A stretch of 52,027 bases of DNA, filler included, from Bipalium vagum (lineage: Eukaryota): assembly GCA_037834085.1 (NCBI GenBank). It is 3 parts of 3 records of this genome, joined end to end, with 100 filler letters (N's around TTAATTAATTAA, not from the genome) between each part and the next. Parts side by side here need not be neighbours in the genome. Positions count along the whole stretch, not along the records: positions 34,618 to 52,027 come from JBBMKC010066621.1; 2 more parts are not named here. One strand, written 5' to 3'. The position numbers and the translations under genes are program-made. Under the pieces are notes generated by a model. It had not been told where the DNA came from. It ran no database searches and worked only from the letters and a program-made list of their open reading frames with translations. Below are positions 1-52,027 of the stretch, piece after piece. Each line of letters starts with the position of its first letter. Positions within the stretch are counted from its first letter, which is position 1.

Positions 1-1159
1 AATTGTGAGTATTTAAACTGATTTCGAATTTTTGATTTTTTTGTGCCTAATTTAAATTTTAAAATAATTATTTTTAATATTTATTTAATTAAATTTTGTA
101 TATTTATTTTAAAATAATTTTCATTGAAATGATATTTGATATTTAATTATAAGGGCACAATATATTGATTTATCAAGAATTGAAAATTTGTTTAAATATT
201 ATTATTTTAGAGAGACATTCAAGAATATATCTTTAAAACTATGACTGACTTTGTTGATATTTTAACTAACAATGATAATAATAATTGAAATCAATTTTAT
301 AATTTATTATTCTTACACATCACAATCAAAATTTTAAATAATAAGCGTAAATAAATGACGATAATCAATAATAAAATTAGTAAAAATAAAATAATAATGT
401 AATCACTTGTGTAATTAATAAGTAACAAATTATTTCTATATAAATTAAATGGAATAACTTTTCTAGTATAAATAATATTCTGGAATCTTTCACCAAATAA
501 TGAAGACATACTAAAGAAGAAACATTTTTCATAGATCTCTTAACTCTGGTCCCCGATATTGGAACCTTTTGCAAAAGCTGTGTTGGGTCGAGTGATCCGA
601 TCATGATAAATCTGTACAGAGCTTCACTTCACCTTTTCTTTCGTTAGGTAGAAACGGTGTGGTGAAATGAGAAAGAAGTACTGTCATCATTTTCTTTCAG
701 TATTTTTAGTTACCACAAAGTCTGTTTACACTAATTAACATGTTCCCCAGGTTTTTATCTTCCTCGTTGAATACAATTTCCTCGTCTGATTCGAATCATT
801 AAATGAAACATTCAACAAAACGCAGGCGCTGATACCCATGGTTGAGCAGTGGAACATGAGGAAATATGAAAGAAAGAGACGTTTCAGAGTCAGTCTTCAA
901 GACTATCCGTTCTAAACGAATTCAGTTATGAAGACGAAGAAAAGCGATTATGAAAAATGATTTTAAAAATATCAACGGAAAACATCGAAAACAAATGAAA
1001 AGAGTTTAACAAAGATGAAAGGCCTCAACTCATTGATATAAAGCAGATGTTTTGATATCAAATAAAGTTTTATCTAATTGTTCTTCTTAGGTTTGAAAAT
1101 AAAAATTAAATGAGGTAACCTTTCTAAAAATATAAAATAATAATATGATAATGATGATG

Positions 1160-1195
<36 letters not shown>
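1160..1195. repeat. (AAT)n microsatellite
   Basis: Pure taa/aat run, preceded by degenerate gat units. Confidence 0.9.
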
Positions 1196-1197
<2 letters not shown>

Positions 1198-1224
1198 CTT
1201 ATTTAATTTAAGAGATACGATCTT

Positions 1225-1740
1225 TTGGTGAAAGTTTTCATATGGAAATTTCTGTTTAAAATGTTGTGGGGTGAACGTTTACAATGTTAACTATTTCACA
1301 AACTTTGACTGTGTTCGATCTTCCAGAATAATGTCATTGTGTTTATCGAGAATTTCTGGCGTAGTCATCTCTTTTGGGAGTCCTCTGTTCATCAGTTGTA
1401 CTTGATCGACCACGTTTAAATTCTGCAAATCAATATTTTACAATAAAATCTGATGGAGCATCTTCGCTATAATGTTTGTTCAACTTTTCTGATGTTTTTT
1501 TGACCATTTTCCTTTTAGGAAGTGGTGTTTAAGAACTACACGAAATTTTTGTTTCTCCATTTTTCCTAGATTTAAAAAATTGCTAATTTCAAACGATTGA
1601 AACAAATAAACTACCGCATGTATCAATATATAAAATTGATCTTATTTATTTATGTGTTCGTTTTCTGTAATAAAATAGTTGATTTTATTTTTTCAACTAG
1701 ACTAGTTGGTTAGGGAGCCTACTTATCAATCCACCCTCGA
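1225..1740 (-). mobile_element. Decayed mariner (irritans/Himar1-like), 5' part with left TIR
   Basis: Minus strand from ATG at 1560 reads MEKQKFRVVLKHHFLKGK, then after frameshifts EKLNKHYSEDAPS...FAEFKRGRSSTTDEQR...PKEMTTPEILDKHNDIILEDR. This parallels the Himar1 N-terminus (MEKKEFRVLIKYCFLKGK...FKRGEMSTEDGERSGRPKE). TIR-like CGAGGGTGGATTGATAAGT on the minus strand at about 1721-1739. Confidence 0.8.
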
Positions 1741-4700
1741 ACCATTAATTAAGTTAATTTAATAATTTTTGAATTAATCAATTTACACTGAGGTCTTGAT
1801 ATGTGAAAGTTGCAATTGAAGATGTGTTCGATGAAATTAATAATAACTAAATCAATAAAAATTGATATAAAATTGATACACGTGAATTGTCACAAGCTTA
1901 AAATTAATTTTTTATAAACCAAATATTTATTACTATAGCAAATTTTGACATTGTCTTCCATATTTTTAATTTAAATCCAATAAATAATTGGACACCCCTT
2001 TTAAAGGAAAATTTCTCTCGCTCTTAGTCTCAGAGGTCATTAAAATAATGTAATCTGTCACCCTACTTAGTGTGTGAAAAGAGAAAAATAAAAAATAATT
2101 TGGAAGTGAAAAATGAACAAAATATTTAAATTGATCCTAATGATGCTGAGTCCTACGATTTATCTGAAGAATTAATTAAAGGAGAACCAGCAGTGATAAC
2201 ACCACTGTTGGTAAAAATATAAATGGAATCAATAAAATAAAATTTAGATTTCAGTTTTCAGTTTTCATTATGGTTGACAGGAAACCGTGTTGCTCACAAA
2301 ACAAGTTTGATTTATTATTTTTAGTGTTTTATTTATTTAATTTAGTCCTTCTCGGTTATGTTCACATAACTGGATTGAAAAGACGAAATAACCTTTAAAA
2401 GTTTCAGATATGTTGAATAATTATATTTTCAAAAATAACTATTAATTCTATAATAATTATTATTGTCCAACCTTATTGAGGTCATCATTTTCCGAACCCC
2501 TTGTGCCTTACTTTTCAATCCTGGTATTGTATTGGACTAACCAGACAAATTAAAAGAATTCAAAGTATTTGTGATAATTTTGAAATTATAACGTCTCTGA
2601 TTTTTGTAGTTATCGTTTAAGTATTATTGATTTATAGAATTGATTCGAGCTTGGAATTGGAATGAATTAACGATTTTCGTATGGATTCTAAATGAATTGT
2701 CGTGATCATATTATTATTAATTTTAAACCCCGGGTCTTTTGTGCGACTTTTCATGTTTTAGCTCGTTTTATATTAAACGTATTTGTATACGATTAATAAA
2801 AATATTTGGAAACATTCGGAAATAAAATTTTAATATTCCTCTCAATTATTTTCAAATAATGCATCACTCTCCTGATTTTTAAAAATTCTTTTCGTTATTA
2901 TTGGTAAAAGATAAAAAAAGTTTAATGTGAATATTTTTTTAAATTAAAAATTTTCTCGAAAATTCTAAAATAATTGCAATTTTTAAAAATAATTTAAAAA
3001 TTGATATTTTCAAAATAATAATTAAGAAAATCGTTAATCAACCATTGATTAATGTTTTTCTCAATATTGTGAATTAATTTCTGGTTTCAATTTTCTGATT
3101 AGTTCACAGATTTTTCTTTTTTCGTCATTACCAAAGCTGCCCATAATTACACAAATTCATTGTCATTCACAATTTATTTTCCCACTTTCTTTCCGACTAA
3201 CACTGTCATCCAACACTATTTGTTCTAATTTTATGGGAATGATAGATATATTCTTGTAATTTTATTTATAATCTTTTTATAAACTAAATATATCAACTTT
3301 TAATTATATTATTTATTTTGTTGTCTCTTACAAATTGTTATATTACATTTATTGTTTAAATAAAATTTATGCAAACATGAATAGTAACAACAGCAATACA
3401 TCCACAAAAATAATATTATTTATAAATTTATTTCATTTTAAAAATATATATGTACGAAAATACTATTATATATTTTTCAAATAACGTGATAAATTTATTT
3501 TATTTATTTAAATTAATTTTTTATAATTATTTACAAGGCGTTTATTTTTGTGCTATTTTTTTGTTTTACAAATGATAAGCGTATTTGTAAAAGAGTAAGA
3601 ATTCGTCAATATTAATAATTATCACAAAATGCTTAATTATCATGTTGTTCTTTATGAAAGAGGAAATCTCAACAAAGTTAACTATAATAATAATATTAAT
3701 AAAATAATGATAATTAATAATCACTGCATGTATTCTATTCTTATGGTAAAACGTTTTATAATAATTGCAAATAAATATAATAATTATGTTTAGAAATAAA
3801 TTAAATCGTAAATTATTAATAAATTTTTTAATATTTGAAACTTACCAAATTTCACATTTTATTTTCTTTATTATTATAAAATGACATTAAAATATTTCCA
3901 TGGTGATAGAATAAAATTTTATTATTTTAATTTTTGATACCTTTTTCGAATTTATTGAAATATTTTGAAGAACAGATGAAAACAGAAAGAATGAATAATT
4001 TAATGTGGCAGTGACCTCCATCGATATAAATGTTATGAAGCCTCTAATTGCAACAGATGAAATGCTGATGGCAAAAGACTCAAAAAACAAATATTTTGGA
4101 AATAAATGAATCATTATAGAAAAATTAATGAGGATAAGAAAAGGGGAAACTAGATCAGAAAAATGTTATAATGTATAATCAAAAGCTGTCCTAAAAAGTA
4201 TAGCGTCGTAAATTGAAAAATATAAGATATACGATTCTAAAATCCAAAGACATTAAAAATATAAACAGCACATTTAATTGACTTTCAAAATTTGGGTAAG
4301 TTTTATGATACATTTTTTTTAGATTTTTTACTTTTTTACTACATAATTGTAAAATATAAATTAGTACTATGGATTTAAGCTTTCAGTCGTTATCTTTCAA
4401 CTCATTAATGGTTGATGCTAATGATGAAAGGTCCGAGGACTAAAGATAGTCTCAGATTGATGAAAAATGCTTTTGGTTCTTTTTATTTAATTGTTCCTGC
4501 ATAATGTATTACTTTTAATTAAAATATATTAACTAAAATCGATGGACATTTCTTAATCAATTTTTCATAATTCCTCACAATGAGTTGTGCTAAAATCCAT
4601 TTTGACTATAATTTGAATTTGAAAATTCTTATTGATTCTATGTTTGGTTTATTACACAAACAGTAATAAATGAGATACATATATTTTTCGTAAATAAGGG

Positions 4701-5949
4701 TTATGTATTAATCAAAATTATGTTAAAAGAAGTATGTTAAAAGAAGTATGTTAAAAAAATAGAAGTCTTTCAATTGGAATTATCTTAATCAAACTACTAG
4801 AAGGATTAAAGCTCTGATTCGTTATCTTTCCCCTCACTAATGGTTGGCGTTAATGACAAAAGAAAAATAATCACTTCATCAATAAAAGTTTATTGATAAC
4901 AACAAAATGGTTAATATAAAATTTTCCAATAACAACCAATTCCAGTGATTTGTTATCAAATAGATCAGCTATAACTCGTAACCAATGTCAAAAACAAACA
5001 AAAATAAATCAATGACAATAAAAGTGAATCAATAACTTAAAAAAAGAGTTAAGTTAAACAATAAAATATAAACAAATGCGATTATCAACAGCAATAAAAA
5101 TAAATCGATAGTTCAATAAATGAGTCAAAAAATAAGTCAAAAAATGAAATCTAAATATAATTCAGTAAGAATAGTTAGGATATGAAATGCAAGGTGAATA
5201 GATAAATAAAAATACAAGGAATTTTTACCTGAACATGATAATTGATCAAATAATTGGATTTTCAGTTAGATGCATCTAAAGACGACCAAAATCCACTGGG
5301 TCTGTTGATTATTCTTTAATAAAAAATGCAGCAAACATTCTTATCTTAAAATAGTGTTGCAATAATATTCTTCAAATATTTTCCAAATTTAAATGTAGTC
5401 TTCAAAATCGACTATAAAATAATAACAATAATTATAGTGGATTTCTGAGAAAATTTTCCTGATTTATTTCCATTTAAAATACAAGATTGCCAAGTGCCCG
5501 TTATCAGAGCACTGTCGTCTTAAATTTCCCTTAGTAACTTTCACAACATAGTCACCACTCAGAAAATTCAGTAATCAATAAAAATTTTAGAATTTTAAAA
5601 ATATTTAATTATTTAGATTATTATAATTATAAAAATATAAATAATTATTATTATTCGAATCTAATTTATATTTATAAATTTATTTTTATTAATAAAACCT
5701 AATCCTTCATGTTTAAAATTAATAATTAATACATGTTCATAATAATTTGCCATTTGAATTGTATTTATACTTTTTCTAAGTTTTAGAATTGATTATTTTT
5801 TAATTTACTGTATATTTTTCACGTCTTTTGGTAGGAAAAATATAAGAAAGTTATATTATCTCTTTAAAAGATTATCTTTCATATATAACACAAATATTAC
5901 CGCAATTTAATGAAACAAAATTTTTAAAATATTATTTTATTCACTCTAC

Positions 5950-6893
5950 CAGTGGTTTTCAACCAGAGTTCCGTGGAGCCTTAGGGGTTCCGCAATTTCT
6001 AAATTAAATATTGTTACTATTATAGCTTAACAAAGTAATCTTCGCTCGTTTATCGACAACGCCTCACTTTAATGTGCTGTTTTCGTTTTAAGAATTTAAA
6101 ACCAAAATGAATCAAAACACCTACGATAAAACCTTATCTGCATTCTCACTGAATCGAAATTCCCACAGTAATACTTTATCCGCACGCTAAACATTGAATC
6201 AAAACACTCACAATAAAACTTTATTCACTATATCACAACAACTATTGATACAAATCAAAATCAATTCAGAAATCAAAATCAAAACCGTGAATCTATCAAT
6301 GCCTAAAATGAAATTTAAGTCAAGTCTAATGGCAATGTTAATAATAAAGAAAAATATAATCAAATCAATAATCGATAATAATAGTTAAGTAAAGAAAACG
6401 AAAATATCTCGTTTTATACTGACAAAATAAATGCTTTTCAGAAGAAATTGCCAATAGAAAGAATCACATAGCTGCAGGAAATTTGAAAATGTTTCCAAGT
6501 GTTTTTAAAAGGATTTGTCAAGAAATTAGGCTAATGATATTAGCTAATAGCTAACAAATCTTAACTTAACAAAAGTATTTTCCATCGATATCTGTTGACC
6601 AGTATGAGTGGATTAGACCCCCATTTCTAGAATTTGAGCCATCTAAAGAACAGTTCACATTAACAGTAGAAGAATTTACCTCCTTCTTAATTACCGGACA
6701 ATAAAGCTGAAGCATTTTGAGCTTAACCTGAATTCATTCTAGTTGGTGGTTGAAAAGGAATATCCTGCAATTGCCCAGAAAAAAATAAATGCTGTTTTCT
6801 GCATAAAATAATTATATCATTGCATATTGGTTCCTCGAGCCAGAAGAATGTTTCCACGGGGTTCCGCTCTAGCAGGAAAGTTAAAAACCACTG
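5950..6893 (+). mobile_element. Internally deleted hAT element (Charlie/Buster type)
   Basis: Inverted termini CAGTGGTTTTCAACC (5950) and GTTAAAAACCACTG (ends 6893), with subterminal GGGGTTCCG at both ends. Interrupted transposase C-terminus: TDKINAFQKKL...GNLKMFP...KYFPSISVDQYEWIRPPF...EKEYPAIAQK. No clear 8-bp TSD. Confidence 0.8.
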
Positions 6894-7017
6894 ATATATA
6901 TAGTAGAAGCGAAATTCATGGAAACACCATAATTTTTGTATTATCTTATTACATTTGCAAATCAACATTATTAACAAACAACAAGCAGATAACTGTGTAA
7001 TAATGTTTTTGATAATG

Positions 7018-7880
7018 TTAATAAGAAGTACGTTGACCTTTAGCAATCATTAAAGCTTTGATTCGACGGGCATACTATCGATCAACTTTTTGCAAAAATC
7101 ACTATTTTAAGGAACTGTTCTCCAAACTTTGAGGACAGAAGTTATTAATTCGTTTTTTATTGTAGGATTGAGATTACAGACATTTTTACTTTAGAATGGA
7201 CTACATTCTTCATGTCAGGCGATGATCCAGCCCAATCTAAAAAGGTTTTGATTTTTAAAGTTTAATAGTGTATACCACCTTGTTCATAGATCCATTACTC
7301 ATTACTATACCAATCTTTAGCTTGATCAATTAACTGATAGTTTATTATATTTTCATGATACGGAGTTGCAATCATTGAACCTTCTACTACATATATGCGC
7401 CCTGGACCATACCACAACATGCAAGACCAAAACATAACTTTCATATGAAATTGAACTGTTTTTATTACATGCTTGCTGGTAAGTCGTTCATCTGTTGATG
7501 TACTGATGAGTTTTTTTTGGTTTCCAGGATTCACTATAAAGCATGTTTTATCAGAAAATATGACTTATTACCAATTTAGTTTCGACCAATCTTTAAGTTG
7601 TTGTGCTAACTTCTTGCTCTGCAACATGTGATTACATGACACAAATTGTTTATGAGAGGCTGTGATGCATGGGCTACCTTCTTTAATTAATACGTCATTC
7701 ATGTACCTCCTAGAAATGATGGGCAACCATAGACTATTAGTTATAAGTTCTTTAACTGTCCACTGAGGATTTACTTTTATATCGAGAATTACTTTTCTAA
7801 TATCTGGTCTGGAAAGTCTTGGATCTCTTCCACATTTCTCAAATATTCGAGCTTTTATTGACCCAAGATTATGGTAGATT
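7018..7880 (-). mobile_element. Decayed Tc1-like transposase
   Basis: Minus-strand fragments KCGRDPRLS (GRPR-like), KVIFSDKTCF, VMFWSCMLWYGPGRIYVVEGSM (ORF 7295-7534), LDWAGSSPDMKNV (WPSQSPDLNPIE-like) and RIKALMIAKGQRTSY*; multiple stops and frameshifts. Confidence 0.8.
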
Positions 7881-7959
7881 ACACCTTTTTGATCTATCAG
7901 CTAAATAGCATTGTTTACTTACCAAATGAACTTACAGTCCGTTTTGACGCTTAACCTGG

Positions 7960-8330
7960 GTTAACCAATACTTTTATGCATTTGTGAATTTTAAATAAAT
8001 TCAATTTTCATCTTTTGACAAAATTCGTTGCGTAAGACTTTCTTTCGTACGAGTGTAATAACATATCACTTCCTCCTCTTTGGTTTTTCAGTTGTCTTGA
8101 AAGATAAGGCATTTATTTTCTAATTTTAAAATCTTTCATATACTATGTAATCGCGATCATACTATTTGTAAAGTAACACCTAATCTAATGACAAGTATTT
8201 TTTGAAACTGTCATGCATCTTCATCCAATAAATTTTCATCCTCAAGATTGGAAGGATGATCTGGATTCTCTATGTTCTTTATAATAAAATCGTTATTTCT
8301 GAAGAGTATAAACAAACGCTCATATTCTAA
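7960..8330 (-). mobile_element. Decayed Mos1-like mariner fragment
   Basis: Minus strand YERLFILFRNNDF...LEDENLLDEDA*QFQKILVIRLGVTLQIV*SRLH...RILSKDEN*IY, colinear with Mos1 CERWFQRFKSGDF...LLDEDDAQTQKQLAEQLEVSQQAVSNRL...RIVTGDEKWIF. Confidence 0.6.
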
Positions 8331-9486
8331 GACACTAAGATAAACATCAAAAAGTATCCGCTAGCCAAAACCTTTGCTCAACAGAAAATAATGAATAAGA
8401 ACCTACTGCAAATAATCTTTATCTTGGGTTTAATTTTAATCATTGTGTAAAAATTTTGAAAATATTAATATTTTATGAAAATTTGAATAATTACCGTAGT
8501 AAAAATGATTATTAAATCAAAATCAATTTTATTTGAATTCAAAATTATATTACCAAATATCACTGAATCTATTTAAATAAATCTGCATTATTTATCAGTG
8601 CAGCTGGATAATTATATTTTATATATATAATGATAATGATTTTTTAAAATTCAAATGGTTAACACTTTTTAGGAAAATTTTATTTTTCTTTTAAAATAAA
8701 TAAATAAATAAATTTTATTTTTTCATGGTTTCTTTTACCACCACTTTCCTACTAATTTATGATAAAATTTGTTTTCTCTCACTATTTGATCTTTCAAAAT
8801 GATCGGAAACCATTTTTACTATATCATGTACATTTTTGTACATATATTGTAATTCTCACAAAAATGACTGGAAAAGGAATTTTAATATTATTTTAGTAAT
8901 AGAACGATATAAATATATTCAGCCTTTTCATATTGTCATTTTTAATGATAATAAATTAAAAATATATTATGATAAATATTTAAATAAGGAAAATTAACAG
9001 CTTTTATTAAATATAATATAATAAATTTTCATTGCAAACTTAATATAATATAAAAATTCTTAAGATTATTTAATTCAATATATTTGTGTGAAATGCCCCA
9101 TTCCTTTTCAACGATTTAAACAGATTATTATTAATTTATTTATTAAAAAAATCCATAAAATTTAATACAGAATTTTGAAAAATTCTGAAAAACCATTCAG
9201 GATTAAATCAAATAATCTTCATTAAACCCCATTAATTGTCCTAGACTTGTCTTGAGTGATTAAATGGAAAAAGATATAATAATATTTTTTTATTTATTTA
9301 CAAACTAAATACATTAATGTAGAAGATGAAACGAACGAAAATAATTGTGATTTCCCAATTATGAATTACGGATTATAGTTTTATCTCGAAAAAATTACTT
9401 ATAAAATTAAAGCGAAAAAAAACTCGTAATGTCAGAAAATAAATTCTATTTTACTCAAGGCGATGGATTCTGTACTCATCTGAAAC

Positions 9487-9571
9487 CGACCAATAGAAAT
9501 TGAGCAGCTTCACGTTTATTGGTCAGTTCAATTTGTTAGTCTCGCTACCTATACAAACGCTGCTATATAAA
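9487..9571 (+). promoter_or_regulatory. Hmx core promoter: two oppositely oriented CCAAT boxes plus TATA box
   Basis: GACCAATAG (CCAAT 9490-9494), ATTGGTCAG (reverse CCAAT 9518-9522) and TATATAAA (9564-9571), ending 44 nt before the ATG at 9616; locally more GC-rich than the flanks. Confidence 0.65.
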
Positions 9572-9615
9572 CCGTTTAGCAAGATTCTTTCTAAATAATT
9601 TACTTCCTCAAAATC

Positions 9616-10831
9616 ATGACAGATTCCAGCAAGTTGACACAGTCGCAATTTTCCATTGATCAATTATTAAATGAAAATTCCTGTGAAAATATCGACAGAA
9701 ACTCAGAATTGACATCTAAAGATCAAGATTTAAAAAATCCATTTTTTTCAAATCGATTGCATACAAACCTTTTCCTTAATAGTGGTAATGGGCTTTATTT
9801 TCATTTTCACTTTATTAAATATGTTAATTTTAGGAAACAATAGATTTTTTAATCGAATTATCTGCTACAAAGACCTACAAAATAAGCTAAATAAAGGATC
9901 TGCAGATTCCGGTTTATCGAACATTTTCCCACAGAACTTCAATTTTTCTTTGAACAATCCTTTGGGAAACATTTTACCTAACTTCTTGTCAAAGTCCAGT
10001 AACTTAAATTTGGGAATGATGAGAAAGTCAAAATCGTCACCGGATTCCATGTCCAATGAAACAAATAAGAAAACGAAATTGATCCACTATTCTTCGACCA
10101 ATGTTAATAATGAGTATCAAAATGAAAAATTAGAAAATAGATTTTTATTAAACACAAACAGTCATAGTGATCAGAGAGATCTAGAAGAGATCTGTAGAGA
10201 TTACAATGAAGAACCAATTGACAATGAAGGTGATAATTTTTCACAAGCTTCTGAATCCGAAGATGGGAATTTAAGTCCGAATAACACAAAATTATCTTTA
10301 CGAAGAAAAAAGAAAACCAGAACGGTATTTTCCAGAAATCAAGTTTTTCAGTTAGAATCGACTTTTGATTTGAAACGATACCTGTCCAGTTCTGAACGGG
10401 CTTCTTTAGCTCATGCATTGCAACTGACAGAAACACAAGTCAAAATCTGGTTTCAGAACCGAAGAAACAAATGGAAAAGACAATTGACATCAGAAATTGA
10501 AGCTGCTAATATAGCAGCTGCAAATCTGGTAGCAAACAGATTGACAAATCCAGTTCCACCAATGCTTTATCCTGCACGGTCTACTGGTTCTTCGGGTTCA
10601 AATTTAGTCAAATCTTCAATGTCAGCAAACTTTTACTCCACATTCTCTCCAGACGGTAACGATCTGAACAAGAGCAGTATTCTTAGTACATCATCAATAA
10701 TAAACACGTCGAAAAACAATTTGAATGCATTCTCTCCATTTTTAGGTACGGGGTCGTATCTTTTTCCCAATGGTTATGGAACTAATGGTGAATCCTTATT
10801 AAAAAATTGTGGAATGTCAAATTATACTTGA
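9616..10831 (+). CDS. Hmx: Hmx / NK5 family homeobox transcription factor, 388 aa, 2 exons (9616-9784, 9834-10831)
   Basis: Homeodomain [60 protein letters not shown] is followed by the Hmx-typical LTSEIEAAN and a PVPPMLY motif. N-terminal eh1 motif FSIDQLL. A 49-nt phase-1 GT-AG intron (9785-9833) joins ORF 9616 to ORF 9782 in frame (G|GA AAC AAT). Confidence 0.95.
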
Positions 10832-10901
10832 TTCTAGTCAGTTAGAATTTGCGAAGACTTATGATTACATTATTATGTATAAAAACTGAAATTTGTACAG
10901 A

Positions 10902-10907
10902 AATAAA
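10902..10907 (+). terminator. Candidate poly(A) signal AATAAA of Hmx
   Basis: First AATAAA after the TGA at 10829-10831; the motif is common in AT-rich DNA. Confidence 0.4.
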
Positions 10908-11389
10908 TTTTAAGTTGATTTTGCAGTACAAAACGTTAATTAAAACAAAAAAAGAAAACTAATTAAACTTTNNNNNNNNNNNNNNNNNNNNNNNNNNNNN
11001 NNNNNNNNNNNNNNNNNNNNNNNNNNNNNNNNNNNNNNNNNNNNNNNNNNNNNNNNNNNNNNNNNNNNNNNNNNNNNNNNNNNNNNNNNNNNNNNNNNNN
11101 NNNNNNNNNNNNNNNNNNNNNNNNNNNNNNNNNNNNNNNNNATATTAATAATAATAAATAATAATAATTCTTTTAATATTATTGTTTTTATTTTTGTCAG
11201 AGAATTTAAATTATATCAATATATAATAATATATATAATAAAAATATACATATTTTGTTTATATAAAGTATAAAATTTCCTTAATCAATTTTTTAGTAAT
11301 TATCGAATATATTATTATTGAGGAAAGATAAATATTCGTGAAACTGTTCATAAAATTTCCTTATTTCTAACAGACATATCTTCTATCAG

Positions 11390-11640
11390 AGATCACCTAC
11401 ATATGAATCTTTAGTGTATAAAACTGAACTGAAAATGATCAGTCGGTGTTCCGTTATTCCGTTCTCAATTCTTAAATGTTTATATAGAAAAACCACGAAG
11501 AAATTGTAAAATATCTCCGGAAATCCGGAGAGCTCTAAATTTATGACATATTTTATCTAACACAAAACCTTCATGTCATGTTGGATGAGTAAACTCAATT
11601 TGTCCATGAAAAAATGATCTGCAGTCATCCCAACCTTCGA
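11390..11640 (-). mobile_element. Possible LINE reverse-transcriptase remnant
   Basis: Minus strand T*HEGFVLDKICHKFRALRISGDILQFLRGF resembles the LINE RT segment VWHEGL..KL..LGISG..L.WI.SF; a later SVLY...YVGDL resembles GSVL...YVNDL. Confidence 0.35.
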
Positions 11641-11695
11641 CCTGTAATTAAACAAACAATAATATTTATTGTTATGAATTATGTGTCGTCAGTTC

Positions 11696-12307
11696 TCATT
11701 TTTTATTTTTCACGTTTTCATTGAAAATTCTAATCAACTCATCATTATCAATGAAAGAAACCATTTCATGTCTCACAATATCGTATGAGTGGCACCAAAG
11801 GTTATTTCTTGATATCTCCAATTTGATCTGGCCAATTTTATTCGTCTTTTGTCGTGTCGCCATTGTGATTGCAGAATACCGTGCAGTCCTGGCGATTTTT
11901 GGACCAATCGCTGGTGGAAATTGCGCTCTGGTAATTAAGACAGAATCACTGATGACCAATTGTAAAAGATTTATTGTTTGATCATTAACGTGTCCATTCA
12001 GTTGAATCTGGCGCTCACTTGGCTCCTTTGATGGTGATTGACAGTGCTAATTGATGTCAATCCTTGGATAATTTAAACATAAGTGATTAACGAAAACAAT
12101 TAATCTTGACGATTTGTGATATTTGGTTTTTGTATTGATTTCCACAATTCGTTTTAGACTCCTGATCGACTTGATCTGATCGTCGTGGAACGTTTTCAGT
12201 CTGACACTTCTCTGTGAGGAAAATATTTTCCTATTGTTAGAAATTTCTGCTTCATTTGTTTTAATTAATCTCTGCTCTTTTCTATTACAAAGTTTGCATT
12301 CTGACAC
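11696..12307 (-). mobile_element. Decayed LTR-retrotransposon (Ty3/Gypsy-like) protease region
   Basis: ORFs 12047-12307 and 11696-11959 share a frame, separated by one TAG. IQLNGHVNDQTINLL...SDSVLIT...ITMATRQKTNKIGQIKLEI...SFIDNDEL follows the retropepsin layout, but the catalytic DTG is lost. Confidence 0.45.
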
Positions 12308-12459
12308 TTGTTTAAATAAAGTATTTTTAAATTTTTAAAATTCAAAAATTTGTTTTTTATTTTATATATTTAAATAATATTTTTCATTGTTTTCTTCATT
12401 CTTGATATCTGTTTGTTAATTTTAATTTAAATTGAATTATTTATTTAATCTTTATAATT

Positions 12460-12860
12460 AAATTTATTAAATAAATTATTTTATTATATAAACTGTTACA
12501 ACTAAATTAATTTTCATTATCAAATAATTTTTTTATTAAATAAATTATTATTATTAAATTAATTATTATTATCAAATATATTTTAATTACTAAATTAATT
12601 AATATTATCATATAAATTTTATTATCAAAGTATTTTTTAAAATATTAAATTAATTCTGATCATTAAATTGATTTTTTTTATTAAAATCATTTTAATTATT
12701 AAATTGATTTTTTATTAAAATTAATTCTGATTATTAATTGATTTTTTAATTAATTAATATTGATTATTAAATTAATTTTGATTATTAATTAATTTTTTAT
12801 TTAATTAATTTTGATTATTAATTAATTTTTTTATTAAATTAGTTTTGATTAATTCTAATA
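12460..12860. repeat. Degenerate AT-rich minisatellite (unit of roughly 18-20 nt, ATTATTAAATTAATTTT(G)-like)
   Basis: Repeated attattaaattaattttg / attattaattaatttttt variants. Confidence 0.6.
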
Positions 12861-14499
12861 ATTTCTATTCTATTCTATTATAGACAAACAGGTCGATAAT
12901 ATATTTTATTTTGACAAGATAGATAAAAAGATGTCAAACAGGAAAATGAAAGATATTAGTATTATTTTTTTTATTAAGAAATAATATTTTTTCATATTTA
13001 AACATTAAGCTTGAAATCAAGTAAAGGTAATTGTTCTCATTAATAATAAGTTAATGTATGGTGGTTATAGTGTGATGATTAATTAATTAAATTAAAATTT
13101 ATTCTTCAGCTCAAGTATATGATTGATTATTATGATTTCAGTTGAAGGTATAATAATCAAACACTGGCTCAAGTTAAAAAATGTTTAGAAAATAGAAGAG
13201 TGACAGAAATTTTTATTTTATTCTGTTAGTGATATATGAAAAACGAGCAAATGATAACATGTGTTATGTTGATAGATTTTATCAGTGCAATACAATACAA
13301 AGTTATGATCTACAGATTGTATTGTGAATAATGAGATTAATAGGTAATTAGATAAGGAAGATATATTTTAATAATATATTTAGATAATTAAATTAAAACA
13401 ATTTTTAATATTGTGAACAAAAAGAATTATATTTTATATTACTTTTTACATATTTTATAAAACATTTTATTTTATTTTTCAAATTATTTTTAATTTTTTC
13501 AGAATTAAATTTTTGAATTTTTATTATTTTTCGAGTAATATTTTGATTTATCTAAATTTTTATAAACCGAATATTATGAAAAAATAATAATTAATAATTA
13601 ATAATAAATAATAAATAATAACGAAATAAAAATATTATTTTACATTATTTTTAATATTTATATTATATTATATATAAAATATTTAAAATTAAATAATTCA
13701 TATAATAATTGTTTGGGAATAAAAGACTAAAAAAAATCTTGACTCAGCTTTTAAATAAAAATAAATAAAAATACCAGGCAAATAAATTATGTTATTGATT
13801 GACAATAATAAAATAAATAAAATATCACACTAGTTGAATTTTAACAATGGCTTTTTATTAATTGTTTTATTATTATTATTATTTATTAAATAATAAATAT
13901 TAGAATAATCAGCAGTCTCAGAGTATATTTCCAACAAATATTTGTTTTATTGATTAAGACTCCGAATTGGTTCATTTTGGAAAATTATATTATTTTTGAC
14001 GAGTTCATTAAATATAAAATTATAAATAAATAATACACCAACTTTTGGAAATAATAAATAATATAATTGATTATTTTTTCTTAAAAAATAAAATATTTCA
14101 GAAATTATTCAATTTCTTTGGAATTTTATAAAATCATTCTGCTGCTTTAATATTGATCGAAAGAGTCAGATGTTGAAAAAATTCTTCAATTAAATAATTA
14201 TTTAATTAATTAATTAATTTATTTTTATCATTTTTATTTTGGATGAGAATATTAATAAATGTTTTTATGAAACACTCTTTTCGGACTAAGTCGAAGATTT
14301 TTTCTCAACAATAAAAAAGATTGATAAATTTTTAGAAAAAAATTTACCTTTTTGATATAAAACTACATGATGAAGAATGATACTGTAAAAACCGAGTCTT
14401 AAAGATTCGAGAGTTAAAGAACAAAACCATCGAAAGTTAAAGTAAAATACAATCGTGTGAAATAAATAATTATACTTAGAAAAATAATTGGATTAATTT

Positions 14500-14679
14500 T
14501 CAGAAGCTTGATGTATTCCTGACCTGTAAAACAAACTTTTCTTTTTTCCAACACCGGGTATTTGATTCGTCTGTTTCAAACTCCTTAGCTGCCGCTGAAT
14601 TGCCATACTTTTCGGAACGGTTAACCGCTTCCAGTTTTCGGTGACTTGAATAAGATTTTCGAGTTTTATTTGTATCCAT
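14500..14679 (-). mobile_element. pogo-family transposase N-terminal HTH (Brinker-DBD-like) remnant
   Basis: MDTNKTRKSYSSHRKLEAVNRSEKYGNSAAAKEFETDESNTRCWKKEK matches the pattern RRSY...FKL.V...AE..GN.AAAREFG..E..VR.WRK; truncated. Confidence 0.6.
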
Positions 14680-15489
14680 TGCTATTATGAAATTTGAAAA
14701 TGTTATTGATTTAACAATATTCAAACACATGTGCTTTAAAATAGTATGTATTAATTTTACTAGTTTTATAAAAATTCATGTTACAGCGCATGCATGAGTT
14801 TGGCTTATAAGTAAGAATTTAGGGTATTGGAAAATGAAAAGGAGGAATGAAAATATATCAAAATATCATTTTTAAAATTATTAAGAAGCTTCAAGAATGC
14901 CATGGAAAATATTGAAAAAAAAGAGTACATGATTAAAAGGAAAAATTATTTAAAATTATAGCACAACCTTCTTTTTCATCCATGTAACAGCTTATAAATA
15001 GGAAAGACAGTATCAGCTCGGGAGACGTAACAGTGAAAATTTGCAATTAAGAAGGAGAAATAAAGGTTTAAATCATCCCATTAACTGCACTGTAAGAAAG
15101 AGAAGAGGTAATGTTGAAAAGGTTCGTGTGAGTGTCAGAATATTGAAATTAAAGAAATAATAAAGAAATTTCTGCAAATTACTTTTATTTATGAAAACAA
15201 GCAAAAGATTTACAAATCCTGGGTCATTGTTGAGTTCACAAATTCATTAGGAAAAAGTAAAAATGTTTTCTTGAAATGTTTTCAACTATTTTCAGAAGTA
15301 ATATATAACCAGTGCCAATGTATGCTGTAAATTTAAAATAAAGGAACATTACTTTTTGAAAATTTAGTGAAAATATTTAAAAGAAAAATGATAATTATAA
15401 AATATCAAAATGGAAAAATAAAAAGCTTTGTAAAAGATATTTTCAGTACATGAAATAAAAATAGAAATGCAGTGTAAAGGAAGGTTATT

Positions 15490-15643
15490 AAGTGAAACCC
15501 GTTACTTAGGGCACCACTAAATTTTGTTAATAAAAATTAAATATTGACTTATGTTTTCATGAACCCTCTATAATTTGGGCACTTCTATATCTTGGGAAAA
15601 ATATTCGGTCCCAGTGATTCCCAACATTGACAGGTTTCACTGT
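15490..15643. mobile_element. pogo/Tigger-type MITE
   Basis: Left AGTGAAACCCGTTA and right CAGGTTTCACTG are inverted; the same right terminus CAGGTTTCACTGTA recurs at about 34680-34693. Confidence 0.45.
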
Positions 15644-15763
15644 GCATTAAATTATTATTATTANNNNNNNNNNNNNNNNNNNNNNNNNNNNNNNNNNNNN
15701 NNNNNNNTTAATTAATTAANNNNNNNNNNNNNNNNNNNNNNNNNNNNNNNNNNNNNNNNNNNN

Positions 15764-15930
15764 GGGCATTTGAATTTCTTATTTTAAATAATATTAATTA
15801 TTTAAACAAGCATTAAATTAAGACTTAAATAATTAAATATGACTTTAAAATAAAAAATATGACTTTACGTTGAAATCGTGAAATATGACCTAAAAAAATT
15901 TTATGACATTTCATAAGAATCCGTGCCCTA
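15764..15930. mobile_element. Terminus of a hAT-like element (TAGGGCACGGAT TIR) with subterminal AAATATGAC repeats
   Basis: ATCCGTGCCCTA at 15919-15930, preceded by three AAATATGAC copies and one TTATGAC; the left part is lost in the gap. Confidence 0.4.
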
Positions 15931-16069
15931 CTAATTATTAATAATTATTAAATAATTTTTAGTTTTTTTTCATTGGGTTATTTAATTATCAATAATTACG
16001 TTGATTAATTTTTTCAATAAAATTTTAATTTATCAAAACCATTGAAATAATATTTTATAAAAACATTAA

Positions 16070-16310
16070 CATTATATTCCTAAGAAGCCTGCAAGGTGTG
16101 ATCTTTAAAATTTATTGGTGTGCGATAATAAAACAGACTATGCTTGGAATATACAACCTTATATTGGTAGTAGCCGAGAAATGGATTTAGAAAATAATCA
16201 AGGTTTGAGATTGACAATAGATCGAACCATAGAATTAAAAAGCCAAAACATAACATGTGACAACTTTTCCACTTTACATTAACTAGGATTAAAACTTTTG
16301 GAAAGATCGC
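16070..16310 (+). mobile_element. piggyBac transposase fragment (decayed)
   Basis: HYIPKKPARCDL*NLLVCDNKTDYAWNIQPYIG...ENNQGLRLTID... then, after a frameshift, QNITCDNFST. This matches piggyBac YIPSKPAKYGIK...CD..T.YAWN.Q.Y.G...NQG...NITCDNFFT. Confidence 0.75.
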
Positions 16311-16719
16311 TGGCAATGATTATTTCAATACCATCAGAACTTTTATTAGTAAAACCAGCCTCGATTGAGTTCAAAATTTGTTTTGATTTATTTGTGTTTC
16401 AAATTTGCGTCAAAGATGATTTTAAAATGATTTAATCAAACGCTTTGTTGTTTTTTCCCGTATCAGCATCCTAGGTATTTTTCATAAATCAAAAAATTTA
16501 AAACTATTTGCTAATGGTCTCACCATCCGGGATTGGATAGCGAGGTTTGTTATTTAAAATCTAAGAAAATCTCAGTTTCTGATGTCAGAGTATGTTTTCA
16601 AATTTTTTTTAGTTATTGCTTTCTAATCGACTTCAGTTATCAACAATTCAATTTTTGCAAGTTTGAGTTTCAATAGACTTCAAATCTTAAGTAAAAGACG
16701 AATAATCTTCTTTCAACTT

Positions 16720-17175
16720 TTATTATTACAATTTGTCTAATGAAACGACTATCTTTTGGAGTTTCCAGCACGTTTCTACACGTTTCCATACGTCGCTTTG
16801 TCTGATTTTTGGTCAAATCATGAGGTACTTCTCTACATCATTTGTTGACCTGACCGATTGCTTTAAGGTGTAAGATAACTGTTACTTTGGAAATACCTAG
16901 ATTAGCGACAATATTGGTGCTAGTCGATAGTTTGGCTACAATGTTGCATTGTGCTTCTTGATTCACAGTTACTGGCCTACTAGAACGTAATTGATCGTAT
17001 AGATCATTATCACCTTCATTAAATTTTTTAAACCAGATATACCAATTGAGACCACACCTTCACTTTCGTACATGACCTACAATTATAACCTTTGATAAGT
17101 GCCGATATGGTGTTAAGCAGAGTGAATAATAAAATACAGATATACGCTTCCAAGTGTATCATTTCTTTGGCTCAT
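16720..17175 (-). mobile_element. Decayed mariner, N-terminal half
   Basis: WFKKFNEGDNDLYDQLRSSRPVTVN...LGISKVTVILHLKAIG...REVPHDLTKNQTKRRMETCRNVLETPKDSRFIRQIV (WVPHEL-like linker). Confidence 0.75.
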
Positions 17176-18422
17176 TTAGAATCTCTTATTAGTTAATATT
17201 CAACGCGAGTTATCTTAATATAAAAAAGCAAAATTAATGTAACCTATGTAAGATAGCTTAAGAAGATCATTTATTGTTATTATTATTTTTTATTTTATTC
17301 TTTCCAAGATTGTAAAAACCCCTTTGCTTTATAACAATATTTTCATGCATATATAAGTAATTTATTATTTAGAAGTGTTTTGACTTAGATAGGTTGTTAT
17401 TGTTGATTATATAATACACGATAAATGGATAAAATTTATTTAATAAAAAGGTGAGAACTATAATTATTTTTGAATTGATTCAAACAAAATTAAATATAAA
17501 TGAAAATTTTAATTCTAAAATCAAAGGATATTTATCATATTAAAGTTTGACTTTCGTAGTACTCCCCCAGCGAACTTGTTGATCCAATGTTGATATAATG
17601 AAGATATTTAAACATTTGCACTCCAATTAAGAAAAGGGTGATTAAATCTCACATTTCCGGGATAAATCTAACGAAATATTAATATATTTTTATTATATAT
17701 TATATTTTTATTATATATAATATATATTATATTATTTTATTATATTTTTATAATATTTTTATATTCAAAATCTTTAGTCAGTGGCCTAAATAAACTGATA
17801 TAAATTAATAATTAAATTAATTAAATTAAATAGACACTTAACTTTAGTTAATTTCTATAATGAAACATCTTTGCCATTTAAAACGTCTATATATTCTTCC
17901 TAAAATAAAAAAATTATTTACAGTAACACTAAAGAAGATATTCGATAAAATAATTTCTGTAATTATAATATTTCATGAAACATAATATAATTCAATAAAT
18001 ATAATTATAATATTTTTCTTTTGAACTAGTCATAAGCAATTAATTTTTGATATTGTGTTATATTTTAAAATTTTTTCTATGGTTAAATTTAAAAAACAGA
18101 AAATAAGTGTTTTAATGAAATAAATTTCAAAAATTTTTATTTTTAAGGATTTCTAAAATTACTGAAACGTTTGATTATGAATTATTACGGTGTCCCATAA
18201 AAATGTCAGTTTCAAAAGTGTAAATTATTAATAAAAAGAATTACCAAGTATAACTGGAATAATTGACATTTTTATTTCAAAATATTAGACTTAAATTTTC
18301 TTGAGTTTTTCGAAATTTTTCTTTTAGAACAATATTTAAATGAAATTTAATTATAACATTATCATTGTCAAACTTTAATTGCTAAAAAAACTCGATAAAT
18401 AAATATGAAAGATGTGTATGTT

Positions 18423-19430
18423 ACAGTGTTGTGCAAATTAATTGGGACAGACGATATTTCACCTTAGATAATGGTTTGTTAAGTGGGAATTAATATAGAA
18501 AATTAATAATATAGCTGTACATTTAGTAATGAATGTGTCCAACACATGGTGATATTGAAATTTCAGCATATTTCTTTGAGTTCATCGTCATAATTCAAGC
18601 TAGATTTACTATGTCGTAGCAATGTTCTTTTGATGATTGACCAAAAATTTTCTATTAGATTTAAGTAAGGACTATTTCCTAGCCAGTAAAGCATATGTAT
18701 ATTGCTGTGTTCCACGTTGAATTTTGTTCTGCGAGCAGTATGGTACGTCATCAGATCGTGTTTAAAAATATTATCTCCACCCGGATATAAATTTAATAGC
18801 TCTGTAAAGACCTTTCTCGAAAGATTATCAATTTATTTATCTTGATTTATCATGCCTTCCACTGGTTTTAAGGTACCAGAGCGCTTCTAAAACATCTGCT
18901 TTACAACTTTTTGCTATTTATGATCTGAGGAAATTGTTTCAGCATCGCTCCATCGCACAAAGCTTGACCGACAACTTTGTGCTTCAAATAGAGCCTCGTT
19001 TGAGAAAATTACTTTTCACCAACTTTCAGTACACTCTATTTTGTGTTCCTTGACCCAAAGCGGTCTTTTCTTATTCATGGAAATCGGTAATAATTGTTTC
19101 TTTATAGACATGTGTGCTTTCCGGCAAACTTCCAGTAACCTTTTTTGCACAGTTGAAGAATCAAGCACCATACCAGAAAGAGACAAATCCATATGGAGAT
19201 CTGAAAGGGTCTTCCAATGATTTTTTTTTGTATTAAGGGAAATTGATCATCTCTGATAGTAGTAATTCTTTTTCGGCCACATCAACCTTTCCGTTTGTAT
19301 GAGACAGCCTTCAAATTTTTATATACCAACCGAAAAACTATGGATTAACAATATCTCTGATACTCATGCCTGTATTGATATTGAGTGCTACTAATTTAGC
19401 ACGCTTTTCTGGCGAAGTATTCATAATAGA
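18423..19430 (-). mobile_element. Decayed Tc1-like element with one TIR
   Basis: TA-CAGTGTTGTGCAAATTAATTGGGAC terminus at 18422. Minus-strand MNTSPEKRAKLVAL (start about 19424) and WLGNSPYLNLIENFWSIIKR (Tc1 WP..SPDLNPIENLW). Confidence 0.75.
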
Positions 19431-21040
19431 AAAAAATAACAATGATGTAGCAAGAAGAGTTAATATTGTTAAGCCAAACAATATAGGATTAGTAAGATAA
19501 ATGTTAGTAATTGATCAAAAAAAGATATCTTTAAGAAAAAATTAAGTTCAAGTAAATTTTATCCGTTTATCTGATGACGATTTCCTCCTGAACTATTTGG
19601 TATATGAGGAGGTTAATCAGACATGAGGAATTTTTTATTTATTTTAAAATATTTAGAAATAATAAATGAAATTTTAAAAGTAAACTAATTTTGTAAAATT
19701 TAATAAAAAAATGAATTTCCAGGTCTTGGAAAACTTTTTAAAATATTATTTGTTTTATCACTTAATAAATTCATTCAAAAATGACTTGTAGTTCTGATTA
19801 TAAACCGATTGATATTAACAAGGTATATGCAAATGTTTTATAATTTTTGGGCATTGCCTAAATAATTTAGCAACTCAATCCAAATTGTATTTCGGTAATT
19901 CAGATATTAAATTTTATGAAACGTTTTTTATTTAAATTTATTTCTAATATGATATAAAAATTATCGTTGAAAATTGACACATTGACTGTTCTTCACATTC
20001 AACTATTCTTTGGTATCTTTGTGCTCAAAACCAAAGGTACCAATGAATTGACTTATAATGACAAAAAGATAGTGAGATATAGATTATACGTAATTGAACA
20101 TTGTACTAAATAGGGTTTGTACTAATATAATTTTTGCTATTAGAATAAAGTTGATGTTCATAAAAACCCTATTAAAATGTCCATAGTTATGATCAAATCC
20201 AACAAGTAATTGTGAGACTAAAATCATTATTTTTGATAGAAATGTCTTGCTCCCCGCCTTTTGTAATGGACGTAGAAATGTACTCTTATGCCAAGGGGTC
20301 AGAGTTAAGTCAAATATTTACAAACCACACAATTAAAATGGCCAAAAAATAATTAAAAGTTGATGGTCTGATAATAACGGATAATTATTCTATTTTATAA
20401 TAATAGAAAACCGAGCCTCATTAATTAATAAAAAGGAATCGTAAAGTCACAATGACCAAGTTTTTATTTTTCCCGCTAAATGATTGTTGAATTATTTAAT
20501 AAAAATATTAAATTTCTCTTCGCTTAATTGGAAATTTAATGTTGCAATTATCATCAAATATCGAATTTCGACTATTAAAAATTCCCGTTTTTTAAAAAGA
20601 AAAAAAGGATTCATTTGCATTTTTATTATTAAGTCAAATTTAATGCAAATTTTTATCGATTGCTGCAAACTTTAAAGTTTTTTTTCACCATTTTAAATTG
20701 AAATTTTCTCTTAATTTCAGTTTATTTTAAAGGAAGATCAGTGAAGGAAGATATTAAGATTACCCAAATGAATCAAAGTCATTTCGATGTCTTGGTATAT
20801 AGATCAGAATATGTTAATGAAGGTTTCTGTATAATATATTTAAACCCTTTGTTTGTTGGTGGGAGATTAGGGTCGAATTTAAAAAATCCCACAATGGTGG
20901 GTTATCAGGTTTTCTATTTATATACTTTTAATATTTTCTTATGAGGGGTTGGTTGAGTTCTTGATTTAAAATTAAAATTAAAAAAAGTTATTAGGTAATT
21001 TTTCTTAATTTCATTTTATTAACTAAATAAAATAAGCATG

Positions 21041-21184
21041 CAGTAGAACCCTCTTAAGAGCACTTGTAAAATGTCAGTAAAATATGTGCCTTTAATCGAC
21101 TTACGTTTTAAATCTTTTTTTTAAAAATACATATCAGGAATTTTTTTGTTAATACGTTTATATCGAGAGTACTTTACTCCACTG
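21041..21184. mobile_element. Possible small TA-flanked MITE
   Basis: CAGTAGAAC... and ...CTCCACTG-TA form imperfect inverted ends. Confidence 0.3.
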
Positions 21185-22489
21185 TAATATCAAAATATTT
21201 TAATTAATTTATTTAATATTTAATTTTGTAATTTTGTTGTTCTGATTTTAATTTTTTAGTTGTTGTAACCACTTGGTTCTGATTTTGATTGCTAAAACAA
21301 TTTTTTAAAATTAAATTGTTTGCTAGTTTTTCTTAATTTCTCTGTAAATAAACACAATATTCATTAAAACAAACATATAAACGAAAGTTTTAGGTTTAAA
21401 TAATAAAAGAGATGTATCAAATCTGAAATTTTTTATTTTTATTTTAAATTGTAAAAAGAAACTAAAATGTCTTCAGTAATTGTCGGTTTCATTTTTGACT
21501 TTCATGAATCCATGGGTCATGGTCATTTGTTTAAGATTCCTTAAAGCCGTATTCATAACGCTGGAAACCTCAAGTATTCATTAGAAATCATCAAACTCAT
21601 ACGAGGACGTGGTTATGACTTTACAAGAAGAACAGATGAAGGTCGCCCATCAAATTATGGAATATTTTGTTTTGCTAAAGTGAATTTAGAATTTTAAAAA
21701 TAAATAATTTTTGGTTACAATATGCTGGATGTCTTGTCCGGCTTAATATTTTTAGTAAAATAAACACCTAGATCTTAACAGGCAATGGTGAAGATATTTT
21801 TTAAAGCTTAAAATAATATAAAATAAAAAGTCTTTTAATTGGAAAGAATTTAAAATGAAAAGTCAAAATGGCTATCAATATAAACCAGTGTTTTCGCAAT
21901 CATCATAAGTATGAAATAAAATAATGAAATATAGTAAATATAATAAATAATCATACTATAAATCCCATTGTTCCTTTTGTTTGGTGAAGAATTGATTTAT
22001 CATTAATTAATAATTTCTCGCAAAAGAATTCCCAAATGGCTCAGTAGAAATGGAGATTGACATTAATAATAAGTACATTTTCATCAATTTTTATTTAATA
22101 ATCTCAGATACCCATGGCATTTTTCTCTTTGCTAATTTTTTTATTTTCAATTTCGTTTCCGACGAATTTTTCTCATCAAATCTCATCCCAGAGAACAGTA
22201 AATAGTATTTGGTTCTTTCATTTCATTTCATGATTGTTTTTTGACCACCAAGTAAAAAAATATTTTTTCATTATCCCGATGCGTTTTAATGGAAAGTCAT
22301 TATTTTTTGTTTTTTACTTAAAATATCTTTTAGTTCAACCTTTAATTCGATAGAATGTTCTATTTAGAAGAAACTTTTATATTTATACAGAGTTTATATT
22401 TTTATAAAGAAAAAGTCGTGGTTCTTTAAACAATATATATAAATATTTTATAGAGAATTATTTAAAACATTCATTTTCAACTTGTTCTA

Positions 22490-23230
22490 TATTCTCAAAA
22501 GTATCGTCCTCTAAGGAAATAAGTCATTGGTCGGTAAAGGTGGTAATCGCTGGGTGCTAGATCCGGACTGAATGCAGGATGTGGTATAATTTCAATTTCT
22601 TCTAATTGGGTAATTTTATTTTGCCTTACTCACGCAGTATGCGGACGAACATTATCCTGTTGCAGAAGTATCCGCTTTCTGTTGACTAAAGCAAGATATT
22701 TTATGGCTAATTGTTTGTACATCTGATTGAGCTGAGCAGAATATAACTCAGCAGTAATGGTTTGGCCATCTGGAAGTACTTCGAAGTATATAATCCCCTC
22801 AAAGTTCCACCACATGCACAACATGATCTTTTTTCCGAACCTATCTTGTTTTGGAAACGCCTTGGGCTTCTGGCCTGGTTCCAACCATTAATTGATTCCA
22901 ACCAAACCTGTTCGGATTATAAAAATATATTCATTTTTCGTCGCACGTGACTATGCGACGTATAAAGCGTTCATCATTTGGATTACTTAATAATGGAAGA
23001 CAGATCGACAAACGGCTTTTAGCTTTACTTGACGTCAAATCCTGCGGTACTAGAGAAACGCGCTTGTATCATTTGTTATGTTGATGTAGATGACAATATC
23101 ATAAATGGAAATGATCAAAAATTTCTTATAGCCTCATTTTGATGGAGTTTAACTTAGCGAGGTGTACTTGTAGATGAACTGCCCGTTTAAAGGTTTTGTC
23201 AAAATTTCCAATTTTTTATTCATTTCTCTT
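22490..23230 (-). mobile_element. mariner transposase pseudogene (catalytic region well preserved)
   Basis: GKKIMLCMWWNFEGIIYFEVLPDGQTITAELYSAQL...RILLQQDNVRPHTA*...IIPHPAFSPDLAPSDYHL; upstream RIVTCDEK-like segment near 22960-22940. Confidence 0.9.
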
Positions 23231-23449
23231 AAATGCAATGTACCTTACAATTGCATGATTTCCTCGATCAATTACATAAATTGATAATAATATTTCACTT
23301 TTTTCTAGTTTTAAATTCTTAACATTAATTATCCCATGATAAACATTCAATCAAAAACTAGCCTCATAAAATGGTCCGAAAAAATAATTTTAACAACTTT
23401 AAACAGTATGTTTTGATTTATTATGATTTAAAAACTATTTTTGAGTACG

Positions 23450-23750
23450 AGGTCGTAGAAAAAGAAATGTCCCTGAAGGTTTCTGAGATTTCATCCACTG
23501 TCACCCGAGGATTTTTCTCTACCAAATCACGAAGGATTTGTTCATTATGGCAATGGTTTTCCTGATTTTTGAGCATTCTCAAAATCAAATTATCCAGATT
23601 TAAATTTGAAAACCATCTTCATTCCTTCCTCTCATCCAACACTTTCTCATAAAAGAATTAATCTTCTACATAGCCTCTGCTGCTGAATTTCCTAGATCAA
23701 ATTCATATAGCATGCAATTTCTTACATTTTCTTTGTAGGTTTAAAGCTTA
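23450..23750 (-). mobile_element. mariner N-terminal remnant (cecropia/elegans-like)
   Basis: ENVRNCMLYEFDLGNSAAEAM and NPRVTVDEISE. Confidence 0.65.
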
Positions 23751-24620
23751 TCATTTTTAAATTAACTGCAGGCATTCTACAAATATCATATTATTTAAAC
23801 AAGCACTACTTACTTTATTAATACTTAATGAAATATTATTATAATAATAATATATAATATATAAATATATTATTATAATTATTGTTATTATTTTATTTGT
23901 AGCAATTTTTTGTTATAATTCAACGAAGTAAAGAAAAAAATTTTTAATAAAATTTCGAAATTGCCGGTTATTAGAATCACAGAAACCGATTTATATTTCC
24001 AAAATATTAGATTACAAAAGGAAATTAATTGATTAAAATGAAAAATCCAATAATAGCATAAATTGATTTTAAGAAAAATCACATTTAATAATTTTTAAAC
24101 TTTCAATTCTGAAAATGAAGAACCCAAATTTTAACTAATAAATCTAACGCTCCATTCAACCAAGTTGATTTTCTCGGTGTTTTTCTTTCTAGTGGGATAT
24201 GGTTTTTAATTGTATTTCTACAGGATTTAGAAATATATTCTTCCGATTTATTTGATTATAATTAAAAATCAAATATAACAAATGTACACGATTTTTCATA
24301 ATTATTTGTAAAAGCGCTTAATTTGCTTTTCACAAATATAACAATTATAATTTTATTTTCATTTTCTCTGAGGTTATTTACGGTTATCACTCATAATATA
24401 GTTTCATTTGTTTTAATGAATATTTTCCATTTTTTATTTATTTATTAACATAAGCTGAGTTTATGACATTCCCAGACATTCACATACTAAATATAATCAA
24501 GATACCATACGATCCCAAATACAGTAACCAGGAGAGATCATTCAAGTGATCAAACGCTTAATTTTTAGATTTGATGAATCCTTCAATCTGTTTAATCAAG
24601 CTTAAAAATCTTATGAGCAC

Positions 24621-25050
24621 TTGACCTTTACTAAGCCATTTCATATTTGTATGCAAGGTAAAATCAAATATTCATTTCTAGTTGATCTATTTAAAGACCT
24701 ACACATTTCAGCACAATATGTTTCGAAGTTGCATCTTAACAACCTGACAGAGAAACAACAAGAAAATACAGCGTTCTCAACGAAAGAGACAGTTCTTTTT
24801 CATAAAATGACTTTTGGTATATCAGCAACTTCATTAACGTTCCAAAACCTAATGGTAAAGGTAAAAAGTTGTCAAAGAAATAAAAGTTTGTATTATGGTT
24901 GCACAATACCTCATAAAAAGATCATTACGCTATGTTACACAAGAATTTAAAACAGTAAACTTAAGAGAAAATTAATTTGCTAAATTTCTGAGGAACATAG
25001 ATTACAAAGCGGGAGAAAGTACGTGGGACAAAAATTGCAGTGACCAATTT
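24621..25050 (+). mobile_element. Ty3/Gypsy reverse-transcriptase remnant
   Basis: AQYVSKLHL...EKQQENTAFSTKETVLFHKMTFGISATSLTFQNLM parallels Gypsy RT (FSKLDL...KTAFST..G.F.F..MPFGL.NAPATFQRLM); no intact YxDD. Confidence 0.6.
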
Positions 25051-25439
25051 ATTTTAAAATCCAAAATGATTTTAAGAATCTTATTAATAGATATTTTTAC
25101 GGACAAAGGGCCAATAATAGATTTAATTAAAGATAAATTGATTTAGAACCACGGTACAGCACAGACAATATACTTGGATTGTGATAGGATACAAAAATAT
25201 ATCACTCAAAAATCTATCTTTATAAAACTAAAGGATTCATGGAGCAACAATTTCTGTTTAAATCAAAATTTCTCTACATTATTTGATTTAGAGACCACCA
25301 TAAATCAAAATAGATGATGTTAATAACAATATCGAAAAACACTGGTTTGGGTTAATAACAATACATAGCGCAAAATTGTAGTTCTAAGAAAAAGTGAGAG
25401 TTTTGTGTTAACGGCAAAATGTAACACAAATAATAATTT

Positions 25440-25900
25440 AAATCTTATGGTGCTAAAACTGGGCTGTATGCTGAAGGAGGAATTAGTTCAAATTCAGCAA
25501 ATTAATCTATCTTTCCTATTGTCTTTTTAGCTGTGTGTGGTCCAGCAGTATTCTGTTGTAAGAGGATAGGATTTCTGTTGATTAATTGTGGGTAACGTTT
25601 TTGGATTATTTCGTGAACACAATCTAAGTGTTGAAAATAAACTTCAGGCTTTATTGGATGATCGTCTGAAGTTATTTTAAAATGTTTGATGCCCTCATAA
25701 TTCCACCATACAAAAACCAGAACTTTCTTTTGGTACCTTGACTACTTACAGACAGACAGCAAAGGTTCACCAGACAGACGCCATTGTTTTTTGTTATCAA
25801 CGGACACTTAATAAATCCACTTTTCGTCGCAGGTTATTATTTTTCGTCAAAAGCAAGTTTTCCAGTAATATTTGATGAACATTTACATGTCTTTTTATTG
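25440..25900 (-). mobile_element. mariner transposase pseudogene fragment
   Basis: IITCDEKWIY*VSVDNKKQWRLSGEP...KKVLVFVWWNYEGIKHF...ILLQQNTAGPHTA...PPSAYSPVLAP*D. Confidence 0.85.
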
Positions 25901-26906
25901 TTCAGGTGTTAAATCGTGAATCAATTTTGTACACATTATTTATCTTTAAAAATAATCATAAACAAAGGGTTCAGATAAACAAGTGCTAAACATTGATATC
26001 AAATTTATTATAAATATAATGGGTTGAGGAATAAGTTTATTCCGTTTTTTTATTAATATAAATCTCTAATTCTTGCGTAGATTTTTTTGTTTAAATATAT
26101 TATATACATTGTATATCATAATTTTGAATTTTTAGGTAACTTTTGAATATTACTTTAACTTGTGATTTTATACTTTTTAGAATTTTTAATGTTAAACTTT
26201 TCATCAGTAAATAGTAGATTAATTATAGAACAATCTAACACTATTGTTGTAAATAAAAATATTGCTATATTTTATACGTTCTGCTTGTTTTTTTTGAAAA
26301 TTTGAAACGTAACCTTAAATTGGAACACCATTTAACAAGTGTTTTTCAAAAATAAAATTATTTCGGATATTCAATTTTAAATGCTGGAACCAGAACGTAC
26401 AAAATCGTTTGCAAATTGATTGGATAAAAATAACTATTATATCTTAAGTCTGAATTTTTAAATTAGCTGCTAACCTTGGTAGTAGTAGTGGGGGTAGGTA
26501 ACCCAAAATCATTTGAAATACCTATTCTAATCATTGTTATTAATATGTATAATTACAAATGCATGACAAAAACAAAATCAAATTTATAGTCACTTTCTTC
26601 GGGGAATACATCAATTATTTTAGGATAATTAAAAGAGAATGAAGGAAACAGAAGATAACTATCTTAATTTTTCCCAGATTGATTGAAGTACAGAGAGAAG
26701 CAATATCAATTTTCAATAATATAATATTTCACAAATGAATTACAGTAAATAATAAAAATGCACAATCCCCATATACATTGCAATTAATAAGAAATTAAAA
26801 ATAAACGAAAAAATAAAATATTTTCATGGCTGATACTGATCGATTCACATATGGTAAAACTCAGATGTTGTGCAACGAAAATTCGAAAATAAATAAAATT
26901 ATGTTA

Positions 26907-27361
26907 TTAGTATCCCTTTCTTCGCACCATTGCATAATGTGTCATCTCCCACCAGTCATCAGCCTTTCGACCATGTTGCAAAAATCCTGTCAGGCAATAT
27001 CCAAGAACAAAATCTTCTTCGCTAACAGCCGATGTTAAGCTTAGCTGAAAATGTGTCATTCCATCCTCGTCAGGCTTTTTGTGACTTTTGTTCAATCTTC
27101 CTCGAATGATCATGCATCCGTCGACTCCAGATTGAATGAAACGGCCAGTAAGAGATGGCTGCTTCATACCTCCTATTATTTGAGTGATATGACATCTTTT
27201 TCTACGATACCATGGAAATCTGAGCAATAAGTATGAACATAATGCTGGTTGTGCCCAACCTTCATAAGCATGGAGCTGAACTCTGATAGGAGGACCATCG
27301 TGACGAATTAACTGTTGACATCTCTGGCCTCTGCTCTCATAGTAGAACAGTTGGACCATTT
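26907..27361 (-). CDS. Uncharacterised protein, 150 aa from ATG 27359 (single coding exon or terminal exon)
   Basis: Stop-free 150-codon ORF, visibly more GC-rich than its flanks, with a Trp/Cys/Tyr/Gly-rich sequence and no transposon motif I recognise. A good acceptor (ttcaattttacAG, ends 27362) lies 2 nt upstream of the ATG. Confidence 0.75.
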
Positions 27362-27943
27362 CTGTAAAATTGAAGGTATTATACCAAACTTGGATGTGAA
27401 ATATAATAATAAATCATTTATAGGAATAATATTCAAATATAATATTAATCTTCAAATTTATTCATTTTGTTGATTTTATTCACTGTTGAACTTTGTTATT
27501 TTTAGTAGTAGACTGATTCTAACAACAATAATTGTGCTAGAAGGTCTGAATTTAAAGATTAAATGAAGAACAGCCTAGAAACTATAAAACCTAAAAGTCC
27601 AAATTCTTGCAGAAGAAGTTATAACCAAAAATATATGAACACAAGTTACGTGCTCGAATCATGACTGTATTACCCTTTGGACAATTTATATATAATATTT
27701 AAATTCAAGGGATGAACAATCAAGAAAAAGATGTTCAAATTTTTATATTTTGTTAAATAAACAAGGGACACGAAAGCTCACTGAATAGACATAAAATTAA
27801 TACCATGATAGGAAAGTTATGGGTTACTAAAAGAACATCGGAGAGATTGCAAGATATTTCAAGATTTGAGACCAGGATATTAAGTATGAAAAGATGGAAA
27901 TGTATTTTAAGCTTAATCTATTTTATAAAATTACAATAAATCA

Positions 27944-28003
27944 TAATAATAAAAATAATAAAAATAATAAAAATAATAAAAATAATAAAAATAATAAAAA
28001 TAA
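27944..28003. repeat. 9-bp tandem repeat (AATAATAAA)n, about 6 copies
   Basis: Direct reading. Confidence 0.85.
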
Positions 28004-29409
28004 TTAAAAAAAAATAATAATAATAATATTAATTATGTGAAATTCCACTGAAAATTATTCTAAAGTACAAATGCTATGGTTTTGACTATTGCTATCTGAA
28101 GTAATGCAAAACAAAAAATGAGGTATAATTTTCTCCTTTTGCCAATGAGCCAAATGTATTACAATGCAAGGGCTGGCTAGAAACAGTTATGAATTATTGT
28201 TTTACTGAGGCATGGGGAATATATTCATATTTCACTTCCAGAATAGAATTAGACACGAGGAAGGGATAATTTGCTGCTATATTCTACATGGTTTAAAACG
28301 TTTACTTGCTCACTCTGTATGTATGAAACATTTTATTTGTATTTATTATTTAACCCTTTATTAAATGTGTTGCATCAGTTAAAACAATAAATGTTTAATA
28401 GTTAAAAAAATTAATTACGTTTTTCCCCCCTATTTATTATCAGCCAAATAAGTGGTCATTCTCAAGTATTGTTTGACAACCGTGGGACCAGTACCACGAA
28501 ACGTAATTGACTTAGTGAAATATTACAAATGAAAAAATAAATCACATTTTCACATTAATTATTCTGCTAGAGCTTTAAGGAAATGAATTGCTTAAATTTT
28601 AGGCGTTGCCTGTTCACATCATAAAAAGTATGAGATATAGAGAAATGAAGAAATTACAATGATGAATGAAAATAATTAAGTAAAGATATTAAACTAAGGA
28701 TTATTGTTTCATTATTGATAGATTTGGTTTGCATCAATATTTGCCAGCACTTAAAAATAATAATGTCATTAAAGTGATTGCGAAGAATTGGCAATGGCAG
28801 TCAAGAGTTAATGGATTAATAAAGGCATTACTGAAATCTGATAATGAATTAAAATGATGTTGAATTTATAATTATTAATTAGTTTTTAAAAAAATATATA
28901 AAATATTTAATAAAAATATAATAAAAATAAAAAATATATAATATATAATTAAAAAAAGAAATTATATTATGTGTGAAAATAATAACTAATATTATCGTAA
29001 TATTATTTATAATATAATATTAATAAAGTATTTGAGGAGTTATATTAATCTTACAATAAAATAATAATTATAATAGCAATAATAATATAAAATATATTGA
29101 TTATAATTATAATCATAATTGTAATAATTTAATTTTAATATTATATGATACTAAATAAATATTAATAATAAATAAAAAATAATTTATAAATATTTTAAAA
29201 TTAAAATTTCGAGTAATTTATTAAAAATTAACCTTAGTGTAAAATAAGTGTTTTAAATGATTTTCAATAATTAAAATAAATTTACAGGTTTTTTTTGAAA
29301 AAGTAAATAATTAAATTATTCTTCATAAAAGTTTTAGAATATTAATCTTTTTAAATAAATAATAAAAAGAAAACAGTTTTTCAACAATCCAATTATTTTC
29401 GTCAAATAA

Positions 29410-29787
29410 ATATTAATACATTAATTCCCCGGTCTGACACATTTATTACATCATTTTTGTCAAACCTACATGATTTTAAGGTAGTACTAATATTCAATCA
29501 GTGTGTCAAAATTTTAAGAAATCTTCGACTACTGGCTTTTTGCAGACATGAAAAAAATTGCTCCAATGAAATAGATTTGACTCAAATGAAGAGGTGATAG
29601 CCATAATTGAGGCTTATTTTGAGAGCAAAGATAAATACTTTTACAAAGAGAACATCGAAAAGCTAGAGGGTCTTTAGAATGAATGTATAACTCTTGAAGG
29701 AGAGTATGTTGATGAATAAAATTGTATTTATACTAAAAATTGTTTTTGTCTTAATAAGACCGGAGAGTTATTGAGTGATGTGATATA
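29410..29787 (+). mobile_element. Internally deleted Himar1-like (irritans) mariner with both TIRs
   Basis: Left TCCCCGGTCTGACACA (29426-29441) and right AGACCGGAGAGTTATT (from 29757). C-terminus DYWLFADMKK...SNEEVIAIIEAYFESKDKYFYKENIEKLEGL*NECITLEGEYVDE* versus Himar1 NEEVIAETEAYFEAKPKEYY..GIKKLEGRYNRCIALEGNYVE. Confidence 0.85.
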
Positions 29788-31059
29788 CTCAATCTTGATT
29801 TAATGAATTCCAAAAGTGCAGTCAACGTACCAGTAACTAACAATAATAATAATTTAATCATCATGATCATATTAGTAATATTTATAAATTTAATATAAAT
29901 AAGATATTTTGTAAAAATCTGAAAAATAAAAATAAAATATATAAAAAATTAATATTTATGATAATTTTGTTAGAAGGAAAATTAAAACAAAATTCATTAC
30001 TTCAATATAAATAAAAAATATATTTCAAAAATACCTCTTTCATATAAATTTCACAATGAATGTATAATTATCAATTTTTAATACACACTAATTGACTTTA
30101 ATTAAAGGTTAATTTATTTACTTTTTGAAAGAATATTCTGATATGAAAATCGTTATTTAAAACGAAAAAATATATTTATTATGAAAATATTAATTAAAAA
30201 TCAATTTCGAAATTAAAAGGTTTTTTGTCAAATGAAAATCCATATAGACTTCATCGATTATCATTATCAAATTATCATGATTTATTTTTGCAAAGTTTCT
30301 CTTTTCTTTTGATTGATTCTTATTTTCACTTTTACCTCTAATGGAAAGACATAATCAAAATCAAATTATTTCTAACAGTTAATTATAAAAGAAAAAGCTT
30401 CAGAAGTAAGATGAGTGTAAATACTTTTATATTAAATTGTATATATTTTATTAATTGTAATTTAATTTAAAATCAATTAAAACAAAAAGAATTCAGTTAG
30501 TTTTTTTATTTATAAATTCTAAACTGATTTCTATTTTTAGATATTCATTTTTTGTTCATCCACTTCGGAAATATGTTATATAATAATAAGTTATTTAGAA
30601 AAATTATGAGTTATTTGTTTTAAAATATATAATGATAATAATATCAATAATAATAATATTTTAAAAAAAATTAATTAAAATTGAAATACTTAATCTATTT
30701 TTTTACATATTTATATTTATTTTATTTAACATTTTAAATATTCAATGAAAATAATTCTTCAAATTTGATAATAATGTATATTATTATTTATATTTATGAA
30801 ATCTTAATTTTATTCAGATTTTAGGTCAACTCAAAAAAGTCAACTAAAAAATGTTGCATACCTTTCAAAATATACTATAATTATTGTATTTTTCATAATA
30901 ATAAATTCTGAATATTAACTTCAGCTAAGTGAATTTTCGTAAAACCCATAAAAATCAATAAATGATGGAAAAGTATATTCATTAGGAATTATTCAACTAT
31001 TAATAAGATTATTAATATTGTTATTTTTAGTAACTTTATTAAATTTTTTATTCCTCTTT

Positions 31060-31140
31060 TATCATCCAATCAGCACAGCTCGTTCCTGTAAACTGCATCG
31101 GGCACTTTGCATTTTACCGTTTTCCATAGTTACAGTTGAT
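31060..31140. promoter_or_regulatory. Isolated GC-richer island with a strong CCAAT box and an imperfect RFX X-box
   Basis: ATCCAATCAGC (CCAAT 31066-31070) and GTTTTCCATAGTTAC (31119-31133), within long stretches of near-pure A/T. Confidence 0.35.
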
Positions 31141-31315
31141 TAATTATAATTATTTGTTCTCCATATTTTTGCAACATTTTTTATACATTTTCTTAAATAT
31201 ATATTTGAAAATACTATTATTAAAAACGGAAACAAATGATAGTTTTAAAAAATATAAATATATTTCTTATTTAAAAATAGAATATATTTATATAATAATA
31301 TAAATAAGAATATAT

Positions 31316-31317
<2 letters not shown>

Positions 31318-31356
<39 letters not shown>
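31318..31356. repeat. (AAT)n microsatellite
   Basis: Direct reading. Confidence 0.9.
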
Positions 31357-31357
<1 letters not shown>

Positions 31358-33369
31358 TAATAAATAATAATATAATAAAATAAAAATAATATTTATGTAT
31401 AATAATTTTATATAATTGTTAAATATATTTTTCAATATATATTTACTGTTTAAAATAAATTACAGTAGTAAGAAGTAGAATAATAATAATTAATTAATAT
31501 TAAACGAAGTCTAACTAAACGAGTTTGATTAAAGGCCTAGTACAGTTCATATCGTTGAAAGTAATGAGTTGAGCTTACTAATTGAATATGCTATTAGAAA
31601 TCATTAGTCTTAGCATTAGTGTCAGTAGTTTCGAATAATATTCAGACGGCTTTAAAGTTCCTAAAAGTTGAATGACACAAGTGGTTCTAGTTAGGATTAG
31701 TTCTTTAAGAATTTGTTTAAACTAAATTATCTTTCTGTAAAAAGTATACATTTTAGTTTCTCTCATCTCCTATGGTCTCTAAGGCAGTTTTTACATTTAT
31801 TTTACTTTTAAATGAGGCATCCATTTATTTACTTAAAGAAACCTCAAGTTTTCATCAAAGACTAAATCTACCTTTTATTAATGAACTTCAAGTATTATGA
31901 AAATGACACAATATCACTTGTGACATAACAATATGTCATAATAACCACATCAAAACATCCCAATATTCTCTCGATTGCCATTTATTCTTAATTTATATTA
32001 ATTTTAGAGAAAATAAACATGAATATTTTTGTTCTGCTGCAAAATCTGTTTCATCAATTTCAATAAGAAATAATTTATTATTATTTATAATTATCATATG
32101 ATCAAAACATCATACAGGGCCCATCAATCTAAAAAGAAAAATCTTTTAATTCGTTTAGATAATGATATTTAATATTTCTTTAATTATTAAAAAAAAGATG
32201 TTGTTTTAATTAGAAACGTATATTATAAAATATTGAAGATATTTCAAATTAAATTTTTTTCATTTTATTTCATCAAGTATTTATTATAAAAATAAAAATC
32301 AAATAATAAAAGTTTGAAAATAATAGAAATAGAAATAAAAATAGAAAAATGAGAGAAAGTAAAATATGGTTTATAAAGAAACTTTTTATGAAATACTTCT
32401 TAATTATGCTTTTTCAAAGGCAAGAAATATATAAAAAGTTCGGGTAGCTTATTCAATTATGGTTTTATGGAAAATAATATAATAAATTTAATATTACCCT
32501 ACCGATTTCTTCTCATTGCAACAAGATTTAATTCAATTTATTGATAAAAAATATTTTTTAGATCAATTATTGATATAATTGTGACTTCGGCTTGATTCAT
32601 TATGTCAATATTATTCAGAAGATTTGCTTAAAACAGATTTTTATTTCTTATTTTTTCGTGGTACAATATCTGTACTACGAATGTTTATTTATACTGAAAA
32701 ATTAATTATTTTGTCCGTGGTTTTAATCAATAGGAATTTATAATTTTAAAAAAGATTAATAAAAAATTCAAAGAAATTAACTGGATAATTTAAAATAAAT
32801 AGAATTTATATTTATATTTATTTAATAAATTAATAAATTTAATAAATTTTGTTTTATTTCATTTTTTATAATTTAAAAATAATTAATTAATCTTATATTT
32901 ACATAAATTATTGAAGATTTTTATTTTTTGAAAATTAAAAAAAATATTTATTATCAGTATTTATATATACTTATATATAATTTTATACTTTTTAAAAGTC
33001 AAAATTTTGAAAACGACAGGTTATTTAAAAAAATTCCTTTTAAGATTTCAGGAATTATATATGANNNNNNNNNNNNNNNNNNNNNNNNNNNNNNNNNNNN
33101 NNNNNNNNNNNNNNNNNNNNNNNNNNNNNNNNNNNNNNNNNNNNNNNNNNNNNNNNNNNNNNNNNNNNNNNNNNNNNNNNNNNNNNNNNNNNNNNACTAT
33201 TATTATATTAATATTATCATTAAATATAAATATTAAAATATGATTATAATTATTAATATTATTTTAATTATTTCAATTTTATTATTATTTTCATTTAGTA
33301 TTTGCGTTAAAATAATTTTTTATTATACTCCTAAATTAAGAAAAATACTTCGTACCATAATAATAATTA

Positions 33370-34290
33370 AAAAAGCGAAATATTCAATAATTTAGTGGGA
33401 TTCTTTTTATTTTTTTGAAAAACCGTTCTAAATTTGGTAAAAAACTCTGTATTATGATAATATTCCTCCCTGAGCGTCATTCGACTTGGTTTCTCACATA
33501 ACTGACAAGTGAAATCAATGTCAAATAAATAATGCGTTAGACAAAACCAATTTTTATTTATATTTCGTCTTTTCTTTATAATAAAGTCGCACAATATTTG
33601 TAAATAAAAAAAATTGAAAAATTTTTCCAACCAAATTTATTTGAATTTTAATGTTAGTGTCTTTTATTTCTATGTTTTACGCTATTTTCCGAACTCATCA
33701 TCTTCTGACACAAAAGAAACTCCGTCTCTTAAAGACATTCATTTCCTTTAGTCTGTACTATTTATCGTCTCAAATACATTATAAAATGATTATTACTGTC
33801 GTCATATATCGTACTTTTAGGGCGACCAGGTTTATTTTGAGAGGCTTTTTCACTTGAAATATCCATTCTGAATTCACTGAATATTAAGAATATATTGATT
33901 TTTAAATTTCTCAAATATTCCTGTTCATATTAAAAATTTTTTTATCAACACCTCTTTGGAGGAAAATGTGCTTTTAGCACCATCTTCTTTGTAGATTTTG
34001 TATATTCCTCTTAAGATTTTTTTCTTTTTTGTTTCTAAAGGCAAGTCAAAATTTGATATCACGTTCTTTATAGAAATATTATTTGAAATTTGATTTAATT
34101 GTTGTATATGTTTTTCGTAATTCTAAAAATCTGGACACTTTTGCGCTCTAAGAACCAGTCCATTGCAGCCTGTTAATACCGCTAGTATATTTTTTGGCTG
34201 TCCCAGGGATTTTGCAGCATTTGATATCTTGTACAGTTGGATCGGATCATTAAGGTTGGAGTTGATATTCCATGATAGAGGGATGAAATA
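33370..34290 (-). mobile_element. Possible highly decayed LINE remnant
   Basis: LSWNINSN (like the first motif of the AP endonuclease) near 34270 and KPGRPKSTI (RTE-like C-terminal GRP motif) near 33825; many stops. Confidence 0.25.
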
Positions 34291-34819
34291 TCGTCTAAAT
34301 ATCCGACATTTAAATCAAAGTAGGTCCTAATAATTCCACAGCTAATAAAAATAAAATAACGAAGAATATTGTAAATTTATTTCTCATATATTTTAAATAA
34401 TTTTTAAACCGTTTTATATTGGGTAGTTGCATTAAGTCTTGCTGTTTTTTAAAGAAAATAAAAAAATTAAATAAAAACTCAATATACATTTATTTTTACA
34501 TGAGATGTCAAGCAAAANNNNNNNNNNNNNNNNNNNNNNNNNNNNNNNNNNNNNNNNNNNNTTAATTAATTAANNNNNNNNNNNNNNNNNNNNNNNNNNN
34601 NNNNNNNNNNNNNNNNNCAATAACTTATATTTACAGTGTACGGAATTAAATGTTCAAATAAAAGAGGTGTTCATTTATGCAGGTTTCACTGTATTTAATA
34701 ATTAATTACGTAAAAAAACATTTTAAATTGAATTTACGATTAAAAATCGATATTTTTTGTTTGAGTCTATTTCAATGGCCAAGTACTGTAAAACAGTACT
34801 CAAACATTTTTGCACCGAA

Positions 34820-35080
34820 AAGATTGACTTTGTGCAAAACACAGACAACCCTGAAAATCTTCCAGAAGTTCGTTGTATCGAGGATTTTTGGACAGATTTG
34901 AAACAAATAATTTATTAGGATGGATTGGGAGCCAAAAAGGTACTGCTTGAAAAAAATTGACCATTTGGTTGTACAAAGCTTGCCACAAACGAATCGACTC
35001 TGTTCGAAGATTTGGTGTAATAGAAAAATAAATATTAAATGGTTGAATTGATCTTTTAAGGAGCTTTCTAATGATATGTG
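34820..35080 (+). mobile_element. IS630-Tc1-mariner transposase C-terminal remnant
   Basis: DFVQNTDNPENLPEVRCIEDFWTDLKQIIY*DG matches the NP.N.P..RPIEDFW..LK..VY..G variant of the third catalytic motif. Confidence 0.65.
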
Positions 35081-35728
35081 GCATTTTGTTGTATCTGTTA
35101 TTATTCTTGAAATAAATAAATTTTAAATTAGTCTGTATTTTTATTGGTCATCTGTTATAAAAAAGGAAGAGAGAGAAAAAGAATAAATCCCTCTGAATCA
35201 GAAATATATATACTATCTGCAAACCATAAAAAATGGATTTGTTATTTTACAGTAAATAAGAAAGAAGATTTATATTTTTCAAATATATCAGTAATGATAT
35301 AACATTAACAGAAGTCATTTATATTTAATAACATTTACAGTCTTTCCTCTGGAAGCAGTAATTTGGTTGATAGTACAAGATTTCGTGCTGAAGAGAAAAA
35401 CAAGTACTTCTTTGGTAGATCGAAATTCGGCTTGTAACACGACTCTCAATTTTTGAATTATACTATGCCGAAAGTAATTTCACTTTTGAACATTTTTTTT
35501 ACCAATATGTGGAGTTGCATTATTAGTTTTTGAACCAATGCATCTTGTTTGAAACTACAGGCATCATTTCGTAACACATCAGTTCGTCAAAGATGGTATA
35601 AATAATCTACTGTCTTGTAATGAATAGTTTGACATTAAAAATACATATATATTTATCTTGAATTAGATATCGATCTGGGGCTCTTGTTTATAAGTACTTT
35701 TTAAAATATAATTTTAGATTAAATTAGT

Positions 35729-36240
35729 ATGCAAAAAGTGGAATCATACGGCATTTCTAAAAAAATGATTGAAAGCATCGGAGACCTCTAGAATAATATG
35801 TGAATTTGAAGGTGAAAATGCTATGAATTGCAGGCTTGCACAATCTTGGTATCGTCTATTTGAAAGTTCTGATGATGATAAGCCGAAATCGGACAGACAT
35901 CGGTCAATGAGACTGAATTCATAAAAGATACAATTGTATTTATTCGACAGAAAGTACTAGACAATTATCATAGGAGCTAAATATCCCTACAACAGTTGTG
36001 TTTCGTAGTCTTAAAATGCTTTGAGCACGATATCAAAATCTTTTACAAATACTAATTTAACACCTGAACAACAAAGAGACGTTTAAGTGTTTGTCAAACC
36101 TTACAGAACTATCCAAGGGACATATGGTTTTGGCGAAAAATAGTTACATGAGACGAAATAAGAATTTATTATGTGTCCGTTGATAACAATAAACAATGGC
36201 GCCTGTCTGATGGACCATTGGTCCCTGTCCTTGAGCAGTC
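35729..36240 (+). mobile_element. Decayed mariner, N-terminal half (same family as 25440-25900)
   Basis: CEFEGENAMNCRLAQSWYRLFES...WFWRKIVT*DEIRIYYVSVDNNKQWRLSDGPL; shares VSVDN.KQWRLS with the 25.8 kb copy. Confidence 0.75.
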
Positions 36241-36502
36241 AATGTTCCAAATGAAAGTTCTGGAGAATCTCCAGGCCAAATATATATAAGGAGATATTAT
36301 TAGGATTCAAAAATTGTATTACTGATTTTGAAGCATGTTTAGGATAATTATCATGAATCAATTTAAACACTTTGTTTGGAAAAACCAGCGCAACAACTAC
36401 AATATTATGAATAGCTTTATCTTGATATTTCTGGGAATTTAAAATTCCATTAGTTCGTCTAAGTGGACCAACTCCATTTGTAGAAAAATACAATTTTTGC
36501 AC
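36239..36502 (-). mobile_element. Tc1-like transposase fragment
   Basis: GVGPLRRTNGILNSQKYQD...IHDNYPKHASKSVIQFL, then a frameshifted WPGDSPE. Confidence 0.75.
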
Positions 36503-36868
36503 CTCAATAATATCCCTTTATGTATTTGACCTGGAAATTCTCCAGATGCCAAATTATTGATTATCTATAGGAATAGATAACTTGGAAATTAATAAAATGT
36601 CGTTGTTGTAAATGTTGGGGAATATTGGAAGGAAATCCAAGATGCATGGTACAATATTCTTAAAGAATATATACACGGGGTATATGAGTCATTGCCATAC
36701 AGAATAGCTGCCATTGTCAAAGCTAGGGGATGTGCAACAAGATTTTAATTTCCAGATTATACTTACCCTGTTAATATGTTTAAATATAATAATTGTTTTG
36801 TGAAATTGGTTTTGAATACAATTTTTCAATAAAACTGAGAAGGTAAACAGACTTAATTAACGTACTGT
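36503..36868 (+). mobile_element. Tc1-like 3' end with terminal ...TACTG-TA
   Basis: NNIPLCI*PGNSPD...WKEIQDAWYNILKEYIHGVYESLPYRIAAIVKARGCATRF*. Confidence 0.75.
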
Positions 36869-37368
36869 ATACACTATTTATTACGTTTTAAAAATTAAAA
36901 TAACATTTCAATGAACTTTCATTATGGTTTTCTTTAATTGGGTAAGAGTTTATTTCCCTTTCATCTGTAGAAAAATATTAAATGATATTGGAAATATCCA
37001 ATTCATATTTACGAATGAAATCTGAAAATTCCAAAGGCAAACCCCAGAGAAAGAATGGGGGAAAGTGAAACAGATGTCACTCTTTTAAACAGAAATTCAA
37101 GATTGCTTCGTAGATAACCAGATAAGAGATTCAGGAAATAAATAAATAAAATAATAAAATAAAATAAATAAATTTGGAAAATTTATTCTTGGATTATTTA
37201 AAATTAATTTATTGTCCAATTAAACATAAGAAAAATAAGAACATTTTATTTATATTTTAATTATCTGAAAAATTTTCGTTAATGATCCGAATTTGAGTCT
37301 TGACAATTTTAAGAAATAAAATTTTTTTAATTTGGAAATATTTTTAAAATTTTTTTTTGTCCTTTCAG

Positions 37369-40300
37369 AAGTCAATGAATGCATCCAAAATAACGGAGGA
37401 TGTAATCATATTTGCAGAAATGTTGAGGGATCCTTTTTCTGTGACTGCCATCCTGGATGGCAGCTGGGAAGTGACAATCGATCATGTTATAGTAAAAACA
37501 TGTTGCAAGTTGACATTGAATATATTTACTATTTAGAAGTAGATATGGAAGTTGGAGATCCTTGCAAATATGGCAATGGTGGATGCACCCAATTGTGCAA
37601 GTCAACCGTAGACAAACAACCCATATGTTCTTGCTTAGATGGTTTCAGCTTAGAGCCAGATAAGTTGACTTGCAGCGGTAAAATTAACCTTTCTGAGCTA
37701 TTTGGTCTTACATTGTCTTCAGATGAAAATGAATGCATTACTGGAAGACATAGGTGCATCTCTCCAGCAACTTGTGCTAATGATATCGGCACTTACAGCT
37801 GTGTCTGTCCGATAGGGTTTCATTTGAAAAAGGATAAAATGTCTTGTGAAGGTAATGAGAATGACAAGATGAAATTGGAATTACGGGATTGTTTAAGATG
37901 TGGATGAATGTCTGAATTATGCTGGAGGTTGCAGCTATAGATGTATGAACACTGAAGGTTCTTACAAATGCATTTGCTTACCAGATGAAATTCTGGGGCC
38001 AGATAAAAGAACTTGCATAAGTATCAGTAAATTTATTATGTAATATAAATGTGAAACACGTATTACACAAAACTCACAATGAGCTTCAGTACAGTGTTCT
38101 ATTTAGTTCTCTATGGACCTCTTTTTCTATTGAACGGAAAGCTATCTTCAATCAATCAACCAACAGAAAGGCATTCTTTACATAACTTTACTGATAGAAT
38201 TTCATGGTCAAATGATTTTCAGAACATTAATCTATATATTCATCATTGTTTTTCTGTAAAACCTTAACTCTTGTATAATCAATGTGAACTTTGGCAAGCC
38301 ATACCAGATGAAATTCATTTAATCATTCTCCTTGCTAATCTGAATTCATAAGCAAAACTATTCTTCAAGAGCCTTAACTCATTTAAATGAATGATATACA
38401 TAAACTGAAAAAGAAAAAAATAACAATGTTTCAATGATATGTGACATTAACTATTGTTTTTTAATCCAGAGCCGACTGCTAATGAAGTCAAGCCTATGAA
38501 AGGTACTATAATTATTTTGTTTTATTGAACTAAATTTATGAAGGTTTTGAATTTTATTTGTAAATGAAAATTATTTTTACTACACCTGTCCTTTGTAATC
38601 CTTTCTCAAACCAGTAAATATTAATAAATGTGGTTTGGATAAATAGAATGAAATAGGTCCAGATTTTTTGGACATTCTTTCATGCGCTGTCAAAAATCGT
38701 GGGACAAATCTGTTACATAATTTTCTGATTCCAATACTCTCTAGGCATGTCCTTGCTTAAATTAAGTTTAGTTGAAAGCTCTCTCTGGATAATTCGCCTT
38801 TCTTCTTTAACGATTATCTTCAATTTTTCTATTTTTGTTCCCCAATTTCTGTAGGTCGTCTACTTTTTTCTTCGTCAAACACATTGTTCATTCCACAGGA
38901 AAACTCTCTGATTCAATTGTATACAATCCGCTTGCATGGTGTTTCATTTCCACATGCTTCCTCCAGTTGAGAAATAATTTTCTTTTTTCTCTTCTTCAAC
39001 AGCAAAAACCGTATGACTCTTCAAAATTCCACTTGATGATACATTTTTTTAAAAAAGTCGTACCTAATGTCAACAAAAGCTTACCACTTAAAACAAATAC
39101 ATAATAATAATTACCTATATATATTAATTAATTTATTTCTAAAATTTCATGAAATTCCTAATTATATTTCCATACATGTCAAAGGACTTGTTATTCACAC
39201 CACGTATTATTGAATAACACAAGCCTACAAAAATTTTTTTAATAAACCATAATGATTGTTTGACTAAATTAATTATTATTTCACATCATTATCGGTCTTT
39301 CCGGTTCATGATCTTGACGAATAAGTTTTATTATTTTTTTTAAATGTAACATTTTAATAATAATCGTTATGTTTTAAACTTTGAGTTTGATACTTATCCA
39401 ATTATTGATTATCAGTTTTCTTTTCGTTAATATTTATTAATAATAAATATTATATAAATATTAATAAATATTATTTTTATAGTAATAGAAAAATATTTCA
39501 TTTTCCATTTAAAATTATAATTCTTAAGGAGGTGCGGTTGTTTAAATGATTTTATTTTTATTTTAAATTTTCCGTTATGTTATGAGGATCTTTAAGTCTT
39601 CAGAAAAATACTGTGCATAGGAATTTGGATATTATTGTTTAAATTGAGTTATTTTAATTTTAGTTTTAAGCATAGGTTGTCGCTACAGACAATATTTTGA
39701 GCCTGTACAAAGTGTATATCATAAAATGGCTCTTCTGAAAGACACATGTCATGCCTATCAGGTAGATATTTTGGAATTATTTGTCCTTGAAGCTCGATAC
39801 TCCAGTTTACACTGAACAATAGAAAAACTCCACAATCTTAAGAAATTTATAGGGTGAAATGAGTTTTACTGTCTTTTTCAGTTTTTATTCATAATGTTAT
39901 TGTATTGAATATTCTTTTCCTATTTTCAATTATTTGTATTTTAAATAGTAAAAAATTCTTATTTCTTTACGAAATAATAAAAAATGACCTTAACATTTTC
40001 ATTAAATATTGGTCTTGTTGAATAAGCAAGGAGAACATTTAATGATCACCTTTGCTAACTTCCATTAATTCACCATTACAAAAGCTCAGGCTACTGAGAT
40101 CATCTTGCAAATTGTTGGGTCTCATTAATCAGTTCACATATTCCATAATTTCCAAAAAATCTTTTATTAATATATTTTTCCTTTAAATACGCATTGAATG
40201 TTTTTATTTTTTCTTTGACTCAAAATTTGTGAATACGAATTGATTAATTAAATTCATGTGGGGCAGTGATTCTCAATCTTTTAAATTTTTCACTTTTAAA

Positions 40301-43300
40301 AATTTAAAAATTGGTACATTAACCTTGAGATAAATCTAATAGACTTCTTCCTGCCTGAACTTTATTCGAGAAAATAGTTTGTGAAAATGATTTCCCATCC
40401 GAGATTTTTCAGACGAACTAAATTGTTTTCCTAAAACGTTTACCTGGTTGAATTTTATTGATAATGATTTTTGAAAGTAACCTTTGGTGCCAAAGGCGGT
40501 CATTTTAATGACATCATATTTAAAATATAAATTTTTGTAATATCTGTGTTTAAATAAAAGTATAAAAAAATTATTTGGCTTTTTAATTTTTATGTATGGA
40601 AAAATAGCGACTTAAAGTAGTAAAGCTTCTTTTGGAAGACCCTGTATTTTCGACGAAAAAACAATTTTTTGTATGAAATATTTTTACTTCCTTCGGGGGT
40701 TTGCTCATTAGCCTGGAACTTCATTCTTACCTTGTTATTTTTTATATATTTTTTTACAAATCTACAGAGTATTTTAATTCATTCTTAACGATTGAAAATA
40801 CTTTGATTTTAATGTTTCTGTAAATACTTGTCATAAAATAAATATTAAAAGTTGCTTAAGAAGTCTAAAACTAATGCACCTTAATAAGTTTTATTATTAT
40901 TATATTATTTTTTGAAATGACTGCATTTTCATAATTTATTTTGATACAAAAAAGAATAATTGTATACAAATATCTTATAAAATAAGTAAAATAATAAATA
41001 ATAATATATTTGTTTAATGTTAAATATCTTTTTCTATCTGATGAGAAATAAACAAGATCTGTGTGAAGTTCTCAGAAGAAATGTAAACAGAAATTGGTAA
41101 TATCGAACTCTGCAAATCGTAAAGTAAACAAACTCTGTGGTGACAGAATTTAATGAATATTACAAGACCATCAATGGTTCTTATCATTTCACTGGTTTTA
41201 CTGACCAAAGTATTTACTCTTAGTAATATGTTAAACATTTAATTTAATTGAGCTTAATTATATTAATTAACGAAATATAAAAAGTACAAAAAGTATTTTT
41301 ATTTGGTAAGTTTTCTCGATATTTCTCATTTTGAAATAAACCTATTCCTATTGACGTTGATTGATCATATCTTTCTTCACTTTTCTATTCTAATTTCTTT
41401 ATTCTTGTCTTTTCAATGATTGTATCTTGCAGATCCATTTCAGTGTCCTAAAGGAACCTTTGGAGATCATTGTGCTTACAAATGTCATGATTGTCTGAAT
41501 GGAGGGTATTGTAATAAAAATCAATCTGGATGTCTGTGTCCACAGAGATATTCAGGGGCTGTTTGTGAAATTGACTGTGTGAAGGTTAGCTACTTTTCAT
41601 GAAATATATGATCGATCTATTAACATATTATAAAAATTTGAATGATTACCCTATTAATTAGATATTATTCAAACAAATTGATTTATATTTCAATTCACAA
41701 TTATATTTCGATATCTCACTAAATCTATTTTAAATAAATCCGCATTATTTATTTATATATATAAATGTAGCGAATTCCAAATTCATTATCTTCATTTAAT
41801 TGATTTTTAATTTTTGATGTTGTATTGTCTGATTATTTTTTTCGTGTAGAAAAAAATTTAATAAAAAAACAAGATTTTTTTGAAGAAAATAGTAGCATTT
41901 ATTTATATTTGTTATTTTTTAGAATCTTTTGATGGTGGAATTATCCATAAATGATTTCCATAAAATATTATATAATTATATTGCATAATAATTTTGTCAG
42001 AAATTTCATATGCGCGTTCAGTATTTGGTCATCAAAAACTGACTGTCTCCTCTGTTTAAACAGTGTAATTCACTTTTATATTGTTCTATGTGAAGGAGAG
42101 TTCTCATCACATGGCTTTTTCAATTGGGAAAATTTTTTCATTGGGAGCAAGGCGTAATACCAGGATATTTATAACTCTGCGATATTCCACTGTATCAATC
42201 ATGACTTGCACTAAATTACAAAATCCAGCGAATGTCAATATAAATTGTAATGGTAATTTAAAACAAACCACACAAATTAAACCTATAACAATATAGCTAT
42301 ATAAACCTATATAATAGTTACAATAGAAATTTTATTTCATGACAAAATTATATTTCCTTCGCACATATTGCACGTACTTATTGGGCGCACCATGTAAAAC
42401 ATATTATTGCAAACGAAACTTAAGTCACTATTTCAAATAATGATTAAAGATAAATACTCTTACATTGTGGAAAGGGATATTAAATTGGTGTGCAAATAAT
42501 TTTAATTTAATAAAAAAACTAATTGACAATAAAATGTATTGTTATAATTATATAATTATATAATATTATTAGAAGAATTATTGTTAATATTTCTACTCAT
42601 AAAAGACATACAGTTAAACCTTGTTATAAGAGACTCATTATAATGGATACCTCTTTATAAGGGATAAATTTAGATGAAATGTAACTGTAATAAATTTGAG
42701 TATGAAAACTAAGTTATTCCCTGGCTTTAAGGAACCAACGTTATATGGGGAAAATTTTTATCTTACCTGTTTCTATCTTTCTATAATTTGATATTTTAAG
42801 TAAACTTATTTTTCATAATAATGATATTTCATAAAGGTTATATAGATATTGTTTCATTTATGTTAATTTTAAAAATGAGTAAACAAATCTCAAGAGAAAA
42901 GGGAAAATTGTAAGAGATCAGAAGAATTGTAATTTTCAAGAAACAGCTATATATTTTTCAAAAATCTTTAAGAGAACAATCAATAATAAGGTCCTAAAAA
43001 TATCATAAATTTAATTGATGACAGATACAAATCAAAACGATTAATTTAAAAGATCCCGAAACCTAAAATATGAAGAAATAGAAAAGTCTCTGAAAATATT
43101 ATTTCAGTCAGTTGACAAAAAATATATAAATGTAAGAGAAGATATTATCAAAGTACAGACTTCTAAGTTTGAAACAGAGTTAGATATTGAAACTTTTAAA
43201 GAATCAATCGGCTGGCTTGTTAAATTAAAAAAAAGATAAATCTTAATTCAAGAGTCATTTCCTAAGAAAGTGGAAATTTAAATCTGATTGAGTATGTAAT

Positions 43301-46300
43301 CTTTTCCTGTTTTTGTAAAGGATAAATTTTGGTTTTCCCGAACTGTTCCTTATAACGAGAGTTGATTATATCGGTTTATAGAATTTTCGATCTATTAAAT
43401 ATTTTTGTCAATCAATTAAATAATTAATAAAATATTTTTAATTAGAAAACAACAAATAACAATTTGTATTCATTAATGTATTTAATTTAAACATTTAATA
43501 AAATAGGAAAACATTTTCTTAAAAAAGACCCACAAAGGGCTTCAGTGTATGACCTGAATTATCATCTGGTTTTTTAGGTAAAAAAAAAATAATGTCAAAT
43601 TAACGAACGTCATGAAAGGTTGTAATATAAAAATAAAAAAGAAATATTCAAACAATTCATTTATTTATAATTTCAATTTTACAAGTAATAAAATGTAGAT
43701 TTATTAATGAAGATTTAATATTTTTTTTAAAACTTAATTAAAAAGTCTCGTTATAAATTGATAATATAATTATTATTTATGGATACGAATAAACTTTACT
43801 AAATTGTTTTTTCTGTAATTTAGAATCCAAGTTCCTTAGACTGTCAAAATTCGTTATGCACTTGTCTCAACGGTGGTGTCTGTAACTCCGAAAATATGAG
43901 ATGTATTTGTCCACCAGGAACCTCAGGTGAAAACTGTGAAATCGGCTGTGAACAGGGAATATTTGGTGAAAACTGTAAAAAGAAGTGCCCAACTATTTGC
44001 ACTTCAAATCGCTGTCATCGAATAACGGGAAAATGTTTGTGTTACTCAGGATGGTATGGTACACAATGTCATTTACCATGTCCTCCAGGAACATGGGGTA
44101 TAGGGTGCTCAAAGATATGCTCCTGCTTTGAAACGAATAACGATGGTTGTGATCCACAAGTTTATCTTAATCGAGTATATAGACAAATATAACTTTTTTT
44201 AGACTGGACATTGTTTATGTAAAACAGGTTTCCATGGTAAAGCCTGTCTTTTGAAATGCTATCCTGGCACATTTGGTAAAAATTGTCTGCAAAGATGTCC
44301 TCCTCAATGTAAAGAATCTTGTGATTCAGAAACTGGTCAATGTCCGGACCAAACCTGCAATTCAAATAGTTCCACGGCCTGTCAACTAGGTTTTAATATT
44401 CTTATAATAGGAATTAATGTTTTTTAATGAAACCAAGTATTTCTTGATAAATATTACCAAAATCATCCAGCGAATATAGAATTTTCAAATAATTTCTCCT
44501 TCACAATTAAAGACTAAAAAAGAAAATGACAAAGAAGATCACGTCAGAGAAAATGTGAAAATATAAAAATGTAAAATATATATAAATAATAAAAGTGTAC
44601 TTCATAGATTAGGCTAGATTTTTAGTAAAAATAAAGTTAAAATTATATATATTTCAGGTTTATGTTCTTCAAAAATCTCTTTATTACAAAGATGTAATAT
44701 TTTATTTACTGACAAATTCTCATTAGAGAATAATCAGAACTCAAATCCGAATTTATTTTAAAAGTTAAAATTAAACATTTTATTATTAATAATTAATTTT
44801 TAATATTATTTCGAACATTTCATTTGATATTTTGGAAAAAATTTGAAAATCTTTTAAAGCACAAGTAAATCTTCTGAAAAATGTGCACCATCGATTGGTC
44901 AGTTTCATGATGTCATCAGGAAAGAATTCTGTGGGTTGTTGACTGAAATATTATTCTTCGCGATCCTCGATATTTTCTAAAGACTGAAATTCTTTGTCAT
45001 GTTAAACCATTCTGTTAGGATTGTAATTTGAAGTAAAATGTTAAATTTATCCTTGGTTTAATACCATTTGAAATGTTACCATTACACTTATAATCAATAT
45101 CTTACCTTAACTTATCTTCTTTCTTTCGAAAAACAATAATTGATTTTGTTAGCATAGTCTTGAAACTTTGATGAGCAAAATCATTTCAGATTGTCCACAA
45201 GGAAGCGGAGACTGCAAAAAAGTCTGTGACTGTTCAGATAATACTGTGCATTGTGATGAAAAGGATGGAATATGTCATTGTGCTGCCGGATATAGCGGGA
45301 AAAGGTGCAGCGAAAGTCAGACATTGATTTATGTTATATGTTAAATAATTTTCAATTAAAATTCAAAAAGGTGTTTTGTGACAAATCAAATCATTTTCGA
45401 ACATTGTTTTAAAACATAATTTGAATTTAAAAAATAATCTTGGTATTTCATATCATGACCGGAAATTTTGTTTATATTGAACTGTTTTATCGGTTTTACA
45501 TTTTATGTAAGCTTTAAAGTTTTAAGCTTAAATTTTCAAATTAAAAATATCGTTTTGTTTTAATAATCGAAATTAAAAAGTAAAATCAAAATTTAAAATT
45601 AAAATTATCATTATTGTCATTTCAATGTCAGTTTTTCAAATAACAAATGTCAATCACTTTTTGTATAGAAAATATACATTCCAAAGTGGCCTTGATTAAT
45701 TAGTAAAAGTGCATGGTATATATTATTAATAGTACAAAGTTATGTGGCATTTCCACATGGAGTTCAATTAATATATTGGCACTAGTCTTAAAAAGATGAA
45801 CTATCAGAAAAAAATGAATAATAAAATCACTACTGGCAAAATGTTCAATTATCATTACTTGTTTGCTTTCCGTCAACCCCTTAAAATTACACAATAATCC
45901 CTTTTACATCATTTATTATAATTATTATCTTAAAAGTTTCAATATGAAAATCTGGGATCTGTCAAAAACTGAATTGGAAGCCTTAAGATTTTTAAAAAAC
46001 AAAAATAACGACATAAAAGAAAAAAATTAAAAATAACAATGATCTGGAAAGATGTCTGTGACAGGATATTTTGGAAATGTGATATCCTCAATTGTAAGCA
46101 TCCAAAAACTGGTGTCATCGAGAACGGAATTTGGGGCGAAATTGCGTTGTAGATTGGACTAATTATTAATAGAAAAACCAATGTTTTTCACGAATTTTAC
46201 CACCAGATGAAAAGGAGAAGGCCATCGAGGAACAGCGCGTCATCATCCTGAAAGGTATTTTTCAGCAATCATATGAGAAATCATACTTCTCAATATGTTG

Positions 46301-49300
46301 ACATCTTCGACATATAATCATTATTATGAGACTGTTTCTCCAATTATTATATAGTCTTAAAGAGTTGACGGATAACAAACAAGTGCCAAATTATTTCCTC
46401 ATTAGTCTAAAACATCTTTTATTCGACCTTTCTGGAATTATAAACTTATTCCTAACTGAGGTCGATGGAAGGTTTTATTTAAGTATTAAAAATGGAAATA
46501 GACAAATTTTTTTTGGTGGATATTGCATCAAATTTCTGCTTATAATTTTTGGTGATCGGAGACAAAAATGATCCAATTTTTAAGTGAATTATTACAGAAG
46601 ATAAAAATTATCAAATAAAATGTGGGAGTCCTGTAACAGGTCTTGAAGGAGAATTACAACAAAAGGTATTAATGTTTGTGGAATAAGCCGGGAATAGTTT
46701 ATCATGTTCCCTTCTATCTTGATAGCCAAACTATAGCTTCTGAACATTGTAGTACACATTTAGTCTCAAAACAGCTCTAAAAGGAAAACGTGAAGATTTG
46801 ACCAAGCTGATCTTTCACCAAGACAATAAAAGACCAAAAAAATTGCTCCAGAATCTTTATAAATTGAAATAATTTTATGGGATCTTCTTGCACATCCTCT
46901 ATATCTTCCAGGTATGATACCTTCCGGTAATAATTTTTTCTTTCCCTGCCGAACTTATTTATTATAAACTTGTTCGAGTCTTTTGAAACTTATAAGGCTA
47001 GTGTACCTAAGTTTTCGTTATCAAATCGCAAAAATTCTAATGATAGACTTACGAAGTAGTCTGAACAAAAAAGTTAACTACTTTTGATAACTCGTCAAAA
47101 TCTGTACCGACAAAATATATTGTACAGGAATGTAAAATAAAAAATGATATATACTTTTAATTAATTGGGAAAAATGCCGAGGAAGAATTATGTAAAAAAG
47201 AAAATTATATTTTTCCTTTACCGATCCTTAGGTTTTATCAAGTTTCATTAACAGCTATGAGGATTGTTGTCGTAAATCTGCAAATGTTTTTAGTGTTACA
47301 GTGTAAATTAATGCTTTTTTTAATTTAAATTAACGAATAATACCACTGTATTTATTTCCATTTATATCCAACTCGAGGCTAATTATGTGTGCTCACTTTC
47401 CACTTTGATCTTTTATTATTATTGTTTGACGAATACTGGTCTCAAGTTGTTTCTTATTTTTATTGATACTTGTAAATTTTCGTTCATTTGCGTAAAACTG
47501 GAAAATGTTAACAATTATTAATTTAACTTAAAAAATCATTAATTTACGGTGTAAACCCTGTACTGCTTTATTGTAATCTTCAGCTTATAAAAATGAATTT
47601 AAAAAAATGATCTGGTAGTGTTTATGTATTTTTCATAATTTAACTGGTAATGAAATAATACTTTCAGAATGTCCTGTTGGTTTTTATGGCGAAAAATGTT
47701 CATCTACATGTCAGTGTAAAAAGAAAAATCAATGCCATCATGTTACTGGGATTTGTTCTTGTTCCGAAACCACAAGTGAATGTGAAGGTTATTATATTAT
47801 CATTTTATATTAGAATTTTTAATTATAATTAGGGCAATTTTTTTTAACCTAAAAAAATATTTTTAACTTTATTATTAAAAATTTTAACTTTTAGCGTACC
47901 CCAATGCCTATTAAGGCAAAATATTTTTTAACTTAAAGAATTTTTTAAAACTTTATTATTTGAATTTTTAGCTTCATTTTAACCTTAAAGTACACAACAA
48001 AAGTTGTTTATTGTATTAAAATAGTCCGTTATAAGCGACAATCGCATAATGGCGTACATTATGGGAATCAAAATTCCTATCTTTGCAAACGATATGTTTA
48101 ACAATAGAAAAGCTTCTCTCCACAGAGCATGATGTTGGCTGACATGATTGAATCAGAGCAAAAGTTGCAGGTGGTATGTCCTCTCTATTGCTGTTGATAA
48201 TTTCACTAAGATCGTTGTTTGATAAGCGCTTTTCAATGTATGCTCTTATATTACATGGATCATCCTGGAAAAAGACTTTGGCTAGATCTTCTGCAGCTTC
48301 ACAAATTGTATATTGAGTGCTCTCAGCTTTTACTATTAGTTTGCTCAAACTCTGTTATTTTGTTAGCTGAAAAAGTTCTCCAGCCAAACTGCTGTTTGAT
48401 ACAAATTGATTTGCGCGAGAAATAAGTACCCCATTGCCTTCAAAACTTTCCACAATATGCCGAACAGTAGGAAAATATTGAGCATACCAGATACCTGAGT
48501 TTAGCCATGTACCCAACGTGTCAATACTGGCTGTGGCGGCTGACCTGTAGCAGTAAACTGCAAACGGTGACCTTTATTCTTAACAGTTACCATTTTGGTG
48601 GGAAAGTGTCCACGAAGGCGCATTGCGCAGTTATGCAGAAGGTGACAGGCACATGATACATGAAACAGTTGGTTATACATGTTCTTTAATATAGATCCGG
48701 CAAGAATCATATATTTTGCTGCATCAGTTATTAAAAGAACAAAGTTCTGCCTGTGTGTGCCAAGAAACCGAATTGCATCGTCGGTTATTAACTTTGTTAT
48801 TAAAAATGTTAACAATATTTTAACTTTAGAGCCTAAACATTTTATTTTTAACATAACTATAAATTGTACCCGTATTTTAACCTTATAAATCACGATATAG
48901 GGACCTTCGGTGACAGAAAATGGTAATAATGTGCTTATTTTTATTGATTTCTTCTACTTTATCTATTAATTGGAGAAACTTGTGTCATTAACTGTTCATT
49001 GGAAATTCTTAATGATGTCTGTTGTTTTGGATTCTAAAGGCATAATTTCGATCGATTTCACTGAACATGGAGTGAGAACATATAGTTCATATTGGTCAAA
49101 TCTCTTACAAAGTAAAAAGAAACTACAAGAGTAGATTGTTCAAACTTTATTATCTGCATGACAAACACGCCAATGCACACTAGTGTTGTTTCCATATTCA
49201 ATATCGTGGATTGCGGAATGGAAATATTAGACACCTTACATACAGTCCAGACTTCGCTCCTTGTGAATTTTATTTGTTCAATCTCTTTAAATATTTAAGA

Positions 49301-50395
49301 GGTAGTGGAGATATTTTTGAAGGAAAAGCCTCAAGATCTTGCATTTAACTAGGAAAAGTGCATAGAATTGGAAGTACATTACTATGAGAAATAGTGTCTA
49401 TATTGGTTGTATTTTTTATTACTTTCTATACGAGTGATAATATTTAATATTAAAATTGCACTAAGTAATATCTAAATAAAGTTCACATAATTTGAAAATA
49501 AATTAAAATCTTTAATTTCCGATTGCTATAGCCTGTCCTCAAGGAAAATGGGGCACAAATTGTACAAATAATTGCAACTGTATCCATAGTATAAGTTGTG
49601 ATCAAATCTCAGGATCGTGTAATTGTCTTCCAGGATATTATGGAAATCATTGTTCAATGGGTATTAGAGTGTTTTTGAATAAATAAATTTTAATTACATT
49701 CTCAGAATGTCCTAAGGGTCTTTATGGAAAACAATGTACCAAAGAATGTCAATGCCTACATGGGGATTGTGATCCCATTCATGGTACTTGTTTATGCGAG
49801 CCTGGTTGGTATGGGATGTCATGTGAAAATGCATGTGATGAAGGATATTATGGATATCAGTGTAGAGAAAAGTGTCAATGTCAGAATGGAGGCATTTGTG
49901 ATTTAAAAATTGGTAAATGCTTATGTGAACCTGGTAATTTAATAATATTATTTTACAGTCTTAAATGTCAATAAATAGGATGGAATGGAAAGTATTGTGA
50001 AATAAGTTGTCCCGATGGATTTTATGGTCAGGCTTGTCAGCAAATATGTCAATGTCAAAATGAGGGTGTATGTAATAAGGTAACAGGTTCATGTGATTGT
50101 CCATCTGGTTGGAAAGGTCAGTTTTGTGAAGAAACATGCTCTAATCATACTTATGGACCAAACTGTAATCAAGTATGTCAATGTTTACATGGAGGAATAT
50201 GCAACCAATTAGATGGAAGTTGTGAATGTCCCCCAGGCCGTTATGGAGACTTATGTGAACTGAAATGTCCACCTGATAAATTTGGATTCAATTGTTTACA
50301 ACGTTGTTCGTGTCTGCCAACCGAAAAATGTGACTTAAAGACAGGGAGCTGCACATGCCCTTCACTTGCTCAGGGAATACCATGCGAGATTAAGA
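37369..50395 (+). CDS. MEGF6: MEGF6-like multiple EGF-like domain protein (partial; 13 exons, about 748 codons in this window)
   Basis: Phase-consistent GT-AG exons: 37369-37491, 37537-37677, 37723-37851, 37898-38020 (four classical EGF units, three with a calcium-binding (D/E)x(D/N)EC start), 38470-38502, 41433-41584, 43824-44159, 44203-44389, 45190-45315, 47668-47787, 49532-49660, 49706-49933, 49979-50395 (tandem CPxGxYGxxCxxxCxC laminin-type units). The junction unit [23 protein letters not shown]...[13 protein letters not shown] matches the MEGF6 transition as I recall it (C...SFG.DC...CDDC.NGG.C....GC.CP.GW.G..C). The first exon(s) and stop codon were not found. Confidence 0.85.
38625..39205 (-). 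mobile_element. Decayed intronic mariner (irritans-like) with TIR remnants
   Basis: RVIRFLLLK...[38 protein letters not shown]...[17 protein letters not shown]; terminus TTATTCACACCACGTA at about 39191-39206. Confidence 0.65.
39676..39790 (+). pseudogene. Decayed EGF-repeat pseudo-exon in a MEGF6 intron
   Basis: After catAG (39675), across frameshifts: GCRYRQYFE / ACTKCIS*NGSSE / DTCH / [12 protein letters not shown], a damaged CxxGxYGExCxxCxCQNGxC..C.C..G..G..C unit. Confidence 0.45.
41153..41222 (+). CDS. Candidate alternative first coding exon (signal peptide) of the MEGF6-like gene
   Basis: [23 protein letters not shown] plus one A, then a GTAATA donor at 41223 (phase 1), in frame with the phase-1 acceptor at 41432. 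Confidence 0.55.
42611..43368 (+). mobile_element. Internally deleted intronic Tigger/pogo element
   Basis: TIRs TA-CAGTTAAACCTTGTTATAAG and CCTTATAACGAGAGTTGATTA-TA. CENP-B-type [23 protein letters not shown]...[14 protein letters not shown]. Confidence 0.8.
46640..47080 (+). mobile_element. Decayed intronic mariner catalytic fragment
   Basis: QQKVLMFV and [18 protein letters not shown] (WEVLPHPPYSPDLAPSD-like). Confidence 0.55.
47830..48900 (-). mobile_element. Intronic hAT-family element (CGGBP1-related transposase type), internally deleted
   Basis: [23 protein letters not shown] (CxxH), PPQPVLTRW and [10 protein letters not shown] (hAT dimerisation motif) in ORFs 48501-48893 and 48016-48348; TAGGGC terminus at 47830; repeated TTTTAAC(C/T)TT subterminal motifs. 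Confidence 0.85.
48950..49395 (+). mobile_element. Decayed intronic mariner catalytic fragment
   Basis: [20 protein letters not shown] and [14 protein letters not shown]. Confidence 0.7.
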
Positions 50396-51957
50396 GTAAA
50401 TTATTATTTTTAAAAGAATTTTAATGAATAAATTCGTTTTCAAAAAAGGTAGACTTTTAGATTTCAGGTTAAAATCAACCAAGTCATACATCAAATTATG
50501 AATATATGAATAACAAAATGTAATATTAATTCACCTAAACTTAGGTAACCGTAATAGTAATAAATATTGATATTTACATAACATATTATTATATTTATTG
50601 CTTGAAAGAGTTAATTAGTAATATCAGTAAATAATTTTGAAATCTAAGATAAATTAAAATATGGACCAAGATGTCTCTTTAAGGTATCTTTTACTATTGG
50701 GTCAATGGATAAATATTTTCGAATTATTGTAATATACTTAAATCAACGCAGAGAAAAGATTTTTGAATGTCAATCGATGATATAATTTCCATCGGGCTGG
50801 ATAACTTGTGATCATTTTTGTTACCGATCTTAAGCTGGATCAGCATACAGTGCCGAATATGTACTTTTGTGAAATCTAGAAATATTTAAGTTATTAGAAT
50901 ACATGTAATAAATATTTAAAAATCAATACCTTTGTAAATTCATAAATAAATTCAAATAATTGCAAATTAGTTATATATTAATTAAACAAACTGACAAATA
51001 TGATATCGAATACACAAATATTTTTTCTTTAACTTGATAGTATGGTGTGTTATTAAAAAGTTTTTAAAGAGTAAAATATCTTAGGCATCGAGTGATGGGT
51101 CTTTCAGTGTCAATATGTTTCAAGTCAACATTATTAATTTTTTTTAACGAGTAAGATTTTTTCAAAAAAATTAAATTAACACACTAACGGATTTTCAATT
51201 CCTCTTTTTAATTTATTGACTTAATTTAATTAAATATTTAAATATAAATTAACTTTTAGAAGTAAGTTAAAGTACTTAATTTATTTTTATTATTTCCTTA
51301 ATTATTGAAATTGAAATTTTTTATGATTTTAATATAAAATCCAAAGTAGCTATAAGCACTTGTCATAATATTTATTATTATAATTATAATTGTTATAATA
51401 ATAAAAATTATTAATATCATTATTATTCTTATGGGTACTTAATAACTTTATTTGGTTAAAATTATTTTTAATTTATATTAAAAACTGCCTGGATTATGAT
51501 TTAATGAAAAAGCATTAGTTAAAAACCAGAGCATTTTTTTCTATTTATAATATCCGTATTAATGTTTGATAGTTTGTTTCTCGGAATTTATTTTAAAAAC
51601 TTAATTTCAAAATATATTTTTTATTTAAGTAATTTTGTATTAATGTTTCATTTAAATGTAAAAATTAATATAAAAATAAAAATAAAATAATTTTGATGTC
51701 ATAAAAACAATATATGTAATTTGTCAACTTTCAAATTAATTTTTTAAGTATTAAAAATATTAAAAAATAAAATATTTAAGAAATTTATGTTTATTAGAAC
51801 AATATTTTTATATCTTTCAAATATTATTTTAAAGTTCTTCAGTAACAAAATAAATTTTTTTTTCATACGTACCTCAAAATAAATGCTTAAATGTTTTTAA
51901 ATTTCCATCAACATATAGCATTAAATTAATAAATAAAATAATAATTACTCAGATAAC

Positions 51958-51958
<1 letters not shown>

Positions 51959-52027
<69 letters not shown>
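51959..52027. repeat. (AAT)n microsatellite running to the window end
   Basis: Direct reading. Confidence 0.95.

Follow-up and report, generated by a model that had tools for sequence, protein, structure and literature searches.

Does MEGF6 have a second, internal start? The question is raised by an intron lying between the two kinds of EGF repeat that this gene encodes in a 52,027-nt stretch of AT-rich animal DNA (GC mostly 17–33%; the whole stretch is hereafter the window), in which a first-pass annotation had placed a short signal-peptide exon preceded by promoter-like motifs. Our reading of the sequence is that positions 41046–41222 may comprise an internal promoter plus an alternative first exon, whose product would be a short secreted MEGF6 without the EMI domain and the calcium-EGF arm. 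We hold this reading tentatively, at slightly worse than an even chance, and consider a chance open frame to be nearly as probable.

The exons of the host gene within the window are as follows.

37369–37491, 37537–37677, 37723–37851 and 37898–38020, plus strand: MEGF6 exons A–D, all phase 1, the last four units of the calcium-EGF block
38470–38502, plus strand: inferred linker micro-exon E, 33 nt, symmetric phase 1, placed by its splice sites (donor AAG/GTACTA)
41433–41584, plus strand: shared exon F, the first unit past the linker, phase 1 to phase 0
43824–44159, 44203–44389 and 45190–45315, plus strand: laminin-type EGF exons G–I, from splice sites, Pfam and homologue matches
47668–47787, 49532–49660, 49706–49933 and 49979–50395, plus strand: laminin-type EGF exons J–M, on the same three kinds of evidence

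Joined at their GT-AG ends, these 13 plus-strand exons (37369 to 50395) give a single 747-codon open frame, and the gene continues beyond the window end. Micro-exon E preserves the frame and yields a 16-residue linker, compared with 23 residues in Macrostomum MEGF6. In a Pfam scan, exons A, C and D passed EGF_CA and exon B passed FXa_inhibition; exon F, for which EGF_2 fell slightly below cut-off, best matched residues 541–585 of Macrostomum MEGF6 and 499–545 of turbot Megf6b; and three to four of the five exons scanned past F (G, I, L, M) matched EGF_laminin, H being without a match. The order of blocks is thus calcium-type EGF, linker, and a long run of laminin-type EGF repeats. Exons A, B and D correspond in order to Macrostomum MEGF6 residues 341–382, 384–428 and 479–517, and the order is kept through F and G (A, B, D, F and G matching at 341, 384, 479, 541 and 598). 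Exons A–B are identical to Schmidtea mediterranea MEGF6 at 56 of 79 positions (~70%), a by-eye count against the sequence visible in the supplement of PMC7059952, which covers 400 of 1297 residues; the same exons are 52% and 38% identical to Macrostomum MEGF6. Because the S. mediterranea identity is the higher, the source animal is likely a triclad planarian. On these sequence matches, the gene is the MEGF6 orthologue. The S. mediterranea orthologue (dd_Smed_v6_5630) has the same block order and short linker (PMC7059952, PMC6453901), with ~20 residues between the EGF blocks (PMC6453901).

Minimal introns of 43–46 nt occur within 37492–37897 and at 44160–44202, 49661–49705 and 49934–49978; long ORFs cross them because several are a multiple of three without a stop. 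No RGD occurs in the 747 residues encoded in the window; spider and Artemia MEGF6 proteins (P0003, P0106, P0072) carry one in the linker that joins their EGF blocks.

Upstream of exon A, tblastn searches with eight orthologues (best E 0.5) did not recover the MEGF6 exons for the signal peptide, the EMI domain and the first EGF units. The absent 5′ part, ~320 residues in S. mediterranea and about the 5′ third of the gene, lies outside the window, and its absence reflects either an intron of >37 kb that nests a homeobox gene or a scaffold mis-join or gap at the second of two artificial joins.

9616–9784 and 9834–10831, plus strand: two-exon homeobox gene of 388 codons (Pfam Homeodomain), presumably of Hmx/NK5 type
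15664–15763 and 34518–34617: artificial 100-base joins, each 44 N, a 12-base all-frame stop spacer and 44 N

The homeobox gene is on the same strand as MEGF6, 26 kb 5′ of exon A as counted across the artificial joins, across which order and distance are not fixed; upstream of it lie CCAAT at 9490, ATTGG at 9518 and TATATAAA at 9564. Elsewhere in the window, 48016–48953 on the minus strand holds a disrupted element that matches DUF659 weakly, short of the Pfam cut-off, and has a high copy number in the genomic run; it is likely a hAT-type transposon remnant. In addition, several apparent mariner-like remnants were seen by eye (e.g., 22500–23000, 36050–36300).

The candidate elements in the intron between E and F are these.

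41046–41139, plus strand: candidate promoter or enhancer, with RYAAACA at 41048, 41083 and 41124 and a reverse CCAAT at 41093–41097 (ATTGG at 41093)
41153–41222, plus strand: candidate alternative first coding exon, 23 codons and one base, with a second in-frame ATG at 41174
41223–41432, plus strand: candidate 210-nt intron, GTAATA ... TTGCAG, acceptor AG at 41431–41432

The coding features claimed in the first-pass annotation stand: the ATG at 41153 opens a 23-codon hydrophobic frame that reaches a phase-1 donor at 41222/41223 (TTA/GTAATA, GT at 41223), and the acceptor AG at 41431–41432 places the start of exon F at 41433, to which the candidate exon can be spliced in frame. The unspliced frame is open for 28 codons, with a stop immediately beyond the donor. 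Joining 41222 to 41433 by coordinates leaves the frame open through exon F, and the computed open frame of the short form has 588 residues inside the window. A branch-point-like CTAAT lies 43 nt 5′ of the exon F acceptor. Phase-0 joins to a second AG at 41442–41443 were also in frame but gave lower peptide scores (4.3–4.8) and were rejected. The claimed position at the boundary between the EGF blocks is likewise confirmed by Pfam, with EGF_CA and FXa_inhibition exons upstream and EGF_laminin exons downstream. This position, together with the phase of the exon, favours a short isoform because both suit the dropping of one whole domain block.

The encoded peptide resembles a signal peptide, as had been claimed. 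Its best predicted cleavage is after Thr22, one residue short of the exon end, with a score of 7.31 on a von Heijne matrix; since the cut is predicted there, the mature protein would start two residues before exon F. On the same matrix, seven of 18 real N-termini scored above 7.31 and 11 below, so that the predicted peptide falls within their range. These came from 20 fetched secreted or receptor homologues, two of which were dropped because the N-terminus was not intact; two of the 18 share one N-terminus.

The base at −3 is T at both candidate ATGs, compared with A at the Hmx start in the same window, and further ATGs lie upstream at 41041 and 41081. Codon bias is uninformative, as 22% of 1160 random open frames score at least as high as the candidate, and its GC content does not stand out either (24% of 907 windows). 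An acceptor-like TTCTCAG near 41076, 77 nt 5′ of the candidate ATG, could serve spliced-leader addition, which occurs in planarians. The interval 40830–41670 showed no differences from public contigs of one DNA run, which is possibly the window's own source; the candidate region sat on one unbranched contig at a depth of 22.9 (neighbours 21.7–25.1). The summed contig depth of bin 40828–41268 was 343, so weak repeat similarity of the candidate region is possible; compared with the rest of the window, the region showed no similarity except low-complexity AT. Rfam gave no matches over 38400–43900, and Pfam none on the antisense frame 41020–41238. No MEGF6 splice junction was present among the 15 joints listed of 179 in the run, which behaves as genomic DNA.

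Upstream of the candidate ATG, the three RYAAACA motifs and the reverse CCAAT were found where the first-pass annotation had put them; we take RYAAACA to be a forkhead-type motif and ATTGG to be a reverse CCAAT. Three RYAAACA motifs within 110 bp is the sole such instance in 96 kb of non-coding sequence on both strands, and its chance under a Markov model is ~1e-4 per ATG. The choice of RYAAACA is nevertheless post hoc: a GC-containing 6-mer of one kind or another is present three times in 7.5% of windows (175 of 2318), and in ~5% at matched GC (35 of 722). Two of the three motifs also lie inside an 18-nt direct repeat (83% identical) and may stem from one local duplication. The TATAAA nearest to the candidate is at 40976, and ATTGG is present; at the Hmx gene of this window, the promoter combines a TATA box with CCAAT and ATTGG. 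A sigma-70 promoter scan was disregarded, being not applicable to an animal.

How often would such an arrangement arise by chance? We took every pair of an ATG and a phase-1 GT on either strand of the 48,140 non-coding bases (96,282 strand-bases; 203 and 165 pairs) and joined each one in silico to exon F. Besides the candidate, five loci scored at least 5 and three at least 7.3; none of the five has RYAAACA motifs upstream. One of them, the minus-strand ATG at 17162, equals the candidate in every criterion for peptide and donor: its donor is at least as good, and its cut lies close to the end of the exon. From these counts, an intron of this length (2.9 kb) should hold ~0.03 loci equal to the candidate, and all phase-1 introns of the gene (11 kb) ~0.11; under relaxed criteria (score at least 5, donor within 1 unit), with three loci in 96 kb, the expectation for the 11 kb is ~0.3. 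An order-4 Markov null gave 0.0003 look-alikes per kb in 3 Mb, and it underestimates look-alikes in real DNA. By our own arithmetic, the joint chance of the peptide, cut site, domain boundary and motif triplet is roughly 0.005–0.015 per gene, comparable in order of magnitude to a reasonable prior multiplied by the fit to a real exon. The candidate thus exceeds chance moderately.

The donor does not stand out from the GTs around it. On a matrix built from 14 sites, donor 41223 scores 0.85, mid-range among the gene's real donors, and six of the seven other GTs between 41153 and 41432 equal or exceed it. The top donor of the interval is the GTAAGT at 41306, which scores 2.01 and is one of four GTAAGT on the window's plus strand.

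Taken together, these observations leave several explanations to be weighed against an internal first exon. The strongest, to which we give almost as much credence, is that the exon is never used and the frame is open by chance, the forkhead triplet being either noise or an enhancer within the intron that serves the main MEGF6 promoter. AT-rich intron DNA favours Ile, Leu and Phe codons and has weak GT donors everywhere; the locus at 17162 equals the candidate without RYAAACA motifs, and it is joined by other look-alikes in the 96 kb; the start context is poor, the donor undistinguished and the codon bias nil. Chance would, however, have to bring together the best look-alike within the gene, a cut at the exon end, a domain boundary and the only motif triplet. 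It is improbable, by comparison, that the promoter is real and uses the donor at 41306. As the best-scoring donor between 41153 and 41432, this site would leave the first exon non-coding, with an upstream frame of 28 codons, and no secreted product would result, the first in-frame Met downstream being residue 75 of F+G with a signal score of −3.4. The case for 41306 is softened because none of the window's 14 real donors begins GTAAG and four other GTAAG sites in MEGF6 introns are unused in the gene model; such a transcript would, moreover, have no evident use.

The first-pass annotation had also allowed that the gene has split in two, so that exons A–E would end an upstream EGF-only (EGFEM1-like) gene and the candidate exon would open a separate laminin-EGF gene. 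That the 37 kb upstream lack the exons for the signal peptide, the EMI domain and the first EGF units is consistent with this, as is the existence of EGF-heavy and laminin-only MEGF6 relatives (P0177, P0123). Nevertheless, the donors of D and E are in phase, the micro-exon holds all 13 exons in one 747-codon frame, and the artificial join at 34518–34617 can account for the absent 5′ part. The junction between the blocks appears intact because S. mediterranea MEGF6 is one full-length chain on a single contig (1297 aa, ~20 residues between blocks; PMC6453901) and because the 16-residue linker here resembles that of Macrostomum; a split is therefore disfavoured and, in our estimate, very improbable. 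Least probable of all is an internal cassette or poison exon, not a first exon, that is entered from the micro-exon via an acceptor at 41076 or 41147. The TTCTCAG before 41076 scores 0.6, inside the range of real acceptors, but a stop follows within four codons of entry there; from 41147, a second frame stays open to 41220 and has a phase-1 GT at 41195, but the acceptor at 41147 has no pyrimidine tract and scores −4.5. The flatworm linker is, besides, already of the right length without an extra exon.

The exon-F unit is present in 52 of 211 fetched proteins, 22 of them with an EGF block upstream, 23 starting at most 60 residues before it and seven with upstream sequence of another kind. A spliced model of signal peptide plus F was found in none of the 52, a weak test because no triclad is among them. 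Five of the 23 short-start proteins scored above 3.5 (P0062 9.4, P0094 5.1, P0061 4.3, P0113 3.9, P0105 3.8); these were set aside as unspliced gene calls because they appear to read through the acceptor pyrimidine tract, four of them stopping soon past the exon. The remaining short-start proteins look like unspliced gene calls or fragments. No triclad MEGF6 was recovered in protein searches with exon F (no candidate), a profile (38 candidates of 790) or exon G (1 of 42), nor by HMMER on representatives among the 150 listed of 168 matches. Metagenome scans gave no close locus and a single distant one at 32%, and the ESM Atlas gave generic laminin-EGF/MEGF6 clusters only. The matrisome table of S. 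mediterranea lists one contig for MEGF6, full length, signal peptide positive and pharynx-enriched (PMC6453901), which counts against a short form. Identifiers of the MEGF6 gene were absent from a planarian proteomics table.

Two MEGF6-like secreted proteins indicate that evolution can dispense with the calcium-EGF arm, if their orthology to MEGF6, inferred from sequence, is right. No EGF_CA match was obtained in the Rotaria protein P0123 (CAF3135376.1; a cluster of 14), and in the tick (Ornithodoros) protein P0030 (XP_064459433.1) just two EGF units precede the one that resembles exon F. Both differ from the case proposed here in being whole genes minus the arm that keep an EMI-like N-terminal part, not second isoforms. 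The P0123 cluster and P0030 have no transmembrane tail; some are named MEGF10 by their source, and the Rotaria one ends near an RGD.

If the internal first exon is real, transcription would start at ~41100–41170 from a promoter that lacks a TATA box and has forkhead and CCAAT sites, and splicing of 41222 to 41433 would yield a chain whose first 22 residues are a predicted cleavable signal peptide and whose secreted part consists of laminin-type EGF repeats only; the full-length form would presumably still be made via the 38502/41433 junction. In S. mediterranea, basement-membrane integrity depends on megf6, which is expressed most strongly in the pharynx, in non-muscle cells, and MEGF6 confines planarian stem cells (PMC7059952). 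As foxa belongs to a pharyngeal gene module (PMC12660999), FoxA-type control of the internal promoter in the pharynx can be imagined. This link is speculation because the Forkhead motif is enriched in parenchymal and muscle chromatin, NFY being enriched in neuronal chromatin (PMC12660999). We regard as unlikely the bolder proposal that a FoxA-type forkhead factor drives an internal promoter of triclad MEGF6, so that a secreted isoform of laminin-EGF repeats alone is made chiefly in the pharynx, alongside low-level full-length protein, with the two differing in their matrix roles. If true, it could explain why megf6 RNA is strongest in the pharynx yet knock-down damages basement membrane body-wide, and no short MEGF6 with a signal peptide of its own would have been described before.

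The alpha3A exon of LAMA3 carries its own signal peptide. LAMA3 (alpha3A/alpha3B) resembles the proposed arrangement in that a second promoter inside the gene, together with an exon specific to the isoform, gives a secreted chain shortened at its N-terminus; it differs in that this is experimentally shown and that the LN polymerisation domain is removed, whereas here the EMI and calcium-EGF units would be lost, as judged from DNA sequence (PMC9788559). Similarly, alternative promoters of C. elegans Punctin/MADD-4 and CLE-1 (A/D, B, C) produce nested secreted isoforms without N-terminal domains, and Punctin-S has its own signal peptide; these belong to other protein families, and isoform-specific sites and functions are shown for them (PMC13142758). 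ADGRB1 has a promoter in intron 17 (PMC11711277). No short MEGF6 isoform was found in searches of open-access literature, and the word 'isoform' is absent from the main text of PMC7059952.

By analogy, a short MEGF6, if real, would add one more gene to a design already known from laminin alpha3A and Punctin-S. Because the internal-promoter mechanism is common in matrix genes, the gain would be specific to this gene. MEGF6 is a conserved but little-studied matrix protein; a second promoter that leaves out the EMI and calcium-EGF arm would uncouple what its two halves do, and results from probes and RNAi aimed at the 5′ or the 3′ part of MEGF6 would have to be read differently.
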